The notes beneath the pieces were generated by a model, which searched no databases, was not told the DNA's origin, and saw only the letters and a list, made by a program, of their open reading frames with translations. From Podarcis gaigeae (lineage: Eukaryota), in the NCBI GenBank assembly GCA_964106915.2, contig OZ066914.1: a DNA stretch of 64,000 nt, one strand, 5' to 3'. Made by a program: the position numbers and the translations under genes. Shown here piece after piece: positions 1 through 64,000 of this stretch; position 1 is the stretch's first letter; the number at the start of each line of letters is the position of its first letter.

Positions 1-1102
1 AGTAAATGTGTTTGAGATTAAATGCTAATCTACAGTAGTCACATCTTTGCAAAGAAAGCATCTATATATTAAAACTCCAGGACTGAACCACAGAAGGAAA
101 GAGATTATGTACCGGTACTTGCTTCAGTTAGAAGAAAGGGGACATGGTTAACCCTTTTATAGTTACTGCATTTGTGGAAAGCAGTGGAGAATTTCCTCTG
201 CTACAGGGTTCTATCCACATCAACATGGGAATGTTATTTGCCAGCTGCATAAAGTATATTACTAATTCCTCTGTTACAACAGCATCATTCCTGGTATGGA
301 AAAAAAGACATTCCCACATTAAACTCATTCAGTGTCCTTGTCTGGAAAGCTACTCCCTTCATAACCTTTTAAAATAAGAAATTCATCCATTTTGCCTTAC
401 AAAAACACAGCTGTTCAACCAGGTAGGAACTTCTAGGCAGACACCCGCTATGGTATCAAGCTTAAAGTGAAACACAAGCGCCTGGTGGGCTCACCGTTAC
501 CTCCCAAGGGCAAAGCCAGATTTCTCCAAACACACCAATGCGCTTAGGAAATTGCACACGCCACTAAAAACCACACATAGCTCTTGCCACAAAGCTTGCA
601 GAAAAGCCGCTTAAGACTATGAACACCGCCCCACCTTCTAACTTGACCTCCTTTCTCACTTCTGCATCTCCTAGCAGCTTTCCTCAGTATGTTTCATGGC
701 ATTGTTGGGCCATGTGGACTGCCCCCCTAAGCGACCCACTATAAAAAACCCTCAATGTTAAGCAATAAGCCTCCCTCCCCAAGAAACATATGTGCAACAC
801 TTTCCACAAACTGAGTCAAAAGCTGAAAGAGCACGTAAACAAGCTTTCTTGCACTAGCCAAAGGCCACAGGCGAAAACACTGTTGAAGAAACAAATATCT
901 ATAAATCTGTTTATAAAAACAGAACCTCTGCCTGAACCAGTGTTAGAAACTGAGATATGAAAGCTAGGAGCTAAATGGCACCTTAAACCTGGATTATGGG
1001 CACAACAACGGAATATCTAGGCTTTTTTATAACAAGAATACAAAGCTGAACATGAATGAACTGCAGCTAAAATATGATGTTCGTTTTTCACATTGTTTAG
1101 TC

Positions 1103-1409
1103 CAGGGGTCAGCAAGCTTTTTCAGGAGGCCGGTCCACTGTCCCTCAGACCATGTGGGGGGCCGGACTATATTGAGGGGAGAATGAATTCCTATGCCCCA
1201 CAAATAACTCAGAGATGCATTTTGAATAAAAGGACACATTCTACTCAGGTAAAAACACCAGGCAGGCCCCACAAATAACCCAGAGATGCATTTTAAGTAA
1301 AAGGACACATTCTACTCATGTAACAACATGCTGATTCCCAGACCCCCGCGGGCTGGACTGAGGTGATTGGGCCACATCTGGCCCCCAGACCTTAGGTTGC
1401 CTACCCCTG
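1103..1409. mobile_element. hAT MITE (second copy 29134-29382)
   Basis: CAGGGG...CCCCTG TIRs; 8-bp TSDs gtttagtc/atctagtc and cccctgcc/ccccagcc. Confidence 0.8.
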
Positions 1410-2188
1410 ATCTAGTCCTTCCCTTGCCCTACCCCCCATAATATTCTTAAGAGGGTCTCTTCTCCCGTCTTCAGAGAGTAGCTGGGGGCACAAAAAGGTC
1501 CCCCTTTCCTTCCACTCTGCAGTTTTAATCTGAGGCGCAGTACTGCGCCCAGAGCTCAGAAACTGAAATCCCGTCGCAAAACGCGCCTAGAACAAGTGGA
1601 GCTCTGAACACGGACTCAAAACCACCAAAATCATGACGTGAAATAGAGGAAATCGTGGCCCTCTGCACGCCTCTTGCGAGTATTATTATTTGCGAGGGGC
1701 CCATTTCCTTTTCGCACTTGCCCTCCGTGGCGAGTATTGCGAAACGCGGTGTTGCGCGCACGGTTTTGTACTGTAAAACTAATAAAAACAAATAAAAATG
1801 GTGTTCATTTCGTGAATTATTTTTTTTGGGGGGGTGGGTGTAGCGGCTCACGCTGGTTTCTGGTCCAGAGCATTTCTCTCTCACAAACACCACCAACCCA
1901 CACACATCTTTGGCTAGGCTTCCTGTGGGTCTCCTGAGCTGAGGCCTGGAGGCCTCAGGAAAGGCGGGAGGCAGAGGCCAGAGCGGGAAGGAGGAAGGAA
2001 GAGACCGCGCCAGCGACGCCATTACGCGCAGGCCTAGCCCCGGCCGAGGCGCGCGAACCGTTGGGCCGCCCGAAGAAGGCCCTCCGGCTCCCCCGAAGCG
2101 CGTGAGGCGGAGGGGGGAGCGGAAGAGGGTTTCAGGCCCGGAGTCGAGCCGGAGAAGAAGGCCCGGCCCAACCCTCCCCGTCCCTTAC

Positions 2189-2216
2189 CTTCGTGAGTCT
2201 TGGCGATCTTCGCCAT
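2189..2216 (-). CDS. SF3B1: Splicing factor 3B subunit 1, coding part of exon 1 (MAKIAKTHE+G); rest of the gene lies left of the window
   Basis: ATG at 2216 gives MAKIAKTHE, the invariant SF3B1 N-terminus, followed by a GTAAG donor (cttac 2184-2188). CpG island; synteny with COQ10B/HSPD1. Confidence 0.96.
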
Positions 2217-2299
2217 TTTGTGTGGAGCTCGGGACAAACACAGCGAGCGAGATGGAAGGGGCCCGTCGAGCTCCGCCCACTCGTCGACGTCGACTTCCG

Positions 2300-2375
2300 C
2301 TATCTGGGACCGATAGGGTGTGGGGAGGGAGGAAGGCGCAAGAGTCTTGCGCAAGCGCCGGAGCAGCGCGGCTAG
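2300..2375 (+). other. Putative non-coding first exon of the hAT-derived gene (5' end approximate)
   Basis: Strong donor AG|GTAAGC at 2376, on the strand opposite SF3B1 and inside the CpG island. Pairing with the acceptor at 9066 is inferred. Confidence 0.5.
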
Positions 2376-3582
2376 GTAAGCGGGTGGGGGCCGGGGTATA
2401 CGCTGGCCGAGGAAACCATAGAGACGAGAACGAGAAGGCCCTGGAAGGGTCTCGGGCCTTGCTTCCGCCCAAGCGGCCTCGAGTTTCGGCCTAGAGACGC
2501 GCGGGGTTTCTTGTGTACTGAAAAAGGCGCAGCTTCCGTTGTACCCTCAGACCCCTTGCGCGCTTGTGTTTAACATGTTTTATTACGTTTCCACAAATTT
2601 CACATAGCATTCCAATACATAATAAAACTTTTGCTTGTTTAATCGACTTCGTATCCCGTTCTTGTTGTTGTTTTCAAATTCCATCTCATTGCTGCACCTT
2701 ATCCTTCACTCTTTTATATGGTAACCATAATACAAATAGCCTCTAGTTATTTCTGTTGCTTGTAAGCTCCAGTTTCTGCTCGCAAATTAATCAAGTTACT
2801 ATATATATATATAGTAAGTGCGAAAAGGGCTTCTAACCATGAAACATCATCAGGTTACCTTATTTTAGCAGTTTTTAAAGAGTAATTTTGCTGAATCCTT
2901 GCTTGCCCATTCTTCTTTGGTGGGAACTTTCTTCAACTTTTTCCATCAGCTGAGCAGTGCGTGTGTTGGTTGCTCTCCTGTCTTGGTTTCAGTATGACTG
3001 ATTAGCTGATTTTGGGGGGCAAGTTGCTTTTAAATACTGAATTCAAAACTGCTGTAACCTGCCCTGCCCTAAGAGCTGTGGGTGAAGGGCACTAAATAAA
3101 TAAAATAAAATTTGCATAATGCCCTTCATCTGAACTTTACTATTATATAATAATAAGTAATAATATCAGAACCTTAAACATGGGCAGTTAGAGAAGTAAG
3201 TTCACTTGAAACATCTGTCTATTTTGCTTTTCTACTCCATGCAGCGAGGGTCTCTTCTACTCCAGCACATCCCCGTCTGGGGCGGGAGTTTATGTTTTTG
3301 TTTGTTACTGTAGTACATTTTTTGTGTTTTTATATTGGAAATATTTTATATTTTATATTGTAAACTGCCCTGTGAACCTCAAATGAAGGGTGGAATTGTA
3401 ATAATACAATACAATATATATCTGCTTTTCTTCTGGGGGGACACATACCCCTAAACATTTTGTGAATCTTTGTACTTTTGTCCATTTACTGTGTGTATTT
3501 TTCCTGATTTGAACTATATAATGGTGATTTTATTGAGTCAAAAATGAGAGTACCCCTAAACATTTTTTCAAGAAAAAAGCAC

Positions 3583-3646
3583 TATAATAATAATATAATA
3601 TAATATAATATAATATAATATAATATAATATAATATAATATAATAA
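3583..3646. repeat. (TAATA)n microsatellite; others (CA)n 12874-12913, (TA)n 13895-13938, (TAT)n 44070-44104, (ATCT)n 60479-60508, (TA)n 62007-62030
   Basis: Direct reading. Confidence 0.95.
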
Positions 3647-3649
3647 TAT

Positions 3650-3830
3650 GGTTAGGGTGTCAGACTAGGACCTGAGAGACCAGAGTTCAAAACCCCACAC
3701 AGCTGTATAGGTCATTGGATGACATTGGCATTGCCTCTCAGCCTAGCCTACCTTACAGGGTTGTTGTAAGATTAAGTGAGAAGGAGAACCATGAATGCCA
3801 CTTTGAGCTCTGGAGGAGGGAGGTGAGATA
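3650..3830 (+). mobile_element. tRNA-derived (MIR-like) SINE; similar at about 59270-59460 and 36720-36900; other tRNA-head SINEs at about 4775-4860, 47015-47300, 49580-49680
   Basis: A/B box-like heads (tggttag...gagttcaaa) and shared core cctaccttacagggttgttg. Confidence 0.6.
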
Positions 3831-4892
3831 TCAAGGCAATAACTCATCATCATCACCCAAGCTCCGTGATCCTGAGTGTCTCCTGCTCCCTGGCTGCCCT
3901 ATGTGCTCGCAATTGCCACTCAGAACACCTGTGTGATGCCACCTCTCTTACTTCAAATTTCCCAATGGCCCTTCCATTAGGCAGACCTCCCCCCAGGCAA
4001 CAGGTGCTGTGGGTGGGGTATGGGCTGGTGTTGGAAGTGAGAGCTGTGCTTGCCATGGGGCTGGTACTACATCCCAAGTTAACCTCCTACCCTGAGATGC
4101 AGTGTAGAACTCTTTCCCATCTCCGGTGCTGAAGTAACATTCAACTCCTGTACATGGAATGGAGCGGAGGGGTGGTTTTTGTTTTTTTAAAAACTGCATC
4201 TCTAGTTCCTTTGCCCTACTCAGCCTGCAACTAAGCCTAAGCATGTGTAACTGAAATAAACACATATTGCTTCCCTGTTTATCTGTGCTTCCATTTCCTC
4301 CCCTTTGTTGTTTCCCATTCTTAGACTGTAAGGTCCTCAGGGCAGGGACTTGTCCCCTTGAACTTTGTAAAGCACCAGACAAACTGATGATTATATAGAA
4401 TCTCGGGTTAAGTACTTAATTCGTTCCCGAGGTCTGTTCTTAACCTGAAACTGTTCCTAACCTGATGCACCACTTTAGCTAATGGGGTCTCCCGCTGCCA
4501 CAGTGGCACGATTTCTGTTCTCATCCTGAAGTAAAGTTCTTAACCGGAGGTAATATTTCTGGGTTAGCAGAGTCTGTAACCTGAAGCGTATGTAATCCGA
4601 GGTACCACTGTATATTTTGATGGATGGATGTTGTTGAAAAAAGATTGTGTAAGGAAAACAAGAAAAAATTATATGCAAAAGAAGAAGAAGAATGTTTTCT
4701 TTGCTGTGCTGATGGGTTCCTGAGGATGAGCAGAGTGCTGAGGCGTTCCGGCTGCGCGGTGCCAGAGTGTTTGCTGTGCAATGCAGGAATATGCAGATGT
4801 TCCCAATGGGGATCAAACCAGCAACCTTGATGTTGCCATCGCCCTGCTCTAACCAGCTCGTTTCTTCTTCCCTGCACCCACCCACATGGGCT

Positions 4893-5556
4893 TTGTTGTT
4901 TGTTGTTGTTTAGTTGTTTAGTCGTGTCCGACTCTTCGTGACCCCATGGACCAGAGCACACCAGGCACTCCTGTCTTCCACTGCCTCCCGCAGTTTAGTC
5001 AAACTCATGCTGGTAGCTTCGAGAACACTATCCAACCATCTCGTCCTCTGTTGTCCCCTTCTCCTTGTGCCCTCCATCTTTCCCAACATCAGGGTCTTTT
5101 CCAGGGAGTCTTCTCTTCTCATGAGGTGGCCAAAGTATTGGAGCCTCAGCTTCACGATCTGTCCTTCCAGTGAGCACTCAGGGCTGATTTCCTTCAGAAT
5201 GGATAGGTTTGATCTTCTTACAGTCCATGGGACTCTCAAGAGTCTCCTCCAGCACCATAATTCAAAACCATCAATTCTTCGGGAATCAGCCTTCTTTATG
5301 ATCCAGCTGTCACTTCCATACATCACTACTGGGAAGACCATAGCTTTAACTATACGGACCTTTGTCGGCAAGGTGATGTCTCTGCTTTTTAAGTTGCTGT
5401 CTAGGTTTGTCATTGCTTTTCTCCCAAGAAGCAGGCGTCTTTTAATTTCGTGGCTGCTGTCACCATCTGCAGTGATCATGGAGCCCAAGAAAGTAAAATC
5501 TCTCACTACCTCCATTTCTTCCCCTTCTATTTGCCAGGAGGTGATGGGATCAGTGG
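4893..5556 (-). mobile_element. Bov-B (RTE) LINE, 5'-truncated 3' fragment
   Basis: ORF 4910-5515 (FTFLGSMIT..EIKRRLLLGR..FELWCWRRLLRVPW..HGVTKSRTRL) plus (CAA)n tail. Confidence 0.93.
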
Positions 5557-7101
5557 ACTGCCACTCGGCTTTAAAAGCAGGTCAGTCTCCACCGGATTCA
5601 CAGCTGCAGCCGCGAGGAGAAACCTGCCAGTCGCTTCCACAACTGCCTGCCATGCGCTCTCCAAAAAGCGCGCATGGCGCTTCCCGTTGCGCCTCCCTCT
5701 CCTTTGCGCGCAGCAGCAGCTGCAAATCGGTTGGCGGAGGGATGAGCTTGGGCTGGGCTAGGAGGCAGAGCGGCTCCATTGGCTGGGCCTTAGCCAAAGC
5801 GGGATTGTTGCTAGCAGAGGAAATGGACGAGTGGAGGCAGAAAGCTGCTGTCTCCGGGATGGTGAGGGTTCCTCTCCACGCTAGTGGAGGCTGAGCGCCT
5901 GTGCTTGCAGCCGACTGGGAAGGAATCGCATTGCAAAAGGGCTTCTGATCTCTCCTGCAAGGATGTAAGGATCTCATCCTGCAAGGATGTAAGGGAGTCG
6001 GGGGTCTTAAAAGTAGGGAGCATAGAGGCTCCGTGGGTAGGGGTGGGGGACAGAGAACGAAAGGGGCTTTGCAGAAACAGCAACCGATTCCGAGGATTTG
6101 GCACGAGTTGCCAACGGGCAGCTGCAGAATGGGTTCGTAATGTATGCATGCGCGTAACCTGGTATAGAAGCCTGATAACTTTTGCCTCGTGGCATCATCA
6201 TCCCCTGAGAGTGGAAAGGTGACTGTCGCCTAGGTGCTTACAAAGAGATGTATTTGGATCACCAATTTGGAAGCTCGCTTGGTTTCTGTGCTTGCCTTCC
6301 TTCGTGGCCAGGACGGATATCAAGCGCGCTGGTAGAGTGGGGTGATTTCTAGATTTATTTATTTTTATATCAAGGCTTTGGAGTGAAAAAGGCTCCATTC
6401 TCTCTCTTTCTCCCCGTCCGGATTGTTTCCCTAGTGCCATGAAAAGGTAGCCAAGGGAGAGATTCACTTGATCAGGGAAATGCCAGGTGCTTATGGGTTG
6501 TTTCTTTAAAAAAACAAATACTACCAAAGAAGCAATACAGTACTAGAAAAGACTGCCTCTAAGCTACTACCACAAGCCTGACCAGAGCTCGAGTTTTTCA
6601 GGTAAAAGCAATTGTCACTGAACACAGCAATCAACCTCTTTTTCTTTTTTTGTAACAGCAACGCTTAAGGGGATCCTGAGGTTTGGAAAAGCTTTTTTAA
6701 AAGCTAATTTAAAGCAAAAAAAAAAAAATGTCATTAAAGTAGCTGAATGAACACATGTTTGTAGACTGGCAGCCATAAAAGAAAAACAGACTGGGGGGGG
6801 GGGGATAAGGATGATATGTTTCTGGATAATACATTTTGTTTTAATTTTGAATAATTTTTTTAGGGGGGAAAAAACCAGACTGGTGCAGGTCAGGAGGAGT
6901 GGAACCGCTGGCACGGAGGGAATCATTGCTTGAAACTCTGGTAGGGAGGTTCCACTGCAACATTTTGTTGCAGGTCCCATTCAATCATATTTGTATTTAT
7001 TCATGTATCTTTTGAAGCACCAGCATGAACGCACATTGGGAATGAGGCTCTATGTTCCTCTGTCTGGCTGTGGAGTAGGTCTCTACATGAATAATGCTAT
7101 G

Positions 7102-7335
7102 CAGTGGTACCTCGGGTTACATACACTTCAGGTTACATACGCTTCAGGTTACAGACTCCGCTAACCCAGAAATCGTGCTTCGGGTTAAGAACTTTGCTTC
7201 AGGATGAGAACAGAAATTGTGCTTTGGCGGCAGCGGGAGGCCCCGTTAGCTAAAGTGGTGCTTCAGGTTAAGAACAGTTTCAGGTTAAGAACGGACCTCT
7301 GGAACAAATTAAGTAACTAACCCGAGGTACCACTG
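7102..7335. mobile_element. Tc1/mariner (pogo/Tigger-like) MITE with CAGTGGTACC TIRs; further copies 4402-4610, 15807-16058, 38660-38872, 59472-59713
   Basis: TIRs cagtggtacctc...gaggtaccactg, TA target sites, shared internal sequence. Confidence 0.85.
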
Positions 7336-8532
7336 TACCTTGTTTCGTTTCTAAAACTGTAGCATCTACTGCTAGTTGCTCTATTCATAGCAGGTTAATG
7401 CTATGAATCTCACTCTTTTACTTCAGGGAAGGGCTTGTGGGTCTATGATATAACATCTAGCTTGGATACAGAGGGTCTCTGGTTCAATCTCTGGCTTATA
7501 GGAGCCAAGCTCCTAGGGGCTGAGGTCTCTTCCCCCCCCCATAAAATAATTTAGGGGGCCACGCCTCCCCAAGCTGATAAACATTGCCATTCAAATGGGG
7601 GGCACCGTGTCGTGATCAATTATGTGAGATGGGGCTTACCTGCGCCCCTTCCCCAATATTTTATTCAAGTTGGCACCCCTGCTCTGGCTGCATCGATGTT
7701 TTTGTCGGAAGTAATTTATATTCCCCTTAATTGGGAGGAATAAGACCAATGATTTGACGAAGGCCATTCGGTGGTCCATGGCTAAGTGGGATTTGAATAC
7801 AGTACTCTTCTGGTCTCGCCCAGCTGCCTGCTGCTAGAACAAACTTTGATCAGCTGGTTCGCAGCAACACATTGTTTCCTTCCTATGTTTAATCAATGGT
7901 GATTAGCTTTCACAAACTTTGCAGTTGAGATACTACATGGATAAATATTGTTACGGATTTGTGGGGGGGAGGAAGACCCCCCCTAAACCCAATAAATTAA
8001 TGTATGTCAGGATCTAGCTAATATTTGGAGATTATTGAAGGGAAGAATTCAGACCAGTGGGAAAATACAGGCTAAGCTTCCTTTCCAAGCCAGGGCCTCA
8101 CCTGGGATAGAGGCACATGACCAAAGGTGTTGATGGCCCATCTAAGAGGAATCTTGGGCCTGAGCAGACAGAGGTTGCCAAGGTGATGGGGTGGTGAGAG
8201 AGGTGACAGGAAAAGAGTGTTTTTAGCAAGGTGTGCTTGAAAGGAGAAGGCGAGGGAGACTGAGCCCTATCTTGGGCAGGCTGGCTGAAGGCTGGCTGGG
8301 AATCCAGTGCTGCACTGCTGTGGACAACAAGTCCTGCTGGAGATGACCGTAGTGTAAGATCTAGACTCCCTCCATTCAAACTCAGGTGTAAATATGTGAC
8401 TAAATCATATTTCTTAAAGCTGCAACTGTCTCCACCTCATCTTCAATTCTCCAAATGAGCACAAACCCTGGGTGAGCGCCTGGAATACCCCTGGGATCTT
8501 GGTACCACTTGGCAGAGAGTGGGAATGGCACC

Positions 8533-8885
8533 TAATAATAATAATAATTAATAATAATAATTTATTATTTATACCCCACCCATCTGGCTGGGTTTCCCCA
8601 GCCACTCCGGGTGGCTTCCAACAAAACACTAAAATACAATAACCTATTAAACATTAAAAGCTTCCCTAAACAGGGTTGCCTTCAGATGTCTTCTAAAAGT
8701 TTGGTAGTTATTTTTGTCTTTGACATCTGGTGGGGGGGGCGTTCCACAGGGCGGGTGCCACTACCGAGAAGGCCCTCTGCCTGGTTCCCTGTAACTTGGC
8801 TTCTCGCAGCGAGGGAACCGCCAGAAGGCCCTCGGCGCTGGAGCTCAGTGTCCGGCAGAACGATGGAGGTGGAGACGCTCCTTCA
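8533..8885 (-). mobile_element. L2-type LINE 3' fragment with (TAA)n tail
   Basis: LAVPSLREAKLQGTRQRAFSVVAPALWNA RT C-terminus. Confidence 0.8.
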
Positions 8886-9117
8886 GAATTCAGAACTTGG
8901 CAGTCATTACTTGACTGCTTTAGGAAAACAAATCTACCACCTTTGCTAGTGGGAAGGTTATAGCACAAGCCAATCTTTACTGTGTGGTTCTTTTTTCATA
9001 AGGGCAATTTTAAAAAAAATTGCTTTAAAACTTCATTTAAAAAAATGTTTTCTGGTTTGTCTTCAGAGAGAAAACAGTGCTTTGTTTACAAAGAGTGCCG
9101 GTGAGCACGTGACCGTC

Positions 9118-9780
9118 ATGGCTCGCAAGCAGATTGGAAAGTGGGAAAAGTACGGTAAAAGGTATTGCAGAGACTGGGAAAGAGAAGCTGGATTAAAAGA
9201 CTGGGTTCGGAGGGTACCAGGAGATGAGTCAAAAGCAGCATGCAGATACTGCATGTGTGAAATCAGAGCTCACCACAGCGATCTTGTGTCGCACAGTAAA
9301 ACTAAGAAGCATAAGAAGCACGTTGCGTTGCTCTCACAGCCTTCAGTGAATGTGGATAAACACTCCTTTGAGTTTGAAAAGCGGCATTCATTGCAACTTG
9401 AAAAAGAAATGTCATTTGGAGCCAAACCAGACACATTCGATGAATTCAATCATATGGAAATGAATGATTCCATAAATGTGTGTGCTCTGAAATTAGCCAC
9501 ACACATAGCTTGCCATATGAGCATTTTTACTGTTGATCACCTGGGATGTATTATTGGTGGAATGGCTGAGAAAGACATAAGCCTTCATAGGACAAAGTGC
9601 TCTACAATTATAAGAGATATCATAGGTCCTACAGTCCACAAAGAGCTGCTTCGGGATATTGGCAATGGACACTACTCCTTGATCATTGACGAAAGTTCTG
9701 ACGCATCTTCGCAGAAGCAACTTTGCTTGATGGTGCGATACTTCAGCAACAAGCTGAAATGCATTGTATCCTCCATGTAG
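9118..9780 (+). CDS. hAT transposase-derived protein, N-terminal part (BED/TTF-type Zn finger, DUF4371-like region, first catalytic D); ends at a frameshift
   Basis: Acceptor tttctggtttgtcttcAG at 9066, Kozak ccgtcATGG at 9118. W..W..CRYC..H-x5-H zinc finger, SLHRTKC and YSLIIDESSD motifs typical of hAT transposases. Confidence 0.85.
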   Translation: MARKQIGKWEKYGKRYCRDWEREAGLKDWVRRVPGDESKAACRYCMCEIRAHHSDLVSHSKTKKHKKHVALLSQPSVNVDKHSFEFEKRHSLQLEKEMSFGAKPDTFDEFNHMEMNDSINVCALKLATHIACHMSIFTVDHLGCIIGGMAEKDISLHRTKCSTIIRDIIGPTVHKELLRDIGNGHYSLIIDESSDASSQKQLCLMVRYFSNKLKCIVSSM

Positions 9781-11180
9781 GGTTAATTACTTTCAGTGAC
9801 ACTGATCTAATCACAGAGGCTCTCTTATCATTCCTAAACGAAAATAAGCTCAACATACAGAAGTGTGTTGGAATCGGTGCCGATGGGCTCAGCGCAAGTA
9901 TATGTGGTCATAAAAATTCGCTGCTCAAAAAGTTTTATGAACTCAATCCTTGCGGTGTTTTTATTAAGTGCACATGCCACTCCATTTATCTGTGCTTATC
10001 GAGAGCTATCGATGTGCTTCCCCTGAACCTAGAATATATGGTTGCACAGACCTACTTGTGGTTTTCTCAAAGCACGTTTCACCAGAAACGGTACGCTGAC
10101 CTGTATGCTGCTATCAACGTTGGAGAGGTTGCCCTGAAGGTGCTGCAAGTTACCGACACGCGATGGCTGTCTATTAGCCCGTGCGTTAATAGAATACTTA
10201 GCCTGTATGATACTCTGAAGTTGCATTTTCAGTCTGTAAAAGACACTGAAAAGGACTACAGTGCTGAGCTGCTCTATCAAATGTACTCTGAGCCTCTTAA
10301 CAGACTTTACCTGGTTTTTCTGCAGCCTCTTGTCCAGGAAGCAAACAGGCTCAGTAAGTTATTTCTTTTGGAAACTGCTAATCCAGTTAAACTGATTACT
10401 GAGTTAGTGATGTTCTACAAGACTCTGTTACAGAGAGTCGTGAAGCCTTCTGCCTTTCCAACATGGTCATCCATAATGAACTATGACATTAGAAGCAAGC
10501 AAAACTACCTGTCCCTCTCCGAAGTTAATCTTGGGCAAGTGTTCCTCTCGGAATTATCAGAAGCCAAAATCTCTTGCCAAATTAGAGGTGCCATTCAAAA
10601 GACGTGTCGGGATTGTGTTTTTGAGCTTGCAAACCAAATAAAGCTTCGCCTGCCCCCAGATGTGGATCATCTTCAATCGCTCACTGCTTTAAATCCTTCA
10701 GTTGTTCTGAGTCCCCTAAGACCTGCATTTTCAACTTTGTCGTTTTTGTCATTATACAGAGGGGATCACTTGCAATTGGAGCAACAGTGGAGGAATCTGG
10801 ATACAGTTTCTTGGACAAACACAGAAGATAGCCAGATAGAACAGTTCTGGGTAGAGGTTGTAAAACATACAGATGAGGTGGGAGATAAAGATTTTGTCGA
10901 GCTGGGATTATTTGCCCTTGCACTTCTCACCCTGCCCTTCAGCAGTGCAGCCGTGGAGTGTACAGTTTCACAAATGAATCTGATAAAGCACAAGCTGAAG
11001 AACAGGCCGCAGGACAGCCTGCTAGAAAATATTCTAAGGATCAGAGCTTACATGCACAGAAATAAGATTTGCTGCAACCAGTTTCAGCCATCCAAAGAGA
11101 TGCTTTCTTTGTTCAGTAGTGAATTTTATGCTGTTGCTAATAGCAAGGATGCTATAGAAGGCTACGATGATATTTTTTGA
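9774..11180 (+). CDS. hAT transposase-derived protein, C-terminal part (RNase H-like core, insertion domain, hAT dimerisation domain), in the -1 frame relative to the N-terminal part
   Basis: GIGADG (second D, 9882), CTCH (CxxH, 9969-9980), TRWLS, FW..., LPFSSAAVECTVSQMN (catalytic E at 10956). About 468 stop-free codons ending TGA at 11180. Confidence 0.85.
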   Translation, partial: HVGLITFSDTDLITEALLSFLNENKLNIQKCVGIGADGLSASICGHKNSLLKKFYELNPCGVFIKCTCHSIYLCLSRAIDVLPLNLEYMVAQTYLWFSQSTFHQKRYADLYAAINVGEVALKVLQVTDTRWLSISPCVNRILSLYDTLKLHFQSVKDTEKDYSAELLYQMYSEPLNRLYLVFLQPLVQEANRLSKLFLLETANPVKLITELVMFYKTLLQRVVKPSAFPTWSSIMNYDIRSKQNYLSLSEVNLGQVFLSELSEAKISCQIRGAIQKTCRDCVFELANQIKLRLPPDVDHLQSLTALNPSVVLSPLRPAFSTLSFLSLYRGDHLQLEQQWRNLDTVSWTNTEDSQIEQFWVEVVKHTDEVGDKDFVELGLFALALLTLPFSSAAVECTVSQMNLIKHKLKNRPQDSLLENILRIRAYMHRNKICCNQFQPSKEMLSLFSSEFYAVANSKDAIEGYDDIF

Positions 11181-12868
11181 AGAAGAAAAAGTCAAGATTT
11201 TTAAAATTGCATTCTTATAAGAGCATTGAGTGACTTGTAGTTTATATGCCTTTCTGACATTCTCTTACTAATGAATTCACTGTTTTCAGTGTCATTTCCA
11301 CTGGTTTTTTCAATTCTGTGTTTTATCTGAAACATGCTGCCTTTTACTGCAGAAGTAAGATACCATTGATTAAATATGTAGTTTTGAATATACCTTGTAT
11401 TTTGCCTCTGCTGCAGGCTTCCAGGTGCTCGCAGCTAGTGAGACTGCGAGAGATCTCAGGTTCTTAAAATCTGCTATTTCATGTTACTCTCTTCTGTGAT
11501 TTAAAAATGGTCCTGCATTCTTAAAAATAGCTTAAAATCAGACTATACTACCTGGCGACAATATTTATTGTGCAGTCTTGCATGTAAAAATGCTGAAGCA
11601 GGGACTGGAATTTATAGAGCTGCCGAGGCTTGAGTCAGCTCAGTGAAATCTACTCTTCCTTTCCCTTTAATCAGCTGACTGTCACACCATATCACATACC
11701 ACTTTTGAAACACCTTTCAGTTTCAAAAGCAGTTTGGTTTTGTTTGGTGTCTGAGAACACAGAACTAGGTTTACATTTCTTTACATCCTAGCCAACATGT
11801 TTGCATCCTCTACTGTTGAGAACTAAACCAGGAAAATAAATTTACTGATGAGAAACAAACCCTAAAATTAGTATATTAAACTTAGTTTGCTTAAGTTTGC
11901 TTAATTTACCCCTCTGAAGTCAGTAGGATATTTTAATAAAAATATTGATAAGTGACTCCAAAGTTGTATCGAGCAAGGATTTAATGGTAGCTCAGTGTGT
12001 GTTTAGTTTAGTTTAGAGTTTTAAATTTGCTGTTCTTTCAGAATACAGTAACCTAACAGTAAACATTGGAAATGGGCAGGATTGGAAGTGGGCATCAACT
12101 TCAGTTTAGTGCAAACATCAAATCTTCAGGTGTCTATTTTTAGATAACAGTGTATGGAGTTTTAAAGTTTTACAACAATTATACCAAGGCCTTAAAAGTC
12201 AACGTGTTTTGGTACTTGTGTCAGATTTAACCACCAATAATAATCTTACGGCAACACACAAATTAAAACCCATACCAAAATGAGCTGGCTATTGCATGAA
12301 TATTTGACAAACAGCAGGAACTGAGCAGTGAATGCATAAATGATTAGAGGGCTAGAGAAGATAATGGAGTCAACTTGTAGCTTGACTTTTTAAAAAATAC
12401 GTAAACATACTGATTACAAGCTTCAAATGTTGAACATAATTGTTAGACTGCTAGCTTTAAATGCAAACTAAAGCTTACTTACCTAGACCTAAGTTTTCTG
12501 CAGAGCTTTTGAATGAACTTTTCTAAAATCTGGATATAAATGGCAAAACAAAATGTATCTGTATGACAAGATAAATTATTAGGTTTAGAATTCAAATTTG
12601 CAAGAGGCTTTTGAAAAAGATATATAGCTTTTGGTTATATTTGCATTATTATTAGCATGTATTTCATTCATTCCTTGGGAGTGTGGTGTGTTAAGACAGA
12701 CGATGACAGATATAAACCTTCTTTGCTGACATTAAAAAAAAAATTCCTCATGAAAACTGCAGCTCTACTTTACACTAAAAGGATAATGATTAATACATAG
12801 AGTGGGAAAATACTTCTGTGTCCATTAACATTACAGTTTTTGGAACTGACATTTTTTATTGACTCATC

Positions 12869-12915
<47 letters not shown>

Positions 12916-13724
12916 CAATATACAGTTGTGAAAGCAGTCTAAAAATAAAAAGCAACATTCAAAGCTTTTAAAATTCAGAGCAGGCCCATTTAAATCAATA
13001 AGACTTTATTTCAGTAGGTACATTATGGGTATGAGTATGACTTACCACCCAAAAGGATCTTAACTGTATTCTAGATATTTGAACAAATGTTTGTTGTTTA
13101 TATAAATAATTATTTTTATAATAAACATTTACATTGTTTTGAATGTAGTCTCTTCTGATGTTTGCCAGCGAAGGGGGGACAGCTAAATAAACTAATTCCA
13201 GAAATTTGCAGAATTTGGTTCTAAAGCCTGTTAATGATAATATATTCCCCAAGGGGGAAAAAATCATACAGGACTGCATCCCACACTTTCATAAGTGCTC
13301 CAGCTTGTGAAATAAGAATCTAATTAATGCAGTGCCTAATTTAGCCACTCTCATTTCTAAACATAGAACAGATATCTGGAAGATTAGCCTCTGCCTAGCG
13401 GAAACTTTTTGAAACGGATGTTGCAGAACTCTTCCTTTAAAAATGGTAAATGCTCTTTCCTTTGCTTAGGGTGGAAGATTTGCCAGTCCTGAATTACCTG
13501 AAGGTCATCTGGAGTCAGGATTTCTCCTTGAAACTTAGAAAAGCAGATACAGCAGGCTGAGGTTTTCACCATAATGGCTTAATTCTGCCTAAGGCTATTG
13601 AAACAGACTTTTAAGTTGGCTTACACTCTTCTCAGTGAGTTTCATTATTTACAGTGTGCTGTTAATTATTCTATTAGTTCTATAGTATAGCCCCATCCTG
13701 ATTTTGTTTCCCTTCAGCAAAGTA

Positions 13725-13887
13725 TGTTGAGGCAAGAAAGGTGACTGAATCAGACTTTGGGAGATGAAGAGTGTGATCTTATAGCAAATAATTCATTTAG
13801 AATCCTCTGTGCCTGAAACAGGCAGGGTTGATTAGTTATTCCAACTGCCTTTGATATAATAGGTCCTGTTACAAGACTTTTAAGGTC

Positions 13888-13942
<55 letters not shown>

Positions 13943-14588
13943 TAATATAGATGTTCACAAATGTACCAAGCAAACACATACAAATATGTAAACCACATGT
14001 GTGAAACCCACAGAAAAGTCCTGAAACCATTTTCTCTCTCCCCAAGAGAACCTCAAATATTTCTCTGCAAGGTCAAAGGAAATGGTAAATCTCCCCATTG
14101 TCTCTCACAAATCCTGTCTTAAGGGCACATTTAAGATATGCATAGGGCGTGTCTGTGACCTGGACTCAGGAACTGAGTATTTACCATTACAAAGTAATCT
14201 CCAGACTGCCAAAATAATGTAATCAGTTATCATTCTCAGGTAACCTGGCAGACAGGTTTTCTGCTGTAGACCGCCTCTTCTGTGATGTATCTGGGGGGTG
14301 GTCTTGAGCTACAGGGTAGGCAATTTCAAAGTCTATATAAGGGCTTGCACACCTTTGTCCTGGGTCCTCTCTCCTGCGTGTGGGGGGGAGCACCCTGTTT
14401 TAATAAAGAACAGCTTTAATAAAGATCAGGCTTTTATAGCCGCTTTGCTTTTGTATATCCTGGTCTGGTCTCTGTTCATTTCCTGACCAGTTTGAGCCTT
14501 AAAAGGTACGCTCTCTCCGAAGGTCCAGTCTTCCTTAAGAAGCTGAACCCTTGAAGGGACCCCATTTTTTATTCTTCTTTCATTAACA
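13725..14588 (+). mobile_element. Probable solo LTR (5' boundary uncertain)
   Basis: TGTTGA...TTAACA ends, TATATAA at about 14334, two AATAAA at about 14402 and 14418; no clean TSD. Confidence 0.5.
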
Positions 14589-15491
14589 TACTGTTAAGTA
14601 AGACCTTGCTTCTTTTGTGAGCCTGGGCTTTTAAGATAGGAGTTAAGAGCAAATTGTAAGAGTAAGAAGCTGTTTCTTCTATTCCTCATTCTTGCACTGC
14701 CATTCTTCTTGTCATGTGCAGAACATCTGATAAGCCCGCACCTTATGTGCATTTAGCTTCTGCACACTGAGCTTTATGTGCTTGGCAAACTTTTGAAAAA
14801 ATAAATACGGGGCAGAAAGGGAACAGGCATACGGGGGGGGGGGGAGACTTTGAACCCTATATGTGCTTTTGGCTTTAGATGTGATCCCTAGAACATAACT
14901 CACACTTACATTGTGGGTTTACTGTATGTGCAAACCACCCAGGGATCTTCAGATGAAGGGCAGTACAGTGTACAAATTTAATAAATAATTTTATTTATTT
15001 GTTTGTTTTTGCATTTTCCACATTTTCAGTAGGAGCAGCTTCACTTGCTGACAGTTGTAGTTGTAGGCCAGCCAGCCACCGTGGCGCAGGATCAGAACTC
15101 GGGTCCCAGGGCTCTGCAAGCAGAGGGCATCTGGGGGTGGGGGGTGGTGCTGGGCAAGAGTCAGGAGCCATTTCCCTGGGCAGGAGGGATGCAGCTGTTT
15201 GGGGCCCCTGGCTGTGATGGAACTGGGAGGGGACACACATGACTGGGGGTGCAGATGCCAGCACTTACCTTTGCTGGTGACGGCGAGTCCTGCATTGCAG
15301 GGGGTTGGACTAGATGACCCTCAGGGTCCCTTCCACCTCTGTGGATTCTGTGATTCTATGAAATGGCTTGCTTTACTCCTCTGAAAAGGCAAAATGTGGC
15401 TGCCCCTGCCAAACACATTCAATGTTAGGTTTGGTAGGAACCAAGGCCTGGGTTCAGCACACACATACCCCACCCCGGCAAATGTCTAGTC

Positions 15492-15627
15492 TAGGCATCC
15501 CCAAACTCGGCCCTCCAGATGTTTGGGGACTATAGTTCCCATCATCCCTGACCACTGGTCCTGTTAGCTAAGGATGATGGGAGTTGTAGTGCCAAAATAT
15601 CTGGAGGGCCGAGTTTGGGGGTGCCTG
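15492..15627. mobile_element. Short hAT MITE (about 135 bp); related copies 47125-47260 and 62469-62601, partials near 25450 and 46457
   Basis: Perfect 8-bp TSDs gtctagtc (15484/15628) and gtctagat (47117/47261); palindromic body. Confidence 0.85.
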
Positions 15628-16639
15628 GTCTAGTCCACACCCTCCCAGCTTTTCTCTCTGATGTAAATAAGAGACGTCCTGTTCCATTATAAGTATAATT
15701 ATATTCGGCCCAACTGATTGGGTTGCCCCATCCACAGTGGGCGGCTTCCAACATACAAGAAAACATAATAAAACATTAAACATTTTTTTTAAAAAGTTTC
15801 CCAATACAGTGGTACCTCAGGTTATAGACACTTCAGGTTACAGACGCTTCAGGTTACAGACTCCGCTAACCCAGAAATAGTGCTTCAGGTTAAGAACTCT
15901 GCTTCAAGATGAGAACTTTGCTTCAGGATGATAACAGAATTCGCGTGGCGGCGGCGGGAGGCCCCATTAGCTAAAGTGGTGTGCTTCAGGTTAATAACAG
16001 TTTCAGGTTAAGAACGGACCTCCTGAATGAATTAAGTTCTTAACCCCAGGTACCACTGTACAGGGCTGCCTTCAGATGACTTCTAAAGGCTGTATAGTGA
16101 CTTATCTCCTTGGCTGGGCAGGGGATTGCATAACCCCATACACTCCAACATTTCTCTGATCAAAATAGGGACGTCCTAAGGAAAAGCGGAACAAATCAGA
16201 AACCGGGACGGCTTCTGTAATTCCGGGACTGTCCCTGGAAAATAGGGACACTTGGAAGTTGGGAGGGTTTACTAGTTTTATTGATTGGGGGCCAAGAGAT
16301 GCCATGAGCAGCGCCTGTATCTGAAACAACTTCAGATTGTTGTGTTGGGAAAACTGAGAGCAAGGACAAGCCATACAACTGGAATATGAACTTTTGCCTG
16401 TTTATTTATGGGAGGGGGCAGATAGATAATATCTCCATTTCCCGTTTGTGTGTGTGTCTCTTATGTGTACATGTATATTTTCTCTCTCTACCCCTGTAAA
16501 CATACAGGGGACGGTTAAATATACCGTATATAATATATAATACATTTTATAATAATATATGTTATTATATTTCATGTAATACATAAGAAAGAGAGAGGAC
16601 ATTTTTGGCAGAGGGAGGGAAAAGAGGTCCGACGTCTTC

Positions 16640-17560
16640 CCACACCCAACTAGGACTGGCGGCTTCGCGCGGCGCCGCGGAATCAGAGAGCGAAGTGACA
16701 GGCACCCCCGCCAACCAATCGGCTGCTAATTTTAACTTTCCACGGGCTTAAAAGGCCCTTATGTAACCCAAGCGCCCGCCCGGCTGCAAAGGCCTTGTGA
16801 CCGCGCGCGGCCCCGCGAGCCTGTCGACGGCCTTGCGCGAGCTCGGCAAATCACGTGCCTTGGGGAGGCGGGGGTGGGAGGAAGAGGATGGGCGGGGTGA
16901 GGCGTCCGCGAAGGAGAAGGGGCGCGTCAAGAGGGGGGGAGGGAAGCGCGTGGCGAGCGCTCCGCTGACTGGCTGAGAGCTGGGGGCCGCTCGGGGCCGA
17001 TTGGTCCGGCCTACGAGAGGGGCGGGGAAAGAGGCGGGGCCCAGGAGTTGACAAGCCGCCGGGAGGGAGTGGAGGAAGGGTTGGGATGGGGTTCGTGAGG
17101 GAGACCTAAGCGGCGGCGGCGGCGGAGGGTCGACTATGGCGCGGAGCGGCCGGGCCGTTGGGAAGGCGCTCGCCGCGCGGCTGGCCTTGACTCCGCGGAG
17201 AGCCGCTCTCAGGTATGAAAGGCGGGGTCGTCAGAAGCTCCGCCCACCGCTCTCTGAGAGGGGGAAGAAATAGTTCCCTCAGACCCAGAAAAGGCCGGCT
17301 GTGGGGGGGCGAGGGGTGCGGGGAGCTTCACCCTTCGCAGCCCGGCGTCTCCGGGGAGCTTTTTCAGACAGGCGAGGGAGGTCACCTCACCCCACCCCCG
17401 GCTCTGAGAGTGGCTCCCTGCCTTTGGTTTCCCCTTTCCCCGCCTCTTCTTCCCTCAGCGTGACAGGCAGAAGTTCAACAGGTGGCGTTCGCGCTTGCTT
17501 TCACGCTCTGTGCTGTGGGGAGGAGTGGAAAGGGGCCAAGGCTTGGGCACCTGGAGAATT
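16640..17560 (+). promoter_or_regulatory. COQ10B CpG-island promoter
   Basis: CpG-rich, several GGGCGG boxes, CCAAT boxes near 16715 and 17000. Confidence 0.75.
17136..17212 (+). CDS. COQ10B: Coenzyme Q-binding protein COQ10B exon 1 (Arg/Ala-rich mitochondrial presequence)
   Basis: ATG in a CpG island, MARSGRAVGKALAARLALTPRRAALR, donor AG|GTATGA; phase 2 matches exon 2. Confidence 0.8.
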
Positions 17561-17599
17561 GGGTTCGCCCCCACCCACTCCTCCTCCACCTCCTCCTCC

Positions 17600-18091
17600 T
17601 GTTGTTGTTGTTTAGTCGTGTCCGACTCTTTGTGACCCCATGGACCAGAGCAGGCCAGGCCCTCCTGTCTTTCACTGCCTCCCGCAGTTTGATCAAACTC
17701 ATGCTTTCGAGAACACCATCCAACCATCTCGTCCTCTGTTGTCCCTTCTCCTTGTGCCCTCCATCTTTCCCAACATCAGGGTCTTTTCCAGGGAGTCTTC
17801 TCTTCTCATGAGGTGGCCAAAGTATTGGAGCCTCAGCTTCAGGATCTGTCCTTTCTGTGAGCACTCAGGGCTGATTTCCTTCAAACTGGATAGGGTTGAT
17901 CTTCTTGCAGTCCATGGGACTCTCAAGAGTCTCCTCCAGCACCATAATTCAAAACCATCAATTCTTCAGCAATCAGCCTTCTTTATGGTTCAGCTGTCAC
18001 TTCCATACATCACTACTGGGAAGACCATAGCTTTAACTATACGGACCTTTGTTGGCAAGGTGATGTCTCTGCTTTTTCAGATGCTGTCTAA
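17600..18091 (-). mobile_element. Bov-B LINE 3' fragment in COQ10B intron 1
   Basis: Near-identical to 4900-5400; (CAA)n tail. Confidence 0.93.
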
Positions 18092-19209
18092 TTTGGTCCT
18101 CTGCCATGGAAGAGAAAGTACAGGAGAAAGCTGGCCGCAAGAAAACAAAACGAAACAAAAAGCCCAGAGAAACAAGATGAGTTGTAGGGAGTCGCCTTTA
18201 ATTTGCTCAGCGAAATGAAGGGAGCAAAGTAGAAATATTTCACTTTAAAAGAGCCCCCCCACTAAACATCTATATATTATATGGAATTAAATGTGCATTG
18301 TTGTTGTAACTACTCATATTAAGGGGCAGGGGGATGTAATAGTGAAATACTTTCACTATAAGACTCTCCTGTCTACCCGTCTGGAGTTCATTAACATTAG
18401 TAGACAATTCTCAGAAGCGCTTTGCCTGTTATGCTTGTCTGGAGTGTTTCTGCAGCATCTTGTTTGCAAAACGTTGCTGACTACAAAAAAACCGTGCAAG
18501 AAAAGGACATGTTGTCCTATGGCTTTTATTTACAGTACAGTCCTATGGAAGTAAGTCCCATTGAGCTTGAGAAGACTTACCCCAGGGTAAGCAAATACAG
18601 GATTGCAGCCTCCCATCATTAATGTTTTTCTTCGACTTCCCCATTAGTATCCAAAGCCACTAACAAAAAACATTGTTGTGTAAAGAAACAATACAATGCA
18701 TGCACTGTAAACTGAGCCCTTTTGCCTTTCAGAGGTGAAAGGATAGTTTTTCCTCCTGCAAAGACCCTTTGCGCTTTGGTACCTGTTGTCTGAGCTTGGA
18801 TGGTGAACATCAGAGATTGTTCATCGTCTTAGCACATTTTTACTCACTTTCGCCTGCCTTTATTCCTTTCCTACTCCCAGACTCCGCAAAGAACCTAATG
18901 CCTTTGCACTGCTATGAGCTTCCATGTGCTGCATGATTGTACAGCCCTTGGCCCTTTCCACCCTTTGGATGTTCCAAATCCCTGGGTTTTTTGGAAAGGG
19001 TAAAATGTAACTACTGATATTGAGACCCTGCCCCTGTTTCTACGCCCCACATACAGATATTCAACTTGGAAAATAGATTCTTGATGTCTTTATAATAGAA
19101 CCAGTGATGTAGGTTGGTTTTTTTGGTTGTTGTTGTTTGAGAATTGTATTCTGAAAATTAGAGTAACTTTTCCTATGAAAATTTTCTGATGCAAAGCACC
19201 CTATGCAAA

Positions 19210-19416
19210 GCAAAATAAAAAATGTCCTTCTAGTAGCACCTTAGAGACCAACTAAGTTTGTTATTGGTATGAGCTTTTGTGTGCATGCACACTTCTTCAG
19301 ATACCACACGAAAGCTCATACCAATAACAAACTTAGTTGGTCTCTAAGGTGCTACTGGAAGGAAAATTTTTATTTTGTTTTGACTACAGCAGACCAACAC
19401 GGCTACCTACCTGTAA
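19210..19416. mobile_element. Penelope-like element fragment in inverted (hairpin) arrangement with a hammerhead motif (19266-19305, minus, GAAA>AAAA)
   Basis: Inverted arms about 19226-19283 and 19305-19362; flanking direct repeat cac(c/t)ctatgcaaa; same family as 43485-43578. Confidence 0.7.
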
Positions 19417-22400
19417 CACTCTATGCAAATTAGGGTAAAGTTGCATTGAATTATATGCATCAGAAAATTTTCTGATGCCCTTGAGTGATCTAATTTAGCA
19501 TGTTTGTTGTACTTAGTAAAGAAAGTTAAAAACCCTGCAGCTACTAAAATTGCCTAATAATTACTTGTAACTAGCATCCATTTATTGTTGCTAACAAAAT
19601 GATGAAATATTCCCCCCCACTGGAAAATTACCCACCCTGCATCACTAGCCAGACCCCCCCAATTAATCATTGCATCTGTCAATTAATATCTGTCAATTAA
19701 TTGTTGTATCTTCTAACTTGGTGTTGTTCAACCTTGGGGTTCCCAGGTGTTGTTGGACTACAACTCCGAGCATTCCTGATTGGGCATGTTGAGATTTGGA
19801 GTCTAGTAACATCGGGTTGATACTGACAATCTCTCTAGCCGCAAGGTTTTTATTCTATGGTCTGCTGATTAAATGGAAAATACTTTGAAAGAATGTTCCT
19901 GTTGCTACAGTAAACACAGGGGCGAAACTAAACTTTATTTCACCTGGGTTAAAGACCCAGTTTGGCACTCCCACACACGTGCATTTGCGTACCCACACAG
20001 GTTGGGAGTCCTCTGGAGGCTTCACCCAGGGCAAAACCCTCAGCTATCCCCCCTGTAGTTATGGCATTGCTTAACATACATATTTAAGAAGTTAAAATTA
20101 GTTGCCCTTCAAAAAATGTTATATAACTACAACAGTCTGTATAGTGGTGCTTTGTAAATTGATATTTTTTTGAGGTATTAAAGCCTTTGCATTTGAACTT
20201 TACTCTTCACTTTGTCTTGAATAGCTGATTTATGAAAATCTAGAGTCACCACATCAGTGTTGCCCACAAAAAGTATGCCTTTGAAATTGTACGCAAGCAG
20301 TATGCGAGCTATTGTCTCTAAGGTTCCCTTGCAGTGCTTGTCTCCCATTTCTATTCATTTTGGTGCATGCAATACTTGTCTTTGTTCAGAGACCCAAGGC
20401 AGAAGAATAAAAACCAGCACTTTGAAACATAGATAATTTGAGTTCTGTGATTCATAAATTACCTTTTTGATCAAGGAGATCAGCTGGGAAAGGTCAAATT
20501 CATTTCTAACTTCTCATCCTTGTGCCTGTTCAATTCTAATGTTGTAATTCTAATCTAGTTTTATAGATGAAGCTATACATTTGAGGTTTTGATGAGTACA
20601 TACAGTACTGTGAAAAGCTTCACAGCTTTCCCTTGATACATAGAGGATTCCCAGCCACTAAGCTAAATTACCCAAAAAAAACAACATACACACTTTGAAA
20701 TCTCAACTCGTAACTTTACATTGATCTTCTAATGAAGGATGGTATAGAAATTTGATAAATAATAAAAGAGTAGGGGTGAGGGACCTCTGGTCTGCAGACC
20801 AAGCTTTGTCTGTCAGGGATCCCAGTTTGACCCATAAGGCTGTTTTCCCCCAACCACATCCACTTACCCCACACCTGACATCATAAGTGACATAATGTAA
20901 ACCTCTGAGAGCTCAAAGTGATCTCTCAGTTGTTCTTTATTTGCAGTTCCTTGCTCTAAGTGGCGAAAGCTGTTTCCATTGAAACCAGTGCTAAAGCCTA
21001 ATGTTCTGATTAATTTTGCATCCAGTGTTGTTTCCCAAAGAATATTGTTAGCAGTTAAGTGAAAGATCAAAGATCTGGGCAGAGTTTGCTAGATCAAAAT
21101 GAAAAAGAAAAACCCTGCACACAATAGAAGCTTCAGTGTTTAGTTTGCAAGTTAAAATAATTGGTCCTGCTAAAGAAAGTGGTTATTTTGCCATCAAGCT
21201 AAGTAGAAGATTTCTTAATTGAAATCCCAACATAAAAAGAGTTATTAGCACATGCTTGAGTGCATATATTAAAATATCTGCACTAATTTTTTTTGTTCTG
21301 GACAAAACACTGAGGGATTTTGAGATCAGAAAAAGGCGTCCTACTTTTCCTGATTTTCTCAGAAGCTTGTATGACTGTAAGTTAAAACAAATTTATGATA
21401 CAACAGTTATCAGCTATGATAGCTAACACAAACCACTGTGTTTAGAGAGGGAATATGAATTCTGGATACTGAAGGACCACTATACAAAATGGTCATCACT
21501 ATTGTATCTTGCTTCTGGACTTCCAGAGCGTATATGGCAATACTAAATTATGCAAGAAAATTATTTAAGTGACTGCCTTTCAGGGTCTTTCACATATATT
21601 ACCAGCACTATTACTTTGGGGGTAAGAATTTAGATGTCTAGGGGGGGCCTTCATTTATGGAGAAATGTTGATATTTCAAGCAGTATTGACATTAGTGTGG
21701 AATTGCTTTTGCCACCATGGTTAAGTTTTGAAAATCTAGATCCTTTCATTCAAAGCCAGCAACATTTGTACCAGTGCAGATCTGTGGCATGTGGGACCCT
21801 CAGGGGTAGGGAGAAATTTCCCCTGACCATTACGAGCAAGTTTGTCACAGAAGATGTTAGAAGACCCCTATGCAAGATTGCTCTTCTCGGTGTGCTAAGA
21901 GGGGTGAGAAAACATTTTGGTACAGAGGGGCATGTGATTATTACTTCTAGCTTGAACAACCCCTGCCTGTGCAAGAACAAGAATTACTGTTTTCAAGGAT
22001 GTGTGGTTCAAGCTCATTTTACTGTTTTTATAGCAGAAAGGGACAAAGTATTAGAGATGCTATAGGGCAGTTCAAACAGATGAGCATAGTGTAACGTGGC
22101 CTCAGACTGACTTGGAGCCAAGTTTTAAGGGGTGGATGGCCTTTGTATTGTACTGTTGCCAGGTTCTTTCTCATGACTGAGATATATTTAGGTTGTCCTA
22201 AAAAGTTAGCCTAATCCTGAACAGCTTGCAAGCTATGATCGTCCTTGTGTTACATTTTGATTTAATGAGCAAGATCCAACTGCGACGTCCTACTTGCGCA
22301 ACAGCCTTCTACTTGCCAAATGGGACTTGCCCTTCCTCTTCTCCCCGTAAGCCTTCAACTCCCCAATCAGCTCCAGAAATCCTGGAGAACCCTCTGGAGC

Positions 22401-22535
22401 AGATTGGAGGGCTTCAGGGAAAGGAGATGGGGCAGCCCTCTGCCTTGATGCTGGATCTTCCACATTATTATTTAGATAAATGATAAATTACTTTGTTAAG
22501 CATGGGCTAATTCTAATAAATTTAAATCATTGCAG

Positions 22536-22685
22536 GCATTTGACTTCTTGGGAAATTTTGTTGAGCAAGGCCCCTCTGCTTCAAGTACCTGGAACACACT
22601 GTGTTTTTTCAAGAAGAACTTTCTTCAACTTTACTTCACCATTAGGGAACAAAAGGAAAGAATATTCAGAAAGAAGAATTATAGG
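22536..22685 (+). CDS. COQ10B: COQ10B exon 2
   Basis: tgcAG acceptor; RRTFFNFTSPLGNKRKEYSERRIIG; GT donor. Confidence 0.92.
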
Positions 22686-24113
22686 GTTTGTATACAAATA
22701 AGTAGAATTACAGTTGTATATGAATTCATGGTGTTGATTTGCATGACCAAATTTTGATCAATGTTTCAACTTCTATTGGTTTTGCCCAAGATGTGTTTAC
22801 TTAAAATTGATTCAAGTCTTATTTATTTGTGAATTACTTCATTCTCAGTCTTTGAAGAATTCACGTTTCACAGATAGTCACATTATGAGGCAAACATGGG
22901 ACTCCCATCTCTCTCTTTGCTGCATAATTTTTTGTATGAGGATGCTGCATAATTTTTTGCATGGGGATGGGGATCTTCACTGAGATCATGTTGTCTAATT
23001 TAAAAGCAAATATATTGTACAGTGCAGTTTAGAAAGTACATGGTGTGCTTAAATTAGGTGCACCGTATAGTGTCATATTGTCACGCCAGTACACATGTCA
23101 ACTTTTTTTACTAATTTGGAAGGCAAGGGTATTTAACAAATTTGATGAAGCTATTATGTTTTGCGCCCGTGCTAGGGTTTTTCTGGCTCATCATCCCCTT
23201 GTATCCATGGAAACCTGCTCTTCAGAATGGGGTTTTTTTGGGAACAGCACAGAATACAGGTTTGGAGGGCTGCAGAGAGAGAATATAATTGTCCAACTGG
23301 AAGTTGTTTTCTCCGTGTGCAAAGTATCTTTTGGATCCAAACCACAGAATGGCTCTTTGCCTTAAGTTATAAAAACTGTTACACTGTTTAGAAACAGTTA
23401 AGCAGTATTCATGTTTACAGTGAAAGGATTCCCATACATAAGTAGGTTACCGTAGTTAAGTTGCTGAAGCGTGTATTTCTGTGTTAATAATTTGCAGAGC
23501 TGTACTGGCAATATTAATTTTGGTAGAAATTGCTATGCTGTTACAATGTGGCTTGAAGTGTAAAAATAAATCCCTTGAGTCAAATAACACCACAGAGTGA
23601 AGGAGACTCTTACGGACGTTTACATGGAAGTAATTAAGCTTCACTGAATACAGTGGAGTTTCTTCTGAGTACATTCATAGGATTGTGCTGTAAAACAGGT
23701 TTGAGCCTCATTTAACTCCTATGGAAATGAATGGAAAAGTGAAAATACCAAACACTTAAGGTAACCGTGGTCCACTGTATGCTCAGAAATTTCTCAAAGT
23801 AGGATAGGGAAAGCCTTAGCGTTTTGCTTTTATCATAAAATAAACTTTAGTTGGGTCAAGAAAACTGGAGTAGTTTTTTGTTTTTTTTAAGTGTGTGTAC
23901 CAAAACTTTATATATATAAATGTTAAAAGGCTACAGGAGCTAGTGGGACCCCAAAGAAAAATGTTACCTGCCCTTCCTACAAGGTGCTCAGGTTAGCACA
24001 CATATTTCTTCATCCTCCATTCATTTTTATCTTCCCAGCTGCCCTGTGAGGTAGGCTCATGTGTGTGTGTGTAAGAGATACATTTTATGACTGAAGAGCT
24101 CAAGCATAGGAAA

Positions 24114-24259
24114 CAGTGGCGTAGCGTGGGGGGTGCAGGGGGGCCGGCCGCACCGGGTGCAACATCTGGGGGTTAGGGTTAGGGGGTGCAAATCCACGGG
24201 TTAGGGGGCACAAACTACTTGCCTTTTCCCGGGTGCTGACAACCCACGCTATGCCACTG
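24114..24259. mobile_element. hAT MITE with TTAGGG units (second copy 31728-31839)
   Basis: CAGTGGCGTAG...CTA(C/T)GCCACTG TIRs; 8-bp TSDs ataggaaa and agt(g/t)cag-type. Confidence 0.85.
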
Positions 24260-24340
24260 ATAGGAAAGCACAAAAATGATGCATGACTTGGTCATTTGAA
24301 TACTGCTTGTGATACTAAGTTCCGCTTTTCTTGTTGTCAG

Positions 24341-24533
24341 GTATTCTATGCAAGAAATGTATGATGTGGTAGCAGTTGTAAGTGAATACAAGAACTTTGT
24401 GCCATGGTGCAAAAAGTCAGATGTGTTATCCAAGCGCTCAGGATATTGCAAGGCACACTTAGAAGTTGGATTTCCTCCTGTGATGGAGAAATACACTTCG
24501 GTTTGTACGCTAGTGAGACCTCATTTGGTTAAG
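24341..24533 (+). CDS. COQ10B: COQ10B exon 3 (START/polyketide-cyclase domain)
   Basis: [26 protein letters not shown]...[13 protein letters not shown]...PHLVK; AG/GT boundaries. Confidence 0.95.
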
Positions 24534-25245
24534 GTAATGATTTTTTTTAAGCACCTTGTGTTGTATAATTGCTTGCAGCTTTCCTGCCATTCTATTATAT
24601 GTAGACAGATGTGCTTGTTCAATACAGAATTAACATACTCCAGAAATTGCTACCTCCCCACCCAGTTTTTGTTTTAAGGTATGGGTTCTGTATACAGAAC
24701 AGAAGTGCAATAAATAATGCACTTATTTTGCATTAATGCATTATTTTGTTTTTATATCTGCTGAAAAGAAATCTGAAGCTAGTAAGCTGAACGTACATTG
24801 CCAGTTTTCTCTAGTATAAGACATACTTGTAGAGATTCTTCAAAAACTTGCAGCAGCTCCCTTCAGTTTCATTGGGTTGGATCCTATTTGTCTTTTCTGT
24901 GAACAGCACTTGAATCCAACAGAGGCTCCTCTTCTTTGCTTATTTTTCAGCGCAGATGGCATTGTTAAGAACTTTTTAAGTGGAGATGCTAGAGTTTGAA
25001 TGTGGGACCCCCACTGATCCATGGTCTCTACCCATACCTTTGAGACTTTTACTTTCCCCTCCTGCTTCTCCGGGTTTAAAAAGGAAGCACTCTTTCTAAC
25101 ATTATGAAATAACAAATGAGAGATTATGGATTTTATTCTGGTCTTGTAGTTCTAGTTTATGTGGAAGCCGAAATAAGTTGAACATCTAGGTCTGAGGGTT
25201 TTGAATCCAATACAAAAGTGTTAAAATGGTTAACCTTTCTCCTAG

Positions 25246-25347
25246 GCATCATGCACAGATGGAAAACTATTTAACCATCTGGAAACAGTGTGGCGCTTCA
25301 GTCCAGGAATCCCTGGCTATCCAAGAACGTGTACCTTGGATTTTTCA
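25246..25347 (+). CDS. COQ10B: COQ10B exon 4
   Basis: [34 protein letters not shown]; cctAG / GTAAGT. Confidence 0.95.
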
Positions 25348-26069
25348 GTAAGTATGAGAATAAGCCTTCCAAGCTCTTCAGACTACCGAAATATACCTTT
25401 AAAGCCATAACAAGCTGTGCTTGCATGTCACACTAAACTATAGTTTAAGGCAGGGACAGCCAGCATGTTGCACAGTAGATGTTGTTGGACTACAACTCCC
25501 ATTAACCCAGCCAGCCTCGCTGATGGTGAGGGATGAAGGAGTTGTAGTCAGACAACAGCTGCCGGGCACCATGTTGACTACCCCTGGTTTAGTAAGGTGT
25601 GGAAGAGCAGGAATGAGATGCAATGAACCTCAGATTTGTGCACTTCCTTCTTCTCCCTGCTGCATGATTGTGTGGGGTTTAGAAGCTTTTGCTTAACTGC
25701 CGTTTGTTAAGTCACCCAAATCAACAAACTCTGGTTAACACTGACTGTGATTTGACATTAGCTTTTTCAGAACTAACCATGGTTGTTGAAGCTTGGCTTG
25801 TTTAAACTAACCATAGTTAGGACCTGACCCGGAACTATAGTTAGATGACGTGATAAGCCAGGGATATTGCTAGGGAGTTAAAAAGACTGGGGCCCAAGCC
25901 CATGACACAAATTTGCTTGATAATTTGTGTGATAATTTCTGTGTAAAGAAACAAATTTAGATGGCATACATTAGTACAGCTAGGCGATTTTTGTCAACCT
26001 AGTTTATGTAAATCATAGCCCCATCTTGATTACTCAGGAATACAGATTTTGTTTGGGAAACATATAATA

Positions 26070-26671
26070 CAGTGGCACCTTGGTTCTCAAACTTAATCCG
26101 TTCTGGAAGTCCGTTCCAAAACCAAAGTGTTCCAAAACCAAGGCATGCTTTCCCATAGAAAGTAATGCAAAATGGATTAATCCATTCCAGACTTTTAATA
26201 ACCCCTAAAGCAGCAATTTTACTATCTAACGAGACAATTGATCCATAAAATGAAAGCAATAATCAATGTACTGTATTATAAAATAAGACAATTTCCCCTG
26301 TACCTTCACTGATAATAGTCATTGTTTGGATGGGGGGCTTTTATCCATTCTGCAGTCACATAATCAATAAACCTGTAGCTGAACTGGGTTCCACAGAGTC
26401 ACAAAAACAAATTAACTGAAAAAGCCTCAAAAACAAAAACGCAAAATAAATAGCAAAAACAAAAATGCCAAACTTAATCCGTTCCAAAAGTCCATTTGAC
26501 TTCCAAAATGTTCGAAAACTAAAGCACAACTTCTGATTGGTTCAGGCGCCCCAGAAACAATAGCCGACAGCTGCATCAGGCGTTCGGCTTCCGAAAAACG
26601 TTCGAAAACTGGAACACTTCCGGGTTTTCAGAGTTTGAGTACCAAGGTGTTTGAAAACCAAGGTACCATTG
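26070..26671. mobile_element. Tc1/mariner non-autonomous element, same TIR class, different interior
   Basis: ta|cagtggcaccttgg...ccaaggtaccattg|ta. Confidence 0.8.
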
Positions 26672-26971
26672 TATATTTTTTAAAAGAAAAGTAGCAATAC
26701 GTACATGCCTAGTCAGCTGTCTCCCAACGATAGAGTGTTTTAAAAAATAAGAGAGGATGATGCAGTGACCACTGTCACGGGGCCTGTTTGCCCCTATCCC
26801 CCATTTTCTCCTGTTCTGTGGTGTTCATTTTGGAGAGGCTGGACCTCTAAGTGCAGCTCTAGTACCACTTCTGTTCCTGTGTGCTGCAGCATGTCCCCAG
26901 TTGCCCTGTAAGCCAAAAAGATTTTTCTATAAAGTTGCGAATGGGGAAGCGATTTGAGGCCCAGTACAAAA

Positions 26972-27321
26972 GACGCGGGTGGCGCTGTGGGTTAAACCAC
27001 AGAGCCTAGGGCTTGCCGATCAAAAGGTCGGCAGTTCGAATCCCTGCTATGGGGTGAGCTCCCATTGTTCAGTCCCTGCTCCTGCCCACCTAGCAGTTTG
27101 AAAGCACGTCAAAGTGCAAGTAGATAAATAGGTACTGCTCCGGCGGGAAGGTAAACGGCGTTTGCATGCGCTGCTCTGGTTCGCCAGAAGCGGCTCAGTC
27201 ATGCTGGCCACATGACCTGGAAGCTGTACACCAGCTCCCTCGGCCAATAAATTGAGATGAGTGCCACAAGCTCAGAGTCATCCGCGACTGGACCTAATGG
27301 TCAGGGGTCTCTTTACCTTTT
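26972..27321 (+). mobile_element. Sauria SINE
   Basis: gacgcgggtggcgctgtgggttaaacc head, GGTTCGAATCC-like B box, (ACCTTT) tail, TSD tacaaaagac. Confidence 0.88.
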
Positions 27322-28417
27322 TACAAAAGACCTGGGGTTCTGGCTTTCAAGGTCACCCCTTATTACCTGTGTGCCACAATGTGGTTAATCAAAGGAGAAG
27401 TGAAAGCTTCCAAACTCCATGGGAGGAGGGGAGCACAAGCCTGATACTTGCAGTTTAGTACAATGTGCAAATGTCGTCAGTGTGTTGCTCCCAACTGTGT
27501 TTATTTTAATTAAAGAAACCAAAAACGACCTGAATTCTAAACATGCTTTTTAAACGTGTATATATAAACATAAATTATTATAAACTTTAAAGTTTTCTTT
27601 CTGCTAGGGGTGGCATGTGAAATATCTTCACTTCAAATGTGTTTATCTTCATATTATGAAAGAATGCTGATTTCTAAATAGCTTTGAATACACTTGGGGT
27701 ACTGGAAAACTCTTAATCGCGCTTTCCTTCATGAAGCAATTCAACACCATTGTTTGTGTTGTTTCTAGCTTATCATTCAAACTTAGTTTGTTTTTCAATT
27801 ATTATTTTTTCAGAAGAAAGATGGATTCTCATTTGTTACTACTAATTTCGGGCACACCAAAGAGCTTGCAGATTTTTCCTCTTTCAACAGCAGATCTTTC
27901 ATGCCTCCTTCCACTATGTTTCTGAAAGTCCCTTTAGTTTCCAAATGGTATGTCATGTAGTAAGAGGAAGAGGGCTGACTGCTGTAAGTCCCTTGGACTT
28001 GTAGAACCAACCCTGCCCATATATTGTTCATTCTAAGGAAAAGTGCAAGAAAGCATGTGTCAGATAGCACTGACGAAAGTTAGTCCCAAGAACCTACTCC
28101 TATGGTTCATGGGTGTAGAGTTTTCTTATGGTTCGGAGGGAGCCTTGGGGCTCTTATAGAGGGTGTGATCCAGCATCACACCAGAGAGCATGATGGGATT
28201 GTCCTCCCTCCCTCCTGCAGTCCCACCCCAACTCAGTTTTCTCCAGAAGATCCCTCCAACCTTCAGGAGCAGATTTGGGGTGGGTGCAAGTGGCTTCAGA
28301 GGGGGAGAATGTTCATTATTTTTGTTCAATTGAAAATCGGTTCAATCAGTCGTTTTATTTGTATGTACGCTCCCTTTCAGAAATTAAAACCATGCTCAAG
28401 GCGGCTTGCAACATATA

Positions 28418-28966
28418 CCGTATTTTTCACCCTATAGGATGCACTTTTTCCCCTCCAAAAATGAAGGGGAAATGTGTGTGCGTCCTATGGGGCAAATGCA
28501 GGCTTCAGGAATCTATCTGCAAGCCTGTGGAGCTCGGCGGGAACTCCCGCGGGCTCCGAAGGCTTGCGGATAGCTGCCTGCAGCCCAAAGCCTGGCGAGC
28601 GCAGCACTGTGCACTCCAGGCTTAGGGGAGCTATCCGCAAGCCTGCGGAGCCCGTGGGAGTTCCCGCCGGGCGCCACAGGCTTGCGGATAGCTGCCCTAA
28701 GCCCGGGATGTGCGGTGGGCTACAGCGCTGCGCTCCCCGGGCTTCGGATAGCAGCAAGCTCCGGGAGCGATGGCGAGGTTGAGCGATGGAGAGGTTGAGC
28801 CATCGTTCCCGGACCTGTTCTGGGGGCTGGGGTCAGGGGAATCCCGATTTTCCCCCACCCCCAGCCTGGCAAGCTCGGGGGGGAAAATAATTTTATTTTT
28901 CTTTATCCCCACCCCCAAATAAGTGCACCCTATGGGCCGGTGCGCCCTATAGGGCGAAAAATACAG
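28418..28966. mobile_element. Tc1/mariner non-autonomous element with a GC-rich palindromic interior
   Basis: ta|ccgtatttttcaccctatagg...cctatagggcgaaaaatacag|ta. Confidence 0.8.
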
Positions 28967-31900
28967 TAAAAAATTGCATGATTACAAACATAACAAAAGT
29001 AGTCATAAACAATAAATAAATTTATCAAGAAGTACACAACCAAATTGAACCGTTTCCTCATAAATCATAAATTTAACAGCAATAAGAGCAACAAACCACG
29101 CCCTAAACAAATTTCCTAAACAATACCCCTGCCCAGGGGCCAGGAAACTTTGTCAGCAGGGGGCCAGTCCACTGTCCCTCAGACCTTATCGGGGGTCGGA
29201 TTATATATATTTTTTAAATATGAACAAATTCCATTGCCCCACAAATAACCCAGAGATGCATTTTAAATAAGAGCACACGTTCTACTCATGTAAAAACACG
29301 CTATTCCCAGACCATCTGCGGGCCGGATTTAGAAAGCGATTGGGCCGGATCCAGCCCCCGGGCCTTCGTTTGCCTACCCATGCCCCAGCCCAAGAGTCTG
29401 TTTAGCAGCCTCAGCTCTTTTAGGTGGAGTCAGTCAGGGCTCGCCGTCCCAGGTCAGGTGGAAAAAGGCCTCAAGGCAGGAAGCAGGTCTTCTAGGACTT
29501 GTGGCCAAGAGAATACCAAGGTTGGCTGTCACTCAGTGAAATGACAGGCTTTTCCTCATATCCTGATGTTGCTGCCTTGAATGTTGTTGTTATTACCCCA
29601 CCCATCTGGCTGGGTTGCAATGAAATTGTCCAGACTGGTCACACTGGTATCTAACCTAGTAGGACTATTGTAAATTTTATATCACAGGCCTCATAATAAA
29701 TAAACCTAAGTAGTATATTTTTCATGGATTTCTTCCTGGAGTCTATAAACCTATTAATAAACCATTACACTTTTACATGAACAGTCCAAAAGTTCTGCTA
29801 ACACCTGCCATTAACTCCCTAGCTTCCTTTTTTTTGTTCCTCTTTTTAAAAAGGAGCACAGCTTGCATGATGAGATCATTTCTGCAACTTGAGAATTTGT
29901 TTAATTTCTTTTTAGCTACATTGGTTTGAGAATTGCCATGCAAGTTCAAACTAGTGAAAACCAAACTGTTGCAAACAGTTCATTTATCCAGGGGCTGTTT
30001 TTGAGTTCTTCCACATTTTAAATCTAATCACCTAGTGCAACCCCCTGGAACGCAGGAATCTTTGGCCCAATGTGGGGCTGGAATCCACAACCCTGAGATT
30101 AAGAGTCTCATGTTATCCCTTCACTTTGGGTATTCTGACTTTTTGTCAAAGTTTAATAAGAATTAATGTGCGTATGCACGCTCAGTCACACTTTCTTTCC
30201 AATTCTGGTGCTTCTGAAAGTCTGTAACTGCTGTTTGCAACATTTAAAACAACAGCAACAGCCTTATTTTTACAAACCATCTTCAAACCTTGCCAGGAAG
30301 GAAGTGAAGCAGGTGGCTATTCTATAGCACGTCCCGATCCTTCATACTTTCTGCAAATTAGTTGAACCTTCTTAATAAACTGGGTGGACAGTGTATTTTT
30401 TGTTGTGTTCAGTTAGCACTTGCACAAACTGCTCTTGGCTCAGATAAATTTAGGATGAAATTGAATGTTACATTGGCAACCCCATCTTTCCTTGTCTGCC
30501 TGTAACACTAATGTAAAGACTGAGAGTGGTTGCAGCTGCAAATAGGTGATCAGAAGCAGGGTCCTCAATTCTAATCCTGCCCTGCTGATAGTCCCCCACC
30601 CCCCAAAAAGTGTGTGTTCCAGCTAGGCTCTGCACTTAAGAAAAACTGCTGTGAAGAATCAGCATGGGAAGGGTTTTTTAAAACCCTCTTATCAGTGCCC
30701 CTGACCCGCTCCACCCAATTATCTCAGCACACAAACTTGTGCTTGCTGTGATAATTCTAGTTCTGCCTTCACATACGTACATGATTGCATAGAATTGCAG
30801 ATTTGGCTGCAAACCTTTTGAGTGGTTCTACCAGAATAAATCCCAAGCAGTTTTTTAGACATTGCTACCATAGTCTGGTATGAAGAGGGAAATATTCAAT
30901 GATTCTAGTCATCATATTCCTTGCTCTGCTGAATTTCCACAGCAACCCACCACAACCAGCAGAATAAGGGAGGGATTTCTAGCCAAAAGCTTTCCAATTA
31001 ACTCCCCCCCCCGCCCATTTTTGGGATTCCACTTTTTAAATATTTTATTTGCTATAGTTTAGGATTATGCCCAAATACAGTAACTGAACCTCTTGAAAGC
31101 TTACTAATTAATGTTTCGTTGTTTTCAATTTGATTTTGTAATGACTGACTGAAGTGAGGCAGTAGATAACAGCAGACTCTGTTGAAGACAAATATGACTA
31201 TATATATCTGCATGGGAATGGGATCAATCCTGCCCATTCCACCTAATTGCTCACATGGTGGATATCCTTTTGGAATTGGCCTCCTTAGAGATCTGATCTT
31301 AATTGTCATTAATTATAAATAGTAATGATCTAATGGATCTGGCCAAACCCATAGGGCTATGTAGAGCCCAATTTCAGATCTCCACGATCCCTTTTCCAAT
31401 CTGTTACATCTGCACAGGTTTGTGAGGTGCATACCCTGTACTCAGAGCAGCTTATGAACAGCTTGATTTTATTTATTAAGCCACACAGATTAAAACCAAG
31501 AGGAAAAGGTATAATTCAAAGCATCCCACCCACTTCTAAAAGGCCAGATATCTAAAGGCCAAAGGCCTGATTACAGCGGAACATTTTGCCTGGTGCCTAA
31601 AGACCCCCTGAACCTCTCACTTCTTTAAGAGTCATGTCCTTAATAGGCATGCATTCTCAGTAACTTCATGCATATCCTTAATGTGTAGTTTTGGTTGCAA
31701 CCACGTGTTGTAACATGACAGTGGCAGCAGTGGCGTAGTGTGGGGGGTGCAGGGGGGGGGACGGCCGCAACATCTGGGGGTTAGGGGGCGCAAATTACTT
31801 GCCTTGCCCTGGGTGCTGACAACCCACGCTACGCCACTGAGTGTCAGTAGTGGAATTACTTTTGTTTCATTTATTGAAAAAGTGACTGGTTTAATTCCTG

Positions 31901-32438
31901 TATCGGCAGAAACGTGGTGCGCAGCAGTTTTGTTTTCTTGTCAGATCTTAAAATTTCAGCCTATATAAATTCTTTTATTGGTGAAATTCAGCTCTTAAGT
32001 GGTGACGCTTATGCAAGTAAAACACCATCCACAAAAAGGTATTAGGAGACCTGAGGGTAACTCAGAAGACTGCCCAAATACAGAAAATCAAACAAAAAGA
32101 GAAACTTACTCCACACTGAAGTGTTTTGTGTTTACATTGGTATGTGGCTGTTGGCACCTAAATTCAATATGCACAGAAAAGGTAAGTGGAAGGCAAAATG
32201 CAAAGAGCTACAGCTAAAACCTTTTTCTGTACAAGGGGGTTTCATTAGCTGCAAGTTGAGGGAGGCTATCATGATAAGATGCAGCCAAGAGGAAAATACC
32301 CAGAGGAACTTAGTATGGTTCCATAATTGCCTTGAATATATCCACAAAGTTCTTTGGTCCTTTGATGAAATGGATGCAGGAAAGAATGGGCCTAGCCATC
32401 TTTTTGTGAGTGACTGACACAACTTACCTTTGTTTTAA

Positions 32439-32609
<171 letters not shown>

Positions 32610-34169
32610 AAGGGGGGAAGTAGTGTTAAACTACTTGGACATCGTGTTTTTACGTGAAGTGTTCTCCCATGCGGGCTGCTAGTTACATGGGAATTTGAAA
32701 ATTATGTATACTACTACTGTACAACACAGGCCTGTAAGATGCAGATGTATATAATATAAAGCTTCAATCAAGTGCAATTATAAGGTGCTGATAAAGAGTG
32801 GCAGCTATAAACTACACCAAAATTGCCTTCTTCCTCTTGCCAGTTTTTATGAAACTCAGCACTGTCTACTGCCTAATGTTTTGCAGTGTTTCTAATATTT
32901 ACTATTGGAATCAAGTTTTAAGTTATTAGTCCTTCAAATGCATATTTAAGTTATTTTTGCTATTCAGGAAAAGCTTTAAATTAGCACATATAATTCTGAG
33001 AACAAATTTCCCAGTATGTGTAACTATACTTGGTAGGGAATGTTTAGTGTGTAAGTGGAATGAATATATAAAGGGCTCTTTTAATCAATAAACATGTATG
33101 ACATTGTCAAGTGCTTTCACAAGATTCTAGCAGGTAAATCTGTAAGGAGTCATGAATTCAAACTTTAAAGTGACTTGAGTTTCACAGATCTGTTTGTATA
33201 TTACAGTACAACTTTGCTAGGATAAAAACATACTATTCCCTTTGTCTAGACTAAAGCAAATTTTTGGGCAATTCTCTCTACAGCTAGCACTGAATTTTGC
33301 CATTTTCCAAAGCTGTATAACTGGCTGTGCAGCTAAATGTATCCTTTTCAACTGATTCCTAAAACGGCTTCAAGATTACTACATTTAACTAGGAAGAGTC
33401 TTTAAAGTTTAGGCATCACAATCAAGAGAAGCTGTGGCATTTTATCCTGAGTGATGCTTGGGTTGCACAATTTTAAAGTAATAAAGCGAAGAATGTAGCT
33501 GCCTAAACTTTAATAGCTCTTAATCTTGAGCAAGAACAAGGAGTACAACCTTGGGCCCTCCAAATTTGAGCAAAATCAGCAAAAATTAATACAGCTGATG
33601 GCAAAGGAACTATTTAGGCTAACCTTTCTCCCATTCCTAGAAAAAAATGGGTTAAGAAATGTTTTCAGGCTCACATACCCGATACAAAACAGGATTGAGT
33701 TGTGAATAAGTGAATACATTTCATACTTTTTTGAGCAATCTTTTATTACATAAAGTTGTCACATAATTGTATATTTGTCTTTGTACACAATTTTTATTCA
33801 GTCTTGCACACAATGGCTTCTGCATGTCCTAGTGATAGCAAGCACCAATAAAAGTCTGATTTTAACAGAACTGCAAGTGCTTGAACTGTTTAGAGCACAG
33901 CATTAGTACACGGATCTTCCACCCAGTGTCAGGAATGTACAAATGTTTTTATTCAAAGTACAAAATAAATTATCTGTAGGCATGGACAATGACTGTAAAC
34001 GATTATGCATGTCTAAACTGAAACCCAGTAACTGATGTTACAGTGATTCTTCAAACACCGGCCCTTCTGCAGTCACTATCCATCCTGTTTCACCCTGACC
34101 TGAAGTTTTACTTCAAACTGTCAAGTCACTCACTGTAGTTCCATGATGGGACATCGCTGTAGCTGAGCA

Positions 34170-34316
34170 TTAGAACATGCCACCACCTCCCATGCCAGCC
34201 CCCATGCCTCCCATGGCAACTTCCTTCTCCTCTTTCGGAATTTCGGTTACTACGGCTTCAGCTGTAGACAGAAGGGAAGCAACACCTGCTGCATCCATCA
34301 AGGCTGTCCTTACAAC
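34170..34316 (-). CDS. HSPD1: HSP60 exon 12 (C-terminal GGM tail; total 571 aa); polyA signals at about 33948, 33793, 33742
   Basis: [48 protein letters not shown]. Confidence 0.96.
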
Positions 34317-34345
34317 CTAAAAAAAGAAGTTTAAGATATATTTCA

Positions 34346-34597
<252 letters not shown>

Positions 34598-35038
34598 TTA
34601 AAGGAAAAGGTAAGTGATGTTAGCTGAAACTTAGTCTCGGCAACAGAATGGGTACATTTGAAATCCCATTACCAGCAAGGGAGCCAACAAAGATTATAAC
34701 AACTCTCTCGATCCTATACATACGCTTGCCAGAGGATTGCAAGAACAAGCAGACCTTTTGTCCCTTTCAAAAATCTTAACACCTCCCACATCAGGGTTGG
34801 GGAAACCTTTGGCCTGCACAACCTTTTGGACATATGCCAGTGATGGACAGAGCAGTAAATAAAATTGTTATCTAATGGTAGGCCAGTTTCAACACCTCCC
34901 CCCCATTTTCTACCCAGGCAAGCAAGAAGCATCCTTAAAATTGAAATATTCAGCCCCTGAGCCTGAGGTTCCCAGTCCCTGCTCTAAGGGATGGTGACCT
35001 TGAGGGAATCCAGATATAGGGACTCCCAACACCCACCA

Positions 35039-35403
35039 GGGACGCAGGTGGTGCCGTGGGTAAAACCTCAGTGCCTTGGACTTGCTGATCGCAAGGTGGG
35101 CGGTTCGAATCTCCACTGCGGGGTGAGCTCCCGCCGTTCGGTCCCAGCTCCTGCCCACCTAGCAGTTCGAAAGCACCCCCGGGTGCAAGTAGATAAATAG
35201 GTACCGCTTTATAGCGGGAAGGTAAACGCCGTTTCCGTGTGCGGTGCGCTGCTGCTGGGTCGCCAGATGCCGCTTAGTCACGCTGGCCATGTGACCTGGA
35301 AATGTCTCCGGACAGCGCCGGCTCCCAGCCTCTTGAGCGAGATGAGCGCGCAACCCTAGAGTCGGACACGACTGGCCCATATGGGCAGGGGTACCTTTAC
35401 CTT
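35039..35403 (+). mobile_element. Sauria SINE
   Basis: Same head and tail; TSD aaca(c/t)ccacca. Confidence 0.88.
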
Positions 35404-35546
35404 AACATCCACCAACATAGCCAATAGGAGCAATTCAAAGACAGGTTAACCAAAGGAGTTTCCTGCCCACTCAACTGTCTGGACCCTGAGAAGGTGCTGG
35501 GGAACCTCAAGTTAGCTTATATCAGGATCCAAGCCCTTAACTGTTA

Positions 35547-35756
<210 letters not shown>

Positions 35757-36217
35757 CTAAGAAAAGAATTCTTATTTTAAGGCTGCTGTTCCGAGCTCTA
35801 ATCTGAAAGTTATTTCACAAAGACGGCTCTATAGCCTTCCCTAGGGAATGCTGGGCTGCAAAACTCTCATTCTGGCCAGGCTAGCTGGGGCTGATGAGCG
35901 TCAGACTCCACCATCATCTGGGGGGGGGGGGCACTGGCTTACTATTCTCACTTTATAGCCTAGAGAGCTACTTGCACCTGCAGGGAAAAAGGGCTACTGT
36001 TGTGCAGTGATCTACTTTTGGTGAATGTCCTGCAGCCAATCAGAAGCCGTGTTTTGGTTTTCGAACGTTTTGGAAGTCGAACAGACTTCCAGAACCGATC
36101 CAGTTTGACTTCCAAGGTAGTATATAATAGTAAAATAATTTTATGCAGTATGCAACAAATAAAAGTAGTAGTAAATAAATAAATATAAATAAATAAAATA
36201 GTAATACGTAGATTCAC

Positions 36218-36463
36218 CTTTAGTACAGCTACTCCATCAGAAAGTTTGGCCAGGCGTTCATTGAGTTTCTCCTTCTCGTATTCACTTGTTGTAACCTCCA
36301 GTTGTTCAACTATTTCCTGAATGCGCTTTTCAATTTGTACTTTGTCACCTTTTCCTTTAAGTAGCAAGCAGTCATCTTTCGTCACAATGACTTCTCCAAC
36401 TTTGCCAAAGTCATGAGGTTGAATGTCTTCTACATTTATGGTCAAGCCTTCTTCCCCAAACAC
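36218..36463 (-). CDS. HSPD1: HSP60 exon 9
   Basis: VFGEEGL...[18 protein letters not shown]; 246 nt. Confidence 0.96.
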
Positions 36464-37342
36464 CTGAAACAGATTAATATTAAATACTTTTAAAAGTCCA
36501 CGGCTTTTTCAAATTACTGATTAGCTGGTTTCATTCGGACAGCTTCATTGGGAATGCAATCCTAAAGAAAGCCCCACTAAATTCAGTGAATGGGCTTAAT
36601 AACACTCTTAATTCTTCACCTAGATTTTCTGTACTTGTAATTGCAAAGTGACCAACAGGAAGTAACAGCTTTCTGGACGTTTGCAAAATTTGGTTGATTT
36701 ATTTTATTTACTTCTACGGTAATACCCCACCTTTCCTTCAGCGACCTCAACACTGCATAAAAAGCTCTTGCTCTCAGCATTTTATCCCCACAACCACCTT
36801 GAGGTAGGTTAGACTGAGAGACAGCAAATGGTTCAAAGTCACCCAGCAAGTTTCATGGCTGAATGGGATTTGGACTCGCAACCTGGGTTCAACCACTACA
36901 AATGTCTCCGCCAGTTACGTTCACATTCTGAATTGGTCTCTTAATGCACAGAGTCTACACTGGCAATGTTATCTATTTTCTAAGCAAATCTTTTATGACC
37001 GGAAAACAGGGCTATGTTCAGCACTGAACAACCAATGGTGTGTGCAACGGTAAACAGGGCATAGCCTGGCTTGGGCCAGGCTCAACTGATCAGCGCATGG
37101 TGCTTTCTTTAAACTGGCACACATCTGTAGCTCCGTTGTAGAGCACATGCTTTGTATGCAAAAGGTGCCAGGTTCAACTCCTGACATCTTTAGGCAAAAA
37201 TGGGAAAGATTCCTGCCTGAACCCCAGGAAAACATCTGCCAAACTTCTGTTGATTATACTGAGCTAGATCACAATCTTCAGCTGGCACAGGTGGAGAACC
37301 TATGACCCTTCAGACATTGGGACAACAGCTCCCATTAATCTC

Positions 37343-37991
37343 TTTTTTTAATAAATATTTTATTAAGATTTTTGAATAAAAATGCAAAGATAAAGAAACA
37401 GTATAACATATATCATAACATACTTTCTTAACATCTTTGGACTCCCTCCCACCTCCCACTCCCATTTGCATCATTGTCAATTCTTGCCCGCAATTTATCG
37501 TCTTGTTTACACTCTTGTGTCAGGTTCATTTAAATATAATCTGTTAGTTCTCCAATAGGTTTATAATTTTTCCTCAAACTTACTTATCATCTTAATTCCA
37601 TCTAGTTTAGTGGTGCACAATTCTTTATGATCTAGCATCCTTTCTTAACATTCAACCAAATTACAATGTTTTTTTAAATAAGTCTTGAATTTCTTCCAAT
37701 CTTCTTCGACCCTCTCCTCTCCCAGGTCTCGGATTCTGCCAGTCATCTCAGCTAGTTCCATATAGTCCATCAGTTGCATCTGCCACTCTTCCAGCGTGGG
37801 TAGATCTTGAGTTTTCCAACTCTTGGCGATGAGTATCCTTGCTGCCGTTGTTGCGTACATGAAAAATGTTTGGACCTTCTTTAACGCCTTCTGACCGACA
37901 ATGCCCAAAAGGAAGGCCTCTGGTTTCTTAGTGAAGGTATACTTAAATACCTTTTTCAGCTCATTATATATCATTTCCCAGAAGGCCTTCA
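37343..37991 (-). mobile_element. L1-clade LINE, 5'-truncated, with a 19-bp TSD
   Basis: ORF2 C-terminus (FWEMIYNELKK..AARILIAKSWK..W), AATAAA plus A-tail; TSD aacagctcccattaatctc at 37324-37342 and 37992-38010. Confidence 0.85.
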
Positions 37992-38323
37992 AACAGCTCC
38001 CATTAATCTCAGCCAAGAGCCAAGGATTATATTGGTTCCCCACCACCGTAACAAGTCATAGCCCAAGTTGCAGTAGTCGCAAACCTTAATACAAATATGG
38101 TTTAAAAAAGGTGGTCTACAAAGTTGGTTGGGGTTCTTAGGAAGACGAAGACTACTGAGTTAGGTGGCCCAATGGCCTGTCTTTGTATAAAGTTCCCATG
38201 TTCCTATGGCAATCTGGATTAACATCCAACGTCTTTTGTTCGAAAAGTACATATAATCAGTGATGGCTCTGCAAGGAATTGGTAAATGAGTATTCCATGC
38301 TAATTATTTAGTGTTAGTACTTA

Positions 38324-38476
<153 letters not shown>

Positions 38477-39178
38477 TCAGAGTTATCAGTTGTTCACATC
38501 TTTATTCCGAAATGGTACAACTGTGTTCTGGTAAAATAAGGCTCTCCATAGTTGACAACACTGAAAACTCAACCGAAAGTCAATGAAAGTGATCTGCTAT
38601 TCATTGTTTGTTTATTTGTCAGGATTTAAATTTGTTTTCATATTAAAGGCTGAAGACTACAGTGGTACCTTAATTCGTTCTGGAGGTCCGCTCTTAACCT
38701 GAAACTGTTCTTAACCTGAGGTACCACTTTAGCTAATGGGGCCTCCCGCTGCCGTCGCGCCGCTGGAGCACAATTTCTGTTCTCATCCTGAAGCAAAGTT
38801 CTTAACCCAAGGTACTATTTCTGCGTTAGTGGAGTCTGTAACCTGAAGCATCTGTAACCCGAGGTACCACTGTACTGATGAACATCTCTCCCCCCCCACA
38901 CATAGTTTAAGCCCACTAGATCTGCAATGCTAAATATTCTTCTATGGACGTTCTACTTCAATCAATAAGGCTTATTTCCCTTATGATCTGGCCATCAAGT
39001 GTACAATTTCTTGGACCAGACAATACCTGGAAAAAGAAAATGTTTTATCTAACTATAGCGAAGATTTTTGCCCTTCCCTGCAACAGTTACCCCTTTCTGC
39101 AGCAAGATTACTAAGGAAGATGAAAGGGATTAAACTCAAAAGTGTTAAAAATAAAGACAGATACTTGTTCCACGCCTA

Positions 39179-39379
<201 letters not shown>

Positions 39380-40379
39380 TCACAAAGTACTCTCTCAAGA
39401 GACAGTGACTATGAACATTCCTCAGCTTCTGATCCTACCATAGCCATTATACAGCCACCTCCTTTGAAACGCTTCAAAAAACATGCCCAATTACAGCAGA
39501 CTTTCAATGGTCTCTAACATACAACTTTTCTTTGAACTTGGTGCTGTTTAAATGCTACCCAAGGACATGCAAAAACAGGACCATTAATTCTTGCAAAATT
39601 GAATTTTAAGATTAAGATAGTATACTCTGGTGTAATGCTACACAGTTTGTTTACCTAAAACCAGTAACATAACAGTATTTTATTTTAATTCAGGGATGGG
39701 CAGAAGGTAGATCAGGATCTACCGGTAGATCTCTCTGTGATCTGCAGCAGATCAAAGATTTCTGGCTTCCAAATTTTTAACAATGGTGTAACGGTCGAAA
39801 CAAAACAAGCTTTTTCAACTTCCTTCTAAATTAGGCTGCTTGAAAGAAATATAATTTGTTACTTGTGGGAAAGATTAAAGCTGGATTCCATTTTTTACCT
39901 ATTTTAGTAGCAATCTTTTTTTTTTTTTTTTGCCTGTACCCAAATTTGCCTCCTCACTTACAAGTATGCAAATAAAATGCAAGTATGAGAGTTCCAGCAC
40001 CTATAATTTGTGAGGCAGCTTCATCAGCAACAGCATGCAAAAGGGCAAACCCTAGAGTATTCCATCAAGAACCCTAAGAGGTTCATTAAGGGTTGGATTG
40101 TTAGATTAAGTTCCTGACAAGTGGCATGGGGAGCTCTCACCTTTCCCTGCATGTTTATCTGTATATACAAACCACATCACATGCCAGAAAAGGTGGCACA
40201 ACTTGTGTCACAGATCTAATTCTGTAAATTAGGGAGTAGGTTCTAGTATTTGCAGACACCTCTATTTTGAGGCAAAAAGGAACACATTACTAAGATTTTT
40301 TTTAAAATTGTGTTTAGTCTATTCCAACAGAACCAAGCTGTTAAGGCAAACAAGCAGTGTGAGTCTTGTTCTAACTTAC

Positions 40380-40473
40380 CTTTGGCTGTATTAATGAAGT
40401 AGGGAGAGATGTAGCCTCTATCAAACTTCATGCCTTCAATAATTTCTAATTCATCATTCAAAGTTTTTCCGTC
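40380..40473 (-). CDS. HSPD1: HSP60 exon 6
   Basis: [31 protein letters not shown]; 94 nt. Confidence 0.96.
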
Positions 40474-40618
40474 CTGTTTTTTTTAAAAAAGGTCATGAAA
40501 ATTAGCTACACCCTGTGCGCACAAGCCATCTCAGAACAAGCTGCTTCATTTTCTGTTTTAGATCTTTGGCTCCCCCATAATGGTGCACTTTTTCTACAAC
40601 GATGAGGTCTTTTCCTCA

Positions 40619-40813
<195 letters not shown>

Positions 40814-40898
40814 CTACAAATACTACTTTAAAAAAAAAAAGAGGCTGGGGTATTGAAAGCATAGTCACAGAGGCATTACAAAGCAAATTTAAGGAATA

Positions 40899-41122
40899 CA
40901 GTGGTACCTCGCAAGACGAAATTAATTCGTTCTGCGAGTTTTTTCGTCTTGCGAATTTTTCGTCTTGCAAAGCACAGATTCCCTGGGTATTAACATTTTT
41001 AAGAAAAAGGAAACAAACTCGCAAGACGTTTTCGTCTTGCGAAGCAACTCAAAAAACCGAAAAACTCTTTCGTCTTGCAAGTTTTTCGTCTTACGAGGCA
41101 TTCGTCTTGCGAGGTACCACTG
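40899..41122. mobile_element. Tc1/mariner MITE with internal ttcgtcttgc repeats
   Basis: ta|cagtggtacctcgcaagacgaa...ttcgtcttgcgaggtaccactg|ta. Confidence 0.85.
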
Positions 41123-41260
41123 TAGCGTCTAAAACATTTTCTCACAGATACAAGGAGTGAAATATTACATTTAGCAAGCCCTCTTAAACGGTGCACCCAC
41201 ACGATATACAAGTAGCAGGGAGAAGGAAGATGTTTGTTTTACAAAAGAGACAGCATTTAC

Positions 41261-41343
41261 CTGAGCAATTTCTTCTGGAGTTGTGACTGGTTTGGACAAC
41301 TTCTTCAATTCCTCAATTACAGCATCTACAGCGAGCATCACCC
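41261..41343 (-). CDS. HSPD1: HSP60 exon 4
   Basis: [27 protein letters not shown]; 83 nt. Confidence 0.96.
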
Positions 41344-42083
41344 CTGAGGGAACACGGTACAGCTATGCAATTAAACAATCTGCATAGGCAACAGCAAACA
41401 AAACTTAACCATCGTACTATGCTCCAAGAGCAACAAAAAGGCTATAAATGATCATACAATGCATTATCCCTGACTGCTGGGATGCAGTTATCACATTAAA
41501 CACCGGGAAGAGATAGGGTCCACACATGTTATAGAGCTGCCTCTTCCTCTTCCCTGCATCATGAATTTCTCCCCCCAAAAAGCATTCACTAGGAGGCGTT
41601 CTTCACCTAATAAAAAAAAGTGCATTGTGCCATTGGTTACCTCCACCTCCAGCATCAAGGGCTTTTCACCAGCTAGGGAAACGCCAATCTGATGCCATGG
41701 AGTTTCACTCGAATCTGTCTCTGCCTTAAAAAGGCAAGAGCAGGAGGCAGAACCAAAAATGCAACACAGGAGGCAGAACCAAAAATGCCAGGCAACACAA
41801 GGCAGCAATAGGAGGGAAGATGAAGATGAAGATGCAATTTGCTTATTTTGACTGCCTATCTGCGAGCATGCGCTACTCATTTTGGGCAGTAACTTAATCC
41901 TCAACACACTTGTTTCACGCTTTTGAAGACGACCACAAAAGCATTTTATGTGCCTCTTTTATTAAAGACTGATAAACCCCAGGTACCATTACGCTCGGTA
42001 AACAACGCGTAACGTAAGCTGTCGCCAGAAACAATATACAATAATTCACTGACCAATGTGCTTTAACAGGGGTCAAAATATAT

Positions 42084-42350
42084 TGTTAGTAATTTAATTC
42101 TCTCATTGCTGTTGGATCTCATGATCCACATTCCATAGTGATAGGAGTGTGGGAACAGGACTCAGACACTGTACTTCCGTTCTATGTGCTTTTGTACTTT
42201 CTCTTTGTTCTCTGCTTTCGGACAGAGGAGACGTGTGTGAAGCTGCTGCTCACACTCAGCCATGTTTGTTGTTTTGATCCGCTGTAAATAAAGAAGCTTT
42301 TGCAATGCCAAATACCTACAGACTCAATTCCTGATGATACTCTGCTAACA
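42084..42350 (+). mobile_element. Possible short solo LTR
   Basis: TGTTAG...CTAACA, internal AATAAA; TSD not clear. Confidence 0.4.
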
Positions 42351-42468
42351 CTAATAGCATGCCCACAGCTCCACTGGATGTGGGTCGCTGGACGCCTGCG
42401 TATGAGGAAGGGGTGTACGCATATCTATGACCAGAAAATTAGACACCCCACTTCCCATTTTCTTTTCA

Positions 42469-42852
<384 letters not shown>

Positions 42853-42949
42853 TTACTAAGGTAATTTCTTCCTGAGGCTGGAAGCCGCAACACTTTCCAG
42901 AAAGGCAGATATGCACCCTCCATTGCCTGCAACAATGTCTTGCATCAAT

Positions 42950-43440
42950 TTCAACAGTGCGACAGAATCCCTTGAAAGATGGTGGACTTTCCTTCCTTGG
43001 AGATTTTTATGCAGAGGTTGGATGGCTGTCTGTCATGGATGCTTCAGCCAAGATTTCTGCATAGCAGGGGTTGGACTATAGGACCCTCTGAACTCTACAA
43101 TGTCACAATTATAGAAGATTAGAAGAGCTTGCTTGATCAGGTCAACGGCCCATCTAACCAAGCATCCTTTTCCCCCAGTGGCCAACCAGTTGCCTGTGGA
43201 AGGCCCATAAGCATCTGAGCACCAGAGTGCTCCCCCTTCCTGTCGTTTGCGGCAACTGCAATTTGGAAGCATTGTGACCTCCAGCTGCGGTAGCAAAGCA
43301 AAACCACTGGGGGTAGCAGCCATTAATAGCCTTCTTCCCCCATGAATTTGTCCACCCCTCTTTTAAAGCCAACTGAATTGGTTGCCGTCACTGCCTCCTG
43401 CAGCAGCAAGTTCCACTAGTTTAACTGTGTTGTGTGGCTT
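42950..43440. mobile_element. Decayed CR1-type LINE 3' fragments
   Basis: ccttccttggagatttt...gttggact...ctctgaactct and agaagagc..gatcagg..ggcccatcta motifs typical of CR1 ends. Confidence 0.5.
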
Positions 43441-43540
43441 GAAGCTGAAGCACAATCCGGCTTTGGCTAACATTTACAGACTTAAAACAAAAAAAAATTC
43501 CTTCCAGTAGCACCTTAAAGACCAACTAAGTCAGTTCTTG

Positions 43541-43578
43541 GTATGAGCTTTCGTGTGCATGCACACTTCTTCAGATAC
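43541..43578 (-). ncRNA. Minimal type-I hammerhead ribozyme motif in a Penelope-like fragment (about 43485-43578)
   Basis: Minus strand GUAU-CUGAAGA-A-GUGUG-CAUG-CACAC-GAAA-GC-UC/AUAC: helix I GUAU/AUAC, helix II, palindromic AGCU helix III. Confidence 0.7.
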
Positions 43579-44067
43579 ACAGCAGATGGTCCCTTAGTAA
43601 GCAGAGAGCTATGTCAAGATGCTCGATATACACATGGAACCAATGTTTACAGCTCAGAACTTCAGGTTTTACATATATACATACAAATATATTTTTAGCA
43701 GGCATTCAACTAATGTTGAATGAAGTATTTACACTTGCACAATGGAACCTCTCCCCCCCCCCCACCAAAAAAAAATCTGTTTTAGGGGCTCCCTCTACCT
43801 TTTAGAACAGATATGGGGATAGCTAATGCTAATTAGCCTGGCCTTTGGCTTGGAGCCAATTTGATTCCCCCCTCTCTTTTTTTTTCTTTTTTTTTTTCCT
43901 TCTCCTCCTGCGATGAGGCTACATTTTAATATTTTAATGTTCCATTATTTTAATGTTGCATTTTATTTTTGTTTTTAAGTTGTAATCATTCATCTTTTTA
44001 TTTTGCTTGTAAGCCGCTCTGAGCCCGGCCTTGGCTGGGGAGGGCGGGGTATAAATAAATAAATAAA

Positions 44068-44105
<38 letters not shown>

Positions 44106-44467
44106 GAGACAGACATTCTGCTACATAAACACAATTTTTTGCTCTAACAGGACCCTTGTAAAACTTCACTGTATGATATTTATTTATGGGACACCTGTCA
44201 AGCTACTAATCATTCTGAGTGCTCACGGGTTGCAGAACACTGAGCGTAGACATAGCTTGTTCCTCTCTGCCACCTATTGACACAACCGTAGCACATCAGC
44301 CACGGCTGCAACGCCTGTAGGGGCATATTTTGTGATATTTATATAGCAATATATAATATTTATCCGTACACATGGTGCATTTGAAATCACCCATGAATGT
44401 TGGAGAAGCAGCAGCAGCAGCAGCAATATCTTACGTAATAATAATAATAATATCCATGTGTACGGAT

Positions 44468-44684
44468 AGGACAAGGTCCAGTCAAAGTGAAGCACTTTTA
44501 CACCCCAATGATTTAAGCACATGCTCACCTCTCTCAGCGAAAAACTAGTCAGACCCCAAAGCTCTTAATTTTGACTGGATCGTACCCCAAGCATGTAGGA
44601 TATATTTTGTATTATGCTCTTCCCTTCAGCACAAGCTTCTGCATAACAGCAAGTAAAGCCATTTCAGTACCTTTGGTCCCAAGG
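44468..44684 (-). repeat. Local duplicate of 45830-46062 (last 14 nt of HSPD1 exon 2, donor and proximal intron 2)
   Basis: Aligns with high identity, including cccttcagcacaagcttctgcataacagcaagtaaagccatttcagtacctttggtcccaagg. Confidence 0.92.
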
Positions 44685-46006
44685 GAGTGTGGGCACAGAT
44701 AATGTGAATGTAAAGGAATAGTTCCATTTAAACTGCTGGCATAGATAACACAAAATGTAAATTAGTTGTTCGTTACCGTGTGGCTTTTATACCTAAACTC
44801 CGTTGTTCTTGTACCTTATTTTAATTTTTTCTAAGAATTTGTCTGCATGCAAATCACCTTGTCATATTTATCAGATTAGTAAAAATTAAAAAAAAAAAAG
44901 ACCAGCTCTGAGGACATCAGAGGAAACGCTTAAAACGAGGGTCCACCAATTCCGATTAGCCTTGGTAACCAGCCGAACTTTCTGCCCACTGCTGACAATG
45001 ACACTCTTTGAGCAAAAAGGTCTTGCTTGACTAAGATATCGTATGGCACAGTTGGGCTGTAGGAAACTTTCTAACTTTGCACTGAGCCAAAAAGCTCACC
45101 AAAGAAATATCACCAGTTTTTTCCTGAGCCTCTCTGTTCATTGTGAGGGGAAGGATAGCGACTGTCCAGAGTACTGTTGGGACTTTTGCTCACTTTAAAC
45201 ACATTTTATCACATGTGATGAGCACATTTATGGACTTCTACAAGTGGACTACAAAGGAGCAGAGGGATGTGTTACACAGGTGTAGGAAACTAAAGTAGGG
45301 AGCAGGAGAGGCAGGGACAGCATGTGACTGAAGAGCAGTGAGTGTTTGAAATGAAGACAGACAGAGCTTTGGGATTGTTAATGGTTAACTGCGATACTTT
45401 ACGTATTACTAAAGATTCATGTCTGTAGCGTATTGCAAGGTTCCATCTAGAATACTTAGCGAGACTCCCTGCTGCTGCTTCCTCTGGCTGGCCTTAGAAA
45501 CCCAAAAAAAATTCAGATGAAGGCCACCTTGTACACACGCCTCTTGATGCCTGAAGGTCTAGCCACCATTAAGGCAAAACGGAGACCAAGTGAGTGATGC
45601 ATTCTGCCTCTCTCAAACTAGCTATATATGCAGCTGCCATGTAGACTTGAAACCTTTGAGGATTTTAGCGCAAAGGAATAGCAAAGTGAGAGAATGCATG
45701 AAAGAACATGTCCCAGCTATCTCATTCATCTACTTGCCAGGCAACAAATTCTAATTCGTGTCACGTATGTATGCCAGTGGCAATAAATTTACAGGAACGC
45801 TCTAGCAAACTATTTTAAAGAGGATCCAAAGGACAAGGTCCAGTCAAAGTGAAGCACTTTCAAGCGCCAATGATTCCATTGGAAGGTTATTTAAGCACAT
45901 GATCACCTCTCTCATTGAAAAACCAGTCAGACCCCAAAGCTCTTAATTTTGACTGGATCGTACCTCAAGCATGTAGGATATATTTTGGACTATGCTCATC
46001 CCTTCA

Positions 46007-46252
<246 letters not shown>

Positions 46253-48388
46253 TCAGTGCCAACACAACCACTGCTTTATCTGGCACTTGCTAGAGAGCAT
46301 TCCATGCCTGTAGCCATGAGCTCGGTCGCGACCATTGCTTGAAGGTACACAAAGTGGCTAAAGTCATCTGAATGCAAGCACTGCCTTTTGAAAAATGGCA
46401 ACTGAATTACAGGGCAATGCATGACCGGCAAGAGCCATAAGAATCAGAGTTGGAATCCAGATGTTTGGGGACTACAGTTCCCATCATCCCTGACCACTGG
46501 TGCTGTTAGCTAGGGATCATGGGAGTTGTAGTCCCAAAAACATAGTCCAACCCCCTGCAATGCAGCAGTATGTACCCATACAGGTTGCTCATTTGAAGGT
46601 CCCTCAGGTGGCACAATGACTGTTAACCAGGTGTCAAGCCCACCAAGGGACAGCTGTAGGCAGGATTCCTGCTTGCAGGGGGCTAGACTAGATGACCCTT
46701 GGGGTTCCTCAACTCTAAAGTTCTATTATTTTATGTGCTAACACCAATTAGCCCTGTATGCTAGCATAGAACCCTTAAGGCCCTTCAGATATTGCTGGAC
46801 TACTGCTCCTTAACCACTGCCTATGTTGGGTGCAGTTGATGAATGTTAGGAGTGTAACAAAAGGAGGGAACCAGGTTTCACAACCCTGGCATACATATTT
46901 ATCCTGAGGGAGAAAGTATTATATAATTTCAGCACTGATTTCATTTCAACAGAGTGCATGTGCGTTTTAGCACATATACACATGATCGGAACTACTGAGC
47001 AAACGCTTGTTTAATGGGGCATATCTAGATAGCTCAGTTGGTTTTGAAAATGCCAATCTTGCAGGTCTGATCCCCATACAGAACAGCTGCATACCCCTGC
47101 TTTTTTCAGGGCATTAGTCTAGATCAGGGTTTCCCAACCTTGGGTCTCCAGCTGTTTCTGGACTACAATTCCCATCATCCCTGACCACTGGCCTTGCTAG
47201 CTAGGGATGATGGGAGTTGTAGTCCAAAAACAGCTGGAGGCCCAAGGTTGGGAAACACTGGTCTAGATGACCCACAGGGACGCTTCTGACTCTAGGGTCC
47301 TACAAATCGGAAGGGGTATCCTATTGATTCCAATTAGTTACCTTGATGTTAAGTTTCAACGCAAAGGAGTGGAGGGAACTACAATACTGAACCAACCAAA
47401 TACCAGGAATAATGGAGATAGGGAAACTGCTCAGGTCATCAAGGAAAAGCAGATGAAAGAAAACGGGGAGGTGGGGTGGGATGGAATGGGTGGGAGAGGA
47501 AAGAGGCCTCAGGAGGAGAAAACAGGGAAGAAGAAAGTTCAATGAACAAGCCCAGCGTATCCTTTGCCCCCCACACGTGCTCTTTCCTACCATCAGGTCG
47601 GCACACAAGGTCATGCGGACCCACGCCTCCCCCTGCCGCCAGGAGGGCAGCGCTGCAATGCAATGCAAGGGGAAGGCTAACTTTGGCCCACCTTTCCCCC
47701 TAGGGCGGAGGTGGGAAAGAGAGGGGAGAAGCCCCACCTTTCACGTGGAGGAAAAAACGCGAAAAGGTCTCCTTCAGCAGCAGCAGCTTCACCAGGGAAG
47801 TCGCAGAGGGGCGCCAGAGCACGTGCCAGGGTCCCAAGCAGCCACGCAAAAAAAAAAAAAGGGCCAAGCGATCACGAGAGCCTCGCAGGGTTGTGATTTT
47901 TTTTTGGGGGGGGGGTTCAGCCTAAGCGGAACCCGTCAAATCGGGGATCGGACCTCGGCACGGAAGACTCGCAGGTCCCGCCCCTCCATCTCCCAACACA
48001 CGTGTGAGCGCATTCACACGACAGGGGAGCGGCGAGAATAAACGCGCCCGGCCTGAAGGAGAGGCTTGGCGTGGCTGCTGCAAAGGCCGCTTCTCCCCCC
48101 CCCCCCGATATAAATGGGTTCTCTCTCCCGCTACCCCCGCCACGTCTCTATAAAATCAAGATCTGAGACACGCGTCTCCGCCGCCGTCCCCCGCATAAGG
48201 AGTTCCCTGATCCCATCTACCCTTTCTCCTATGGGGATTAAACCACTTTGTGCGGCGGGAGGGGGGTGGTCAGGAGACCATGCGGGAAGGAAAAAACCGT
48301 TTTCACGCACAGGACCCTCCCCACTCCCATTGGTCAATCTCTTCCTTTCCTCTCTCCTTCGCGCCCCCCCCCCCCGCCGCCCACTTAC

Positions 48389-48480
48389 TCTTTGGCGGCG
48401 GCTGGAAGTGGTTGCAGTACGAACGGCAGCGGGCTCAGCTCGGACCGCACGCGCACAGCCTGGGAAGCAGCGCGGCTCTC
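48389..48480 (-). other. HSPD1: HSPD1 non-coding exon 1 (5' end approximate)
   Basis: GTAAGT donor (acttac 48383-48388) in the CpG island; vertebrate HSPD1 has a non-coding first exon. Confidence 0.7.
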
Positions 48481-48750
48481 TCGCGACTCTCCTCCGCCGC
48501 CCCGCCCCTTCCTCCGCCCCGCTCCAGAGCCCACGTGAGAGCTTGGCGCGGAAGGGAACCCGGGAACCAGCCTGGCCGCATAACCCTCGCGCCCCGCCCA
48601 ATCCTCGCCTCGGGAGCAGGAGACGTCAGGGGTGGGTTGAGCGGGCGGGGCTCTCTTGCTTGCAGCGCCTGCGCTATGCGCTTGGACGGGTTTCAAAACG
48701 CAAAAGGCCCCGCGGGCGTTTATGCCTCGCGCAGGTTCCCGGGCCCCGCG

Positions 48751-48770
48751 GTTCCAGAATTTTCTGGAAT
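48751..48770. promoter_or_regulatory. Heat-shock element (4 perfect alternating nGAAn units) in the HSPD1/HSPE1 bidirectional CpG-island promoter
   Basis: gTTCc-aGAAt-tTTCt-gGAAt. Nearby: YY1-like CAAGATGGCGG (about 48833), ETS CAGGAAGT (about 49003), NRF1-like TGCGCACGCGC (about 49040). Confidence 0.9.
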
Positions 48771-49145
48771 GGACATGCTCGCGAAAGGTTGCGCGGGGCG
48801 TTGCGTCACCTCCGCTCCCCTTCGCCCTTGCTCAAGATGGCGGGAGTGTCGCCTCACGCCCACAAACCCGAACACCTTATCTGGTTTTTTTAAAAAATAA
48901 ATCTGGTTCGCGGCAAGTAATGAGAAAGCGCGAACCGAAAAAGTTTTAAAGTCTATCCCAACTATTCTTCCCCCCCCCCCACTACGCCTCAGCTAACCGC
49001 CACAGGAAGTAGTTTCCCCGCCATTTCCGGGACATGGTCTGCGCACGCGCGGGCCGTGACCCTTTCCGCGCGTGCTAGCTCTGGGTCGGTCAGGGGTGCA
49101 AGGAGTCCTCGCAGCGGGAGCAGGAGCCCTTATAAAGCGCGCGCC

Positions 49146-49148
49146 ATG
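49146..49148 (+). CDS. HSPE1: HSP10 exon 1 coding part (ATG only)
   Basis: gcgccATG|GTAAG; an ATG-only first coding exon is the known HSPE1 structure. Confidence 0.85.
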
Positions 49149-52103
49149 GTAAGCTGCTCGCGCTTTCCCCTCTCGAGAAGTATTTGCAAGGGGTGGGGAA
49201 GAAGAATCCCTATTTCCTTCTTTCTCCCCCCCTCCCTCTCATTAATGCAACTCTTGAGTCTCTCTGTCTCCACCCCATTCACGGTGAAAGGTGTTCTCCC
49301 GTAAAATGTGCAGAAGGGGACCCCCCTAGTGGGGTTCAGTTGGCTGGCGAAGGGTGCATAGGCCAGGGCAGGGGAGAGTGGACGCCTGCCTAGAATTGTA
49401 GAGGCGGAAGGTTTCCCCAGGGTCATCTAGCCCCACCCCACCCAATACAGGAGCCTCCGCGTGATGCACGCATGAATGGACTGCGTGCAGCTCGCCTCCA
49501 CTAGGCGTGATGGCGGGGAGGTGGACGAGGCAAATCACTGGAAGAGTAACTCCATATCGTTAGCTGTTTAGTGCAGAAGGGTAGCTCAGTTCGTAGAGCG
49601 CGAGACTCATGGTCATGGGTTCAAACCATGCATTACAGGGAGTGAGAATAGCTGACCCTCGTGGTCTCTTCCAACCCTTGGTAAAGTACACACGTGCAGC
49701 ATGGAAGTACAGGGATTCAAGCCCATCGTACTTTTCCAAGTCCTGAAGGGGTGTGAGGTAGTGAGGAGGAAATCTTTTGCACATGTTTCCTTGACCCGTC
49801 TTCCCCAGTAAATGAAGGAGTGGTTACTTCCTAGTCAATCAAATCTGACAACATGTGCTCTTTATTCTTATTATCTTATCCTTTATCTTCCGAATCTCCT
49901 GACAGTGAGTGACAGGAACGTCCTCTGCTTTGCAACAAGTTGTATCTATTGTGTGGTGAAGAGTGCAAATTGAAAAGTCAGTTTTTTTGTTGTATCAATC
50001 GTTGACTGTTACTGACAGTGGATAGTTGTTGGTTCAGTAGTTCTTCAAAGGAAAGGAATTATTGGGCAGGCGACAAAATAATGGGAGATGAGATGAATCC
50101 TTTTTGGGTCAAATTAGTTGATTTAAGGTAAATCCCTACAGCACAATCCTAACCATTCCTACTCAGAAGTAAGTCCTATGGGACTTGCTCCTCTGTAGCA
50201 GTCTCCTTGCTCATAATAGTGTAGGAGCATGCAGGGATTGTTATTGCCAAAAGTGGGGTAATGGGGGTATGTGATGGACTAATCTAAAGCAATTTGGTAC
50301 CAGTTGAAAGAGTTGGTGCTGACAATATGCTCTTACTAAGATGTAAACCAAAGTTTGTGTAGAGTCCCAAGTATTTTTGCACAATGTATTGTAAATTCCT
50401 AACCCTAGAGAAGTTTCTAGCAAAAGCTTTACTGACTTGTATCCAAATAGGTGGCTGACACTCTTTTTTATTTTTACGTATTAATATTTGTTGCTGAATA
50501 CTCTTGGTAGGGACATACTTGTTAAATCTCTTAATAAACTGTACTTTATTGAGGATGGGTTTTCAGACGTTTTAAAGTCTCTTGATCACTTGTCTTCAGT
50601 GCTGCATCTGCACTGCAGACTTGAAATTGGATTCTGTGGAAATAAGTCAGTGGGACTCACTCCCAGGTAATGGAAATACTTTAATTGCTGGTCACATTTA
50701 GGTAATTCCTTCTCTGGCTCCTTTGTCCATTTGCTTAGCTTGTTCGAGAAGACTTTCAAATTTCCTTCTGCAGCAGTGACCTCTAGTGTCCAAAAAGAGT
50801 ACAGATAATCCAGGCCTTCTCCTGGTTTCTAGCTGTTTCTGTAAGTGTCCATGCTGGATATCTTTGGAAACCACCAGAAGGCCGGGAAACTGAGCCAGCG
50901 TCATGTGATCTGGCTAGCTTCATTTTAGCACTCTCTGGTTTTCTATTAACTCCTACATAGTTGCTCTTTAACCCATACATAGTTGCCTGCTTAAAGATGT
51001 GGATTTGTTTTGCATCTAGCCTCACAACAAGCTTCCTTTTAAATATGAAATTGAATACTGTACGTTGCTTTTTACAGAAAGTAGTAGAAGTCCACCCTTT
51101 ACTATTTTAATGCTTCCAGATCAAAACATTCTTGGATAATAATGTTTCCTTTTCCTCCATGCCCTCCAAGTTTGCCCCAGAGTCCTCAAGTCAGAACAGA
51201 ATTGGGGTTATGAGGGAACAAGAGCAAGGGGTATTCAGTTGTGCAAGCAAACTTCCAGTGCACCAGTGGGTGGGCACAAGTAGATGGCCTCCCAAAAAAC
51301 TGTGTTAATAATGTCCAAAGTTCAACATGTTTACACTGTGGAATGTTAATTTACATTTCTTGCTGTTAAACATTTTCTTGTGGTGCTATAGTTTAACTTG
51401 AACTTAAGGTTCCTATTTGTGAGCCTTGCATACCTTTCTGTGATATAATTTGGTTGCCCTAATAAAGCTATTACACTAAATTGAATGTTGGTAGATTTTC
51501 TGTGGTATCTGTAAGTTTCCAAATCACCAAAGCTTGGAAGTTGTCCCAAAGCCATTACTACACGTATGCCTATTCTTCCCATTTGAAACACATAAGCAAT
51601 ATAACTCTCTACCTTTCATTTCTATTTTCCAGTCACATCCTTGTGCAAAATATATTTATTCCAATGTAGTTAATACTGTTTTAAATAAGATCACCTGGGT
51701 ATATTTAAATAAGATTGGTATTCTTTTTATAGGGAAGATGGCTTTTTCATATAGCTTTTTCTGCAGAATTCTTCCTTTGAACAAGATCTGTGGAATGAGA
51801 CTCATTTCTTAACAGCATGCGATGCCAATAATTTTGGTAAAACCTACACAAAGTATTTAACTTTTTCTTGAAGTTGCTTTACCTAAAATGTACTGACATG
51901 TGTAAGACTTCATTGGCCATAATGGGGATTGTATATATGTAACTATGTTTTTTCCAGATTTTTCCTTATTTCCCCATCATTCCTTTCACTGTGGTGCAAA
52001 AGTGGTAGAATCACATGTTTGCCTCTTCAGATGACAATGTGCTTGTGGCTGAGAGACTCAGGTTTGCTTATTGTACATTATGACTTGTGATTTGTTTTAA
52101 CAG

Positions 52104-52268
52104 GCAGGACAGGCATTTAAAAAATTTCTTCCCCTCTTCGACCGTGTATTGGTGGAAAGGTGTGCAGCTGAGACAGTAACTAAAGGAGGCATTATGATTC
52201 CAGAAAAATCACAAGGAAAAGTGTTACAAGCCACTGTTGTGGCAGTTGGAACAGGCTCTAAAAGCAAG
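52104..52268 (+). CDS. HSPE1: HSP10 exon 2
   Basis: AGQAFKKFLPLFDRVLVERCAAETVTKGGIMIPEKSQGKV...SK. Confidence 0.96.
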
Positions 52269-53653
52269 GTAAGCAGACCTTTCCTATCAAAGCTTTTTAT
52301 AGCTTTCCAGGTAAGAAACATGAGATTTCTTAGTGCTCCAGGCAAAATCACCTCTCTGCTCTACCTCAAGCATCATGAACAGTGTGGTACAGTGGCAACA
52401 GCTTTCTAATTAACATTTCAAGGTGTCATTATCTGCTTGCTGTTCTCCTAGGCTTTTCTCCCCCAGCTGTTTTTCTGCCTTTCCTCACTGTTTTTCTGCC
52501 TTTCCTCATCATACGCCTCTTCTTTCCTCAACCAGCACTATGATCCTTTCCCCCAAGCTCTTCTACTATTTGAGAAAGAATTGGAATGGGCAGTTGCCAT
52601 TGACGCTCTGGCATGTCTTCATAGCACAGAGCTTATGGTAGCTAACTCCCTGCTTTTCTTAGTGATAAGGCCTGTAATGCTGTAACTCAATGCAAACTTA
52701 GCCGTAAGTCCCATTAAATGTGGCACAACATTGTCTCCAAGCAAACTTTCATAGGATTTGGATGTAAGATTGGAAGAAAGAAAGAATTGGGTTTTTTGTG
52801 CATGTAACAGATGTATGTTATGGAGCAGACTTCCCCATCCTAGTGCCCTCAGTGACCGTGACTGGCTGGTGCTGATAGGAGCTGGAGAACAAAACATCAG
52901 GTTGGAGAAGGCCACTGTGGAGGTTGTGTTGAGCGCTTTCTCTTCCAGCCACTCTTCGTGTCTTTTCTGGTTTTGGGAGGGGGCAAAGGGCACTCATCTA
53001 AATGCATTTTACTTGCCTCCTCCTGTTGGGTAAGTGGCTCATAAACGATCTGTGTGGTGTTTATTTACTTACTATGGGTTGCATCCAGTACTTCGCAACT
53101 GGACAACTCTTTCCTCTCCTCTCATCTCCTCTCCACCTGTACATCCAAAATCTGTTTCGTGTGTGTATCCTGGAACAGTTTTTGAGGGTATGGAGTTATA
53201 TTGAGCATGCAGAAGCATGACAAGCTACTGGAACAGTAGTGTTGATACAGCCCTGTATTTATATTTTGCCTTTGTGCCGAAAGCCTGGGAAGATGCTCTC
53301 TGGGTAGGTGGTCCCAGTAACCTCTTCTGAATGGGGTTGTGGTACGTAGCTTGTGGGTACTCCTAGATACATCTTTGTCATTGGAGACTCACGTCTCCTC
53401 TGTGACTTGCAAGTGCCTTTTACCAGCTTTGCTTAGTTTGCCACCTACAGCCATATCTAGATCGGGATCACTTGACCACCATGCACTAATAGCCCTGAGA
53501 TTGGATGACGGCAGTGTGCTTGCTTTGAGGGTGGCCTTGGGCCTGGCGCAGAAGCTCCAACTGATGCAATATTGCAGCTGCATTTCCACTATAGAAAACT
53601 TTTTAAGAGCATTGTAACATACGTTGTCAGTAACTATTCTTTGTCCCCTTTAG

Positions 53654-53743
53654 GAGGGAGAGACTCGTCCAGTTAGTGTAAAAGTTGGTGAGAAGGTTCT
53701 GCTACCGGAGTATGGTGGAACAAAAGTTGTACTGGATGACAAG
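53654..53743 (+). CDS. HSPE1: HSP10 exon 3
   Basis: EGETRPVSVKVGEKVLLPEYGGTKVVLDDK. Confidence 0.96.
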
Positions 53744-54732
53744 GTTAGTGTGTGAATTAAATTTCTATACTGTATATTATAATCTGTATGCCACTTTTAT
53801 ACTTGCTTAAACTCTTTATTTTATAAACAAAGCCAAAAGCAGTGCTTCTCTTAATTTTATGGAAGATCACATACATTTCGTTAGAAGCTTCATGCCCTTT
53901 CCCAAGAAACCTCAGTGGTCTGCTCACCTAATTCTCATATACCTAATAGTTTCCATATGCTGTGTTCCCAGATGTATGCACACTGCCTCAGTCTCTGCCT
54001 ACCTTCTATAAACATTTCATTGCTTTCCTTCATCTCCATCCAGAACTAACTGGTCTGGAATAGCCACTGTCCTCTTTCTGCAACCCCATTCCTTTGTTGT
54101 GGGAGGTGGAGAAGAGATTTTACTGCTTTTAGGCCTGTTACCAGAAAGTAATGAAACACAATTGTGACTTACCTCCTTGGGGAGAAACCTGAGTATGGAA
54201 CAGGCAAGACTTGCCCGTTGTAGCCACTGCAGTAATTTCCTTGTGGTTTAACTTGCCTGTATTGGAATAGAAGTTTGCCAAGTGTGTGACCTGCATTTCA
54301 AAAATTAACAACCATTGCACAAATTGTATGTACTATTTTAGGGCCAAACCATCTGTGGAAATAAGTTTGCAAACCAATGTAAAGTGGGGGAAAGTTAAAA
54401 GTTTATGTATATGTATGTAAACCTTAGGTGAGATTTAAAATCTCAAGAGTACATTGGTCTTTTATAGAAGAATTCCAGCTGAATCTCTTAAATTTCTTTT
54501 GAACCCCTGTAAACTATTCCAATCAATTCATCTGAAGTCTGTCCTGGGGGAATTCAAGCCCCTTTCAGAGCAATAGCAATGATGAAGTAGAAGAACTGTC
54601 CTTTGGTTAATATTTGTATAGCACCAAGGACATGTCATAAATCTCTGTGTTGGAAGAGCTTCAGCGTTTCAGCTTTTGAAGTACTTAATTGTTTATCTTC
54701 AACGTGGACAAATTTGTTTTCTTTATTTGCAG

Positions 54733-54783
54733 GACTATTTCATATTTAGAGATGGTGATATTCTTGGAAAATATGTGGACTGA
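54733..54783 (+). CDS. HSPE1: HSP10 exon 4 (total 102 aa); AATAAA at 54878 and 54925
   Basis: DYFIFRDGDILGKYVD*. Confidence 0.96.
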   Translation, partial: DYFIFRDGDILGKYVD

Positions 54784-55639
54784 ACAGTTCATCTTGCTGC
54801 GTTATCATTAAGTTTTCATTCCACAAAAAGTGCTCAAATGGTTCTGTTCCATCATGTAAATAATTTCTTTATTTTCTAATAAATGCAAATTCTCCCAAAT
54901 TACCAAGTATCATTGTGACTTCAAAATAAAACAATGTGTATAGCCAAAATACATTTCTTACTATCTTATTCCGTGTGTTCTGTTGTTGTTTTTTAAATAT
55001 ACTTAGAGCAGCTTGTTGGCTAATTAAGTAGCCAAAGCATTTCAGGGTGAAACAGTGATGGCGTGTGATAATAATAAAAAAGAGCTATAGACTAGGAGCC
55101 AAAGAACCATGAAACCAGTTTAGGGTTTAGTTTCCTGCCTCCCCAAAAAAGCATCCCTCCTGTGCTGCATTACAGCCTTCTTTACGTCATGTCATTACAA
55201 CGTGGAATCTTAAAGAGCTTTTTGGACCAATTTCTCCATCTTTGGAGAAAAAAAAAGCATCAGAATGCTTGGAGAGTTCACAAGTCAAATATAATTATCC
55301 CTTAAATCCCTAAAATTATTCAAGTCAATGAATATAATAATTGCTTCCAAGCTGGAAAACATCACATTTCTCACTAGCAGCTACTGGTGCACAAACTCAA
55401 AATGGCCATGCTATTGTGCTGTCACGGAAGGGTTATCAGCATTTGAAGGAAAATAAAACGTGCAGTTCTTTAAAATTAGGGATGTAAAACAGTTCCCAGA
55501 AAAGCTGTGCTCTGTTCAAAATGCTGCATGCCAGCAAATCGAACAAGGGGAAGCATATCCAATATTGAGAAAACCAAAATAGCTTTGTCAGGCAAATATA
55601 AAATGATGACACCTACTGGTCGGCTCCAGACATCATTGG

Positions 55640-56260
55640 AGGATGCCGATTATTTGGATCCATTCTAGTTTGGTGTTGAGCTCCAGTTTGGAACTGAAAC
55701 AGCCTTGGTTTCCATGACTGATGATTACCTTGTTTAGTGTAGAGGGGAGTGAAACTTTGTTGATTCTCTTGGATTTCTCAGTGGCTTTTGATACTGTAGA
55801 CACAGTATCTTATTGAAATAACTTTGTGAGTTGAGAGTGGAGGGCGCTGTGTTGCTCCTAATTGCAGGGCTGGTCTCAGAGGATAGCATAGGGAGGTTTC
55901 CATTCAACCCCATGGAAGCTAATCCATGCGGTCCCTTGGGGTTCTGTTCTGTCCCCTCTTCTCTCTATATGAAACTGCTGTATGAGGTCATCAGAAAATT
56001 TGAAGTTCGGATGCCACCAATATGTGGAAGTTGGGTGTTTCCTAGGTCTGGGAATTGGGGGACCACCTGTTTTTATGGGGTTGCACATACCCTGAAGGAA
56101 AAGTTATCTAGGACTGTTCCTCAATACCACTTAGTCACTGGAGCCAGGGGTCTTTGGTAATATGGAGTTCTTATGCCCAGGTTTCACTGCTGCTAGCCAT
56201 TCCTGGACAGGGATAGCTTGGCCACAGGGCTTCATGCTCTGATGACCTCCCATTTTGATT
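55640..56260 (+). mobile_element. Decayed L2-type RT fragment (another at about 53330-53580)
   Basis: Remnants resembling LILLDFSVAFDTVD and other RT motifs, interrupted by stops and frameshifts. Confidence 0.55.
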
Positions 56261-58815
56261 AATGTAAAGAAGTGGGAAATACTTTTGCCCTAAAAACAAA
56301 ATGGATGAAGGCATGTAGAGATAATATAAAATTATCTTATATCTCAAGACTTAGACTGGCAAATCACAATAACAAGAGGCTTGGAAATGAAATGCAAAAG
56401 TTTGACACTGAAATAATCAATGCTCTTGATGAATGAGAAACCTGATTTAGAATACTGTATACTTGCTTGGCTAGAGAACAGATGGGGAGAGCAATCCAAA
56501 TGATGGGAATCCAACATGTGAATTCTGCCTGGGTTAAAGCAACAGCATTCAAACCCTAATTGGCAGCTGAGAGAAGTTGAGCTCAGTGGAGACAACAAAT
56601 ACACCCAGAACCTCTACCACCTACCCCATGGTAGATCCCTTCCCCATCTTCCATAAAGGAAGGAAAAAAGGTGGAAGGAAAATTTGGGAATCTTTCCTTC
56701 TGTGTACTTAAGTTAACAGTATCTAAGCCACTATGTTTAGGATTCAACTGCCAAGAAATAAAGAGCCTCTCTCTTGTACATTAATGGGGGGACATGATGC
56801 ACAAGCTATGCAGAATGTTATGCGCAACAGCTGAGAATGTTATATCATCCACTGCAAGGCTATATCACAGAGAACAAGGACAGTACTGTTTATTTGAAAC
56901 TGGCTTATGGTTTAGTGGTTGATAGGTCAGCTTCAGGAAGGGCATTGCTGCGAACCATGATTCTCTTTAATTATGGATCACAACCAAAATATATTTTACA
57001 CCTCCCCTTAAGAGCAGGGATAGTCAATATTGTAAGGAATTTATGAGGTGCGCGAGGAGAGGGAGAGAAAAAAAGTTCCAACACCATAAACAAATCCAAA
57101 GCATGATAGTACGGGCCCAGGATTCAATACTATTTTAAAGTATGCCCAAAGGGCTTAGGTTTTGCCTTTAACAGCACATATTGACACCGTTACTAATTTT
57201 GAAGTTTCCTCATCATCAAATAGATTTGCCATGTGGCACGGGTGAGAGGATTCTATTCAAGAAATGCTATTTGAACCCCACCCTCCAAGTGTTTAGAACT
57301 TTATGGGTGGGGGTTTGCTTTAATTCTAGAATGGTATGAATGAGGGCACTCCCTAAACTCCCGTGGCTCTGAATATCATAGAATTTGAAGTGCTGTCTAC
57401 TGAAATGAATGCAAATAAGTTGAAAATAAAAAAAGACTTGCACCACAGATCTCCCAGTGTCATCAGATAACACAGCTGGATAAGAATGAAACGGTAGACT
57501 TAATTAGACTGAGAGGTCAGAAAGGTGCACCCACTTTCCCCTGCTTCTACCCAAACTTCCTTAGAAAGACGTGGACCACTGCCAGAAATTCAGGTTCTCA
57601 TTGAAAGGAAATAATGACAAGTGCCTTGCTCCCTCTAGCTTTCTGTCAAGTAAATGTTTTACCCAAATTCCAGTTTGTTGTAAAGCAGACAAAGTATGTT
57701 TGTACATAGCCACCTTATTTCCCCATACATAATTCTCTCTTTTTAGCCACACTGTACTGTAGGTGGTCTTCCGGATTGCCGCTCCTACACGAAAATACTA
57801 GGGTATTTTTTAAAACCATTTTGGATCCTATTAATATGCCAATGAGACCTAACACCTGTCCTCTTTATTAAATTAGTGTACTGTATATAAGTAGCTGAGT
57901 TGCAATTGATCTAGCCAGAAACTGAAGTGACACTGGAAACACCTGTTTTTTGGTGCCAAATCACAATGAAAGTTTTGTTCCCATAGTTTATGTTGCTTCT
58001 ACAAGTGTAAATGTAATAAGCAAAACAAGAAATTGATAAACCTGGTGTTGTACTGTTCTTTTACACACCTTGTCCCATTGGCTAGTCTGCCTGGCACATA
58101 TGGTTATTGTTATTCAGGTTAGTTTAACCCCCCCCCCCCAATTTTTAGGTGGATATTTATTTATGGGGAGGGGGGTTGGTAGCTATTTTTATTAAAGAAC
58201 AAAGTGAGTTCATGCGGTTGCACTGCTTCAGTGACAGGAGTGCAAATAATTGTCAATTTCTGCAACACTTAAAATAAAACGCTCGATATAAGCCAAACCC
58301 TCTTCCATTCTAGAGTGAAAATGTGATCCTGATTAAACCAAAAGCCAGGCTCCCCCCCCTTTTTTTGTTATGGAATAGATCCACCAGAGCAACAAACCCC
58401 AAACTTTCTTTGAATGTTACTTTACCTTTTATAGAAAGGTTTGATGCCAACAGATGAAAGCTAGGCTCCCTGACCTTCCACCAAGATTAGGAGCTGTGGC
58501 CAGTTTTCTGTCCGCGGCGAAGATCTTCTCAAGGGCAATTAATTCTGCTTGCTTTGCTAAACCCGCTCTGAAAAGCAAGCAAATATGAAAGGCCTTGGTG
58601 AACAATGTTTTTCGAGAGGGAAAAGGCTGGGGTTTGGCCCTGTTGAATGACGGGAAGCTGTAGACATGTTTCGCATAGGCACTAAGGATGTAGCAATGGT
58701 ATATTTTCATAGACCAAAGTTATAAGATTTTGAGTTCACCGTGCTTCTTCTAAAATGGAAAGGCTCCATTCAGAGGTTAAAAGGAAACCCAGTTCTGAAC
58801 TCTTATGACTCTTAT

Positions 58816-59107
58816 TGTTAAGTTGTGGGCGAACATATCAGACGACACAGTGATTCTTCCAAAGCAGCTCTTTATTTGTAAGCTGGAACAGAACTGAACT
58901 GAGGAGCTCAGTCAGCCTGCTTATATAGAGCTCCACTAGAATGCAACAGTAACGATTTTCTGTAACTAGCCAATCACTGAACGTCACTTTTGATCCTTCA
59001 TTTGCATACAAACTATCCAATCACTGAACGGCACTTTCGATCCTTCATTTGCATAACTATCTACAGTATCCCCTGCTGGCCCAGGGTGAGAACTTCAGTA
59101 CATAACA
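58816..59107 (-). mobile_element. Solo LTR
   Basis: TGTTA...TAACA ends, 5-bp TSD cttat/catat, TATA and AATAAA on the minus strand, internal duplicated CCAAT-containing unit. Confidence 0.75.
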
Positions 59108-59899
59108 CATATGTTACAATGGACAGGCTAAGAAATGTGCTGGATTGACCACAAATAAAAGTGGATGCAATATTTCTGTTTACTGCTTCCTAGTTTTCCC
59201 CTTCAGATCAGCATTGTTCTCCTGAAGGCACATCAAAAAGCCCCTGAGGCAGTCTGGCCTTCTCCAGGCTGCTTAGCGGTTATGGTGGAGTTAGGACCTG
59301 GGAGACTAGGGTTGAAATCCCAACTCAGCCATGAAGCTTGTTCACCAGGTGACCTTGGGGCAGCCACTGCCTCTCCACCTAACCTACCTCACAGGGTTGT
59401 TGTGAGGAGAGAATGGGGAGCCCTATGCACACCACCTCATGCTCCTTGGAGGAAAAGTTGGTTATGTTGTACAGTGGTACCTCAGGTTAAATATGCTTTA
59501 GGTTACATACACTTCAGGTTACAGACTCTGCTAACCCAGAAATAATACCTCGGGTTAAGAACTTTGCTTCAGGATGAGAACAGAAATCGTGCTCCGGCAG
59601 TGCGGCGGCAGCAGGAGGCCCCATTAGCTAAAGTGGTGCTTCAGGTTAAGAACAGTTTCAAGTTAAGAACAGACCTCCAGAACGAATTAAGTACTTAACC
59701 CAAGGTACCATTGTAAATGGAATAATAATAATAATGTGCTATGTTTTAGAGAAGTGTCTGCGAGGTGACATGTTCTGGCCACTGCCTTGCCCTATTGTCA
59801 AAAGTTAGCAAGGGCAGGTAGCATGGTTGCAAGCGATGAGAAACACCTCCACCTTTCGCTCATTTTTGTCCCAAAACCTATTTGCACCAGTTGAACCAA

Positions 59900-60266
59900 A
59901 GGAGGGTCTCCACCACCATTGTTCATCCCGGACACTGAGGTCCAGCTCCGAGGGCCTTCTGGCGGTTCCCTCCCTGCGAGAAGTGAGGTTGCAGGGAAGC
60001 AGGCAGAGGGCCTTCTCAGTAGTGACGTCCGCCCTGTGGAACGCCCAACCATCAGATGTCAAGGAAATAAGCAACTACCTGACTTTTAGAAGACATCTGA
60101 AGGCAGCCCTGTACAGGGAAATTTTTAGTGTTGGGTTTTATCACTTTATTATTATTATTATTAATAATAATAATATTCTGTTGGGAACAGCTCAGAGTGG
60201 CTGGGGAAACCCAGCCAGATGGGCTTGGTATAAATAATAAATTATTATTATTATTATTATTATTAT
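59900..60266 (+). mobile_element. L2-type LINE 3' fragment with (ATT)n tail
   Basis: RTLRSSSEGLLAVPSLRE..RAFSV..LWN; same family as 8533-8885. Confidence 0.8.
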
Positions 60267-60477
60267 ACGGTATTTCGACTCCCGCCCGCTGCTAAGGTTT
60301 TTTTTTTTATTTCCCCTCCTCCTGTTCCTGTGAACGTCTAAGCAAGCTTCTCTGACACACCTATTATTTTTTTTAAAACAGCACGTCCTTTGTTTTGTCC
60401 AGGCCTTTATTGTGCAGTGCGATAATTATTATTATTATGCTTTCTTCCCACGCAGTTTCGCCTATATTTGAGGCGCC

Positions 60478-60508
<31 letters not shown>

Positions 60509-61096
60509 CCTATAAAAATAATTTTTTATTTATTTTAAAATATATACAATAATACAACATTCTAAAATCATTTCATTCTAAAATCAGTTCAAATCAGATT
60601 AATGGCAACCATTGTATCTAGATTTATACACCGCCTTTCCCTCACAAGCCCTCAGGGCGGCTCACAACCTCTCCTCAGCCCGCTTTCCCGCCATTTCCTT
60701 CCCGCCCTCGGCATACTCGCTCCTCCCCCTTTCCCCTCGCCGTTCTATTGCGCTTCTCTCCCTCCTGCCCGCTATTGGGAGGAGGAGGAGGGGGCGCCCG
60801 CGCGCTGTTCTACCCTCTCCCCCTCCCTCGTGAGACTTCTGCTCTTCGGCGCTCGCGCCTGCCTCCCGCCCCCGCCGACCTGACGTAGGCCGATCACGTG
60901 CTTCACCTAAACGTTCCCGCCGGGCTTTCGCCCCCCCCCATCCCCGCGAAGGAAGCTCGCTCGTCTCGCGTTGTCCCGTCCGTCGTCTCGCGCCTCTCCC
61001 GCCTCCCTCCTCCTCCCCCGGCCCTCCCCGCTTGGTTAGTTGCTGCTGCTGCTGTGCCACCGCCGCATCCGGGTCCTGGCGCCGCTCGCTGTCACT

Positions 61097-61156
61097 ATGG
61101 TCATGGCGGAGGGGACGGCTGTGCTGAGGAGGAACAGGCCGGGCACCAAGGCCCAG
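61097..61156 (+). CDS. MOB4: MOB family member 4 (phocein) exon 1; rest lies beyond the window
   Basis: MVMAEGTAVLRRNRPGTKAQ then GTAAG; CpG island about 60650-61560; synteny. Confidence 0.95.
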
Positions 61157-64000
61157 GTAAGCCCGGCGCCCGCTCAATGGGTCTCTGGCTCCGGGTGGGA
61201 AGCGGGGTGCCGGAGGAGGAGGGGGCCCCGGTGGCGCGGCAGGCGGGTGACGGGGGCCGAGAAGCCGGCGGCGGGTGAGGCCTACTCGCTCTCCGCCGCG
61301 CTCCGTTCCCCGGGGAAGCGGAAAGAGGCGCCGCCGCCGCCGCCCGGTGTGAAGGGGAAAGTAACGCGAGGGTGGGATGCTCCTCTCAAAATGGCAGGCC
61401 GCGCTGTTTTTTGGGGGTGTTGGGGGAGGGTCGGGGGTTCAAGCAGGGTCCTGATCCGGCGTTGACCAAAAAGTGGTGGGCGGTTCTTCCCCCCCACCCC
61501 CGTGTACTTCGCGAACGTGTGAACGGCCTTGCGTGTCCTGTGGCTCGAGCAGGGATTTCTGGAAAGGGAGGAGAATAAGAGGGAGTTGCGGGGAAGGGAC
61601 GTGGGTTGTGGTGGGGTTTTTTGTTTTTTTTCAAAGCAGCTGCTTCGGAAATAGAGAATTTAGGGACGTGACGTTGGTTAGGAAAGGAGGGTTTAAGGTA
61701 AAGGAAAAAGAAAGGGCATGTAACCTGTGCAGGGAGGAAAGAGAGGGTGTTTGGGGGAGAAGAATATAGGGGCGCAGGGAAGAGTTTGACGGAGTTGATC
61801 GCCCCACGGAGAGAGTTCATGGGGTGGGGTCTTGGGAAGGTGACTTCAGGTGCTGGGTGTAGGGAGAAGATGGGGAAGATTGCGTGTAAGGGGCAGTGAC
61901 TTCATGAATACAGCTGGGAGGAGTTGGAGGGTGGTGGTTGGAGTAGAAGCGGTCTAGCCTGTATTTTTCAGGGCTGGTGCCTGTGAGGTTGCTCATGTAC
62001 TTGCTGTATATATATATATATATATATATATTTAAAAAATGCATATTTGGCAGAGATTAATGTGTTGACATTAATCTTGCCTGCTGTAATTAAGACCCAG
62101 GTTACACCTATCTGTGTTTAACCTTTCAAAGCAGTTGGCGTTAAGTGTATTGAGAAATGTGAATCTTTTCTCTCTCCCTTTTCTCTGTGTATTGTTTTAA
62201 CTGCTGTCTTGAGTATGTGTGTTCCAGCCATTTCCTCTCAAAACTGGATGCAACTTGTACTGATGGATGTTTTGTCTTATTTATTTTCCCCCACTTGCCA
62301 TCCTTTTATAGTAGCAGTTCATGTAGTGTATACATATAAATTTAGCCCATCTTGCTTGACTTTTCAACGTCAGTAACTTGGCAAGTTATAAAGTATAGGT
62401 AGTACAGTATTACTCTCTTTGTTTTCATAGGCTGAACTGCTGATAAATAAAACAAGCACAACAATTTCCAGGCATGGCCAAACTTGGCCCTCCAGATGTT
62501 TTGGGACTACAGTTCCCATCACCCCTGACCACTGCTCCTGTTAGCTAGGGATGATGGGAGTTGTCCCAAAACATCTGGAGGGCCAAGTTTGGCCATGCCT
62601 GCAAGTTTTGACTATTCAAGACAAATTCTCGGCTATAAATTGTATGTATTAGTTGTATCGTTGTATACAACAACGTGCTTTATTTTGACTGAAGGAAATA
62701 ACCTGGAGGCAAGTAAGTTCATTTTGTAATTTGGCTTAAAGAAAACATTTGTGAAGTTATCTTGGATAATACCAGAGGAATGTACCAACTAAAAAGGGTG
62801 TGTGTGCATGAAATGCCCAGTAATAAGTGGGTTCTATAGCAAACTAACTAGATAGGTACATTCATCTTGAAGGATTGCATATCATATGCAGCATTGAGAT
62901 GTTGGTGTCATACAAATGGCTGGATACTAAATTAGATATGACTCCAGTTGTTATTTTCATGTTATTCCTCTTACTGTTAAAATTATGTAGCCAGGCCTTT
63001 TTAAAATACGGTATTTCTGTATAAAGTATTGCTCATCATTTTTCTGTGCAAATTAAGTCTTAAGACTTGCATTTTTATAGTGCCTTCTGGTAAAGCATTA
63101 AGGCTTGAATAAAGTAGCAGGAAAACTGTGACATACTTGGGATATTTTTCGTCCACTATCTGATTGTAACATCCTTTATGAATAGTGAAAAAATTATGAT
63201 GTGACTAGTTAGACATTTTCATGTATGTTCTTATCTATAGCATTATTCTTTTTCAGTAACATGGTGGTTTTTTCCAGTTGAAAAGATTCATGAGTCATCC
63301 TCTTGAGAAAGCTGTGGGAGACATACCTTAAATGTCTCCTGTAAGAGGGGTGTGGGCTGATAACTGTCAGTGTATTATGTAAAGGCAGATAGATGGATAG
63401 ATAGATTTAGAAAAGATTGCAAACTGTTTTGAGTTTCTCCTGGCACATCTTAAAATTCAGTGCATCTATTTAGAGCAAACAAGGACAGACTATAGCACTG
63501 TAAAGAACTGGAATTACTGTATTACTGTTATAGTTATTCAACCTATTTCATTAAAAGTACTTATAGTCAAAATGCCCATCACAGAAAACTAGTTTACCAT
63601 TGACTACTGGGATATTGGAAACTCTGTATTGCAGCCCTGAACATTTTTTTTGCATGGAGTTAAGTTCTGTTGAAATAAATAGCACTATATCCAAAACCAA
63701 AGAATTTAGGATTGCAGTCTAATAGCCCGGCCCTGTGCATGTACACTGCCAGGTGAGTTTCACTGGTTTATGTGACTTCTGTATAAGTGTGCAAAGTTGC
63801 AGCTGGCATTTTGTAGTCACTGAGGACAATTAAGTAATAGGTGAACATGGTCTCAGCAGAATAACTAAGATATTCTCCTCCCCGCCCCTTGCAATTCTGT
63901 AGTGAAATATTTACAATGCTGCAGTTGGCCTCACTACTTGTTTTGCTGGTCAATAAGTGTATCAGATGGGATACAGAGACTGCTACATCATTGCAGCGTC

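What the first reader, a model, noticed from the sequence alone, without database searches (positions are those of the whole stretch)
9067..11180. Candidate domesticated hAT transposase gene inserted in the conserved SF3B1-COQ10B interval
Seen: about 687 codons of hAT transposase (Zn finger CRYC...H-x5-H, DESSD, GADG, CxxH, TRWLS, dimerisation domain) in one coding exon, behind a polypyrimidine-AG acceptor (9066) and a strong Kozak ATG (9118). No TIR or 8-bp TSD is visible around it, whereas the real hAT MITEs in this window keep both. Known: hAT transposases are repeatedly domesticated (ZBED family, ZNF862, GTF2IRD2), typically as single coding exons with a non-coding 5' exon; I know of no protein-coding gene in this interval in human. 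Inference: a single-copy, lineage-restricted host gene, probably a DNA-binding regulator.
Basis: partly seen in the sequence, partly recalled or inferred. Interest (0 to 1): 0.9.

Follow-up and report, generated by a model that had tools for sequence, protein, structure and literature searches.

The report
Reptile gene tamed from hAT transposon
A cut-and-paste jumping gene landed between SF3B1 and COQ10B before lizards and turtles split and has been kept since as an ordinary, spliced gene in both groups (absent at this site in duck); it probably works as a DNA-binding protein, and I found no paper describing it.

Summary
Confirmed. Window 9118-11180 encodes a 687-aa hAT transposase. The window's 1-bp frameshift at 9774/5 is an assembly error: both DNA runs of this organism carry the intact frame. 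Read depth is single-copy and no TIR or TSD remains. RNA-type contigs of a related species start exactly at the predicted acceptor (9067), with extra 5' letters. The gene lies between SF3B1 and COQ10B in lacertids, Rhineura, Elgaria, Varanus, Hemicordylus and a sea turtle. Orthologues form one clade in species-tree order, with dN/dS 0.10-0.19. It is therefore not lacertid-restricted: it predates the lizard-turtle split (about 280 My, my knowledge). It is absent from the duck locus. The closest free relative is a recently mobile 2.9-kb fish hAT with BuT2/Tip-like ends and 8-bp TSDs. The zinc finger and DDE triad are invariant, but R616, F618, R323 and R629 changed in the host copies and turtles lost CxxH. 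Best reading: a non-transposing DNA-binding regulator; function untested. RefSeq lists it as an uncharacterised LOC or mislabels it COQ10B. The scan found other tamed transposases in this genome, but not this one. A new member of a known kind.

The parts
5400..6200 (+). Gene's own CpG-rich promoter / first-exon region, separate from the SF3B1 CpG island (about 1800-2600); boundaries approximate
   Evidence: CpG o/e 0.58-0.62, GC 0.54-0.56; a second CpG-rich peak between SF3B1 and the ORF in turtle, Rhineura, Elgaria and Hemicordylus; 5716-5876 conserved in Rhineura/Elgaria
5870..5988 (+). Probable non-coding 5' exon ending at donor GAT|GTAAGG (5988/5989; a local duplicate at 5964/5965); start approximate, joint inferred and not listed directly
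   Evidence: RNA-type depth in both runs in bin 5820-6019; 101 and 89 extra 5' letters on contigs that start at 9067; the donor GTAAG is conserved in Rhineura
6067..6132 (+). Alternative upstream exon end (AAAEW|GT) used by a RefSeq P. muralis model that adds an N-terminal extension
   Evidence: P0015 N-terminus matches the translation of 6067-6132 joined in frame to 9067
9041..9066 (+). Polypyrimidine tract and AG splice acceptor
   Evidence: RNA-type contigs X15 rec.16 and X17 rec.22 begin at 9067; a similar acceptor lies roughly 35-50 nt before the ATG in all six loci compared
9118..11180 (+). Single coding exon, 687-aa hAT (Tip-like) transposase-derived protein
   Evidence: dN/dS
9241..9312 (+). 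N-terminal C-x2-C...H-x5-H zinc finger (BED-like), invariant in 18 host proteins; region 61% identical to the fish transposase
9688..9690 (+). First catalytic Asp (D191, Hermes D180), invariant
9774..9775 (+). Apparent frameshift; assembly error
9882..9884 (+). Second catalytic Asp (D257 in P0001 numbering, Hermes D248), invariant
9969..9980 (+). CxxH motif: kept in lacertids, Rhineura and Elgaria; YxxY in all 11 turtle proteins, CxxF in Hemicordylus
10956..10970 (+). Catalytic Glu (E615, Hermes E572) followed by C-T-V-S in place of the transposon R-x-F-S
11181..12350 (+). 3' UTR, at least about 1.2 kb; end not defined
   Evidence: X15 contig of 3383 nt is laid to 11600 with about 755 nt remaining; poly(A) signals at 11835-13186

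Best explanation
A Tip-family (BuT2-like) hAT DNA transposon inserted once between SF3B1 and COQ10B in the common ancestor of lizards and turtles (shown: synteny and tree; the date of about 280 My is from my knowledge). It lost its ends and came to be transcribed from a CpG-island promoter about 3 kb upstream, through a non-coding exon spliced to the acceptor at 9067 (shown for splicing; promoter position inferred). It has been under purifying selection since (shown). The protein keeps the whole transposase fold, the zinc finger and the C-terminal region, but changed residues beside the catalytic Glu and, in turtles, lost the CxxH needed for hairpin formation. It most likely no longer cuts and pastes DNA and acts as an oligomeric, sequence-specific DNA-binding nuclear protein, a ZBED-like regulator (inferred). 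Candidate motifs are the repeats at the ends of its fish relative, TAGCCCAA or CCGCGG (inferred). It was lost at least on the bird line.
For: Synteny in 6 other species: P. raffonei, Rhineura, Elgaria, Hemicordylus, Varanus, Natator; for Rhineura only COQ10B lies within the fetched flank. 675-aa orthologues in at least 12 turtle species. One clade, SH-aLRT 100, in species-tree order (quick tree). dN/dS 0.10-0.19, all bootstrap upper limits <=0.36; strongest in the helical region 117-183 (0.035), C-terminus (0.055) and Zn-finger region (0.10). Single-copy depth and spliced RNA-type contigs. R616 to C/G, F618 to V/I and R629 to K in all 17 full-length host proteins, R323 to H in 16 of 17, against 89-97% conservation in 36 related transposases. 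CxxH is needed for hairpin formation in Kat1 and Hermes, and Hermes K585/R586/R588 contact the TIR (PMC4763223). Domesticated hATs usually keep DNA binding and lose catalysis (PMC10368747).
Against: No functional data. The DDE triad, W351 and T-R-W are kept in nearly all orthologues, and lacertids keep CxxH, so some nuclease activity is not excluded. The RNA runs come from a related species and are only guessed to be RNA. Candidate motifs are not enriched at the gene's own promoter across species.
Confidence: 0.68

Rival explanations
1. Domesticated, but with a retained nuclease or nicking role in a host DNA transaction (like Kat1), possibly without hairpin formation.
For: D191, D257 and W351 are invariant in all 18 host proteins and E615 in all 17 that reach it; RNase H region dN/dS 0.087; Kat1 CxxH mutants still nick DNA (PMC4763223).
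Against: 69% of all D/E columns are invariant among five hosts, the same as all residues, so three kept acids are not special. DDE is also kept across domesticated ZBEDs with no known cutting role (PMC3606216). Turtles lost CxxH; R616 and F618 changed in all.
Confidence: 0.15
2. Kept as a host defence factor that binds and represses or blocks related hAT transposons (dominant-negative partner or end-binding silencer).
For: Zinc finger and oligomer-related regions are most constrained; the N-terminal region is 61% identical to a mobile relative; RefSeq isoforms in turtles delete the catalytic core but keep both ends of the protein (P0010).
Against: No related mobile family was found in reptiles (protein level only); steady purifying selection for about 280 My fits a housekeeping role better than an arms race.
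Confidence: 0.1
3. The protein has a role unrelated to DNA binding (scaffold or enzyme adaptor), or the locus matters mainly through shared transcripts with COQ10B.
For: RefSeq/GenBank name the protein 'COQ10B isoform' in Rhineura, Chelonia and P. lilfordi, which suggests overlapping transcript models.
Against: Amino-acid-level selection across the whole ORF; invariant zinc ligands.
Confidence: 0.06
4. A selfish or recently dead transposon copy, or a pseudogene (the frameshift is real).
For: Frameshift in the window; a 1-bp deletion in the Varanus assembly.
Against: The frameshift is absent from read contigs; single copy; no ends; orthologous site in turtles; dN/dS about 0.12. Varanus has equal dN/dS before and after its deletion (0.168 and 0.166) and no stop codons.
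Confidence: 0.01

Closest known systems
ZBED1/ZBED4/ZBED6 (domesticated Ac-family hATs; PMC3606216)
   Same: Whole transposase kept as a host gene at a fixed locus; N-terminal zinc finger; DDE triad kept (PMC3606216); coding sequence in one exon.
   Different: Different locus (ZBED loci are DHRSX, ALG12, ZC3H11A and others), different hAT family (Tip-like), H-x5-H finger below the zf-BED cut-off, found only in reptiles. An independent domestication.
Buster/Tip-derived host genes (ZBED5, FAM200, GTF2IRD2, ZNF862, ZMYM1, C17orf113)
   Same: DUF4371 plus FAM200-ZBED5 RNase-like domain; these families are Atlas look-alikes.
   Different: None appears among the named sequence hits; nearest kin are free transposases at 45-57% identity; no KRAB/SCAN/GTF2I host domain is fused.
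Tip family hAT BuT2 (PMC3942097) and the Pseudorasbora parva element found here (L006-L008)
   Same: DUF4371 + RNase H + hATC layout. The fish element's end CAGTGTTGCCAA matches the BuT2 end CAGTGCTGCCAA at 11/12. The fish transposase is 53-57% identical to the host protein and among its nearest relatives in the tree.
   Different: Those are mobile: 2.9 kb, perfect 8-bp TSDs, copies 99.6-99.8% identical. The reptile gene is fixed, without ends, and has changed active-site neighbours.
Kat1 (yeast domesticated hAT that still cuts DNA; PMC4763223)
   Same: Domesticated full-length hAT with DDE and zinc finger.
   Different: Kat1 needs CxxH and acts on TIR-flanked targets; here CxxH is lost in turtles and no target is known.

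Membership tests
hAT transposase superfamily (origin) | DDE RNase H core with helical insertion, CxxH, TRW, C-terminal S-A-x-x-E region; Hermes-like fold | tested here: met
   Family profile hits Hermes at E 1.6e-11; AlphaFold model (pLDDT 87): top ten Foldseek hits are all Hermes
Autonomous mobile hAT element | TIRs and 8-bp TSD around the ORF | tested here: not met
Autonomous mobile hAT element | Multiple near-identical dispersed copies | tested here: not met
   DNA depth over the ORF equals unique flank: 44.8 vs 41.7 and 12 vs 13.9
Domesticated transposase gene | Orthologous fixed locus in distant species | tested here: met
Domesticated transposase gene | Purifying selection since insertion | tested here: met
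   dN/dS 0.10-0.19, Nei-Gojobori with bootstrap
Domesticated transposase gene | Transcribed and spliced from a host-type promoter | tested here: met
   RNA-type contigs of a related species start at 9067, no depth in most unique intron bins; several RefSeq isoforms; run type is a guess
Domesticated transposase gene | Demonstrated host function or protein product | not testable with these tools
   No paper or experiment found
ZBED family (Ac or Buster derived, PMC3606216) | BED zinc finger above the curated threshold | tested here: inconclusive
   19.3 bits vs cut-off 20.6
ZBED family (Ac or Buster derived, PMC3606216) | Orthology or synteny with a named ZBED gene | tested here: not met
   Locus differs from all ZBED loci in the paper's Table 1; no ZBED among named hits
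Buster family | Target site consensus nnnTAnnn (PMC3517528) | tested here: not met
   Fish relative's sites CTGACAAT, CCCACCAG and left flank CTCCTCAA have no central TA; only three sites
Tip family | BuT2-like ends and DUF4371/RNase H/hATC layout | tested here: met
   TIR 11/12 identical to the BuT2 end in PMC3942097; DUF4371
Tip family | Falls in the Tip clade in a tree with reference Ac, Buster and Tip transposases | not tested
   No reference sequences available by id
Catalytically active hAT (Kat1-like) | DDE intact | tested here: met
Catalytically active hAT (Kat1-like) | CxxH and E-R-x-F-S kept in all orthologues | tested here: not met

The most novel reading that the evidence does not exclude
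A roughly 280-My-old, reptile-specific domesticated Tip-family transposase that keeps its DDE triad because it still nicks or processes DNA in a programmed host reaction found in lizards and turtles and lost in birds.
Probability: 0.12. Interest if true: 0.85.

Novelty: new member of a known kind. Interest (0 to 1): 0.55.

Why it matters
It adds an apparently undescribed, ancient gene shared by lizards and turtles and missing at this site in a bird. Databases hide it as an uncharacterised LOC or a false COQ10B isoform. It is an independent hAT domestication, probably from the little-studied Tip family. A closely related element (53-57% protein identity) that moved recently in a fish supplies the ends, repeats and ancestral residues. 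That makes it a clean pair for asking why domesticated hATs keep their DDE triad, an open puzzle noted for ZBEDs in PMC3606216.

Tried and rejected
Real pseudogene: rejected, frameshift absent from read contigs. Borrowing the SF3B1 promoter head-to-head (note s1-707626): not supported; a separate CpG-rich region lies 3-4 kb from SF3B1 here and in turtle, and a similar second peak occurs in the other species. The region next to SF3B1 (2216-5620) was outside the 6-kb stretch laid, so an additional SF3B1-proximal start is not excluded. TIR remnants matching the fish element: none convincing. DDE conservation as proof of catalysis: no better than background. Varanus pseudogenisation: not supported. 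Autoregulation through a TAGCCCA-like site at about 5748-5761: not conserved in Rhineura. DNA-level presence in gecko and iguanian: the fetched loci did not reach upstream of COQ10B exon 1 and the Tiliqua look-up failed, so these are uninformative. Single-sequence PDB search: no hit. Hermes structure papers were not held, so the roles of R573 and F575 rest on memory. Literature searches for the locus, LOC ids and reptile hAT domestication found nothing on this gene.

Full report
Observation. The window is lacertid lizard DNA (about 98% identical to Podarcis raffonei across the ORF) covering the 5' end of SF3B1 (ATG at 2216, minus strand), COQ10B (ATG about 17138) and HSPD1. Between the first two lies a hAT-like coding region from ATG 9118 to TGA 11180, behind a pyrimidine tract and AG ending at 9066. 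As assembled it is split into 9118-9780 and 9723-11180 by a 1-bp deletion plus one substitution at 9774/9775 relative to P. raffonei. Contigs of two DNA runs of the same organism (X1, possibly the source; X2, another sample and study) and two runs of a related species all carry the intact frame, so the break is an assembly error and the real ORF is 687 codons.

Not a mobile element. DNA depth over the ORF equals unique flank (44.8 vs 41.7 in X2; 12 vs 13.9 in X1), while repeats in the same stretch reach millions. No TIR/TSD pair flanks the gene. Two MITEs nearby keep theirs.

Transcription. Runs X15 and X17 are small assemblies guessed to be RNA, from a related species. Their contigs start exactly at 9067 and carry 101 and 89 further 5' letters. 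Upstream, both show depth in bin 5820-6019; X15 has none in the unique intron at 6020-6619 and X17 little. This confirms the acceptor and points to a non-coding exon ending at GAT|GTAAGG (5988/5989), a donor conserved in Rhineura. The joint itself was not listed, so the exon is inferred. A RefSeq P. muralis model joins another exon end (6132) to the same acceptor. A CpG-rich region at about 5400-6200, distinct from the SF3B1 island, has a counterpart in turtle and three other lizards. The 3' UTR runs to at least about 12350.

Orthologues and age. Protein searches returned full-length orthologues from Podarcis, Zootoca, Rhineura, Elgaria, Hemicordylus and at least 12 turtle species, and a truncated model in Varanus, at 74-98% identity. 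Fetched loci place the gene between SF3B1 and COQ10B in the same orientation in P. raffonei, Natator, Elgaria, Hemicordylus and Varanus, and upstream of COQ10B in Rhineura. In a quick maximum-likelihood tree the 13 host proteins form one clade (SH-aLRT 100) ordered turtles, Hemicordylus, then (Elgaria, Varanus) and (Rhineura, lacertids). That matches the accepted species tree (my knowledge). One insertion before the lizard-turtle split, about 280 My ago (my knowledge), is the simplest reading. In duck the SF3B1 and COQ10B start codons are only 2.4 kb apart and tblastn finds no remnant; with turtles sister to archosaurs (my knowledge) this implies loss on the bird line. No bird, crocodilian, snake, gecko, iguanian or mammal protein was hit, but DNA-level absence is shown for duck only.

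Selection. Pairwise dN/dS among six host copies is 0.10-0.19, with bootstrap upper limits of at most 0.36. By region: N-terminus and zinc finger 0.10, linker 0.43, helical 117-183 0.035, RNase H 0.087, insertion 0.19, C-terminus 0.055. Varanus has a 1-bp deletion, but dN/dS is the same on both sides and there are no stops, so it is either another assembly error or very recent.

Source element. The nearest non-reptile hit is a Pseudorasbora parva transposase (53-57% identity). Three copies are 99.6-99.8% identical. Two are full 2.9-kb elements with ends CAGTGTTGCCA / CAGGGTTGCCA and perfect 8-bp TSDs. The ends match those of Drosophila BuT2, a Tip-family hAT with the same DUF4371 layout (PMC3942097), and the target sites lack the Buster TA (PMC3517528). 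The element has subterminal repeats TAGCCCAA (five copies) and CCGCGG (four copies). In Hermes such repeats are bound by the N-terminal zinc finger (PMC10368747), and this region is 61% identical between the lizard and fish proteins. Related transposases occur in caecilian, newt, sturgeon, mormyrid fish, corals, tunicate and arthropods.

Protein anatomy. The model (pLDDT 87) matches Hermes and the family profile aligns D180, D248, CxxH, TRW and E572. The four zinc ligands, D191, D257 and W351 are invariant in 18 host proteins, and E615 in all 17 that reach it. R616 (Hermes R573), F618 (F575) and R629 (R586) are changed in all 17 full-length host proteins and R323 in 16 of 17, though 89-97% conserved in 36 free relatives. 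CxxH became YxxY in turtles and CxxF in Hemicordylus. CxxH is needed for hairpin formation, and K585/R586/R588 touch the TIR in Hermes (PMC4763223); that R573 and F575 contact the transposon end is from memory. The kept triad is weak evidence for catalysis: 69% of D/E columns are invariant anyway, and ZBEDs also keep DDE (PMC3606216).

Mechanism. Shown: single insertion, loss of ends, splicing into the acceptor, long purifying selection, intact zinc finger and fold. Inferred: loss of transposition, oligomeric sequence-specific DNA binding and a regulatory role (0.68). Rivals are residual nuclease (0.15), transposon repressor (0.10), a non-DNA role or COQ10B-linked transcripts (0.06), and a selfish or dead copy (0.01).

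Known or new. It works like a ZBED-type domesticated hAT but is not an orthologue of any named ZBED. RefSeq holds it as uncharacterised LOC genes or mislabels it a COQ10B isoform. No paper in the library names these ids or a transposase at this locus; the library lacks most subscription journals and I did not read supplementary tables. Domestication of hATs is common and the scan has noted other tamed transposases in this genome (unchecked), so the class is 'new member of a known kind'. Interest 0.55: solid, ancient, apparently undescribed, with a mobile relative that makes function testable. Spliced models were searched exon by exon and not joined.

Noticed in passing
L006:5413-8316, L007:5407-8316, L008:5406-8092: Intact, recently mobile Tip-like hAT in Pseudorasbora parva: 2.9 kb, 657-aa ORF with all catalytic motifs, perfect 8-bp TSDs, copies 99.6-99.8% identical; the L008 copy stops matching before the right end. 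A candidate active transposon.
   Followed up: yes
P0010, P0030, P0024, P0021, P0074 (turtles); P0005 (Hemicordylus); P0008 (Rhineura): Annotated isoforms splice within the single coding exon; some delete the catalytic core in frame and keep the zinc finger and C-terminus.
   Followed up: partly
P0002, P0006, P0022; L014:10033: Several annotations name this protein a COQ10B isoform, and a Varanus COQ10B model starts inside the transposase exon, hinting at read-through transcripts or annotation merging.
   Followed up: partly
L014:10001-12070: The Varanus copy has a 1-bp deletion near codon 462, TRW changed to IQW and a longer branch (dN/dS 0.167 against Elgaria).
   Followed up: yes
window 15492-15627 and 1103-1409: hAT MITEs with TIRs and TSDs (GTCTAGTC, central TA as in Buster-type targets).
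   Followed up: partly
window 13865-14590: Element starting TGTTAC and ending TAACA with a poly(A) signal, resembling a solo LTR; only partly shared with P. raffonei.
   Followed up: no
window 4891-5556 and 17600-18098: Two related LINE (RTE/BovB-like, from memory) 3' fragments, one just upstream of the gene's promoter and one in COQ10B intron 1.
   Followed up: no
window 5747-5761: Reverse strand reads TAGCCCAGCCCAAG, close to the fish element's subterminal repeat TAGCCCAA, inside the gene's promoter; partly kept in Elgaria, not in Rhineura; may be chance.
   Followed up: partly
P0041, P0199, P0202: A tunicate (Styela) branch of the same family has altered TRW and E-K-x-F motifs on a long branch, possibly another domestication.
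   Followed up: no
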